A stretch of 64,000 nucleotides of DNA, taken from the NCBI RefSeq assembly GCF_009914755.1, contig NC_060931.1; one strand, written 5' to 3'. Source of the stretch: the human T2T-CHM13v2.0 reference genome, Homo sapiens. This document shows, one piece after another, positions 1 to 64,000 of this stretch (position 1 is its first letter; every line of letters begins with the position of its first letter). The translations under genes and the position numbers were made by a program. The notes below the pieces were generated by a model. The model was given only the letters and a program-made list of their open reading frames with translations, was not told the origin of the DNA and ran no database searches.

Positions 1-1308
1 AGATATCCACATTCAGAAGAATGAAATTGGGCCCTAATCTCACACCATATATAAAAATCAACTTGAAATGCACTAAAGACTTAAATACAAGACCAAAAGC
101 TATAAAACTATTAGAAGAAGACAGAAGAAAAACTGCACAACATGGGCAATGATTTCTCAGATTGGACTACATAAGTACAGGAAACAAAAGCGAAAGTAGA
201 CAAGTGTGATTAGATCAAACTCAAAAGGAAGCAACAGTAGGAAGAGACAATCTACAGATTGGGAGAAAATCTGTGCATGCCATATACCCAATAAGAGGTT
301 AATATTTAAAATATTTAAGTAGCTCAAACATTTCAATGGCAAGAAAACAAAGCAAACAATTAAAAAAAAATTAAAAACGGCAAGGGACCTGAATAAACAT
401 TTCTCAAAAGAAAAAATACAAACGGCCAACAAGTGTATGAAAAAATGCTTAACATCCGTAATCACTAGAGAAATGCAAATTTAACCTACAATAAGATATC
501 ATCTCACACCTGTCAGAATGGCTACTACCAAGAAGATAAAAGATAAGAAATGTTGGCAGGATGTGAAGAAAAAAACTCTTGTGCACTGTTGGTAGGAACA
601 TGAATTAGTACACTGTGGGAAACTGTATGGTTGTTTCTCAAAATCTAAAACTAGAAATACCACGTAATTCTGAAATCCCACTTCTGGATATCTACCAAAA
701 GATTTAAAATCAGTTTTTCAAAGAGATGTCTGCACTCACTCCCATGGTCATTGCAGCACTATTCACAATAGCCAAGTTATGGGATTAATATAAGAGTCCA
801 TCAACAGATTTATTGTTTAAGAAGATGCAGTACATATACAGAACAGAATACTATCAACCTTTAAAAAAGTAACTGTCATTTGCAACCACATGGATGGAAG
901 TGGAGAACATTATGCTAAATAAAATAAGCCTGACACAGAAGACAAATATCACAGGTCCTTACTTATATATGGAATCTAAACAACTGAATTAGAAGCAGAG
1001 TAGAATTGTGGTTCCAAAAGATGGGGTTAGGGGAATGGGGAAATAACAAACACAAGGTATAGAAATCTCAGACACGAGAAATATGTTTTCCTTTTTATTT
1101 TTTAGTTCTATTGCAATGTGGTGAATATAGTTAATAATGGGAATATTGTACATTTCAAAACTGCTGAGTAAATTCCAAATGTTCTCACCACAAAAAATTA
1201 AGTACTTGAAGAGATGTATATGTTAACTAGATTGATTTAATTATTTCATATTGTATTCATAAATTATAATATCACTTTTTACCCCATAAACTTATATAAT
1301 TAAAAATT
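1..1308 (+). mobile_element. Old L1 (L1MA-like) 3' part: ORF2 end and 3' UTR
   Basis: L1 motifs such as catctcacacctgtcagaatggctact, cattgcagcactattcacaatagccaag and an L1M-type 3' UTR; heavily decayed. Confidence 0.9.
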
Positions 1309-1601
1309 GCCGTGGCTGATGCCTGTAATCCCAGCACTTTGGGAGGCTGAGGCGGGAAGATTGCCTGAGCTCAGGGGTTTGAGACCAGCCTGACCAACAT
1401 GGTGAAACCCCATCTCTACTAAAAATACAAAAATTAGCCAGGTGTGGTGGCATGTGCCTGTAATCTCAGCTAATCAGGAGGCTGAGGTAGAAGAATTTCT
1501 TAAACCTGGGAGGCAGAGGTTGCAGTAAGCCGAGATTGTGCCACTGCACTACATCTTGGGCAACAGAGTGAGATGGTGTCTCTCAAAAGGAAAAAAAAAA
1601 A
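1309..1601 (+). mobile_element. Alu (AluS-like) inserted at the L1 3' end
   Basis: gcctgtaatcccagcactttgggaggctgagg dimer with A tail. Confidence 0.97.
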
Positions 1602-2329
1602 GTCAATTTACTTAAACCTTTTTTTAAGAAACAAAATACCATTAGTTGAACTAAGTTAAGGATCTGCAGATAGATAGCTATCATTTGGGTGCCTTACAAA
1701 ATTAATAAAAGAACAGCAAAAAAGAAGTCATATTTAGAAGATACCTTCAAATTTAAAGAAAAAATTCAATAACCTCCAGCAGATGATACAGATTGCTTTT
1801 AACAGACAAGAATGACAGATGTGTAACTTTTCTAGAATACTAAGTAACAAAAAACAATGGAATATGGGAAAAGTAGTTACCTAAGACTCCTGGCTGTCAG
1901 AGAAACAAAAAAAGAGACATTGTACTATGTGCAAGGACTTTGAAAGTAGTGCAATTAATGGAACCTTTCTTGGTAGGGGGGAACTGTTTAGAAACTAGAA
2001 ACTTAATTTGTCCAATGATGAAATAAGTAAGGTTGTAGGAGCAGGGAGAAGAATGGGAACTCCTTTATTCATTCAATGACTATATTTCAGGAACTTACCT
2101 GATGCCAGACTCTAAGCTATATATAAAGATATGAATATATAGACTTTTTTTTCCCCTGATGGAATATGTAGTTAGGCAAGACAGACAAATACATAAATAC
2201 AGAAATGCATTCATAATAAAAATCTATGAAAAACAGACCCATTAGCATCAAAATAAATACAGCATTAGAATTTTCAGGCACAAAATACCTTTTAAACTAC
2301 GTAAAATATTTAAATAAATAAATATAAAA

Positions 2330-3480
2330 TCAGGAAAATAAGAAAGCAAGACAAGTCTCTCTCAATGAGAGTCTTGAAACATAAAATAACAAACAGAAAT
2401 GAGACCTGAAATACAAAAGACAGAATTTTTGTAAATGAAAAGCATTGTTGAACATAAAGAAAAAAGAATCTCAAAAGCAATAGATTAGATTCAGTTGCAG
2501 AGAGAATTACTGAAACTGGAGAAATAATTAAGGAAATTACTCAGAATATATATTAGACAATGAAATGGAAAACAGAGTAGGAAGTTAAAAGATTTGGTAG
2601 ATACAATAAGAATGTCAAATATATATTTAATCAGAATCCCATAAAGGGAGAATAAAAACAACAGGCAAAAAAATAATAATTTATGGTTGTAAATTTTCCA
2701 CCAACTACAGAACAAAAATTCATCAAGGAAACCTAACGAATTTCAAGGTGGATTAAAAAAATCACAAAAAGTAGATAAATTGTAAGGAAACTGAAATACT
2801 AAGTAGAGACAATCTTAAAGCAACTAGAAGGAATACATCAAAACAGACCAACAATTAGCCTGGCAGCGTCTCTCCCAAAAATAATGGTAGCAAGAACACA
2901 AGGACAGTATTTTTAAAGTGCTAAAATCAACAGCAAAAACTACACCCCCCTCAACAAAGCTATCAAACTAGAATGTTTACAACACTCCCCCCTCCACACA
3001 CCAACATTATTTTTCAAGATTAGAAATAAAATACTGCCTCCTTCAAATAAAATATGAAAGTATATCCTTAAAATCCCTTCTTACACTAAAGTCTGTAACT
3101 CACATGGAAGGAAAATAATCTCTGAATCAAGGTCTAAAGAGCAGGAAGGCATGGAAAATTTAAAAATGATTTTAAAATAAGTACATAAATCTAAACACAG
3201 TAGTCTCTAGAAAATTATAAATAAGTAACATCTAAATATAAAGGATATTTAAAAGAACAAAATCAAAATACTGGGTAAGAACAGTAGCATAAAAGTTAGG
3301 AGGTAACTGATCAAACTTGAAATGCTCTAAGATTCATAAAAGTGTTGGGAAAGTAAAATACTGACTTCAGATTTTCAAATAAATGGGCAAAGAAAAATTT
3401 TAAGAGACTGCTTAATGTATAAAAATAGGATGTGAAACTTCTAACAAGCAGAGAGAAATTGGAGTAAAAACAAAGGGGAT
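2330..3480 (+). mobile_element. Very old L1 (L1M/L1ME) ORF1-region fragment
   Basis: A-rich, decayed ORF1-like motifs (atcttaaagcaactagaagg); boundaries approximate. Confidence 0.55.
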
Positions 3481-3551
3481 CTCAGGTGGCTAAAGCAAAT
3501 GGAGACTCTGAATACTTTCTCCAAAAATAGTACTGAACGAGATCAAAGTAG

Positions 3552-3585
3552 ACACGCACACATACACACACACACACACACACAC
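3552..3585. repeat. (CA)n microsatellite
   Basis: Directly visible. Confidence 0.95.
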
Positions 3586-5648
3586 CTTTGATACCATTTA
3601 AGACAAAAAAAAATCCCCAAACTTCAAAGTAACTGCAAGTTAAAGAAAATAAGAGAAAACCAGCAAATCTCAATAAGCAATTTCTCCTTCTCCTGTTCTG
3701 CCATAAATGTTTGTGTGGCAACTAAGGGCAAACTGAAAAAATATGAAAAGAAAGAAGGGAGCTACTGATGAGTATAAAGTTTATTTAAAATCACCACCAA
3801 AAACAGTAATTCTGACTTAAATGTGAAAATACTAAAACGTGTGAATAACCAGCAAGACTTCAAGGAAGGGACTTAAAATTATGCTTGATTTGGCAGACTT
3901 CTCCTGGGGAAAACACACACACACAACAAGGGAGAAGAAATATTTGGCAACAGAGTAATGAAGAGGAAAAGAAAAAAAATTAGGTTCCTGAAATATGAAA
4001 GACAACCAAACAACTGGAGGACACATAACTCCTTTCTCCACCATTAAATAAGATTAACTAAAGAAGCCAGATTCTGCTACAGTGACAGAAGAGGGCAGCA
4101 TTGAATTAGGTATCGTGTAAACCCTAGTCAAATCCACAAGAAATTAATGAGAGAACTTAATAAATGTATAGTTATTACATAAAATAAAATTCAGTTACCT
4201 CAGTTAATGACTCCCCTGCTCTCCAAAAAATAATGAGGCAAAAGACTAAGGTAACACTCCAAACTGAATAGCCTTTGACTATCTGACTTTCAAAACTATG
4301 TTAATGTTTCACGCACTCCAAAAAAATAATTAGAATCAAGCAGGATGGGGTAGGGATACTCCAAAATCGATTAACAATATGAAATGAACCAAAATGTACT
4401 ATAAATAAAGAACCAAACTGAAGAGGGTGGCCCTAACTAAATTTGGAAATTAGTATTTTGATTCAATATTCTAAGACAAAGAACTATATATAAAACTATC
4501 ATACTCATTAGTACTATTGTTTTCTAAGAGATATGGGTTAGCAATTCTGAAAGTATACTATGTGTATGCTATGTTGAGTAAGATATATGTTAGAGAGATG
4601 GATTACATATAAGAAAAAGGAGAGCTAGAAAATTCTATGATGTTGGACTGAAAAATCGAGATATCAACAAATGGTTTCTTTTAGCTAGATTATAAATTAC
4701 ATACGAATACACTCAGTTACAAATGTAGAAATAGGTATAGAAGAGTGTTTCTGTGTCTAGAAATAGATATATTTCCTAGTCCTGTTCACTTTGAAAGGGC
4801 TTACAAATTGTGACATGCAAGGTGCAATGAGCACCCTTAGTGCTCAGGATCTTGGTTTCTAAATACCAATTTTTAAAAAAAGAAATTTAGGTTTCTTGGA
4901 GAAATTGCTCATTTCAAGCCTGAATGAAGAATAAGATGAGTCTGAAATATCCTTTGGTGCCAGAATGTAGGGACATCCTCAAAATCTGATGAGAACATTG
5001 TGAAGGACAACATAAGGCAACATGAAGGAGCTCCCATTCACCACATGTGGGAAAACTGGAGCAACAAAATCATGAGAGTATGGAACAGAATCCATAAAAT
5101 AAGACTAATACTAATGAGTTCATTCAGATAGATTAGATAGATAGAAAGGGAAAAAGAGCAGAAAGACATAGATGGCACAAAAGGTAAAGATCTTTATTGG
5201 AAAATTCCAATTAATACATTTGGAAAGAATGATGGGAATAAAAAACCACTAAGTGACAAGCAACACTATATAAAGGTTTCCAACAAGAATCATTGATGCA
5301 TGATAAAATTATCGTGTAATGGTATGATTAAAAATCGGGATATTTACATAGTTTCCAAATATTTTACCATAATTATTAATTATAAAGGTAGTAATATATT
5401 TTCAGTGGAGAAACCCAGCAGATGCCACTTTAACCAAGTGATCTAGGTTAATATCAGCAGTGAGACAGATATCATGTGATCCCTGATATGATGCACTGAG
5501 AAGGATATAACACTAATTCAGTGGTATTCTTGCCTAAATGCATTTATTCATGAGAAAACAGCAGAGAAATCTAAATGAGGGACATTATACAAAACAAATC
5601 AGTATTTGCCAAAAGTACAAAGTCATGAAAGACAAAGAAAGAATGAGT

Positions 5649-5942
5649 GGTCGGGCGCAGTGGCTCACATCTGTAATCCCAGCAATTTAGGAGGCCTAGG
5701 CAGGTGGATCACCTGAGGTCAGGCATTCAAGACCAGCCTGGCCAACATGGCGAAACCCCATCTCTACTAAAAATACAAACATTAGCCAGGCCTGGTGGCA
5801 CTTGCCTGTAATCCCAGCTACTTGGGAAGCTGAGGCAGAATTGCTTGAACCCAGGAGATGGAGGTTGCAGTGAGCCAAGATTGCACCACTGCACCCAGCC
5901 TGGGCAATACAGCGAGACTCGGTCGAAAAAAAAAAAAAAAAA
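5649..5942 (+). mobile_element. Alu (AluSx-like)
   Basis: Full dimer with A tail. Confidence 0.97.
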
Positions 5943-6020
5943 GGAAAGGAAAGGGAAGGGAAGGGAAAGGAAAGGGAAGGGAAAGGGAAGGGAGAGAGAG
6001 AGAGAAACAAACAAACAAAC
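5943..6020. repeat. Purine-rich (GGAAA/GGGAA)n, (GA)n and (CAAA)n tract extending the Alu tail
   Basis: Directly visible. Confidence 0.9.
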
Positions 6021-7699
6021 ATTCCAGAATAAAGGAGACCAAGAAGACATGACAACAAAATGCAACATGTGTTCCCGGATTGAATCCTGGATCAGAAAAA
6101 GCGTATCAGAGGAACAAGAACAAAACATGAATAAGATTTGTAGCTTACATAACCGAGTTAATCAATGTTAACCACCTGACAGGGACTCCGCCCAGGTACC
6201 ATACAAAGCAATCTGGCTGAAAGTCTTTATGTGTCACTCTAGAGACCATGTTTTCCTGTTTGTTGTAAAGAATCATCATCAGCACTGAAAACCAGGCCCT
6301 GCTGCTTTTTTAGCATCTAGAGCTCTCTCAGACCTGGGCTGCAGACTTCCACATGTATTTTTCTGATATAGACCTTATATACAGATTTTTCCCTTAAAAA
6401 GATGTCAACTTGGAAAATGATGGATTTTAAAATGGGTTAACCATTAAGAAACATGCTTTCAGTATTCCTTTTGTTGTATCTTCCATGTGAATCGGTTGTT
6501 TCTCTCTCTTTATTCCCACTGTGAGCTGGTTTTCATGTCTCAAGTGAAACCAGGTAGTGTGAATCTGTTCCAGGCCAAATCTGCAGCATCAGGGGTGAGT
6601 TCTCTTTGGAAGCGACTCTGAACTGAGCACGTAGTCATATCTACATGTGGAACTCTGGGTAGACGAGCCTTCCTTTTCTTTCCTTCAGGCATTTGCTTTT
6701 CCTTGTCTTCTGTTACAGAGGCTGAGTGAGGCAGGAGTTCTTTGGCCTCTAGACCTTGGCCAGGCCATCTTGCTGTCAGGAAGGATGGAAGAGCAAGCCT
6801 CCCTCCAGCAGCCCTGGCTGGAAACCTCTAGGCTCTGCTGCAAAACTGCACACACCTTGCGGGAGCTACGTGCACCCCAGTACATCATCAGAACCAGGGA
6901 GCACATCCTTGCCACTTGGAAGTGGCTTTGGCAGCTTCACAACTTCCTTTCCCTCTTTCTAATCCAGGTTGTACAATCCAAAGAGGAATCCTCTAACATT
7001 TCCTACCAACCTCATCTGCATTCCCACCATCTTCCTTGTAAGAAAGGCCTCACGTGTTTGACCAGAATCCATTCATGCTGCAGTTACTCAGGTTACTATT
7101 GCCCATACAGGTCAGTTCCAGAGTCCTCAGCCTTGCTCCTCCAAATATGCAACATTGCACTTGTGTTATTGTAACTTACTTCCCCACCTTTGAGTCCTAG
7201 AGTGACTGTCTCCTAAATGTACCAAGACATGAGTAAGCTTTAAAACATAACAGGTCAGTGTCAAGATGGTAAGAAGCTTCTGTGTTCTAATGTAATTACA
7301 TATCCCAAAATCATGCCATTAAGATCATCCAACTAACTTCCTTTCCTCAATAAATCTTCATCAGGTTTTTGAATTGGCTCTTAGAATGTATCCATTCATT
7401 AAGTACTTACAAGGTCTCGGCTCCATGCCAACCACTGTTCTATATCAACTCTTCATGAATTGGTCTCTGAATCCAGCCAATTTTGGGCGCACCACCCAAG
7501 GAGAAGTTTTACTTCTGTCTCTCTGAGGTACAGACTGTGGAAGGTGGTGGTCTTACCAAGATGGGGCCGACTTGTGTAGCCTTTTCTCACAGGGAAGAAA
7601 GCCAGCCAACCAAGAACACATCTTACTTGGCCTATGGGACATACTGTGCCTGCACTGCTCCTACACGTGACTGCTGGCATTGAGTTAGACTGATCTGAA

Positions 7700-7890
7700 C
7701 CCTAGACAAGGAGCCAGAAAACATGCATCCAAGCCCTGCTACTTAAAAATTGTGCTCTTGAACAGTCACTTAGCATCTCTTCTTTGACTGCTTGTCTTTA
7801 AAAGAAAGTACAGAGGCACAAATACCAATCCCAGTGTGTAGCCTGCTTCCTGAGAGTCAGCACAAGTGAGATAATCTGTGAATCAATAAA
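7700..7890 (+). mobile_element. MIR-like fragment
   Basis: ctagacaaggagccagaaaacatg...ttgaacagtcacttagcatctct...gtgagataatctgtg. Confidence 0.5.
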
Positions 7891-8739
7891 ATGTTGGACA
7901 AAGGAAAGAACTAGGACTGCCTGGGATTCCTTTTCATTGATAGTTAAGATGAATTCATGACTGTTAGCTGTGACGTCTGCAGTGTCTGAGGATGACTGGA
8001 AACAAAGTTTCCCAAGGCATTGCTTTCTACCATGTCAGCTCTGAAGAAGTTGGCTAAGGAAAACTAAATCTGAAGTATAAATCCTAGCATCATGGAGCTC
8101 AAATGGACAAGCTTTTGTTTTTAAGACATTGATTATTCTAACCTAAAGACCTCCTTGGTTTAGGGATACGAAGCCTGGGCAGTAGTTGTGTCCTCAGTGG
8201 CCCTTACTCAGCTGAGGGAGAAAGGAGGGAACCTGTGAAAACAGATCAGAGATAGGAGGAGGATGAGGCTGCCCTCATCCTCAGACAACCTCTGCCCCAT
8301 TCACTCACTTGTTTTGCCCGGTCTCCGAAGGAGTCTTTCTTGGTGCCCCAGCCCCACAGCCAGCTCCATGCTCATTCCTGTCCCCAACTTCCAGCCTTGA
8401 TTAAAACCCACATTTTCCAACCCTTGACCGTCCTAGATTCATCACTTAACTGCTTGATAAGACTCAAAACAATTTCTAATTACAGGGAAGGCTACTATGT
8501 GCACAGATGGTAAGACAAGGACTGTGCCCTCCGTATCATGTGGGTCCTTTGCCCAGCCCTGGGCAGGCACACAGTAGGATCATAGAAAGTGGGTGCTGAA
8601 TTGAATCACACATCTCATTGGTAGACCATGTTCATTTTCAGTGTTTCCATTAAATCTAAAAATCTGAAAAAAAAATTAAAAAAAATGCAAAACACCAAAA
8701 TCCTTAAACAGCTAAGAAATAAAAAAACAAACAAAAAAG

Positions 8740-9058
8740 AAAGCAAAAAATAAGGTGAGATATACAAGTCCAAATAATTTTCCAATTTCAATAAATGTAA
8801 ACAGACAAAACTTGAAGTGAAAACACAGAGATTGTCAAGATGGATTAAAAACCAAATGTAACTCTATGACCTTTATAACAGTCATACCTAAAACACAAGG
8901 ACCCAAAAGTCTGAACGTAATTTAAAAGGATATGCCAGACCAGGTTTGCACCAAAAGAAACTTTGGTTCACTATATTCACCAGAAAATATAGACTTCAAA
9001 ACAAAAAGCAGTATTATAGAGTGTCACTACAAAAGTTATAAAAAGTTTAATTCACCAG
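8740..9058 (+). mobile_element. Old L1 ORF2 endonuclease-region fragment
   Basis: acagagattgtcaagatggattaaaaac, aaatatagacttcaaaacaaaa. Confidence 0.7.
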
Positions 9059-9064
9059 AGGCCG

Positions 9065-9385
9065 GTTTTGGATGTTAGGAGCAATGAAGTATGCTTTGGA
9101 TAAATCTGAAATGCCAGGAAGACAACTAAGAGAAGGTATCAAGTAGACAGCTGTATATGTTGAGTCTGGAACGTGGAAAAGAGTCATTTGCAAATAAAAG
9201 GTGTTTAAATCCTTAGAAGTGTGCAAGAATTCCTAAGGATCACACAGGAGTGTCTTAAGAATCTTCAGCATTTAGGAATCTAGTGGAAGTCAAGCTGGCA
9301 AGGAGTGCAACAAGGAACAGACACATTTTATAGAAAGAAATCAGGACACTGTTGTGTAATGGAACCTGAGATTAAAAAGCCATAA
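9065..9385 (-). mobile_element. L2 fragment
   Basis: gaaggtatcaagtagacagctgtatatgttgagtctgga-type L2 motif. Confidence 0.55.
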
Positions 9386-9432
9386 AGAAGAAAATGGTAC
9401 CTTGTTAACCATTAGTATTTACAGAGTATTAC

Positions 9433-10050
9433 TAACAAAGCCTTTCTCCTTGATCAAACTGTAATCAGGCTCCTTTAAGCCCTTCAGGTTTTGACCTTGG
9501 TCAGGTCTGTATCATCCGGTTTTATCAGGAATCTTGTTAAATTAATTTAGCAAAAATTCTACACCCTCAATGTCTTATCAACCTCAATATCTGATCAAAT
9601 TTCTCATCCCCCACCATCTTCCAGGTGCTATCTCATCACCCTGGTCTGCCTTCAATAAGAATCCCATCAAGTGAGTTTAACCAGAATCACCCCTTACCCC
9701 TAATGTTTCTCTTAGTGACTGTAAAACATTAAATCCCATCATTGTACTATATAGATGTCAGTACTTAGAGAAGGGTAAACAAATTTATGGTAGGCTTTTA
9801 GAATCAAATTTATGAGGATTTTGTAATTTCTCAAAGAATGATAGAAAAAGCTATAACATCATTGTTCTCCAAATCTTTATTTCCACCCACTGGCTCCTCG
9901 TCTTGTTCCTTGGCTATAAATCTCTACTTTTCCTTGCTGTATTCAAAGTTGAGGCCAGTCTCTCTCTCCTACTGCAAAACCTCATTGAAGTCATCCCTTG
10001 AATAAAGTCTTCTTTACTATCTTTAACAAGTATTAAAATAATATTTAACA
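9433..10050 (+). mobile_element. ERV1 solo LTR (MER34/MER39-like) with an internal ~155-bp insert
   Basis: ctccttgatcaaactgtaatcaggctcc start, ttggctataaa TATA-like box, gaataaagtc poly(A) signal; family from memory. Confidence 0.65.
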
Positions 10051-10909
10051 TTACAGAAAAAAGAATTGGTTATAAAGAGATAGACAATTGTTCTTAATAG
10101 ATGATGAAGCAAAGCAACATGACTAATAATTCTGAAAAGATAAGGATTTAAAAAATACATTATTTAAAGTGTATCACAGAACCTGGGAATGTAAAGAGAT
10201 AATGATAAGGTTGAAAGTGGTACTGGATTTCTCATTTTACACAAAGACAAGCCAATATATATTAAATCATCACTGATCTGAAGAAAAAAATGTACATAGA
10301 GAACAAAAACAATCAGCAATAGTATAAAACAAGCTTATGTCTTACAAAATCACTAGGGATAAAAGGTAATAAAATTTGAATAACTTGTCCAAACTCACAT
10401 AGGTAATGACTGAAAAACTCAGAGTCCAAACCAGAATTGAAATCTAGAGAGTCCGACCACTTCATAGCTACATTAGAAATATACTTATCTGAGAAAACAT
10501 GCTTTTAAATGATTATTTGAAGTTTAGATTTATTTGTTATTTTATGCAATTTTATATCAAATTTAAAAATAGAATCCCTGTCTTGAGATTTTAAATGATT
10601 TGGCAGCAGAAAATTGGCTGTGTGGTCTAATACACATTCACACCTCCACAGCATGTATAACTTGCTTTCAGGAATAACCCCTCCACCTCCCAAAAAATAA
10701 AAAAAATTACCTAGTTAATTTATGTTTACAATGTGAATACAGACTAATGAGAGAATCAAATCTCTTGGATCAATAATAATAAAAACCTTAACTTGAAAAT
10801 TGGGACACTAATGATTCCCGAATTTGCAATATCCAGACAAAAGGTAGAAGTAAGCGTTCTTTTTTAGTGAATATTGATGGAGGAATAAAAAAAGACTTCG
10901 TAAAACAGA

Positions 10910-11357
10910 TGTAATGGACATAAAGCAAATATTTATTGAGTCAAAATGTCATTTTCTCTTATAGTTTATATTGTCACACATATGCATTACAAAGGTAAGC
11001 AGGAAGCCTTGTCAATTTCAGGAACTGTCATGCCATAAAATGATAAGCCACAGGGAAAAACAAATACCAGAATCAAGTTGCTAAAGCAAAGGCAAAAATA
11101 AAAATTTAAACCAAAACATACATTGATTTGACTGTCATGGTTGGTCAGGTTTGGCATGATCCCTGGCAGGATCTGTTTTATATTGAGAAATGATGAACAT
11201 TTGCTTTCTCTGCCGACATGTTTTCAGTGAGGTGTAGGACATAGGAAACGCTAAGGAACATTTAATTATTGCTCCAGCATTATAATAAACTGAAAGAGAT
11301 CTGGGGAAAATACAAATAAGCAGCACATTACAAATCTCCTGTGGCACCCTGGAAACC
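10910..11357 (-). other. Candidate terminal exon of an unidentified minus-strand transcript
   Basis: Minus-strand acceptor catttcctttgtag|g at 11357; AATAAA at 10932-10937; unique sequence; 3' end approximate. Confidence 0.35.
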
Positions 11358-13046
11358 CTACAAAGGAAATGTTAACATGTTTACCATTCACTCAGCCTAG
11401 AGCATAATTCTCCAGTTTGCTGGATATACTAATTTCATAAAGAATAATTTAGCTGTTATATAGAACACGCACAATCAAAAGGAAAAGAAGGGCTAGGGCT
11501 AACAAAATCTTTCTTCCTTTTAATTGTTTATTCATTCTGATTGGGATTGGAAGGCCTTTAAAAGACAAATATCTGGCAGCTATAAATAATTAAAATACTA
11601 GCAAAGAGCAATAATAATTACAAGAAAGAAAGAGTCCATCTTGATTATACACATTTCCAATGAAAAGAATGAGAGACACCACTGAATACTAAACTTAGAA
11701 AAGAAAAAAACAATTGATAATCTTTATAAGAACATGTTATAAGACAATTAAAAGTCAACATGTTCATAGGAAGTTCTTATAATTACACACATCATTCTTA
11801 TAAAAACATACTCCTCTTACAGAATAAAATATTTATTTCTATAACATGAAAAATGAAAGGACAACTTGAACTGAGAAACCTATCCCACTCAGATTTGTTT
11901 TGTTTTAATGTCTTACTTGGAAATAAGTCATCATGGCAGGGACAAAAATGAAGTAAAAACATAAACTCATCTAGATTATCTATGAAAACTGTAGCTTACA
12001 CTGACATTATTTATGCTATTATACTCCTTTTTAAAACAATGGTAAGAGTTTAGGAAGAAAGGGTGGGAGAAGTTTGTCTAATTGGTATGGAAGAAGCCGG
12101 AGGGCTTGCTCTTCTTATTTTCAATAATCAAAGCAGGAAGAATATACTAATTTACAATAATTATTTTCAACATGAGGTGATAACTACTTTGTACACCCCT
12201 TTATAGCATGTTAACCTTTCTGCCACTCATGAGTTATATGGCATATAGAAGGAATCAAGTAGGTGTTTTCAGAAGGAAGCAAAATAGATTTGTTTAAAAG
12301 AATAGTAAAAAGTGTCTTAGTTTTACCTAGGCACATTTTAGGTATGAGGTTATAGGGGCACAAAAGGCGATGCAAAGAACTTTTAATATCTTATAGTTTG
12401 GCTGCTTATAATAGGCTTGTTAATCAAAAAAGCTATGAGAAATTATAAATATAATTGATATTTGCTATAGTTTAATATGCTTGAAATTTAAACACCCTAA
12501 GACATGACATTAAGCTTATAAGTGCTCATTTTTCTTCCCTTCAAAACAAAATAGTTTTCATTTCCTTAGGTCTAATGTGTTGCTAATTTCCAGGGTACAT
12601 AAAACAGCAGGAAATCCATTTAACTTGGAGAAGAGGAATATCAAATATAGATAAGCCATAAGAGACTCAAATTTCAGATAAGTCCAAAGGCAAACTATGT
12701 TAGAATCATGAGAATTTGTCATGTCAGGAAACAAAATCCAAAAACTCCAGTAACTTAAGTTCTGTCCAGCAACATTCATTTTCACATTAACCACAAGAAG
12801 CCAAGGATAGCTTTCAAAAAATAACTATTTTATAGCTCTTAGCAGGGGACCACCCAACATGCTAGGCCACCCAGTAAATATCATGTAATAGTGATGATAA
12901 ACTCTAAGATATGGGTTGTATGCCAAATTGTATGGTGCCTAAGAGGCATGGGAAGAGGTCATTACAGCACATTAAACTCTGGAAATCCGTGAGTCGAGGA
13001 TTTAAGGGAGATTCTAAATTCGTGATTGTTTAACCGCTTTACTTAC

Positions 13047-13071
13047 AACTTTTCATATTTTAGAAAAACAG
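13047..13071 (-). other. Candidate 25-nt micro-exon
   Basis: ttttgtttgtttag|CTGTTTTTCTAAAATATGAAAAGTT|gtaagt on the minus strand. Confidence 0.45.
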
Positions 13072-13250
13072 CTAAACAAACAAAAATATGGAAAGGTTTT
13101 CTCCAACACCAGCCATTTTACAAAATAAAATTTCATTTAAAAATGTGAATTAAATTTAACTTAAACAACATTCATCCTATTTCTTAATTGCTACTCATCG
13201 CTTTTCAAAACCCACTCAGACATCCATATTGACATTTAAAATAAAATGCC

Positions 13251-14165
13251 TTAGGTTGATTTCCTATCTTGGCTATTGTGAATAGAGCTGCAATAAACAT
13301 GGAAGTGCAGATATCCCTATCACATACTCATTTCCCTTCCTTTGGATAAATAACCAGTAGTTGGATTGCTGGATCATATAGGCTCAATTTCTTTCTTTTT
13401 TTTTTTTTTTTTTTTGAGGAACCTCCATACTGTTTTCCATAATGGCTGTACCAATTTACATTCCCACCAATGGTGTGTACGAGTTCCATTTTCTCTGCAT
13501 CCTTGTTATTGTCTTTTTGATAAAGCCATTCTAACTGGGATGAAATAGCTCATTGTGGTTTAGATTTGCTAATGATTAGCAAGTTTGCACATTTTTCCAT
13601 GTAATTTGTTGGCCATTTGTATTATTTTGAGAAGTGACTTTCAGATTAATTTGTAGTATATATATATGCAATGGGATACTATTTAGCCATAAAAAAAGAA
13701 TGAAATTCTGTCACTTGTGGATAACATGGATGATCCTGGAGAATATTAAGTGGAATAAGTCAGGCATAAAGAGATAAATGCTACATGTTCTCACTCATAT
13801 GTGGAAGCTAAATATGTTGATTTCATAGAAATAAAGAGTAGAATAGTGGTTACTAGTGGCTGGGATCTACAAAGGTTGGTTAGTAGATACAAAATTACAG
13901 CTAGACAGAGGGAATGAGTTCTAGTGTTCTATAGCACTACAGGGTAACTATAACTAACAATAATCTATTGTATATTTTCAAATAGCTGTAAGAGAGAATT
14001 TTGAATATTCCAACACACAAAAAAATGATACATGTTTGAAGTGCTGGATATGCTAATTACCTTGATTTAATTATAACACATTGTATACATGTATCAAAAT
14101 GTCACATTGTACCCATAAATATGTACAATTAAATGTCAATTAAAATAATTTTAAAATAAAAAAAT
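13251..14165. mobile_element. L1MA-like 3' end with 5' inversion (twin priming)
   Basis: About 13251-13650 minus, 13651-14165 plus; the two pieces are near-adjacent in the L1 consensus. Confidence 0.85.
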
Positions 14166-14190
14166 ATATATAATCTCCTATTTTCATTGA

Positions 14191-14629
<439 letters not shown>

Positions 14630-15173
14630 TCAATTTCTCCCTTGCCCCCCAGTCATAAACAGTACCAAGCATAGTCTCTGTCATTTACTATGGGGCCATT
14701 TATATAGCATACAATTTATCTAAAAACAGCTTGTTTCTTTAATGCAACCCAATAGAATAGTTTAGAAGCTGACTAAAAATAAATTCAATGAGTCAACTAG
14801 AGAGTAATCACCATAAATTTGAAGATAATGTAGGAAAGCTAATAGCCAAGACATGGTATACTCTCAATTGACTAGATCATAAGTAAAATTATAGTAATGG
14901 ACCCCCCTCGTAAATAAGCAAGTGTCACAAATCCTAAGTATATCTTTGAAAAAGAAATCAATTATTTTTTAATTGTATGAAACAGGTTGTCTAATGGGTG
15001 ATGAGTTCAAAATTTATCAAAAGGCCAGTATTTTATTGTTGTAAGAATTTATTTTAAAAAATTTTCAAGAAGCTCGATCAAGATGGTAACCTCAGGACAC
15101 ATGCCTTTGTCATTTTAAATCCCTACAAATATGTATTGGTGGTAGCAGTGTTAGATGTACAATAGAAGCTTGC

Positions 15174-15175
<2 letters not shown>

Positions 15176-15218
<43 letters not shown>
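15176..15218. repeat. (CA)~21 microsatellite
   Basis: Directly visible. Confidence 0.98.
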
Positions 15219-15220
<2 letters not shown>

Positions 15221-15239
15221 TACATACATAATGATACTA

Positions 15240-16900
15240 GAAAAGAAAGGTGAATTCTATGATGTGACTAAGAATTGTAGAATTTCTGAGAAATAGAAAA
15301 AAATAAAATTAGACTGGAAACAGAAAACACAGACAAAAACATGCACAAGGTAGGGCTCTATAAAAGCCAATACTGGGTTTATTTAAGCTTTGGAGAGGCG
15401 GGCAGGAATCAAGAAGCAGAAAAATATCCTGTGCCAGTCTTCGAAGTAAGTACCAATAAAGCTATATTCTTAGCAGTCAATAGGCTCTTCCCCCATTCCC
15501 TACCTGCATTAAAGAACTGGCAACAAGTATGTTTATCTACTGTCTAATGAAATCATGTGGGCACTTTGTCCAGAGAAATACCAGTGTCTTAGGTTTCTGG
15601 GAAATCCTAGAAGGAAAAAGGATTCCCATATAAAGGAAACAAACTATCAGGATGCAAGGCCCAAATGTCTCACATGTTGTTTGTTCTCTCACCCCAGAAC
15701 CACTGAGATATACTTTGGCTAATTTCAAAGATTAACAACAATCAAATGTGTATAAAAGGCCAATACCATGAAAGGAAGTCAGTGAATTTAACAAATATTC
15801 AAAGAAAGTGTTGGTATTTCAAAAAATTAAAAAATGTTCCTAATATAAGGTCCATATCCAAATGAGAATTAAAAGTCTTTCATGTCTAAAATATCTAGAA
15901 TTGCATTTGGAGATACTGAAAACTAAAAATATAATCACTGAAAAACTCAATAGAAGACTACATAGCAGAATGAGTACAGGTGAAGATAAAATTAGTGAGC
16001 TGGACAACTGACTCCAGGAGTTCTTCCAGAATACAGACAAAAAGGAAGACAGAAATACAGATGACAGATACAAGAGTTCCAAAAATGACTGATAACTTAC
16101 ATGATGTGCTTATGAATGAAAGGAACATCAGAGTTTTGTCATAGAAAAATGAGCAACAAAAGGCAAAGAAATTTGAACTAATGATTGATTCCCAAATTTG
16201 TACAAAGAAAAAATAGTATGCTACAAGACTCAGAAGTAAATGCCATTTATACAATGAAAATAATGTGAACAGTGAATACTGTGTTAAGTAAAAGTTGTAA
16301 TAATATGCAGACAATGTTCTCTCACAGCACTACATTGTGAGAAAGAAGTATGTATACTAGGCTTTCAAGTTTCATTCACATATAAAAATCAATCAATGTG
16401 ATTTAACACATTATGAAATTAAAAACCAAATAATATAAACTTTTAATTAGATGCCAAAAAGCATTTCGCATTATTCAACAACCATCCCTATGAAAACAAA
16501 CAAAAACTAAATAAAGGAAAAGAGGGATGAGAATCACTGTTTTATCAAGAGTTTCCCTTAAAGTTAGAGAAAGAAAAATGATGACTGGTGTCACTATTGA
16601 ATGTATCCTTGTACTTGAGTTGTAGGCTAATGTAACAAGAAAAGAAAAATAAATAAGAAGGTTAAATATTAGAAAATAAGAATTAAATGTAACCTCCTTT
16701 TCAAACATAAAAAGGTATAAAATAAGTACTAATAGAGTATAATAAGTAGTTGGGTAAGAAAAAAAATCAACTCACAAAACAATGTGAGCTTTCCTATGTA
16801 AAGAGAATAACCTATTATAAACTTTAATGTCCTAAAAATTTCCATTCACAAAATTTGGTAGCTTTGAAAACACTGCAAATAACTAGTTATAAAATATAAA
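15240..16900 (+). mobile_element. Very old L1 (L1ME-like) ORF1/ORF2 fragments
   Basis: gtacaggtgaagataaaattagtgagctgga (ORF1-like), attagatgccaaaaagcatttc (ORF2 SIDAEKAF-like); boundaries approximate. Confidence 0.6.
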
Positions 16901-17307
16901 AAATCATAATCACAATAGCCAAAACAAAACAAAAACCCATAAAATAGTCATAATGAAGTATGGAAAGGTGTCAGGTAAAGCATGGATATTGCCAAATTAA
17001 AACACATAAATCACCAATAAAAATTAATAATTGCATCTCAAGACAAGTAACCTGACTATAGTTTTGGAGATACAAAAATAATAAATCACAAAAAGCTGCT
17101 CTAATGGTAAATCTTATTCAGCATTTTAATAGCTAATGTTATTAGTATTCTTACACTGAATTTTTGTTGACTGATTAAACGTCAAATGTTATGTTAATTT
17201 TGGTCCCAATTTACACTAAGGAAGTAATTAGTTCATGCAATTTTTGAGGCTGCCATATTCTTTGACTACAGCTACAACGGAATAAATTTTAGTGTTCTCA
17301 AGTATTA

Positions 17308-17575
17308 TGTGGGTCTTTGAGAAGTAACCACACTGTCTTCCACAATGGTTGAGCTAATTTTTACTCCCGCCAACAGTGTAAAAGTGAACACACACTGGGC
17401 CCTGCTGGAGGGTGGAGGAGGGAGAACACCAGGAAGAACTGAATGTATACTGGGCTTAATACTTAGGTGATGGGATAATCTGTACAGCAAACCACCATGG
17501 CACACGTTTACCTATATAGCAAACCTGCATATGTACCCTCAACCTTAAAATAAAACTTGAAAATTAAAATTTAAA
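17308..17575. mobile_element. Short older-L1PA 3' end with 5' inversion
   Basis: Minus piece ccacactgtcttccacaatggttg joined to a plus-strand 3' UTR; TSD aagtatta at 17300-17307 and 17576-17583. Confidence 0.85.
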
Positions 17576-18577
17576 AAGTATTACTTGAGAAAAAAAATAA
17601 AGATGTAATTTTATAATTTAAAAAAATTCATCTCAACCTCCCCAAATAATACCAGTGATCAAAAGTCCTATTTTTTCTTCTTTTTTCAAAGAAAGGATGC
17701 CTGTAGTTAGGGAAATCTGAAGAGTTTTTAAATGAAAAACCTGCTAATCTGGGTTAGAGATAATCTGTGACTTTCAGGTAAGAAGAACATTCAGAGAACA
17801 TAGGGCTTCTAATAGAAGAAGGATAAACCAGAAGATAGGTAACAAAGCCAAAGAAATAACTTGACAAGAAAGCTGAACTTTGGCCAGAATATAAAACATG
17901 GGAGTTATTAGTGATATGAGGTAGAAAGGCGGTGGGTGACAGTAAAAGAATCATCCATACCATTTCCAAGTTGTTGGCCAGATGGAAAAATTTGTCCCTA
18001 ATAACAAACCACTTCAGTAGAATTCTGTAATGGACAAAGTTAGAAAAAGCCAAATATGTTGCAATTATAACAGATTATGATAATTATGGAAACAGAAAGC
18101 AAAGTTACTAGGGCTAAGGTATAAAATGAGTAGAAGAAAAGAAAGAAGAATATAATAACAGAAGCAAATGATCCCAATAACAGAAAATTATTTTTACTTC
18201 ATGATTAAATGCATAATATATAAATTATTTCAGTCTTACAGTTCTGTTCCAAACAAGAAATGTTGGTATGTATTGCTTCAAGTATTGTAGCTAAATCCTA
18301 AGAGTAAAAGCATATGAGCGAAAGATTCAAAATTTCAGTAATCCATCCAATTTTAATTAGTATTACCACACCCACTATTTTCAGGGGAAAATGACATTGA
18401 TTTCTCTTGCCACATCACACATCATGCTCTCCCTTTCTCTCATCTAACCTAATTAGCTCATTTTCAGTCCTTTGAATTTAACATGTCCTCATGTATGTTG
18501 CCTCCTCTCTTGAATGCTCTCTTCTACCTTCAGATCTCTGCTTGGATACAAAAGTTGCTATTCATTCTGTTCCTCTG

Positions 18578-18808
18578 CCTCAACAAAGTCTTTCATCTCC
18601 TGCCTAGGTCAAATCAATCCTCATTATATCTCTCCTTTTTAGCACATCTGTGTCCCAATTTTTTGTGTTTGGATGGAAAATTTGGTATTCATTCCATTCC
18701 TCCTCCTCAAGAAAGTCTTTGATCTCCTGCGTTGGTCAAATCCATCCATCTTAGGCTCTCATTGTCTCTCTCCTTTTTAGCACGTCTTTGTCCCAATTTT
18801 ATGTGTTA
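18578..18808. repeat. Old local direct duplication (~95-bp unit)
   Basis: cctcaa.aaagtcttt.atctcctgc...ggtcaaatc...tctcctttttagcac.tct.tgtcccaatttt occurs twice. Confidence 0.85.
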
Positions 18809-20055
18809 GTGATTCTCTTCTTGCCTGAAGCTTTATGCCACAATACCAGATATCATGTTACATCATCTGTTTTTGCTCAGAATTCCATCCTGAATATGTG
18901 TCATGTTACTGAAACCTGAGGAGCTGCTCAGTACATATTTTATTGTCAAGGAGAGGGGAGCTAAGCAAGATTTGTACAGATTTTGAATAAGTAAAAGTAT
19001 AAGGAATAGAACCTCGGTTTCTGGAACTATTTGTTGCTGAGTTTCTGCAAGTGTTTCAGGATGCAACTTTTTTGTCTTTTCCTTTAATGTTTTCAATTCA
19101 TCTCCCTTCCTCCCACCTTTTCCTTTCCTCATTGGTATCCAATTATAATGACCAGAAAAGACATTTCTATTTATGGGTTCCAACCCTTCTGACACATAAA
19201 CATTCCAACTCACAGGATTCATTCTTTCCTGGTTGGTGCCCTAGCTTCACAAGAATGAGGAAGCACACAAATAAATAACTATCGAATTTTTTAAAAACTT
19301 GTTCCCATTCTACCTGGGATCATCTCAGATTCCATCCATAGCATGCCTATCACACCCCTCAAGAAAATCCATTGTCCTGACCAAACTCTTGATAGGAGTT
19401 ATGTGTAAACAATAACACTAGGATGTTAAAAAGAGTACACATTTTATAATTTTTTGTTAATGGGAATAGATGACATTCTGCTTTTTAAAGCAAGACTTCA
19501 TAATTTGTTTCTTTAATCATACAATACTGGATATTTTCCAGGCAGGAAGAAGTAAGCAAAAGTGAGAACAAAGAGTATCTCTAAATAAAGTCTCCAGAAA
19601 ATCTTTAGTTATATCACAGAAGCCACGTCAAGCTACAAGGCTGGCTGGAAAATGCTATTCCAAATAAAAACTGAGTTTCTATAGTGAAGAAAAAGAGAAT
19701 AACCCAGCAGACTGTGTCTTGAGTTTTATTTAATTCTTAAAACAGAATTAAACAATAAAAGGAAAAATTTCATTCCTCTGTTCTATACTATCCATTCCTA
19801 AATTGAGGAATGGATTTCCAAAGGGCAAGAGTCAACTCTGTAACACTGACTCCACCCCTCCTTCTGTCAAATTGCAGGATTTGGAAGGCTTCCTGGAATG
19901 TTCTCTTTTCCTTTTGTACACTAAGTAGTACATTTATTTATGGCAAGTAATGAGTAATTAGTGTCTATATCCTATTTTTAAAATTAGGTCCAGATGAATA
20001 TCACTTGGAAAGTATTCCTAGAAGTTTGGGCTTTAAAGATGATGAAGTTTCCTTC

Positions 20056-21430
20056 TGTAGACTGAATATCTGTGTCCCCCAAAATTCCTGTGTTGAAGCT
20101 TCATGCTCAGTGAGATGGTTTTTGGAGGTAAGGCCTTTGGGGGGTGATTAGGTCATAAGGACAGAGCCATCATTACTGGGATTAGTGCCCTTATACAAGT
20201 GACCCCAGCAAGTTCCCACACCCTTCCACCATGTGAGGACACACTGAGAAGATGACCATGTATGAACCAGGAGGCAGGCCCTCACCAGACACAGGGTCTG
20301 CCAGTACCTTCACCTTGAACTTGCCAGTTTCTACAACTGTGAAAAAACAAATTTATGTTGTTTCTAAAACCACCAAGTCTATTGTACTGTTATAGCAGCC
20401 TAAACAGACTAAAAGAAAATTGGCATCACAAAGTGGGGGCTGCTGTAACAAAACCAAAAAAAGTGGAAGAGACTTTGAAACTGGATAATGGGTAGAGACT
20501 GAGTTTTGAGGTGCATACAAGAAAAAGCATACATTGCCATGAACAGACCATTAGAGGCAATTTTAGAAGGAAAAGAGGAAAGCTATAGAGAAAGCTTTAA
20601 TTTTCTTACAGAATAAGTGTTCCTGAATACAATGTTGATAATAATAAGGAAGGGAAAAGTAATTCTAATGAAGTCTGAGATAGAAATTAGAAACATGTTA
20701 TTGGAAACTGGAGGAAAGGTGATTCTTGTTATAAAGTGGCTGCCCCAGGTACAGCTCCAGTGGGCTGAAATGTGACCTGGGCTCTGGTGGAAGCCCACTT
20801 TGGAGTACAAAGCTAGCACATTTTGACAGCCATGTGCAGAGTGCCCAGGTGTCAAGGCTTTCTCCACCTAGATTTTTCTTTTTTGAACAGGGTCTCACTT
20901 TATCCCCTAGGTTGGAGTGCAGTAGCACAATCTTGGCTCACTGCAGCCTCAACCTCCTGGGTTCAAGCAATCCTCCTGCCTCAGCCCCCAGGTAACTGGA
21001 ACTACAGGCCGCACTACCATGCCCAGCTAATTTTTGTAGTTTTTGTAAAGATGGAGTCTCACCATGTTGCCCAGGCTGTTCTCGAGCTCTCGAACTCAAG
21101 TGATCTGCCCATCTTGGCCTCTCAAAGTGCAGGTGTGAGTGAGCCACTGCACCCAGCCACCACTTAAATTTCAAAGGTCATCAGGCAGAGCTTCAGGCTT
21201 GGGATCCCACCCATGGAGAGTCACGGTATAGGACCGAAGCCAGTAGGGCAAAGCCTAGGCAGTGAACCACTATAGGGGAAGAGGTACTGCAAACAGCTTC
21301 CATTAGGGCAATGCCTAGCAGAGATGCAGTGGGTGGGAATACCGAGAGCCTTGGGGAACCACCTCCTGCCTGGCAAAGCTATAGGGGTAAGACTGCCAGC
21401 TCCATGGGCCTAGAGAAAAGAATATGGAAC
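20056..21430 (+). mobile_element. MaLR: MLT1A-like LTR (20056-20415) plus internal sequence
   Basis: tgtagactgaatatctgtgtccccc...cagcctaaacagactaa followed by aaattggcatcacaaagtggggg; no 3' LTR adjacent. Confidence 0.8.
20873..21158 (-). mobile_element. Alu (AluJ-like) inside the MaLR internal region
   Basis: Diverged dimer; TSD ccacctagattt/ccacttaaattt. Confidence 0.93.
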
Positions 21431-21467
21431 CCTGGTCCCTGGTGACAAAAAGGTTGGGGATTGCTGG

Positions 21468-21614
21468 CATACAAAATATGTATTAATCAATTATGTTACC
21501 AGTAAGGCATCCGGTCAACAGTAGGTTAGTAGTCAAGTTTTTGGAGAGTCAAAAGTTTTACATACATTTGACTGCATGAGGTTCAATGCCCCAACCCAAT
21601 GTTGTTCAAGGGTA
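21468..21614 (+). mobile_element. Tigger2/MER28 right-end fragment, preceded by a ~40-bp MER1-like end
   Basis: Similar to 42655-42818 in this window; gttgttcaagggt partial TIR. Confidence 0.65.
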
Positions 21615-21936
21615 TAATAATCAATAATCAATGATCAAGAACACTTGCTGAAGTTTCAACAGATAAGTAAAAACAAAAATAAGATTAAATGATGACAGAA
21701 ATGACCTAAAAATATGGGCAACCCTGATATTTCTAAGACTTGCTTTTGTAAATTATAATTGAATCACAGCCAGATCATGTACAAATTTATTAATTGTCAA
21801 AATATTAGAAATGCTCCTAAAAAGTGCACACAACTAAATCTAATCATAAAGCAAAGGTAGTGTGAAAAGACTTAAGTGAATACTATGTAATTTTTTTCTG
21901 AAAAATACAGAAACATTTTATATTATGATCACTTAC

Positions 21937-21994
21937 TCATATACCTGTTTTGTTGTCTGGATTTTTGTATCATGTTTCCTTTAAGTGGAACACA
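21937..21994 (-). other. Candidate small exon (alternative acceptors 21994/21978, donors 21945/21937)
   Basis: tatag| or ttaaag| acceptors; cag|gtatat or tga|gtaagt donors; one open frame available. Confidence 0.3.
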
Positions 21995-23269
21995 CTATAT
22001 TAAATTCATAAATAACTAACACTAGGAATCCTTGGCCAATATCTCAAAGCCATATTATTCCAGTATTCCTGGAGGAAGCAATGGGGAAGGATGAATGATA
22101 TTCTAACTTTTGAAGATCATGTTTACATCAATTGTTACATGCTCTTTGAATTGCTCACAACAAAACAGAAAAACTTTGCAAAGGTTTTTAAAACAGGATT
22201 AATCTAAAATGCATAGCCAGAAGGTTTTTAATAAATCTAAGCAAGTATAGTGTCAAGCAAAATGTTAACATATACCTTTGTGAAGACCTCTGCTTGACTG
22301 GTCCTTGGATGTTTTGTGGTTAGGTAAGATTTTATTACATAAACTGTATATTGAGCCTTTATGCCTTATAATTATGTTAAGTGTTTTTTTGTGAAAGTTT
22401 CTTCAACTTATTTGGAATTTTGCTTCCTCAGCTGGCAGCAATTAGACCCAAAGACCACCAGAAATAATTCTTCAATCCCTTTTGGAATCCACAAACTTGT
22501 TATGAACACTTAAAGAAGCAAACAGAAACATTACATTCTGATAAAAAGGCCAGAGGGAAGGTTATTCTTTTCCCTTAAAAAAGAAAAATTATGCTTATAA
22601 ATGATTCAAAAGCCAAAAAGAAATAATTCTACCAAGGTATGCAACTTTATCTGAAATCAGAGCCACCTTATGCAGAATTCTGTACTTTGAAAATAACAGC
22701 TCACACAAATTATTGACTACTTCTTGCCCAGTCAGTACATTCATCTAACAAAGCAATTTCCATATGAGCAACCACAAACAGTTGGGGCTTCAGTTGTTAA
22801 TCTCCCATGAAAAACTATTTCCATACTATTTTTAACTTGCATATGGTAGTGATTATCTGTTTATCTCTGGAGCATGAAAATTCTTACAGTGTCCTTTATT
22901 ATGTATTTATGTACCATTTTCCCTTCCATGTCCTTGGCAGATGGAAGATTCACATCTTCCTCCCAGGAACAAAAGTAGAGAGCCATGTTGCTTTCTTTAC
23001 AATTGGCTTCTATTCTGTCTCCCAAATTCTCACATTATTGGGACTACTTCTTAACAGCTTTTCAATTTTCCCTTCTTAGCTAAAAAGTACAATTGTGTAA
23101 TACTTGAAACCAACTAATTTGGAAGAGTAGATGAAATGCAAAATGAAGTTCATAATTCACTTTGACCACATAAATATAAAATCAAGTATTACATCTTTTA
23201 CTACAAATTGGAAATTGATATTTTAAAAGTTTAAAAATCCATTCAAGGTATTTAAATGTAGATCTGAAC

Positions 23270-23450
23270 TAAGATTTCTTGCATGCTTTTTATCAAGTTT
23301 GTAAATTAACTCATTTAATATACTTAATAACCATGAGATAAGAACATTGTTTCAGTTTTGTGGATGAGGAAAATAAACTTCACAAAGATTAAGTATCTCA
23401 TCCAAGTTTAAAAAATAATGGTCCTGAGTATTACAATCAGTTCCATCTGA
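23270..23450 (-). mobile_element. MIR fragment
   Basis: attaactcatttaat...ttttgtggatgaggaaaataaac...gattaagtatctcatccaag MIR core. Confidence 0.6.
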
Positions 23451-24042
23451 ATTCAGAAAACTATTCTTTTTGTGACAATGTTGTATCCATTTTGAAGTTC
23501 AAGAAGGACCCAATTACAAACTAGACTGACTTCAAATACATAGATCCTGAAACAGAGTTACAATACAAATTATTGCCAACAATTGCTAAATATCACACAC
23601 ATTTTAAGGAACTCATAGTTACTGTTGGGCACAAACATCTTTATTTCCAGCTGTCTCCATTACGTTAAGTATGTGGATATAAGATCTTCACTAAGATGAT
23701 TTCCTGAGAGAAAGAAGGTGCCCACTGTTTATTGGGGTGAGGTGAGAGTAGTAGGAAGTTTATACACATATACACGCATACACAAACATTTTGTACACAT
23801 AGATCTCTTAAAAATGAGATATGTATCTTTTAAAATTTATGTCTAGATTATGATATCTAAAAGTATTCCCTATATCTGATAGCTTTGAGCTCTATAATGT
23901 GGGCCAAGTTTAAACCCATTAAGATAATTTTTTAGAAACTATATTAAAAACAACAAAATCAAGGTCATATTTCAGAAAGTAGAACTGAGATGCTCAACTC
24001 TTGCAATCTAATATTTCAACCTTTTTGATGTGGTTAACCACG

Positions 24043-24385
24043 AGCTATGGGCTCAATATTTGTGTTGCCCAAAATTCATATGTTGAAATCCTAAGCCCCC
24101 AGAGGCAGGACCTTTGGAAGGTGATTAGGTTATAAGGGTAGAGACTTCATGAATGGGATTAGTATGCTGCTTAAAGAAGCTCCAGAAAGCTGCCTCGCTT
24201 ATCTTCCATGTGAGTAAATAGGCAGGAGCCACTGTCTATGAACCAGGAATCAGGTCCTCACCAAACACTGAACATGCCAGTGCTTGACCTTGAACTTCCC
24301 AGCTTCCAAAACTACAAGAAATAAATTTCTGTTGTTTATAAGCTACCTAGTGTATAGCTTTCAACAGCCCGAAAAGACTAAGACA
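24043..24385 (+). mobile_element. MLT1A-like solo LTR
   Basis: ccaaaattcatatgttgaaatcc...gaaataaatttctgttgtttataagc...gactaagaca. Confidence 0.85.
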
Positions 24386-25775
24386 CCTCAGGAAAGAAGT
24401 AGAATAAATGGATGAAGGAAAATATTTTATCTTTATTTGATATATTGCTGTATTTTGAAAATTATTCTCTAAAAAATGGGCTCATGTATTAACTTTTTTA
24501 AAAATGATAATAGCAACAAAGGCAGCATTCAAAATTAAACATTCAAAGGAGGGTTGAATTTTAGAGACAGCTACACAAAATCTTTTATTAGCATATGATT
24601 AAGAATACTATATAATATTTAAACTGATTTTCAATTATCTGATCCCAACAAGACGTTTAACTTTTCTTTCAATTAGACTGATCCTATATTTTAGTTTTTA
24701 TTAGAATATCCAATATTTTGATGGTTTTGTTTTTTTCTAAGCATTTCCTACAGAAAACTATCTTGGGAATAAACTTAATAAACAATTCAGCACCAGACTT
24801 AAAGACAACTATAACCTTTGCTTTTTTATTACCACAGTGTATGCAGTACACAAACCATGATGAATTGTACAATAAATGCTTGTAATTATAATTTTATACA
24901 AAATATGAGCACTGAGTGTTCATTAAACTAGTAATGCTTCATTAAAACCTAAGAAAATGTCCTATAGGAAAATATTTTACAGCATAAGCTTTATTCTTTT
25001 TTGAAGTGACAAGAAATAGATAACATAAATATTAAGACAACAATAAAACCAGCATGCTGTGAAAGTCAGCGAAGTTAAAAGATCATAAACTATGTCAACA
25101 ATTTATATGTACATATATGTGACTTATTTCTCCATCCGAAGGCTTTATAGCTAAAGATATTTATGTGAAAACAAGATAATCATTTCTAAAGAATGTATGC
25201 TGTTTACTTACCACCTACAATAATAAAATTTCAGGTAGAACAATTGATTTACAGCTGAATTATCTACAATGCCTCAAGAAGAGAATTTGTCTGTGCAAGG
25301 ATAGCACTGGCAAAGGTACTACATCTCAAAGTAAAGGGGAAAAGCTAAAATTATCTTTTAGTATGGCCTGTGAAATGTAGAAAATTTGAAATACCTTCAA
25401 AAACTGTATACCAAGAATATTTTAGAATCATTTAAAAGCTTTTAAGTGAACATGAGAGGGTATCCAAATTATACTGCAAGTCTACATTTACCTATATTAA
25501 CCTATGTTTCATGTTTTATCTACCATCAATTAGAAGTGAGCTTGTTGTAACTGCAATCCTATACAAGCTCCAAAGCATAAAAACAGGGAAAAAATGTAAT
25601 TTGATGGCTTTGATATACTTTTCTCATTATATAAAAATGTCTACATCTTATAAAATTAAAGAATAGTGTAATTTTCTTTAAAATTATCTTATACTTTGAC
25701 CAATGGTAGAGAGTAAGAATGAGTTAAAATAGCTATTAAACATTGTAAAGGGCCCATTTACCCCCCCACACATTA

Positions 25776-26086
<311 letters not shown>

Positions 26087-26139
26087 AATTTACCCCCTTT
26101 ATGAGCTCACTTCAAATGAGAGAGCCATTAAAACTAATA

Positions 26140-26400
26140 ATTGAGGAAGAGGCAGCGTGGAGTATTTGGAGGAATCCAACGAGGTGGAAACAGTAGTCTA
26201 GTCAAAGATCTGAGACTTAAGAACATTGTGACTTTGGGCAAATCATTAAGCTTCTTAATTTTCTTTTTTCCTTTGCACAGCAGAGGTAACAAAACTTGAC
26301 CTGTACATCCCTGAACCTACCTGTTCATGCCAGAATTTGTCTAAGGTTTAAATGAAAAGTCTAAGAAAGTCCTCATCAAATATAACATTTTATGAAGTTA
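26140..26400 (+). mobile_element. MIR fragment
   Basis: gaggcagcgtggagta...tgtgactttgggcaaatcattaagctt. Confidence 0.55.
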
Positions 26401-26511
26401 ATTCTCATACACATTTTATGACTGATTCATTTGATATTACGGGGGGTAAAGGTAAATTTAAAACCTTATATAATGAGTTTTTCATATCTAAATAATATTA
26501 ACACTAAAATA

Positions 26512-26591
26512 TTAGGTTGGTGCAAAAGTTACTGTGGTTTTTGTGATTAATTTTAATGTTAAAAACTGTGATTACTTTTGCACTAACCTAA
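26512..26591. mobile_element. MADE1 (Hsmar1-derived MITE), complete 80 bp
   Basis: ttaggttggtgcaaaagt...acttttgcactaacctaa inverted termini; TA on both flanks. Confidence 0.95.
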
Positions 26592-27145
26592 TAATTTAAA
26601 ATAGAAATGCTATCTAGAAACCAGAAGCTTCTATCTTTCTCTTTCAACTTGATTATACTTGCCTTCAGATCCCTTTTGCCTGGTATATAGTAAACCCAAG
26701 AAAAATCGATCAATAAAGGAAGAAAGGAAAAGAAATGTGTCTCTTGAATTACCCAGGCTCAACTCTGCCACATGATTTAAGAATTAACACAATTTAAATA
26801 TTCCCAACATAGATACTTTATTTCTATTTTTGGTATTTAAAGATTAACCACCTAGAATTCCATCACTTTTCCAGAGCAGATAATCTGCTGCAAGATGCAG
26901 AAAAGTATCTTGTTTGATATACTCTATCTAGTTAGCCATACTTCCCACAGACATAATTAAATTTAAGATTACTAGTATCTTGCCACCATTAATATTTCTG
27001 TTAAAAAAAAGTCAAGTAAAATTATTCTTTTTGATTAAATATACTCAAAGGAATACTATACAAGATAGAGGAAAAATGAAAATGTAAGTACCATATTTAT
27101 GTTATTATAAATACTACTGGTTTCTAATTTTTAGTTAATTATTCA

Positions 27146-27450
27146 TTTAGAGACAAGAGTCTCACTCTGTTGCCCAGGCTGGACTGCAGTGGTGTGATCT
27201 CAGTTCACTACAATGTCCACCTCCGGGGATCAAGTGATTCTTGTGCCTCAGGCTCCTGAGTAGCTGGGACTACAGGCATGCACCACCATGCCAGGCAATG
27301 CCAGGCTAATTTTTTTTTTTTTGTATTTTAGTAGAGATGGGGTTTCACCATGTTGCCCAGGCTGGTCTCAAACTCCTAAGCTCAGGCAATCCACTGGCCT
27401 TGGCCTCCCAGAGTGCTAGGATTACAGGTGTGACCCACTGCGCCCAGTCC
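27146..27450 (-). mobile_element. Alu (AluJb/old AluS-like)
   Basis: Dimer with a small internal duplication atgccaggc; TSD atactactg(g/a)ttt. Confidence 0.95.
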
Positions 27451-28067
27451 TATACTACTGATTTTTAAGAAGTATGGCGGTATATGCTTTAGTCATACAA
27501 ATTATTACACAGACACATATGGATATAACATAAAAAGTTGAATCAACAGAAGCCCCAGATGTGATCTGTGAAATACTTCTGCAGAGCAGTTTGCAAACTA
27601 TGGCATTATATAATCCTTTTTATCTCAATCTTGTATAGAAAGCCCTTTCTAATTCACAGGAGACTTTCATCAGGTTTGAATTTTTTGCAGACAGCAGTTT
27701 CAATGGGTATCAAAAATTCCCCAGCATCTCCTGTATATCTTTTCCAGTAGTCCAGAATGATATTTATAAATTTCTGCCATTTCTTACCAATAAAATACCT
27801 TTTAACGGGTCATGAAATACTAAGAACTATTCATTCATTTATTGTTTATCGAACTCTTTTTTGAGCACCCAGTATGCCCCAAGCACTAAGGATAAGCATG
27901 GAACATTTCATATGAAAAAGAAACCAAAGCACAACACGTGCTTGTGAATGCCTAAAACTGACTAATGGACCTGATATTAAGAACCTTGCCTAGAGTAAAC
28001 CTTCCCCACTTGTCTAAGATCTCGTTTCCTGTGTCTTCTTCTTTCCATGTTGATTGGCATCTTGGAC

Positions 28068-28200
28068 CAGAGGTCAAGAAACTATTGCCCTCTGACCAAA
28101 TCCAGGCTGCCTCCTGTTTTTTATAATTCAAGTGCCATTGGGACACAGCTGTCCATTCATTTATGATTTTTCTATGGCTGCTTTATCACTGCAATTGTAT
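28068..28200. mobile_element. MER58-like hAT fragment
   Basis: cagaggtcaagaaacta...ccaaatccaggctgcctcctgttttt...tatggctgcttt. Confidence 0.6.
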
Positions 28201-28780
28201 TTGAGCACCCCAAAACCCCTATATCTTCCTAAATCCTTTATAGGAAAAAGAAAACACCAATTTATAAATAAATTATTTTGAAAACTAGGTTTTAATATAC
28301 ACATTCTGAAATATTTAATCAACACTCAGCATCTGATTTGTATATAAATTATCAAGAACCATTTTTTCCATCTATTCTTCTGTAATTTATGCAAATAAAC
28401 TAAAAAATAGATCCTAATTAAGATAACAGCTGTTCAGAAATTTTGATTTAGTGTTCAACAAAACTAAAAAATCTGAAATATTAAACACAAGATAATTTAT
28501 GTGAGCTAATATGACTATTAAAACATTTCATTTTAAAGGGCATATCAAGAAGGCATCATATTATTCTATCATTCGCTGTAATTCTTATCCTTCTCAAGCT
28601 AGTAATCATCAGTGTGTTAGAAGGATTCTTTAATCACTACATTTGAAACTGCATAAGACAAACTCAAGCCAAACATCTGTATGAGTGATTTTATGCAAGC
28701 CTTGATCTTCCACTCAGTATAATATATGCATGTACTCATCTACCAATGTCAAACATTCAACTTGTACATTATTCTTTTTC

Positions 28781-29097
28781 TGGCTTAAAGAAAAGAGAAG
28801 TTTATTTTCAGAGGCTGGGTGTCAAGCGCTCCTGTGGTGCTCCTTGGGTCAGACTGTCCTCTATCCTGTCACCCTACTATCCCAGATCATTGTCCTCACA
28901 CACACTGTCATAGATGGCCCACCCTCATGGCTGAATTTCAGCCTGTGAGAGAGAGGAAATAGGGGAAGGGGAAGGAGAATCACCTTTCTCTTTAAGAAAA
29001 CCACCAAGAAATTATACACATTATATGTACACGTGAACAGAATTTAAATCAAATGGCATAGCTAGCTCCACAAGTTCTGTTACCTAAGAGACATAAA
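28781..29097 (-). mobile_element. Old MLT1-family LTR fragment (possibly L1-transduced)
   Basis: tggcttaaa...gtttattt start and ggatataaaggggcatctaagagctctgccaca end. Confidence 0.6.
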
Positions 29098-29175
29098 CAA
29101 GAACGGATATAAAGGGGCATCTAAGAGCTCTGCCACAGATACGGACTGGCTTCTACATTTGAACTAAAGCAAAAT

Positions 29176-29341
29176 AATTTTCTTCTTTTCTTTAGTTTTA
29201 ATTTTAGGTTCAGGGCTACATGTGCAGGTTTGTTACATAGGTAAACTTGTGTCACAGAGGTTTGTTGTACGTTATTTCATCCCCTAGGTACTAAGCCTAG
29301 TACTCAATCATTTTTTTCTGCTTCCCTCTCTCTGCCCACCT
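29176..29341 (-). mobile_element. L1PA (PA13-16-like) extreme 3' end
   Basis: ttttaggttcagggctacatgtgcaggtttgttacataggtaaac with a T-rich tail remnant. Confidence 0.9.
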
Positions 29342-30999
29342 AACTTGTACATTAATTTAAATAATGGACCACACTTAATGTGAAACAGTTTCCTCTTTCA
29401 AGAATAAAGTTCTACATTATTGTATTAAAGAGATTGTGCAGGAAGAGAAAAACTTTATTTACAATTTGAGTTGCTTGGTAATTTGAATATAAATGCTGAT
29501 AAAACTTTTAGATGTTGAGTTATTCTTGGTCAAATAGATCTTCCAAAGTAGTTCCCACTTCTTTAAGTAAAATCTGTGATAAGGGTTTTCCTAGGTTTGT
29601 ATTTACACACTATTATTTTAAATTCATTTGGACACTTTCATAGCCTATTGAAAATGCAACACCTAAACTGTAGTATAGATCTGTAATAATTCTCCCCATG
29701 AGAATAATATATAATTTAAAATTCTGTCCTGTGTTAAATTCTAATGAGGTATTAATCAATTTTGCATTTTTAGAACACTAATGCGTTATAAAATAAATGG
29801 CACAAAGAGTAATGAATCTCAATGCTAGTTCACCTATAACTTACTTTCTTCATGTCCAAATAAAGTTTGTAATAACAATTCACCAAGATGATTTAAAGGT
29901 GAATAATAAATGCCAGAAATAAATCAAGAACAAAATAATTATAGTAAAGACTTGTAACTAGGTAGGGTTGGCAGTTTTATACTGTATTCAAAGCTCACAG
30001 TTGACAATGTTGGAAAAAGAAAAATATATTTTATCGTCTTGTATTTGGCTGAGTTATTGCAAACAAGGTACTGAGAACAGTTCCTGGCACAGAGTAGGCA
30101 GTACCCAAAGTCTGCATCACAATCATTACCACCATCACCATTATTATCACATCTTAGAAATAAAACAAAAACAGAAAACCTCACCTGCAGACAATTTTCC
30201 TCTCTGGGAGTGAAGCAGTTGAGAGTACAAGAGATGAGACCATATGTTTCTGGAGATTTACAAGGTGAACATTTCCACCATTCAGGAAAGGTTTATCACA
30301 AGACACTCAAGGAATAAAAAACTTACCTTTGGCACAACAATGTCAATATTAAAGTCAGTGGAAATACAGGGCAAAGAAAGGGAGGCAGTGAAATCTATGA
30401 AGAGATGTATTTAAGCCAAGGGTAAGTAGGATAATAAGTATCCATAGAGACCAGTTTATGATCACCTGGAATGAGGTACCAACAAGGTCACTGCCTGTAC
30501 AACTGCTACTCATTCCTCAAAGGAATCCTAAAATGCTGGATACCTAATTCTGACTGAAGAAATATTAATAAAGTCTATTGCTCTCTGACAGGGGAATGAT
30601 GGAGATATTGGTTTCTGTAGTTATGTATAAAGCACTAGTGTACCAAGTATCACTCTCTCTCAATGGTAGCACAACACATTAGCAATGGAAAGAGCAATGG
30701 AATAAGAAGATACGGTTAGATGTTTAAACTGTAAAATGCAGGGCAATTTTCAGAAAAGACACTTCTAGAGGGGTACCATCTGGAAAAGTATGGCAGTTGT
30801 CCTGCCAAGTGGTAACCAACACCTCAACTACATTGGTCACAACAAAAACAACAACAAAATAAAAGAAAGGTGGGTAATGTCAAAAAAACGGAATTAGAAT
30901 CCAGAACATTTGAAGGGGTATATTAACAAGATGGGGGAACAGGAGGTCCTCACGCTGAATTCGTCTACAGAAACAAATATTTGACAGGTATCTACAGAC

Positions 31000-33900
31000 C
31001 AAAGTGCCTATGTAAAGCTTTGGAATTCAGGTAGAGGGAAGGAAATTCTAGTGGAGCCAAAGACCCAGGAGGACTGCTTTAAGAAGACAGGCTTATACAT
31101 TGATGACAAGCCCACAGACCTTGATACCAGCTTCAGAATAGAAACAATGTTGTTCCTGTATGGAGCAGGCTCCAGCCCCACTCCTCCCCAGTCCTGCCAA
31201 GAGCCCCTTTCACCAAAAATCCAGGGATGCGCCATGCCCATTCATGCCTGCAGTAACAGGGCCTGCAAACCTTAGGCCCAACTGAAGTTCCTGAAGCAGT
31301 ACTGTGACCTGACTTCCAGCTCCATTCTACTTCAGTCCAAGGCAGTCCTACCTGTCTAGAGACATGCCCAAGGGAGCTGGGAGAAGTCATATGCAGGAGT
31401 TCAGTCAGGGTGGTGGGAAAAGTTGTAAGAAAAAGTTTTAGGGAAAGATGCAAGCCTTCTTGGAAGGCCAGAAGGTTTTGCAAAGCTTCAGGGAAGGATG
31501 AGCTGAAGGCAGCTGTTCTTACCCTGGGGCTTAGGGCGTAGGTACAATGGAATGTAGAGGAGTTTATCTAAATAGCTTGTTTACTCAAGTTGTCCTAAAA
31601 CCGACCTTTGATCATTCACATGCAGGACTGCTCTCTACTGGGTGGGGGGAGTCAATGATATTTATTCCCCACAAATTGTGTTTGCTCCAAGCCTTTGTCA
31701 TTAAATCTGTACTAAATAAATGCGAGCGGGGCTGGCTGATGGGGGCTGCATTCTCAGCAGCTGCACTCTCTCAGCGGCTGCTGGACTCTCCCGTCAACAG
31801 TGCAGAGCTAAGCAGTGTGGTCCTCTAGCTGCGCTGTCAGGTAAAATACCTGTGTCAGTGTACTTCTTTCATCTGTTGCTCGGCCAGACTCTGTGGGACA
31901 GACTCGGCAGTGACACCTATAGGCATTCCAGGTAACAGATGTGCCAATCTCAGATCCAACTTTAACCTCTGAAGTAGAACAAGCCTCCAGGCTTATCTGG
32001 GCCAGGAGGCTGTTCTACCCACCCAGTTATCCAGCAGGAGTCAAAACCATAAGTGCCCCAGGAATTGGCCTGCCAACCTCAGACCTGACTGCTGTCCCTG
32101 AAGCAGCATAGTGACCTAGGCTCCATCCCTGTTCTACCATAGTCTGGAAGCAGTTCTACCTATTTAGGGACATGCCCAGGCAGAAGCATGCTCACAAACC
32201 TGAAGGAAGCTACACTAATCTGTGCCCCTAGTAATAGGCCTGCCAAATGCAGATATGAGTGAGGAACCTGGCACAACCATAGGACCCCACTCCATCTCAC
32301 CCAAGTACAATTCCAGAAACAGTCCTACCAGGTTAGAGAAGGCCTGTACCTGCTGAAAACAGTCTATAAAAAATGAAAGCACAAACACCAGTGCAAGGTT
32401 ATACAAAACATGAAGAATGAGGCAAATATGACACCATCGAAAGAAATTAATAAACCCTCAGTAACCAATGATAACAAAATGAAAATTCATGAATGACTTG
32501 ACAAAGAATTCAAAATCTTTAAAAAGCTCAATAAGCTACAAGAGAATGTGGATAAACAACTTAATAAAACTAGGAAAACAAGATATGAGGAGAATTAGAA
32601 GTTTAACTTATAAATAAAAACTATCATGAAAAAAAAAAAACAGAAACCTTGTAGCTGAAGAATATAATCCCTGAAATAAACAAACAGAGATCTTTAACAG
32701 CAGACTCCAGCAGAAGAAATAATCAGTGAGCTCAAAGACAAGTCATTTAAAATTACTCACAGGAAAAAAAGAAAAGAAAAAGATTTTTTCTTTTCCAATT
32801 TGATTAATGAAACATCATCAAATTAAGCAGCATATTCATTAAGGGAGCACCAAAAGAAGCAGAGAATGAGAAATGGTAATTAGCTTTTTCAAAGAAATAA
32901 TGACAGAAAACTCCCAATGTCTCGGAAGGGAATTGAACATCCAGCTCTTCAATGTAAAAAGAACCTCAAGTAAGTGGAATTAAGAGGTCTTCACCCAGTC
33001 ACATTACCATCAAATTGTGAGAAGTCAAAGACAATGAGAGAATTTTGAAAGCAGCAAGAGAAAAGTGAGTAGTTAAATACAAACATCCATATGACTATGA
33101 CTGGATTTCTCAGCAGAAACCTTTCAAGCCAAGAGAAAACGGGAAAATGTAATCAAAGTACTGAGAAAATAAATTTTTAAACCTCCAACAAACCAAAAAA
33201 AAAAAACCTACCAACCAAAAATATTATATGCAGCAAAGCTGTCATTCGAGAGTGGAGAGATAAAGACTTTCCTTTATCTCTTTATCTCTTTATTTGTTCT
33301 TTCCAGACAAATAAAAACTGAGGAAGTTCATCACTACTAGACCTGCCTGACAAGAAATGCTAAAGGGAGTTCTCCAACTTGAAACAAAAGACACTAGTTA
33401 GCAAGATAAAAACAAATGAAAGTATAAAACTCACTGGTAAAGATAAGTATATAATCAAACTCAGAATATTAATATTGTAATGGTGATAACACAAATCACT
33501 TTCAACTACAGTATACAGTTAAAAACAAAAATATTAAAATTAACTATAGCTATAATAATTTGTTAATGGATACAATATATAAAAGATATAAACTGTAACA
33601 TCAATAACCTAAAATGCATGAGAAGATGTATAAAAGTGTAGAATTTTGTATTAATCCAAAGCGAAATGTTATCTTAAAAGAGACTGTTATACCTATAAGA
33701 TGTTTTATGTAAGCCTCATGGTAATCACAAAGATAAAATGTATAATAGACACACAAAAGATAAAGAAAAAGGAAGGCAAGCATACCACTATAAAAACTCA
33801 TCAGATCACAAAGGAAGACAAGTCAGGGAGAGAGGAACAAAGGAATTACAAATCAAGTCAGAAAACAATAGACAAATTGCAGTAGTAAGTTCCTACCAGT

Positions 33901-34042
33901 CTGTAACAACTTTAAGTGTAAAGAGATTAAATTATCTAATCAAAAGACATAGGGGCTACACAGATTTTAAAAATAAGATCCAATTCTATGCTGCCTGCAA
34001 GAAACTCATTTAGGAACTCATTTTCAGGGTGAAAGTGAAAAG
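31000..34042 (+). mobile_element. Old L1M 5' region with ~130-bp tandem subrepeats, ORF1 remnant and ORF2 start
   Basis: ORF1 motifs gagaattttgaaagcagcaagag, ggatttctcagcagaaacc; ORF2-like caattctatgctgcctgcaagaaactc. Confidence 0.85.
31392..31909 (+). mobile_element. Solo LTR, LTR22-like (HERV-K22/HML-5)
   Basis: TG...CA termini; start tgcaggagttcagtcagggtggtgggaaaa; internal aataaa; imperfect TSD gtcata/gtgaca. Confidence 0.75.
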
Positions 34043-34254
34043 ATCTGGTAGTTTTGAAAATGGGAGTTCCTCTGCACAAGCTCTCTTGCCTGCCTGCTGC
34101 CATGTAAGTTGTGCCTTTGCTCTTCCTTTGCCTTCCACTATGATTGTGAGGCCTCCCCAGCCCTGCAGAGCTGTGAGTCCATTAAACCTCTTTCCTTTAT
34201 AAATTACTCAGTCTTGGGTATATCTTTATTAGCAACATGAGGATGGACTAATAC
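34043..34254 (+). mobile_element. MST/THE1 LTR 3' half
   Basis: gattgtgaggcctccccagcc...cattaaacctctttcctttataaattac...ggactaatac. Confidence 0.9.
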
Positions 34255-35224
34255 CCTCACCTTACCTTTCAAAGATGCAAAATCCCTGGCTTCAAGGAAC
34301 GCATTTCCCTGATGCAGGCCACATGCTTTACCTCTATCCCTTCTATACACTCCCAGGGATTAACCCCCAAAATCAAATCTCCCATCAGTAGCCTGATATA
34401 ATTATGTGTGGTTATAATACCTTCAGTTTAACTTATCAGTCACAAACAAATCCTTTGTTGAATGCCTCTACCAAGCACAGTCTTCTTATAACTGATGTCA
34501 TTTATGCACTTACTTATCTTTGTTCAATAAGTAAAATAACTTATTGAAGAAAATCAGTAAGTTCAAGTAAATGAACTTCCTCCCTTTTAAGAAAAATTTG
34601 AAAAGGATGTTTTGCTACTTAAAGTAAGTTGTACTCTAAGCTCTTTGAGGAATTAAAACATGTCTGACATTTTCAGTGCCTATCACAAGGTCTTGGCACA
34701 TATTATGGATTCAAACAATATTTGTTCAAAGGATAAATAAAGGCATATTAACAGGTATCCCAAGCATTCTACCATTTTTATTCTGACTTGCCTAACCTCC
34801 TATAAAACTTGATATTCATCCATATTTTATAAATATTCTAGTACCAACTATGTGTCAGGATTTTCATCCTGTTTATTAATACAATGATGATTTGGTTCCT
34901 ACCCTCATTCTTACAACTTGTAATATTTCAGATTTTTCAGCCTTAACAAATTTGATGTTGAAATATATTCCATGAAGTATTTCTTAATCACCTCAAACTA
35001 TAATAATCAGTCTCTTCCAGCCCTCAATATTGTCTATCCCTGAACTGCCTCATACAGCTGTTATTTATATACATACCTTATTTCTCCCAATGTAATCTTA
35101 TATAGGATGTTAAAAATTGTTTTACATATAAACAAACATGTATACATACTATACATATTCATAAAATAATTTCAGCATAACTAGACATAATTTTCTCTTC
35201 CTCTTAAAAGTACAACCTCCAATT

Positions 35225-35950
35225 TCTCAAAAAATCAAAAATACAACTGTGACATGAACTACCAACCACACTACTATTTATCCAAAAGAAAGGAAATCAG
35301 TATTGTTAGATATCTGCACTCCTATGTTTAATGCAGCACTATTCACAACAGCTAACATGTGGAAATAACCTAAATGTCCTTCAACAGACGAATGGATAAA
35401 AAAATGTGGTACATATACACAATGGAATACTATCCAGCCTTTAAAAAACATTGAAATCCTGTCATTTGCAGAAGCATGGATGAACCTCGAGGACATTATG
35501 TTAAGTGAAATAAGTCAGGCACAAAAAAAGGAAAAACTATATGCTCTCACTTGTAAGTGAGAGCTAAAACAATGAGCTCATATAAGAAGTAGAGAGTGGA
35601 ATTTTGGTTATTAGAGGCTAAGGAAGGTAATGGCCAGGGGAAAACAGGGAAATGGTTAATGTATAGAAAATTACAACTAGATGGGAGAATGAGTTCTATA
35701 GTAGGGTAAATAGAGTCAATAAGACAGACCAAGTCCGTGATAATATTATGGAATGCATTAGCTATTATAATTTTTGCATATATTTATAAAGTTAGGTGGA
35801 TTTTAAATGTTCCCAACACAAAGAATAGATAAAAGGCTGAGCTGATGGATATGCTAATTGCCCTGATTTTATCTTTACACATTCTATATGTGTACCAAAA
35901 TATCACTCTATTTCATAAATATGTACATTATGTATTAACTAAATATGAAG
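35225..35950 (+). mobile_element. L1MA-like 3' end
   Basis: gcagcactattcacaacagc, gaatggataaaaaaatgtggtac and 3' UTR motifs. Confidence 0.9.
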
Positions 35951-36653
35951 AAACTGTATAAAACCTCCACAAAAACTTACAAAAAATATGTTTTCTACTC
36001 TGAAATGTAATTTGTATTTTCATTGAATTTATTTTGTTTTTATCAACAATAAAATATTCATGAATCCTAGCCAATAAACATATTTAGAGTATGATTACAA
36101 AGTAAAAGTAGGGTACTATGAATATACATATGGTTTGTTTCACCAAGTCACCATAAGCCAAGTTATTAGTGCTTTGGAAGGAACTGGGTTGACTCAGATT
36201 CTATGGATCCCAGGAATCTATATTTTAAAATACTTTTCAGAGGAGCTATAAGTAAACAGTTTTGGCTCCTCTTGGTCAAGTTCACATGTAACAGATTTGA
36301 ATAGTGAGGACGTTGAAACATTTTCACTTTATCCTGCCACTGCATGGAAAGACAGACCAATTCCATGATAATATTACAGAATGCACTATCTAGAAAAGCG
36401 TTCTAGAAAGAAAGGACAGGAAACATGCATATGTCCTTTTCCTGCCATGACCATTAATTTCTCATTACGGTCTGAGAAATTCTAACAATACACATTGGAA
36501 ACATGAGGAAATGAAGGCCATTATCTTGTACTATTTCTACAAAATTTAGCATTCAAGCATACTATCACTTATATTTAAAGAGATATTATGTAGCATGCCT
36601 CTAAGCTAAATTCTGAAGGTAACTAGCAAGTTGATTCATAAAAATTACAGTTA

Positions 36654-37011
<358 letters not shown>

Positions 37012-37673
37012 TTACCTCCTGATAGATACAGCTTATTTTTTTAACCTCATTGAGACATTATGTGTACAACGAAACTGGTATTCCTCATTTTACATAGTCA
37101 TAGTATTTTTGTAAAATCATTACTTAACCCTTTTATTCTTATAATTGAACAAAGATTTTAAATGAGCAAAATGCCTTTGTAATAATGTTAGATTTATCAG
37201 AAACTATAACTGAATATTTAGTGGAATAGGATTTATTAGTTTTATTTTTCCTCAGTGTAAGAATAATCAGCAACTTTCTTACTTTCTAGTTTTTAAAATT
37301 TATTTTAACTATTAAAATATAACATTTCCTGTCTAATTAAGAAGAATAGATATCCTCAACATTAACCGAACAGCTATGCATTGGAAGATGTTAAAGGGAT
37401 GCTGGGGATAAATCATCATTTTGAGGATGCTAAATGATAGGACTGAATTTGAAAGAAACCCATGACACTTTGAAAATATGAAGCATGGCTTTTTAATGAT
37501 TGTTTTCATCCCACATCAAAAATGTGATATGAAACAGGAAATCCATGCTATTTTGCTATTTTTAGAATTAAAAAACACTACCACGATATAAGAAAAAATG
37601 AGTAAGAGTTAAGCCGATAAGTCAGCAACATTTACTGAGCACCATCTGCTATAAGAAAATATGAAAGATGCCT

Positions 37674-38035
37674 TGTCTTAGTCCATTTTGTGCTGCTTAA
37701 CAGAATACCAGAGACTGGGTGATTTATAAAGAAAAAATTATTTCAGTCCTAGGGGCTGGGAAGTCCAGTACTGAGATGCCAGCAACTGGCAAGGGTCTTT
37801 TTGCTGTGTCATCCTATGGCAGGAGGGCAAGTGACAGAGTGGGATACCAAACGAGTTTTTTATAAGAAACCCACTCCCATGATAATAAACCCTCTCTGGC
37901 AAATGGCATTAATCCATTCATAAGGGTAGCTTTATGGACTAATCACCTATCATTAGGCTCCACCTCCCAATGCTGTTGCATTGAAGATTAAGTTCCCAAC
38001 ATAGGTTTTTTGGAGGACACATTCAAACCATAGCA
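37674..38035 (-). mobile_element. MST/MLT1A-like solo LTR
   Basis: tgtcttagtccattttgtgctgct...cacattcaaaccatagca. Confidence 0.88.
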
Positions 38036-40264
38036 TGCCTGTTTTGCAGTCACTAATTAAAAAATCAAATAGTTTCTTTGTCAGAATTTTGTTAACACAC
38101 CAGTAGGATTCACTGGTAGACTGATAAAATGAGACAATGTAGATGAGATGGGTACTATGTACCTCAATGACTAAATGAGTCAAAGATAATAAATCATTAT
38201 TCATTAGTGTGTTGCCTCTTCTAAAGCAGGTAATATTTCAGTTAATGACAAACATAAGACAAAGGAGCTTCAAACTAGAAACCATCACCTGAAATCATCA
38301 ATTTAGCAAAATCTATTTCTTAGAAAAAGTACTTATTCAAAATTGACCTCAGGCTCAAAATTGAGATAATTATATAAAGGAAATGTAGGTTGTGATGATT
38401 TGTTTTTTCAAGCAATAGTAAACAAAGGCACTCTGTTCACAGAGGAGCAGAAATACTATGTTGCCTGTTCCTTGCTACAATCAGAAGATAACACTATAGT
38501 TATTATGCCCATCTCAATGATTATTATATTCCTAATTCCAAAACATTCATTGTAGATGGGTAGAAAAACATTTTAAAGTATATTTTAAAAAAATAAAATT
38601 GATTATCTTCTTCCTAGACATTTTGAAGTGTATTTCTTCCATACGCTTTCTATTAATATATTTACATTCATGTACATACTTTACAAATTGAAAAAATACT
38701 GTACATATTGACTGATCTTCTAGTTTACCATATATTAGTTAGATTATTTTATAAGACTCTATTTTAAGAAAAGTATAACATAAAACATTTTCAACGTAAT
38801 TTTTCTAGAAAAATACTAGTAAATATTGTAGGAAATTACAATATACTACCATGTCTTGGGTTAAAACTATGTGCAAATTATACACAATAAAGTTATCCCT
38901 GACTGAAAACATAGTGAGCAAATAAAAAAATTCACTCCAAAATTTCATGAAATTAAAATTTTAACGAAGTTGAACAACATATTCTTCAAACATTTGAGAT
39001 TCTGAAGAAACTCAGAATGGCAAAGAATCTATGTCCCATTCCTCCATAAATAATTTTTAAATCACCACAAATAGAGAATGATTATATATAATCAATGTGA
39101 ATGTGGTAAATAAAAGGAACTCTGCATTTTAAAAGTGTAAGAAAATATGATGGAAATGTGAGACCATGTAATTCTAGCATTTTATGTATAAGCAGATAAG
39201 TATTTTACAATCAAGATAAAACTGGGAATAAAATTAACAAATATGTGAGATGTTAATTTGATGTACATTAAATGTGTACAGAGTATTATAAAATATACTT
39301 TATATGAATTTATAAGTTACATAAGATAAACGACTTTATTTTAATAGAAAAAAACAGTAATTTTCCATTTGAACTATAACACACTCAAGAAAACGGTAAC
39401 TACCCCCCAGTGAGGGTATAAAAATGTTATATTGGGACTTCTGTTGGACGAATACTTAATTTGCCTTACTGTGAATTAAAAGTGTCATTCCCATTGTTTA
39501 AAAGATTTTCTGCTAATTATCTTATTATTTTCCATAAGTATTTATAAAATGAATTAGTATTAGGACTGAAATGTTGTGAAACTGAGGTTAAAACAACAGA
39601 AAATACTTTAATCGCTGTTTTTCTTTTTATAGTTCCTAATAAAGCAATTATATACTGATTTTGCCCTTAGTATTTCAACATGAAAGGCAGGGTCTTGGTT
39701 TAAAGTTATGAATATGATTTTAAGATTATTCCCAAAGCCTTTAGGCGGTTCGCAATGTAAAATAGGACTTTTTTTCTGTAGCACCAATACAATGAACTCA
39801 AAAATCCTGTAATATATAAAGTTCTCAAAATATCTTAAGAAATGTGAATTTGTTCCATTTTTTCTCTTACATGAGTTTTTAGTTTCTAATGTACACTTCT
39901 TAGGGGGCTCAATGTATTTTTCAGAAAGAAAGCCAATGTTGTATGTTGTTCAGCATAAATTTTACTCTGCATATTATGATTAGCCTAACTGTGATATCCT
40001 TAATTGATAAAAAATGAATATTTGGGATTTTCTATATTTGGAATTCCAACTTTTAGGGCAAAGAACCATGTTGCTCACAGCTTGTCTTTTATTTATGCTT
40101 AGCTTTACATAAAACTAACAATGCCAATTTTGGCTTATCAAATTGAATAAAAATTAAAGATTATTACCCTATCAGAAAGATTCACTGCCAATTTCTTTTC
40201 ACAATTTATATATAAATTACCTATGAGGTATTTAAACTATTATTATGACATCAACACAACATAA

Positions 40265-40470
40265 ATCAAGGGTCAACAAACCACAATCTGTGAGCAAAGT
40301 CTTTCCCTGTGGCTTATTTCTATTCAGCTCATGAGCTAATAACTTTTTTCACATTTCTAAAAGTTTTTTTAAAAAAAGAAATAAGAATATATGATAGAGT
40401 ATCAGTAGCCTATGAACTCTAAACTATTTACAATATTACCTTTTAGAGAAAAGGCTTGCTTCCCTAGTTT
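40265..40470. mobile_element. MER58-like hAT relic
   Basis: caagggtcaacaaac...ctctaaactatttacaatattaccttttagagaaaagg. Confidence 0.55.
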
Positions 40471-41206
40471 AAATAATTTACTATATATTTTTAATTCAAA
40501 AGCTTGAACTAACTTTCAGAATGTATTTACTGAACAAAGCAAAGCAAACTGCAGGTAAACACACAAACATAAATATCTACCAAGTCCTATTTCCTATACT
40601 TTTGTCACATGAAGTGACCTAATTTTTTTCAATATATCACATGAAGCAGACAGGTATTACATAAAATGTTTCACATTAACTTAATATCTCAAATAATCTC
40701 ATGTCACTGATATCATGAGGTCCATTTTACAAAGAAGGAAACTAAACCTCTGTGAGAGTAACTTTTCTTTAGAAAACTAAACTGTTCACTTTTTTTTTTC
40801 ATAAGCAGCATTATCTTTCTACCTCTTCCCTTGAGATAAACTTTAGGAAAGGCAGAATCAAGTGTTGTATTTTAATTTTTTAATGAAAATAATTTGTTTT
40901 GTGTTTTATGTAGCAGACCATAGACATTTAACTACTTAATCCAAAACTACAATTACAGACTTTCATTAGAAACAAGTGTATCAGGAAAGCCTTTCATTGA
41001 ACAAATTGTTTGTAATGGCTTGTGGCTCTCAGGTCATCTCGTATGGTCAAGTAAACTACTAATAGGCAGTAGTATTAAATAAATAACTTGACGTTAGCAG
41101 CGGTTGTGGCCTGCCTCCCACTCCTTGTAATGTGGTAAACAAAAATGCAGTTTTTGTTTCAAGAAATTTAAATATAAATACATTTATTGAACACTGAGTA
41201 AGTTTT

Positions 41207-41417
41207 CAATTTTTGTTATTTCTTCTTAAAAAATGGGATACATGGGCAGAGCGTGCAGGTTTGTTACAGAGGTATACGTGTGCCACGGTGGTTTGCTGCA
41301 CTTATTGACCTGTCCTCTAAGTTCCCTTCCTCACCTCCAACCCCCCAACAGACCCTGGTGTGTGTGTTCCCCTCTCTGTGTCCATGTGTTCTCATTGTTC
41401 AACTCCCACTTATGAGG
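41207..41417 (-). mobile_element. L1PA (PA7/8-like) 3' end, ~200 bp
   Basis: L1 3' UTR; TSD gaacactgagta/gaacactgggta. Confidence 0.92.
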
Positions 41418-41796
41418 AACACTGGGTACATTTTAAGGACTTGATTTCCCTCATGAATTATATGTTAAATGTGAGGAAATGCTTACAGAGAAGAGTATAT
41501 CATATATACTCCGAGTAATAAAACTAAACTTCTGTTACACAATTCTAAGAATAAAAAATGTGTGCCCAGGTATTAGTTATAAAAGTCATCACTGTTAAAT
41601 TTATGTCTTCTTGGACTTATTTCCCAGATTAGAAATGAAAATTACATTTGATCTTGTCTTGTTCTTGACTGTACAACAAAACATGAGTCTTTCCAATAGT
41701 TATCCTTGATTAATGCTTTTAAATACTATTAATTTTATTTTACAGGTGATTCAATCTTCAAAGTTTGACAAATATCGTCAATATTCAAGATGGGTC

Positions 41797-42106
41797 TTTT
41801 TTTTTTTTTTTTAAGACAGAATCTCACTCTGCTGCCCAGGCTGGAGCGCAGTGGCACAATCTCGACTCACCACAACCTCTGTCCCCCAGGTTCAAGCAAT
41901 TCTCCTGCCTCACCCTCCCGAGTAGCTGGGACATGCACCACAACACCCAGCTAATTTTTTCTTTTTTTTTTTTTTTTGGATTTTTAGTAGAGACAGGGTT
42001 TCACCATGTTGGTTAGGCTGTCTTCAACTCCTGACCTCAAATGATCCGCCTGCCTTGGCCTCCCAAAATGCTGGGATGAGCCAGGGGTTAGCCGCCACCC
42101 CAGGCC
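41797..42106 (-). mobile_element. Alu (AluS-like) with small deletions
   Basis: Dimer; TSD tcaagatgggtc/tcaaaatgagtc. Confidence 0.95.
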
Positions 42107-42362
42107 TCAAAATGAGTCCTTATTACATTTGAATACATCAGTACTGCCACTTTGTCTGTATTGTTTTATTTATTCCTTTTACCACAGCTGTGGGCCAGCT
42201 ATCAGTGTCATAAATAGTCTACATACATCAATTGTCTTATTTTAGAGGTGCAAAAATTTCTGCATATCATATTCCCCCATATTCAAGCAAGAGATCAGTG
42301 GGCTGACATCACTGAACAGGCTACACACTGGTTCAGACATTAACTCTGGTGGGTCTTATTTG

Positions 42363-42818
42363 CAGTTAATTCATGGACAACATAAGTCTATGCAGGTCCA
42401 CTTACCCAAGGATGTTTTTTCAATACAAGTTACACCGAGTGAACTCGCCTCTCTTGCCTCCCTTCTGCCTCTGCCACCCAACACAGTAAGACCAACTCTC
42501 CTCTTCTGCCCACTCAGCATGAAGATGATGAGGATAAAGACCTTTATGATGATCTGCTTCCATTTGAGGAATACGACATATTTTCTCTTCCTTGTGATTT
42601 TCTTAATAACATTTTCTTTAACTTACGTTATTGTAAAAATATAGTATATGACACATATACAAAATATCCATTAATAGACTGTTTGTGTTATCGATAAGGC
42701 TTGCATTCAACATTATGCTATTAGTAGTCAAGTTTTGGGGGAGTCCAAAATTTTATGTGGATTTTTAACTGTGCAGTGGGTCAGCACGTCAATTCCCACA
42801 TTAGTCAAGGGTCAACTG
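42363..42818 (+). mobile_element. Tigger2a/MER28 DNA transposon
   Basis: TIR remnants cagttaattcatggacaac ... gtcaagggtcaactg|ta. Confidence 0.85.
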
Positions 42819-42849
42819 TACAAACTCCTTACTAGGCATGTACAAAAGA

Positions 42850-42941
42850 AACACAATAATAGAGGGATACTTTCAAATATAACAAACAAGGGTTCCTTAA
42901 TCTCAGTTTGGGAAGCACTGCTATCCAGGATATGGCAGGGA
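42850..42941 (+). repeat. Donor arm of a perfect 92-bp inverted repeat (partner 46282-46373)
   Basis: Base-by-base reverse-complement identity, 92/92. Confidence 0.98.
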
Positions 42942-44861
42942 TATAAGGGGAAGTCAACGGGAGGGGTCAGCATAAACAAACATGATTAAGGCCAATATGG
43001 ATACTGGATACATTTCATGAGGACTACATCTTTTTTATATATATATTAAGCCAACACAAATGCAGCTAAACCCTGTATAGACTTACTGAGTTATTCAAAA
43101 GCAAAAAAAAAAAAAAAAAAAATACGCTATTTAATTACACTATCTAGAATCTTAAAAAGAAGTGTGTTTGGATAATTGGCCAAGGTTCAGACTTAAAAAT
43201 AGCTCTAGGGGCAACACTCATTTTATTTCACTTGCTTTAGCTAATAACTGTCACTGTTCTATCTTAGACAAGACTTTCTCAAGTTTTGGCCACACTTCTA
43301 CTTTGCAGTCAATTTTTGTGTCTGGTACAGACATTGGCAGCTTTTTCAAAGGGCTGTGCCAAAGGGTTAACGTCTTTTCTGATAGTGTTCATGAGTAAAG
43401 GGAAGAAAATCTAAATAGGCTCCTAGTCTTAAAGGTCAGGTGGCAGAAATTTTGACCAAACTCAGAATTTCCCTCTGGTGACATCTCTGTAACTTTGCTC
43501 CATACTTCTGCCTCTCCCACAGGGACCAGATGCTGGAATTTTATCTATGGCATCTCAGAAGATCAGAGAAAAACTAAAAGACAAGGCACAACTTATAAAC
43601 AAATTTGTAAAATAATAGGTCTACATCTAAGAAAATTCCATTCTACGTTATGCTGAATATTTTCACCTCCATCAAAATACAGAGGTTTCATGGCAAGAAA
43701 TCCAGTCTTCATGTTAAACGATCATAATAGCATATCTTAAGAAACCTTTTTGGGGGTCCCATAACCCTAAGAATCTGCTGAAAGCTGTGGATGTTGTTGT
43801 GGAAAAGTATTTGCATTAGTAGAGACAATTTTTCATACATTTTAGGGGGCTCATAGATCACCTGAAATCAAGCCAGCAACCCCAGGAAATTTTTGATTCA
43901 ATATAAATAGCAAAATACAGCTCCAAAGAGGTGACATCTTTTGCCTAACACAGCAGAGCATGTGAGCAGCAATAACATAGTTTTTTTGTTATTGTTGTTT
44001 TTTGTTTTTTGTTTTGTTACTCCCAATCTAATGGCCTGAAGAAAGCCCTTAACTTAATTCCTTTGGTAACAAAGACTTCAAAGTAAGTTGCAGGAAGTTT
44101 TTCAGAAGGAGAAGAAATATTTATTGTGTTTTTGAGGCATTGGGAAATCTTTCGGAACACAAATGCTGCAATTTTTTTTTTTTTTTTGCCCTAAAGAGCC
44201 AAGAAATGAAATTCATAAGCTTATTGCTATTCTGATTTGGAAAGACAAAAGTGAGGAAGATAAGCAACTGGAGTTAAAGAAAGTACCTGGAAGGACATCT
44301 GAGAGCTGGGAGAAGGTTCTCATATGGAAACAATATGATTCTGCAACAAGTCCGTATTGATTAGGATAAAACCAAGTCATCCCGAACATTATTGCAATTA
44401 TATTAACGAAATATTAAATTTCTAAATCAAAAAATGAAAAGTGAAAAATAGCTTTTTTCACTATTTTGAGCTATTACAATTGCATAAAAATTACTGTATC
44501 CTGAAATTTGAATTTCATATTTTGAGGTTAATAAATCAGCTAGTATTTTTTTAATAATGATATGCCTTATGTTTAAAAGCTAAGAAAAAAGGGACTATTA
44601 TATAATTCCATTTGCAAGGACTTTTCCATAGTGACATACATCCCAGAAATACCTTCACCTACTCCAGGGGTTTTAAACTGCCAAATAGGTCCTACTGACT
44701 GGCCAGCATAGCACGAAGGTCTACCTTAAACATTCTGCCCCCTCTCTGTCCCTCACTCTACTTAAATCAACTAATTTGCAGTTTCCCATGCCCTTGAACA
44801 TACCATGCTTGCTTCCTGTTGTGTCACTCTGATTTCCCTTTTTCTAAATGTAGATATTTCT

Positions 44862-45172
44862 TTTTTTTTTTTATTTTTTTTGAGACCGAGTCTCACTCTG
44901 TCGCCCAGGCTGGAATAGAGCAGTGCAATCTTGGCCCACTGCAACCTCCACCTCGGGGAATCAAGCGATTCCCCTGCCTCAGCCTCCTGAGTAGCTGGGA
45001 CTACAGGCACGTGCCACCACGCCCAGCTAATTTTTTTTTTTTTTTTTGTATTTTAGTAGAGACGGGGTTTCACCATGTTGGCCAGGCTGATCTTGATCTC
45101 CTGACCTCGTGATCCGCCCACTTCGGCCTCCCAAAGTGCTGGGATTACAGGCGTGAGCCACCGTGCCTGGCC
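44862..45172 (-). mobile_element. Alu (AluSg/Sc-like)
   Basis: Perfect 16-bp TSD aaatgtagatatttct at 44846-44861 and 45173-45188. Confidence 0.98.
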
Positions 45173-45383
45173 AAATGTAGATATTTCTGTTCATTCTTTA
45201 CATCCCAGAGTAGGAATCACCTATTTTATGAGGCCTTCTCTAAAACATTTTTCCTTTGTACCACCCTTTTATTTCATATATTATACATTATTGTCATTAT
45301 ATACATTTCCCCTTCTGAATTCTGTTTCTAGGAAGTAGGAACCCCGATTCCAAACACAATATGTAGCAGCAAATATTTATGAA

Positions 45384-45420
45384 TAAATTTCTAATGAAAT
45401 TTCTAATGAAATTTCTAAAT
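45384..45420. repeat. 12-bp tandem repeat (aaatttctaatg) x3
   Basis: Directly visible. Confidence 0.85.
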
Positions 45421-46123
45421 GGAATACAGTTACTTTAGGAAAATAACTCAAGATATTAGAAAATATTAATAGAACAGGGACAGGTGGAAATTTTCTACCC
45501 ACTGGACTTTTACACAATTTTACACTAGTATTCTCTCCCTTAAGAGATGTTTTTTATATCTAAAAGATGCTATATGAACTTCATGTATTGTAATTGAATC
45601 TACAACTGCACAGAGTAAACTAGTATATTATTAATGTGACAACCCAAAATTTTACTTTTCAAAAGTATCTTAATGGGTATAAAGATACTCTTAAAACAGC
45701 ATAGCTTTCCTTATATATCCAATAGTATCTATGCTGGCATTTGTTAGCTATCAGCTAAAGACTTTTCTTCACCCTTCTCCATAACAGTAAAGGGTGGTTG
45801 AGACATGGCTGCTGGCTGGGGATTGTACTTCCCAGTCCCCTCTGGCACAAGTGTGGTCATGTAATTAATCCCTCATTGCTAATAGAATCCAAGCAAGAAT
45901 TATGTGACTAACTTCTTCTTTTGTGTTTTGTTTTTATTTGTTTTTTAGCTATACTTATTTTGCAATTGTCTATAAACCGAACTGATTTCCATAAAATACG
46001 TGACAATTTCCATTTAACTTGCCTAAGAGGATATCCGTGGCCAAGGCTTCTGTTCTTTTCACCACCACTTAGAGTGGTTACAACCAATGACTTTGAAAGT
46101 TATGCATTAAAAATTGGGAGAGT

Positions 46124-46262
46124 GGCCGGGTGCGGTGGCTCACACCTGTAATCCCAGCACTTTGGGAGGCTGAGGTGGGCAGATCACCTAAGGTCAGGAG
46201 TTTGAGACCAGCCTGGCCAACATGGTGAAATCTTCTCTCTACTAAAAATACACAAATTAGCC
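46124..46262 (+). mobile_element. Alu left arm only, fused to L1 3' UTR
   Basis: Stops at aaattagcc; no right arm, tail or 3' TSD. Confidence 0.95.
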
Positions 46263-46281
46263 CTGGTGTGTGATGTTCCCC

Positions 46282-46373
46282 TCCCTGCCATATCCTGGAT
46301 AGCAGTGCTTCCCAAACTGAGATTAAGGAACCCTTGTTTGTTATATTTGAAAGTATCCCTCTATTATTGTGTT
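46282..46373 (-). repeat. 92-bp templated inverted insertion copied from 42850-42941
   Basis: Exact reverse complement; overlaps a duplicated tgttcccctccctg (46274-46287 and 46370-46383). Confidence 0.98.
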
Positions 46374-46403
46374 CCCCTCCCTGTGCCCATATGTTCTCAT
46401 TGT

Positions 46404-50546
<4,143 letters not shown>

Positions 50547-50609
50547 TATGATACTAGCTGGTTATTTTGCCCATTAGTTGATGCAGTTTCTTCATAGTGT
50601 CAATGGTCT

Positions 50610-51624
50610 TTACATTTTGGTTTGTTTGTGCAGTGGCTGGTACCAGTTTTTCCTTTCCATATTTAGTGCTTCCTTCAGGAGCTCTTGTAAGGCAGGCCTG
50701 GTGGTGACAACATCCCTCAGCATTTGCTGGTCTGTAAAGGATTTTATTTCTTCTTCACTTATGAAGCTTTGTTTGGCTGCTTATGAAATTCTGGGTTGAA
50801 AATTATTTTCTTTAAGATTGTTGAATGTTGACCCCCACTCTCTTCTGGCTTGTAGAGTTTCTGCTGAGAGATCTGCTGTTAGTCTGATGGGCTTTCCTTT
50901 GTGGGTAACCTGACCTTTCTCTCTGGCTTAGCATTTTTTTCTTCATTTCAACCTTGATGAATCTGACAATTACGTGTCTTGGGGTTGCTCTTCTAGAGTA
51001 TCTTTATGGTGTTCTCCGTATTTCCTGAATCTGGATGTTGGCCTCTCATGTTAGGTTGGGGAAGTTCTCCTGGATAATATCCTGAAATGTGTTTTCCAAC
51101 TTGGTTCCATTCTCCCCATCACTTTCAGGTACACCAATCAAATGCAGCTTTGATGTTTTCACATAGCCCCATATTTCTTGGAGGCTTTGTTCCTTACTTT
51201 TCATTCTTTGTTCTCTAATCTTGTCTTCATGCTTTATTTCATTAAGTTGATCTTCAGTCTCTGATATTCTTTCTTCCACTTGATCCATTTGGCTAAAGAT
51301 ACTTGTGTATGATTCATGAAGTTCTTGTGCTGCGTTTTTCAGCTCCATCAGGTCATTTATGTTCTTCTGTAAACTGGTTATTCTAGCTAGCAGTTCCTCT
51401 AACCTTTTTTCAAGGTTCTAAGCTTCCTTGCGTTGAGTTAGAACCTGCTCCTTTAGCTCAGAGGAGTTTATTACCCACCTTCTGAAGCCTACTTCTGTCA
51501 GTTCATCAAACTCATTCTCCGTCCAGTTTTGTTCCCTTGCTGGCGAGGAGTTGTGATCCTTTGGAGGAGAAGAGGCATTCTGGTTTTCGGACTTTTCAGC
51601 CTTTTTGCACTGGTTTTTCCTCAT
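50610..51624 (-). pseudogene. Disrupted L1 ORF1
   Basis: MRKNQCKKAE...EQNWTENEFDELTEVGFRR and IGVPESDGENGTKLENT in different frames. Confidence 0.9.
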
Positions 51625-53275
51625 CTTCATGGATATATCTACCTTTGGTTTTTGATGTTGGTGACTTTCGGATGGGGTTTTTGTGTGGTCATCCTTTCTG
51701 TTGATGTTGATGCTATTGTTTTCTGTTTGTTAGTTTTCCTTCTAACAGGCCCCTCTTCTGCAGGTCTGCTGGAGCTTGCTGGGAGTCCACTACAGACACT
51801 GTTTGCCCACGTATTGCCAGCAGAGGCTGCAGAACAGCAAAGATTGCTACTTGCTCCTTCCTCTGGAAGCTTCTTCCCAGAGGGGCACCTGCCAGATGCC
51901 AGCCAGAGCCCTCCTGTAGGAGGTGTATGTCGACTCCTGCTGGGAGGTGTCTCCCTGTCAGGGGCGTCAGGGACCCACTTGAGGAGGCAGTCTGTCCCTT
52001 AGCAGAGCTCAAGCATTGTGCTGGGAGATCCGCTGCTACCTTCAGAGCTGGCAGGTAGGAACGTTTAAGTCTGCTAAGATGTGCCCACAGCTGCCCCTTC
52101 CCCCTAAAAGTCACCTTTCTTTAATTTTATAAGTCTATTTTCTTACACATTCTCTTCCATACCTAAATTTAATATTTATAATTTTTCTCTACACATCTCT
52201 CCCAACCTCCTCCAAGAAAAAAAAAAAACATTTTGGACATTTTAAATTAATATCACCTGTAAATATTTATGATTACATATGATAAAGGAGAAATACTAAG
52301 AGATGAAATGATCTGTTTAGATTATAAAACAAGCAAACTAGCAACAATACTAGAAGCTTAATATATTTACATTTGTCTCACAAACTAAACCCAGATACTT
52401 AAATTTTGGCATCTGGGAGAAAGCAGCCACATTTATAAAATATGTTCAGTTATCATCAGTTCTAGGAACTAGGTCAATAACAGACACATGTTCTTGTCAT
52501 TGGAAAATAATATAAGACCATATATGCTTCAGCAGCTATGTCTGTATGGAAACACCACACATGAGGAGAAGTCAACAATTAACTAACTCTCATATATTCA
52601 TTGTCAGATGGAACCCACATGCAAATGCAAATTCAAAAACAGCCTTTTCCTTATAAAATACTTAGAACAAGATTGTAAAAACACCATAATTCCCTTCTTC
52701 CACCTTGCTTTCTCTTTTCTCCCCCACCCACTCCCAGTTACACTGTTATAAAAATTATCAGCACCCAAATATTATAAAAAGGTGACATAGCTTATGTTGG
52801 TACAACTGGTCAGATGCACTTCTACAGAGATCATGGCTTGGTGTACTATAACACTTCATAACCCTTTTCAACCTGTAAAATCTTCCGGATGAAAAGACTG
52901 TGGAGCTCTAGCTACTTTTTCTTCACTCTTGCTTCACTTGAATAGCTCCAAAAGCCTACATTAAGTTTTCCTTATTTGAAAGAAAGGACAGAATTCCTCT
53001 GATCACATTCTGTCTAAACATGAACATTTTATGGCTACCCCTTTATTCCTTACCTCTTAAATGTTATAACACCATTGTTGGTACACAAAGTCAAACCTGT
53101 GAGGGTTTTTTTCCAGCAGACTTTGTTAATTACACCAGTTTAACCTGTTTTCATTTGTACAGTCTTAGACTAAAGGTGATGTAGCTGATAAATATTTATT
53201 TAAATGGTTCTTTGTGACAGCATTAGGATTAGATAGTTGCATGAAGATTCCTAACACTACTGGTACAGCCTAAAC

Positions 53276-53574
<299 letters not shown>

Positions 53575-53789
53575 TAAACTACTTTTAACAGGCTATAACG
53601 GAAGAACATTCTTAATTCTCATTTGTTATCAATTGGTTAAAAATACATTGTCCTACTCGAGAGTCTCCAGAGCCTTCTTACCAGCTACTGTGCCAAGTGT
53701 AAATTCTCCTGATGACTTTTCAGGACTCTTACATCACGATCTTGCCAGGTTTCCACTGCTCTCAATATGAGCCCAGCACTACTCTGTAA

Positions 53790-54214
<425 letters not shown>

Positions 54215-55520
54215 TTTCCAAGCTACTTTCATCACCAACTTCTCCAAATTTGTAAGGCCATAACACAAATTGGCACTTATTTATACACTATTTCCTACCT
54301 GTTTGGGTTGAGCTGATCCAATCTTGTCATCTAATTCATAAACTCTGCAAAGCTCAGGAAAAATCTCATACTTTCTTTGGATATTTTCTGTCAGAAGGTG
54401 CCTATATATAAGAAGGTGATCAGTACATTCAAATATATTAAGAAATTAAAATATCTGCCCCAGGTTTTCCGAGATGGTCTATCCAGTCTGGAATAAAGGC
54501 CTTGGGTCCAAATTGCCAGGTCCATTTCTTATAAATGTGTCTCCATTACCCTGGTCAGTGTAGTACAGTATAAAAGAAATGGGCTTGTGAATATTCCAAC
54601 TTTCTGCTTATCAGCTGTCTTATTTAGGCACACAAGTCAATCTCTGAGCCACTGACACCTTGGAAAAAAACCAAGGATAATAATATTTACATTTCACGGA
54701 CTTCTTTGATTTCTTTGAATGTATTATGCATACTCCGCCTCAGGGCTCTTCCCTCTGCCTAAATATTTCTTTCCCATCTATTTACCTAGTTAATCCCTAT
54801 CAATCTATTCTTAACGAAGTTGTCCTGACTCCTCTCTCATCCCACCCTATTTATCTAATGAACTTCTTTCCTAGTAGAGACTGTAACATGCTAGAAAAAA
54901 CAGAACACTTTGTCTTATTCCTCATTGTATTATCCTGCGCTCTGTGTAAATACGCAAATACTTGTTACTGAATATTTTTTCCCTTCCCCTTTCTTCTTTT
55001 TATGTATGATTTACTTTTAGCCTAAATCCTGTTAAGTGACTTTTCTTATTCTTTGATGTGTTTCTTGGCAATTGATTATGGTCACCAATCACTATGTAAT
55101 AACTTGATGTATAAAAATGTTTTTAAGTTACATAAGAAAAGTGACAAAATCAGCCAAAAAATACAAACATGGGTCAATATTTCCTTTGTGTGAACTGGCT
55201 AAATAGATAATTCATGTTCATTGCCAAGTTAGTTGCTCACTTTGATACCAATAAATACTTCTTACAACTTGGTTTGCTATAAATGTGTTTTTTAAATAGT
55301 TAATGTTAAATTAAGTGCATAGGGACATATAAGGAATATGACATATCTGGAATCCTTTATACACAAACCAGTATTAATGGTACTAAATTGAAATAGATTT
55401 ATATGATGGATAAAACTATTAAATTTATAGTCCATATTTTCATACCTAGCATCAGTGTTTTCAGTCTAATTAAGTCTGAATAAATTAGAACCTAAAATGA
55501 CATAAGACACTGAGTGAAGT

Positions 55521-55523
<3 letters not shown>

Positions 55524-55561
<38 letters not shown>
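55524..55561. repeat. (AC)19 microsatellite
   Basis: Directly visible. Confidence 0.98.
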
Positions 55562-55562
<1 letters not shown>

Positions 55563-55572
55563 ATTAACATAC

Positions 55573-55769
55573 CATTGAAGAGAGAATGGACATTGATATT
55601 CTCATGGTAACAATACATTTATGGCCAAAACAAGAATTCCAACTCCATTCAACCAGAAATATTAGGGTATCTATCTAGAATTCTAAAAAAGGGAAACTCA
55701 ATGGCTGTACAAATAAATTGTCTTGTTCAATGTTAGCCAGACTGACGGTTACGTTAACAAATACACATG
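55573..55769 (-). other. Candidate cryptic or non-coding exon (197 nt; 110 nt from alternative acceptor at 55682)
   Basis: tttctttttcttttag| acceptor, atg|gtatgt donor, stops in all three frames. Confidence 0.35.
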
Positions 55770-56139
55770 CTAAAAGAAAAAGAAATGTATACTATATGGC
55801 TTTATTTACACAAGCATTAATGAAAGTAAAGTCTCTCAACAAATGAGGTGATGATAACTACTCAAGCAATTACAATTAGATTTGGCTGAGTGTACCTGAA
55901 AAACCAATGGTCCCTGAAGGGGCTTCTCAAAATCACAACCCTACACTCTTAAGGAATTGTAGTCAATGTCAAACTCTATGGGAAATTTTGTTAGGAAAGT
56001 TTATGAATGTAAGATTTTTAGGAAACTGAAATCCAACTGTAAGAAACAAGAACTTCATTCTCCTTAGCTGGCAGAATTGAAACATCACACCTGTCTTACA
56101 TAAATAAAAAATATCATGGAAATTACATATTATTTCCAC

Positions 56140-56181
56140 TCCAATACCTAGCTTATATCTTCCAATACCCAGCTTACATCT
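56140..56181. repeat. 21-bp tandem duplication
   Basis: tccaatacctagcttatatct / tccaatacccagcttacatct. Confidence 0.85.
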
Positions 56182-56993
56182 TCCTTAACCTATAAAAGGT
56201 AAGATATAATTAAAAGGGAAGAAAATATGACAGGGGAAGTTTAAAAAGTACATGTACTACACTAATAAATGGAAATTAAGAACAAGAAATGATGAAGTCA
56301 AAAAATTGTTCCACTTGAAGAAATAAAAACAGAAAAAGCTCCAGCTATACATTTGTTTACCTTTACATTCTGTCTAATAAAGGCTCACAATTAAACATTG
56401 CTAATCATAATCTAAAACTGTGTGCCAGAAAGGTGAATACCAAAATGGAATATTTCTCAAACTGGTGAAGTGATTGTCCTGTTTTATCGTTTTACAACAT
56501 ATTAAGTATTCATAGGAGAATGCTCTTGGACAAGAATGTAGGCAGCTTAAGCATGAAATTGTAAGGCTTTAAATTCAAGAAAAAAATATATGCATTTAAT
56601 GAGACATTGTCCAGCTAACTCACAGCGTGAGTCTGTTGCCCAGGAATAACTGTACTTGAAATGAAGTTCTTTTTGTGCTATGCTGTATCACCATTTCACT
56701 AGTGCCTCTCTCATCGACTATATCAGGAAAGAAAGTCATACACCACTTCTGGACAACTGGCTAAAATGAGGTTATTTCCAACAATAGTTGTTTTGACTAC
56801 TTAGACAATGGAAAACAATTCCCCTTAGATCCAGAAAACAAGAAGCACTCACTGTATTGAAGGAAAAGGAAGAGGAACACAAATGATAATATTAAACTAT
56901 AAATAATTTAGATATTCCTGTTGATATAATATACTGAGTTTAGGAAGCTCTATATTTTTCTGTGACCAGCAGCTAGCATTTCTAATTAATCTA

Positions 56994-57023
56994 TTAGGTT
57001 GGTGCAAAAGTAATTGCGGTTTT
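56994..57023. mobile_element. MADE1 half (single TIR)
   Basis: ttaggttggtgcaaaagtaattgcggtttt. Confidence 0.85.
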
Positions 57024-57283
57024 AATACATATTAAAGTGAATTTTTAGGCCCTAAATAAAAGACGATTATAAACAAATAAAATATAGAAGTATAAATCAT
57101 AATCCAAAAGTAGGATGTGATTTTTTTTAATTTATAGAATTGACTGTCATAGCTCCTTAACAGTGTTATTTGCCCATATTCTTCTGTTTCTCTTCCAAGG
57201 GCAGAGAGTAAACGATTACAATTACACATAATTGATCAGCAAATTTAGAAATGAGCTGCCAGAGGAGAAATATTGGAACCCAG

Positions 57284-58110
57284 TGTGTTCAGAATTGGTG
57301 GGCTCTTGGTTTCACTGACTTGCAAGAATTAAGCCGCAGACCCTCGCGGTGAGTGTTACAGTTCTTAAAGATGGTGTGTCTAGAGTTTATTCCTTCTGAT
57401 GTTCGGAGTTTCTTCCTTCTGGTGGGTTTGTGGTCTCGCTGACTTCAGGAGTGAAGCTGCAGACCTTTGCAGTGAGTATTACAGCTCATAAAACGCAGTG
57501 CTGACCCAAAGAGTGAGCAGCAGCAAGATTTATTGCAAAGAGCGAAAGAACAAACCTTTCACAGTGTGGAAGAGAACCCAAGTGGGTTGCCATTGCTGGC
57601 TAGGGCAGCTTGCTTTTATTACCTTATCTGTCACACAGGGGGCGGGGGAGAGAGGGAGCAGGCTCGGAGCATGGGCATGGTGGGCTGCAGGTCCCGAGCC
57701 CTGCCCTGCAGGGAGGCAGCTGAGGCCCCGTGAGAATTCAAGCGGGGTACAGGTGGGCCAGCAGTGCTGGGGGACCTGGTGCACCCTATGCAGCTACTGG
57801 CCCAGGTGCTAAGCCCCTCATTGCGCAGCGCCGGCAGCCGCTCCGAGTGTGGGGGTCCCTTCAGCCCAGGCCCACCCGGAACTTGCACTGGCCTGCGAGC
57901 GCCCCGCTTAGCCCCGGTTCCTGCCTGCGCCTCTCCCTCCACACCTCCCCACAAGAAGAGGGAAGCCGGCTCCAGCCTTAGCCAGCCCAGAGAGGGGCTC
58001 CCACAGTGCAGCAGCAGGCTGAAGGGCTCCTCAAGCGTGGCCAGAGTGGACGCCAAGGCCAAGGAGGCACTGAGAGCGAGTGAGGGCTGCCAGCACGTTG
58101 TTATCTCTCA
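57284..58110 (-). mobile_element. LTR12 (ERV9) solo LTR with apparent internal deletion
   Basis: tgtgttcagaattggtggg...gctgccagcacgttgttatctctca; 4-bp TSD ccag on both sides. Confidence 0.95.
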
Positions 58111-58487
58111 CCAGTATCTTGTGAAAATTATTAAAGGATAGATTTTTGGCAGAAAGACATTATTTTTAAATCTCTTAGTAGAAGCACCTGTATAGCAAAC
58201 ATTTAAAATGTTTCTCCAACCTTTTATGTAACTCAACATTGACTGCTCATCCCTTTATGATTAAAAAGCTAATTCGTATTAAAATTTACACAATAAAATA
58301 TAAACGTTACTTTTTTTAATACTACTTCTCTTTCTTTTCACCTATCTTGTGTGCTTTTAAATGTATCTTGTTGATTTTTAAACTCAAAATTTTTCCAACT
58401 CACTAAATAGGTCTAAAAGTATTTTCCAAGAAAATTTGTTTAGAACAAAGAATGCATTTTCTCTTAAAAATAAGTGCTTTCTCTCAG

Positions 58488-58800
<313 letters not shown>

Positions 58801-60059
58801 AATAAGTGCTTTCTCTCAGAGGTTCTGCACATTGACACTTCCAGTATATATTTTAGCAGGTACACTTGCTCACTGATATCCCTCTTTGACCAATCTTTTT
58901 GATAATTGTGGTATAAATATTTTCCAGTGGTTTAGACATGTAATAAAGGCAAGCTATCCTACAAGTAGCTATATTTTTCCTCATTTTCTATTGAAAATGT
59001 CATTTCAGTTCCCTATGGTTCACCTCAGCTTACGAAAGCACGCTTTCTTTGCTTCCTTCCTCAAACAAGCAATGTGACTGCTGTTCTACCTCCTACACAT
59101 TCTTTACTTGGTAATTACAAGAAATTCTTTCCCGATTACTTGCCCACCATAGATAAGGCAGTAGAGACACTGCGGAGTTTCCCCTTTGCCATCATACAAG
59201 AAGACTGAGCAAAGTACAAACTAAGGAGCTTGGTGTTCATTGTTCTGAAGTTGGGTCTGCATCTAGAGGGGAAAGTGCAGCTATCAGTCAGCTGCTGGGG
59301 TGGGCTCCATCCTCACAGCAGGAACAGTCAAAAGCAAAGTGGCATGAGGATTGGGTGGCAAAGGAAAAAATGGTAAAGAGCAGAGGGCCTGTGTGTCCTG
59401 CAATACAGGGAGTCTAGAAGGAAATTTCTTGCTGTAGTTACAGTCCAATCAGCCAAGAATATGAGCCTTGAAGAGACAACATTTGGTTATATGTCATGTC
59501 TGTCAGGTTATTTAAACAGAGGGTTGCCAGTATTGGAGTACTGAATAAATGCATGCTGATAATATACATGAATAAAGACTTCTTAGTGGGCGTGCTTTTC
59601 ATAAATTATTCATGTGTGATCATAAATACTCAAACTGTGAAACTACTCTCTCTCCTATGTGATCCTTAAATAGTTCTAGAATAGGCATGTAGGTAATTGA
59701 CAAGATACTTAACATGGTACTTTCAATCCTAACTCATTTCAGGAACATTTGAATAGGACATGAGGGATCCTGGGGTGGGATAGATCTTTTAAGAAAAATC
59801 AATTTAAGTATCAAGAAGCCATCAACACACACAAAATATAATAGGAATGCCTTTCTCCCTAAGAAACTAAAACTGTCTTCTTACATATTAAAATCCATGA
59901 TACCCATGAAGCATTCCATGAAACATACTTTGTTTTCAACTGGAGAAATCCACAGTTCTCTATAGTTTTATCACTACAATTTTAAATGTGTAGTCAATAT
60001 TTAACATTTTAAACTAATTTAGACACATATTCTTTCATGGTTAATTAATTTAATGACCT

Positions 60060-60215
60060 GCTCCAGTGATTATCAAGGTCGTTTCATGTAAGCATTATCT
60101 GAGAATCTTGCTGATGCCTGAGTCCTAACCCAGACCAATTCAATGAAAAATTCCAGGGTTAAAGCCCAGATTTCACTAAGTTCATCCAGGTGGTTCTAGT
60201 GCAGGCTAGGAGTAA
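60060..60215. mobile_element. MER5A-like hAT relic
   Basis: gatgcctgagtcctaacccagaccaatt...ccaggtggttctagtgcag. Confidence 0.6.
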
Positions 60216-60369
60216 ATTCATTAATCAAGTGCCATATCTACCCCTTCTAGGGAATATGCTAATTGGTATTCTGGAAAAAAGTATTCCATTGTTTTATGTT
60301 TGAGACCTAAACCTAGAACAATCACTATACTTAATAATATGGCAAGCATTCTTTTAGTGAGAGAGAATA

Positions 60370-61150
60370 TGACAAGTATTGCTACTCTCACCACTACATT
60401 TAAGGTAGTTGAGCAAGTCCTAGTCAATGCTATAAGAAAGGAAAATGAAATAACATATGGAACATGTTGAAGGATGAATGAGATTGTTACTCTTTGCAAC
60501 CTACTACGTGGACCACTTAGAAAAACTAATAAATAAACCGTTAAAACTAATCAGAGAGTATAACAAGATGCCCAATAAAACAGCAATTTATAAGAATCAA
60601 TGGTACTCTAATTTAGCAATATATATTTATAGAATATGATAAAATGAGAGAGCACTCACAAAAGTAAGAAGCTATGTAGGAATTAGTTAACAAAGTATTC
60701 ATTGATCCCTACAGAAAAAATGGTTACAAGCCTTTTAAAAGGCATAAGGAACAGAGAATAGATTGAGATATACCACGCCACTGAATAGAATATTAACAGC
60801 CATGATCTACAAGTTAAACTGTGCTTGTATATTTAATATAATCTGAATAAAAATGTAAACTGTATTTGTTTAAAAACACTGATTTATAGATGGCATTGAA
60901 ATAAGTAGCTTACTATATTGAGAAAAAACTGAATTCTTACCTAAAACAACATAAAAATTGGACACCTGATGGGTTAAAATTTCCAAATGTGGAAGGTAAA
61001 TAAATGATAACATATATAATAATGTAGGAGAATACATTGCCTTTGTGATCTGTGAGGAACAACTTCTTTAAACACTTCAAAAAAAAATTAACTACAAGAA
61101 GCCAGACCAAAAAGGCCACAAACTGTATGATTCCATTTACAAGACACATT
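60370..61150 (+). mobile_element. Very old L1 (L1ME-like) ORF2 fragments
   Basis: gtcctagtcaatgctataagaaaggaaaatgaaata; tgtatgattccatttac. Confidence 0.65.
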
Positions 61151-61287
61151 GCAAACATGCTTTCAGTGCAAATAGGTGATGGCCCAATAGCATCATCCTG
61201 ATGTAACTCAGAACTGGGCTCTAGAAAAACCTCAAGGATGGGGGGAAAATGCAAGGTTCAGGATTGCCAGTCTTCATTTTATGAAGT

Positions 61288-61488
61288 CAGGGTCAACAAA
61301 TCTTTTCGGTAAGAGGTAGATAGTATTTGTGGACCAGATGGTTTGTGTCACAACTACTCAATTTTGCTGTTGTAGCATAAAAGCAGCCCCATAGACAACA
61401 CAAACGAGATTGGCTGTATTCTAATAAAACTCGTTAGAGAAATAAGCAAATGGCAGACTTGGACCATGGGTGTAGTTTGCTGACCCAT
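61288..61488. mobile_element. MER58A hAT relic
   Basis: cagggtcaacaaa ... gtagtttgctgaccc termini. Confidence 0.8.
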
Positions 61489-63359
61489 GCAAAAAATCCA
61501 CTTCCAATTAAAGAATAATTACAAATTAATAGTCGCTGGTCTTTTAAGCATATTCATAAGGAAAAAGCATTAAATGATGAAGACAGAGAAACTGAGTTAC
61601 AGAATTAGAGGAAGTACCCAGTTCTAATTTTTTTTTTTGGCAGAAAGTACCTAATCAACTACAAAATACTTAGCTGTCATAATTTCCATTTTTTCAAAGT
61701 AGCACATGGATATTTACATGGAATTCTGTAAAGATAAGTCAATGGATTCTGAATTATTTAGAAGAATTATATCTTTCAGTTAATATATTCCAAGCAGAGC
61801 TTCAAAGGAACCCTTACATTATTCAGCAAAGAGCTCAATTTAAGATCAAAATAATCTATAATTTCCATCCTACTCTTTGTCAGAGAGAAGGGGTTAAACC
61901 ACTAACCTGCAGATATTTCCACACATTATTTTCACCAACTAGAAGATATACCTCAGGTCTCCAACTGAGAGAAGGGTAAGATTTTGTTGGTTTTTGAGCA
62001 ACATCTGGAAATTCGTCATAGTTATACACTCATATGGCTCAGTGGAAATGTACTGTACTTTAGGCAGTCCATGGGAACCAATGAAAATGGTTCTTAGAGG
62101 CAAAGTCTTAATATTAAAGTTAAATAAATTTGCACATATACATAAAGTTTTAAAACTGGACAAATTTGAAAGTATGCTGGTTAGAAGACTTAAACTGATC
62201 AGCTTTAAACATAATATAAACCCAAATCACAGTACTCTCTAAAGTATTCTACCTTAAAATAAGCAAAATATTAATATTAACTACTATAAATACAGTAGAT
62301 TAAAAGTCACAATCTCTCACTATACTGTTTGTTTCAGTTAAAGTGATTCCACTTTTAACTACATTTTTATATACATTACTTGTTTTTAAAATAAATAATC
62401 TTTCAAGGGAGTGAATATCTATTTTAAGTGCATGCATTATTCCAGCTCACTCTTCATCTCTAATGAAAAAGTTAAAAATGCCAGATGCACAGATTCACAC
62501 TCTTCTCCATCTTGTGTCGCTGTGACTATAACCACTGAAGGGCCAGAGAACTGTGAGAACAATTTGTTTCTGCACAGAATCTCCACACCTACCTTTGTTT
62601 GCTTTGTAAGCTCTCCAGTCTTTCCCCATTATATTATTCTTTTAAGTATATTTCTATGCTAGTCTACAAAGTGGCAATAATGAGAAAACAATGTCTTAAT
62701 AATTATGCAAATTATGTATTAATTATATAAAAATTTGAAATTTAATTTTACAAATGAAGCAGGGAAAAGGAAAGATAAATTGTGCTTGAAAAAGATTATT
62801 ATGGAATGCAGAGGCCCAAAGATTTTGGCATTTCTATTGGATCTCTGAGCTTTTATCTGAAATTAAACTGTATAAATGTCTCTCCTATTGATGACATTAC
62901 TAAGCATTTCAGAAAATGGTGGAAATATTTAGGAGTCATGAATATCTAAATGTAGCCTTAAAAGACACTGGTGAAAAGCTTCTTATTTATTGTGGGAATA
63001 GTAGGCCCCTAAATTGCCAATCTTTTTCTCTTATGAAGAACTGTGGTTAGAAGAAGTTACAGATGATACACACCCTGAAGATATTAAGCTCTATATTCCA
63101 TCTTCTCTACAAACAACCTTAAATCCGACTGCCCTTCAAAGCTACATTGTATTAAGAGAATATGGTTCCAACTATCTTCTTCAGTAATAAAAATGCCATT
63201 AAAATAACAAAATATTTAAAGAGAGAAGACCAAATGTCAGTTTAATATCCTAGAGGAAATTATTTTTCCTAAACATTATGCGTCATTCTACACTTAAAAT
63301 TTGTTGAATGTTTTCTTATCAGTCCCAATGCCTCTGAACTCTGACACCAACCAAAGCGA

Positions 63360-64000
63360 TTCACCAAAGTAGCTACATAGATAGCAAACAAGGACATAAA
63401 GAGATGTTCAATCTCGTTAGTAATTTTAGGGAAATACAAATTGAAACCACATGAGGTACCATTACACATCTATGAGAATGGCTAATATAAAAACAAGAAT
63501 AGTAAGTGCTATTGTAGGCATGAAGCAACTCTCAATTATACATTTCTAGCATAATGCAAAATAGTAAAATTATTCTGAAAAAGTAAAACAGTTTAGGAGT
63601 TTTTCTTAAGAGATGGGTTCTCACTATGTTGTTCACACTGTACTCTAACTCCTGGGCTCAAGCAGTCCTCTCACCTCAGCCTCCGCAGTAGCTGGGACTA
63701 TAGGCATGCACCACCATACCTGGCAAAATTATTCTCCTAAAGTTAAATGTGCACTTTTCATATTATTCTCCACTGACCCTCCCAAGTGCTTACTCTAGAA
63801 AAATGGAAACATATGATCATATAAAATATTTAATAACGGAACATGAATGCTGATACAAGTATTATTTATAGTCACAAAATCTTGAAACAAAATATCCTCC
63901 TATGGGTTGAGTAAATCATTATATGGTATATCCATAAGAATACTATTCAGCATTAAGAAAAACCTATTGATATACGCAGCAACACAAATTAAGCTCAAAT
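63360..64000 (+). mobile_element. Old L1ME-like 3' fragment
   Basis: gggaaatacaaattgaaaccacatgaggtacc, gaatactattcagcattaag. Confidence 0.75.
63600..63724 (-). mobile_element. FLAM (Alu monomer) inside L1
   Basis: actcctgggctcaagcagtcctc...gtagctgggactataggc single monomer. Confidence 0.85.

What the first reader, a model, noticed from the sequence alone, without database searches (positions are those of the whole stretch)
46274..46383. Recent 92-bp inverted templated insertion copied from 3.4 kb away, with microhomology at both ends
Seen: 46282-46373 is the exact reverse complement (92/92) of unique sequence at 42850-42941. It interrupts the L1 3' UTR, whose 14-mer tgttcccctccctg is duplicated on either side. 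Entry microhomology is TCCCTG (6 nt) and exit microhomology is TGTT (4 nt). The sister L1PA end at 41351-41415 shows the uninterrupted form. Known: this anatomy fits replication template switching (FoSTeS/MMBIR) or polymerase-theta templated insertion rather than retrotransposition (no poly(A)). Inference: 100% identity inside a diverged L1 implies a recent, possibly lineage-specific or polymorphic event.
Basis: partly seen in the sequence, partly recalled or inferred. Interest (0 to 1): 0.85.

Follow-up and report, generated by a model that had tools for sequence, protein, structure and literature searches.

The report
Inverted 92-base templated insertion in L1
An old, dead L1 repeat inside an intron of the human CRPPA gene carries a 96-base insertion whose core is a perfect backwards copy of unique DNA 3.4 kb away, a scar of DNA copying that jumped templates; it is a clean example of a known kind of mutation and has no evident function.

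Summary
Window 46282-46373 is the perfect reverse complement (92/92) of 42850-42941. It is the longest exact inverted match in the window by far; the next is 38 nt, Alu against Alu. The 92-mer occurs only at these two places in the whole assembly.

The 92 nt include 6 nt (TCCCTG) and 4 nt (TGTT) shared with the target. That leaves 82 nt that are unambiguously foreign, plus a 14-nt target duplication, for a net gain of 96 bp.

All 29 related L1 copies examined, and the in-window L1 fragment at 41330-41430, are uninterrupted at this site. The L1 copy is therefore the derived one. There is no poly(A), no L1-endonuclease site and no lost target base.

Best reading: a microhomology-primed template switch, most likely replicative (FoSTeS/MMBIR type). 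Polymerase-theta or snap-back repair of a break is the main rival.

The insert is far younger than the L1 (6.3% diverged). However, 0 differences in 92 only bounds its age to roughly the great-ape period. Human-specificity and polymorphism could not be tested.

New here:
- A truncated-Alu|L1 deletion junction lies 25 nt to the left, beside the place of the L1 3'UTR G4 motif.
- A 15-bp duplication-plus-filler lies 85 bp to the right and looks like a second small inverted switch.

Linkage of these three features is unproven. This is a known kind of mutation, of modest interest.

The parts
42850..42941 (+). Donor template, retained. It is unique DNA lying 27 nt outside an interspersed repeat that ends at about 42823. 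42936-42941 (CAGGGA) is the priming microhomology and 42850-42853 (AACA) the exit microhomology.
46124..46262 (+). Left arm of an Alu, cut off after ...AAATTAGCC (about 139 of about 300 nt). It has no right arm and no A-tail.
   Evidence: alignment with two in-window Alus; pairs I2-I5
46260..46262 (.). GCC shared by the Alu end (TTAGCC) and the L1 family sequence (GGCCC...): a 3-nt microhomology at the Alu|L1 deletion junction. The L1 state is inferred from relatives.
46263..46287 (-). 25 nt of L1 3'UTR left of the insert. Its last 14 nt (46274-46287) are the first copy of TGTTCCCCTCCCTG.
46282..46373 (+). Exact inverted copy of 42850-42941 (92/92), including the 6-nt entry and 4-nt exit microhomologies.
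46288..46369 (+). The 82 nt that can only have come from the donor.
46370..46383 (-). Second copy of the 14-mer TGTTCCCCTCCCTG, where copying resumed on the L1.
   Evidence: (D7)
46384..48300 (-). Body of the old L1, read on the minus strand and examined here only to 48300. The ORF2 stop is at 46404-46406. The copy is 6.28% from the column majority of 15 relatives.
46469..46483 (.). Copy-specific 15-bp insertion: an 11-bp duplicate GATGGTTTCCA plus the filler CATA. ACATAGATG (46479-46487) is the reverse complement of CATCTATGT (46499-46507). This is a possible second, short-range inverted template switch.
   Evidence: (0 of 29 relatives carry it)
41236..41425 (-). Separate short L1 3'-end fragment, used as the uninterrupted in-window comparison.

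Best explanation
This is a germline templated insertion made by replicative template switching (FoSTeS/MMBIR type). It has no function of its own.

Proposed path:
1. A growing 3' end inside the L1 3'UTR remnant, ending ...TGTTCCCCTCCCTG, left its template.
2. It paired its last 6 nt (TCCCTG) with CAGGGA at 42936-42941. This site lies 3.34 kb behind it, on the strand of the same polarity as the 3' end itself.
3. It copied 86 nt, from 42935 down to 42850, without error.
4. It left again and re-paired its last 4 nt (TGTT) with the original template, 14 nt behind the point of departure.
5. It then continued on the L1.

The result is 82 foreign bases in inverted orientation plus a 14-nt duplication (+96 bp), with no target base lost.

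Shown: the donor/copy relation, its direction, both microhomologies, the duplication, the absence of loss, and an age far below that of the L1. Inferred: that the 3' end was a nascent strand at a disturbed fork rather than a resected break end, and which polymerase did the copying.
For: - The copy is exact, inverted and maximal at 92 nt, with the donor retained. Only these two places exist in the 3.1-Gb assembly.
- 29 of 29 related L1 copies, and the fragment at 41330-41430, read straight through the site. In each, the 27 nt before the homologue of 46384 resemble window 46261-46287 and not the insert. The L1 copy is therefore the derived one and no L1 base was lost.
- Microhomologies of 6 and 4 nt have chance probabilities of about 4^-6 and 4^-4 (my arithmetic).
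- The donor lies upstream on the same strand and the copy is inverted. This is the geometry required for a switch from a leading strand to the lagging-strand template behind the fork.
- Returning 14 nt behind the departure point gives the duplication in one step. A break-repair model needs extra steps for it.
- 86 nt were copied without error from 3.34 kb away. Polymerase-theta inserts in C. elegans are mostly under 25 bp, 37-44% map within 20 bp of the break, only 2-3% come from more than 1 kb away, and errors were estimated at about 1 in 30 bp (PMC5068794, passages). At that rate (29/30)^86 is about 0.05 (my arithmetic).
- Germline inverted templated insertions with junction microhomology are described in normal people (PMC8421209, passages). 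4017 short template switches were found across great-ape genomes (PMC7954356, passages).
Against: - No sequence feature separates a fork-based switch from snap-back synthesis on a long resected 3' tail. The geometry fits both.
- There is no excess of point substitutions next to the junction: 3 mismatches in the first 82 aligned positions, against 3-11 per 100-bp bin elsewhere. So there is no trace of error-prone synthesis in the flank.
- The polymerase-theta figures come from mutagen-treated worms, not the human germline.
- The template is 3.34 kb away, further than the 100-bp search radius used to define MMB-TI events (PMC8421209).
- No orthologue, second human assembly or read data could be examined. 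The ancestral state of the site rests on paralogous L1 copies, not on an empty allele.
Confidence: 0.55

Rival explanations
1. Repair of a double-strand break by polymerase-theta-mediated end joining or synthesis-dependent MMEJ. In this reading the left end was resected by at least 3.4 kb. Its 3' tail then snapped back on itself, primed at the 6-nt microhomology, copied 86 nt in cis, unfolded, and annealed through TGTT to the other end.
For: - An inverted copy of a donor lying 5' on the same strand is exactly what snap-back synthesis gives (geometry).
- Microhomology is present at both junctions.
- Reverse-complement, snap-back inserts and rare inserts from more than 1 kb away are reported for POLQ repair (PMC5068794, passages). 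Cis and trans templated extension is described in the abstract of PMC4912351 (search listing).
- A nearby deletion junction (Alu|L1, 25 nt away) would suit a break.
Against: - The insert is three or more times longer than typical POLQ inserts and is error-free over 86 nt.
- No target base was lost, whereas POLQ scars are usually deletions with insertions.
- The 14-nt duplication needs an additional step, either a staggered break with fill-in or a first round of copying from the other end.
Confidence: 0.27
2. An RNA-templated patch. In this reading a piece of CRPPA intronic pre-mRNA was reverse-transcribed from a broken or nicked DNA end, by L1 ORF2p acting without its endonuclease or by polymerase theta, as proposed for class 2 templated sequence insertion polymorphisms.
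For: - The donor lies in a CRPPA intron, and the gene is on the minus strand (hub annotation). It is therefore transcribed as pre-mRNA close to the target.
- The bottom-strand end ...GGGGAACA could pair with UGUU of that RNA and copy towards its 5' end, which gives the observed orientation (my inference).
- Class 2 TSIPs have no poly(A), show microhomology, and are thought to derive from RNA (PMC5110952, abstract and passages).
Against: - Class 2 TSIPs are defined as lacking target duplications, but here 14 nt are duplicated.
- Either orientation could be explained in the same way, so the orientation is not evidence.
- Nothing in the sequence requires RNA.
- Germline expression of this intron was not examined.
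Confidence: 0.06
3. Not a germline variant of the species. Instead it would be an assembly error, or a mutation acquired in the cell line from which this assembly was made.
For: Only one assembly could be examined. The identity of donor and copy (92/92) is what a very recent event would give.
Against: - The anatomy (two microhomologies, a 14-nt duplication, no loss) is that of a biological repair product, not of a misjoin.
- A 96-bp insert lies well within single long reads, so it would not arise from a misjoin between reads (inference).
- 92/92 is equally expected for any age up to several million years.
Confidence: 0.04
4. An L1-endonuclease-mediated retrotransposition of a non-L1 transcript (class 1 TSIP), with the 14-mer as a target-site duplication.
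For: A 14-bp duplication of target sequence flanks the insert. This is within the usual range of L1 target-site duplications (recalled).
Against: - There is no poly(A) at either end on either strand.
- There is no AATAAA or ATTAAA in the 82 nt on either strand.
- The sequence around the duplication (GTGTGA|TGTT..., CCCTG|TGCCC) is not TTTT/A-like (reading; criteria from PMC5110952).
- The two microhomologies would be unexplained coincidences.
Confidence: 0.01

Closest known systems
MMBIR-linked templated insertions (MMB-TI; Osia et al. 2021, PMC8421209) and FoSTeS/MMBIR breakpoint insertions
   Same: [quoted passage not shown] Such events are known as germline variants in healthy people.
   Different: The template here is 3,340 nt away, not within 100 bp (the search radius of that study). 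The event is a single clean two-switch insertion of 82-92 nt inside an otherwise collinear locus.
Short-range template switch mutations (four-point model; Walker et al. 2021, PMC7954356)
   Same: Both involve departure from the template, reverse-complement copying and return. The return point may lie behind the departure point, and the result is a perfect inverted repeat in the descendant. The 15-bp event at 46469-46483 fits this class directly.
   Different: The main event is much longer in both copy length and distance than the clusters that model was built to detect.
Polymerase-theta templated insertions (van Schendel et al. 2016, PMC5068794)
   Same: Both show microhomology-primed synthesis, dissociation and re-priming. 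Snap-back inserts are reverse-complement.
   Different: Typical inserts are under 25 bp, come from within 20 bp of the break, are error-prone and accompany deletions. Here 86 nt were copied without error from 3.34 kb away and nothing was lost.
Templated sequence insertion polymorphisms (Onozawa and Aplan 2016, PMC5110952)
   Same: Both are insertions of a copy of a distant genomic segment with the donor intact. As in class 2, there is no poly(A) and there is microhomology.
   Different: This event has a 14-nt target duplication (a class 1 trait) but lacks the poly(A) and endonuclease site of class 1, so it fits neither class as defined. The donor is only 3.4 kb away, on the same chromosome.

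Membership tests
Templated insertion by microhomology-mediated template switching (FoSTeS/MMBIR, MMB-TI) | The inserted bases are a copy of another genomic segment, and that segment is still in place | tested here: met
   92/92 exact match. Donor and copy are the only two places in the assembly.
Templated insertion by microhomology-mediated template switching (FoSTeS/MMBIR, MMB-TI) | Microhomology of 2 nt or more at each switch | tested here: met
   TCCCTG (6 nt) at entry and TGTT (4 nt) at exit.
Templated insertion by microhomology-mediated template switching (FoSTeS/MMBIR, MMB-TI) | [quoted passage not shown] | tested here: met
   29 of 29 related L1 copies and the fragment at 41330-41430 are uninterrupted. 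The L1 continues on both sides of the insert. The ancestral state is inferred from paralogues, not from an orthologue.
Templated insertion by microhomology-mediated template switching (FoSTeS/MMBIR, MMB-TI) | Template within 100 bp of the insertion (operational criterion of MMBSearch) | tested here: not met
   The template is 3,340 nt away.
Templated insertion by microhomology-mediated template switching (FoSTeS/MMBIR, MMB-TI) | Replicative origin (stalled or collapsed fork, break-induced-replication machinery) | not testable with these tools
   This would need genetics or replication-direction data for the germline.
Polymerase-theta-mediated end joining scar | A small insert (mostly under 25 bp) templated from the immediate flank, usually accompanied by a deletion | tested here: not met
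   The insert is 82-92 nt, from 3.34 kb away, with no target base lost. Criteria are from PMC5068794.
Polymerase-theta-mediated end joining scar | Dependence on POLQ | not testable with these tools
L1-mediated insertion (class 1 TSIP, processed-transcript retrocopy) | Target-site duplication of 5 bp or more | tested here: met
   The 14-mer stands at 46274-46287 and at 46370-46383.
L1-mediated insertion (class 1 TSIP, processed-transcript retrocopy) | A poly(A) tract at the 3' end of the insert, downstream of a polyadenylation signal | tested here: not met
   There is no A or T run at either end, and no AATAAA or ATTAAA on either strand of the 82 nt (reading).
L1-mediated insertion (class 1 TSIP, processed-transcript retrocopy) | Insertion at a 5'-TTTT/A-3'-like site | tested here: not met
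   The sequence bordering the duplication is GTGTGA|TGTTCC and CCCTG|TGCCC.
Class 2 TSIP (cDNA patch at a break) | No target duplication; junctions of the end-joining type | tested here: not met
   A 14-nt duplication is present. Microhomology is present, and there are no untemplated bases.
LINE-1, 3' untranslated region (identity of the target) | The flanking sequence encodes the ORF2p C-terminus, and the site lies 3' of the ORF2 stop | tested here: met
   The minus strand of 46505-46900 matches ORF2p residues 1115-1246 of 1275, E 2e-70. The stop is placed at 46404-46406 (and arithmetic). Pfam gave 0 families for the same 132 aa.

The most novel reading that the evidence does not exclude
Three features within 230 bp may be the fossil of one multi-switch replicative repair event that started at the G-quadruplex motif of the L1 3'UTR. 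The features are the Alu|L1 deletion junction (GCC microhomology), the 96-bp inverted templated insertion, and the 15-bp inverted micro-switch. Under this reading the event arose late enough to be specific to humans, or still polymorphic. It would also leave CRPPA pre-mRNA with a perfect 92-bp intramolecular double-stranded RNA stem across a 3.3-kb loop.
Probability: 0.15. Interest if true: 0.45.

Novelty: new member of a known kind. Interest (0 to 1): 0.3.

Why it matters
This is a very clean, fully resolved example of a kilobase-range inverted templated insertion in the germline. Both switch points, both microhomologies and the back-step are readable to the base.

Published detectors look for templates within about 100 bp (PMC8421209) or for short mutation clusters (PMC7954356). 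Events of this reach are therefore probably under-counted. A simple scan of complete assemblies could measure their rate. It would look for exact local copies bounded by microhomology that interrupt dated repeats.

Locally, the event creates a perfect 92-bp inverted repeat in a CRPPA intron. On transcription this is a potential double-stranded RNA and editing substrate (inference, not tested).

It touches no exon (hub annotation), and nothing suggests a phenotype.

Tried and rejected

2. Search for an orthologue or second allele. I scanned for an exact 28-nt pattern across the Alu|L1 junction. It gave 0 hits in genome contigs and 0 in viral contigs. No primate or second human assembly is reachable, so age and polymorphism stay open.

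3. Test for error-prone synthesis next to the junction. I counted mismatches to the column majority of 15 relatives per 100-bp bin. There were 3 in the first 82 positions, against 3-11 elsewhere, so there is no excess.

4. Test for clustering of indels near the insert.
- I used 15 of the 29 relatives, namely those with one BLAST alignment reaching at least window 47850. The other 14 were dropped as truncated or interrupted.
- This gave 10 copy-specific indels in 1917 bp, two of them within 100 bp of the insert.
- P(2 or more) is about 0.07-0.10 by my Poisson arithmetic, so the clustering is weak.

5. Idea that the L1 3'-end fragment at 41236-41425 is the missing end of this L1, or was itself a template. 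By my reading, the roughly 67-nt overlap differs at 3 substitutions and 1 indel. (family D5) gives 95% identity over 56 nt. That is no closer than unrelated family members, and it is not exact like the 92-mer. The apparent shared 'GAGGA' is explained by the fragment's 5' truncation at that point. Not supported.

6. Reading the event as a 92-nt fragment ligated in with a 4-bp CCCC duplication. This would require both fragment ends to repeat the neighbouring target by chance (about 1e-6). Rejected.

7. Reading the 15-bp insertion as a plain tandem duplication. This needs 3 substitutions within 4 adjacent bases. The inverted-template reading covers the filler, and 9 of 256 possible fillers do as well or better (p about 0.035). 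That is suggestive only.

8. Pfam on the ORF2 fragment gave 0 families. The identity was obtained from solved ORF2p structures instead.

9. Literature. A search for 'CRPPA' together with 'templated insertion' found 0 papers. Structural-variant catalogues are not searchable here, so I cannot say whether the allele is already listed.

Full report
**The observation**

Reading the window, the repeat finder (pair I1) and a script all agree. Bases 46282-46373 are the exact reverse complement of 42850-42941. The match is 92 of 92, and it does not extend by a single base on either side. 3340 nt lie between the two arms.

In the whole 64-kb window the next longest exact inverted match is 38 nt and the longest exact direct match is 41 nt. 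Both are Alu or simple-repeat matches, so the 92-mer is not a chance match.

The window lies in an assembly of 3.117 Gb in 24 contigs. A search of that assembly with the 92-mer found two places only, the donor and the copy.

The donor is unique DNA. The stretch just beside it, 42550-42823, is an interspersed repeat that is 75-80% identical to the 39 other places listed. It ends with CAGTTGACCC, which I recall as a Tigger-type terminus; this was not tested. The donor begins 27 nt outside that repeat.

**Anatomy to the base**

The target is the 3'UTR of an old L1 that lies on the minus strand.
- The minus strand of 46505-46900 matches LINE-1 ORF2p residues 1115-1246 of 1275 in solved structures (E 2e-70). 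Pfam found nothing for the same 132 aa.
- Counting on from there, and reading, the ORF2 stop is the reverse complement of 46404-46406.
- The insertion site is therefore 21-34 nt into the 3'UTR.

The 14-mer TGTTCCCCTCCCTG occurs at 46274-46287 and again at 46370-46383.

The 92-nt match includes two microhomologies:
- the last 6 nt of the first 14-mer (TCCCTG, 46282-46287, opposite 42936-42941);
- the first 4 nt of the second 14-mer (TGTT, 46370-46373, opposite 42850-42853).

So 82 nt (46288-46369) are unambiguously foreign, 14 nt are duplicated, and the net gain is 96 bp.

**Which copy is derived**

I searched the assembly with the L1 flank 46384-46900. The first look gave 9516 candidates, of which 40 were scored. 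29 loci other than the window itself were fetched; the listed matches were 87-89% identical.

In all 29, and in the separate short L1 3'-end fragment at window 41330-41430, the sequence runs straight through the site with one copy of the 14-mer region. In each relative, the 27 nt before the homologue of 46384 resemble window 46261-46287 and not the insert.

The L1-borne copy is therefore the insertion, and no L1 base was lost at the site.

**Retrotransposition is excluded**
- There is no A or T run at either end of the insert on either strand.
- There is no AATAAA or ATTAAA within the 82 nt.
- The sequence bordering the duplication is not TTTT/A-like (reading).

These are two of the three defining features of L1-mediated class 1 insertions (PMC5110952, abstract and passages). 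The third, a target duplication, is formally present but is better explained below.

**Mechanism**

The simplest path has two switches.
1. A 3' end reading ...TGTTCCCCTCCCTG paired its last 6 nt with CAGGGA at 42936-42941.
2. It copied the plus strand leftwards for 86 nt, to 42850.
3. It came off, paired its new last 4 nt (TGTT) with the original template 14 nt behind the departure point, and went on.

The chance of 6 and 4 nt of junction identity is about 4^-6 and 4^-4 (my arithmetic).

The template is the strand of the same polarity as the invading end and lies 5' of it. That is the geometry of a switch from a leading strand to the lagging-strand template behind a rightward fork. It is equally the geometry of a resected 3' tail snapping back on itself.

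I favour the replicative version (0.55) over polymerase-theta or snap-back break repair (0.27), for three reasons:
- The back-step gives the 14-nt duplication with no further assumption.
- 86 nt were copied without error from 3.34 kb away.

For comparison, POLQ inserts in worms are mostly under 25 bp, 37-44% map within 20 bp of the break, 2-3% come from more than 1 kb away, and the error rate was estimated at about 1 in 30 bp (PMC5068794, passages). That comparison crosses species and conditions and is not decisive.

An RNA-templated patch from CRPPA intronic pre-mRNA cannot be excluded (0.06), because the donor is transcribed with the gene. However, nothing requires it, and class 2 events are defined without target duplication.

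**Age**

The L1 differs from the column majority of 15 relatives at 118 of 1880 positions, or 6.28%. An insert as old as the L1 would be expected to show about 11.6 differences from its donor. It shows none, so it is much younger.

But 0 of 92 is weak as a clock. With recalled species divergences, P(0) is 0.33 at human-chimpanzee depth, 0.23 at gorilla depth, 0.06 at orangutan depth and 0.0025 at macaque depth. The 92-mer has no CpG, which loosens the bound a little.

'Recent' is therefore supported only in the sense of 'within the great-ape period'. Human-specificity or polymorphism could not be tested: pattern scans for the junction in the two reachable collections found nothing, and no other primate or human assembly is available here.

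(a) The Alu|L1 junction.
- Only 25 nt left of the insert, the L1 is joined directly to the left arm of an Alu (46124-46262), which stops after ...AAATTAGCC.
- The Alu lacks its right arm and tail.
- The L1 lacks its last 150-174 nt (measured in 23 of 29 relatives).
- Alu TTAGCC and the L1 family sequence GGCCC share GCC, a 3-nt microhomology.
- In 16 of 29 relatives a four-run C3+ motif ends 6-9 nt left of the point homologous to this junction. This is the G-quadruplex motif of the L1 sense strand.
- Such motifs are localised in the L1 3'UTR (PMC4407331, abstract). The L1 3'UTR motif was among the G4 motifs tested for inhibition of the replicative polymerases (PMC12038398, abstract in the listing and passages).

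(b) The 15-bp insertion.
- 85 bp right of the insert there is a copy-specific 15-bp insertion (46469-46483; 0 of 29 relatives carry it).
- It consists of an 11-bp duplicate plus the filler CATA.
- The filler with its neighbours (ACATAGATG, 46479-46487) is the reverse complement of CATCTATGT at 46499-46507.
- This has the same anatomy as the main event in miniature. 9 of 256 possible fillers would do as well or better.

**Are the three features one event?**

Three microhomology junctions plus a micro-switch within 230 bp invite the reading of one multi-switch event begun at the G4 motif. The support is weak, however.
- This L1 has 10 copy-specific indels in 1917 bp, so two within 100 bp has P of about 0.07-0.10 (and my arithmetic).
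- There is no local excess of substitutions.

I put the fully linked reading, including late origin, at 0.15.

**Comparison with what is known**

Three published classes describe this kind of mutation:
- germline inverted templated insertions with junction microhomology (MMB-TI; PMC8421209);
- short template switches in apes (4017 events; PMC7954356);
- templated insertion polymorphisms (PMC5110952).

The present case differs in reach (3.34 kb against the 100-bp search radius of the first) and in copy length. It also falls between the two TSIP classes as defined.

I found no paper linking CRPPA with templated insertion. Variant catalogues could not be consulted.

**Verdict**

Recency is bounded only, and the finding is ordinary in kind. 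It is a new member of a known kind, of modest interest (0.3). Its main value is as a textbook-clean, kilobase-range example and as a pattern for a genome-wide scan.

Noticed in passing
window 46124-46263: An Alu left arm is joined directly to an L1 3'UTR that lacks its last 150-174 nt. The junction shares GCC. It lies 6-9 nt from where 16 of 29 related L1 copies carry the four-run G-quadruplex motif. It is an old deletion junction that may or may not belong to the same event as the insert.
   Followed up: partly
window 46469-46507: A copy-specific 15-bp insertion consists of an 11-bp duplicate plus CATA. It turns a 4-nt inverted repeat into a perfect 9-nt one (46479-46487 and 46499-46507), which is the signature of a short-range template switch. 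It adds 5 in-frame codons to the dead ORF2.
   Followed up: partly
window 42550-42823: An interspersed repeat is 75-80% identical to the 39 other places listed in the assembly. Its minus-strand end reads CAGTTGACCC, which resembles a Tigger-type DNA transposon terminus (recalled, not tested). The donor of the insertion starts 27 nt beyond it.
   Followed up: partly
window 41236-41425: A short 5'-truncated L1 3'-end fragment on the minus strand has a degenerate T-rich tail to its left. It overlaps the other L1 in family coordinates by about 67 nt but is no closer to it than unrelated copies are.
   Followed up: yes
window 44846-45188: A complete minus-strand Alu is flanked by a direct repeat AAATGTAGATATTTCT (family D3). 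This is an ordinary target-site duplication.
   Followed up: no
window 46888, 46938, 48071-48091: The same L1 has other copy-specific indels: deletions of 21 and 10 nt and a 21-nt insertion in an AT/CA-rich stretch. They set the background rate of about one indel per 190 bp.
   Followed up: partly
window 43103-43122: An A20 run lies about 160 nt from the donor segment. Poly(dA:dT) tracts were reported near the initiation sites of short template switches (PMC7954356). This one is at the donor, not at the departure site.
   Followed up: no
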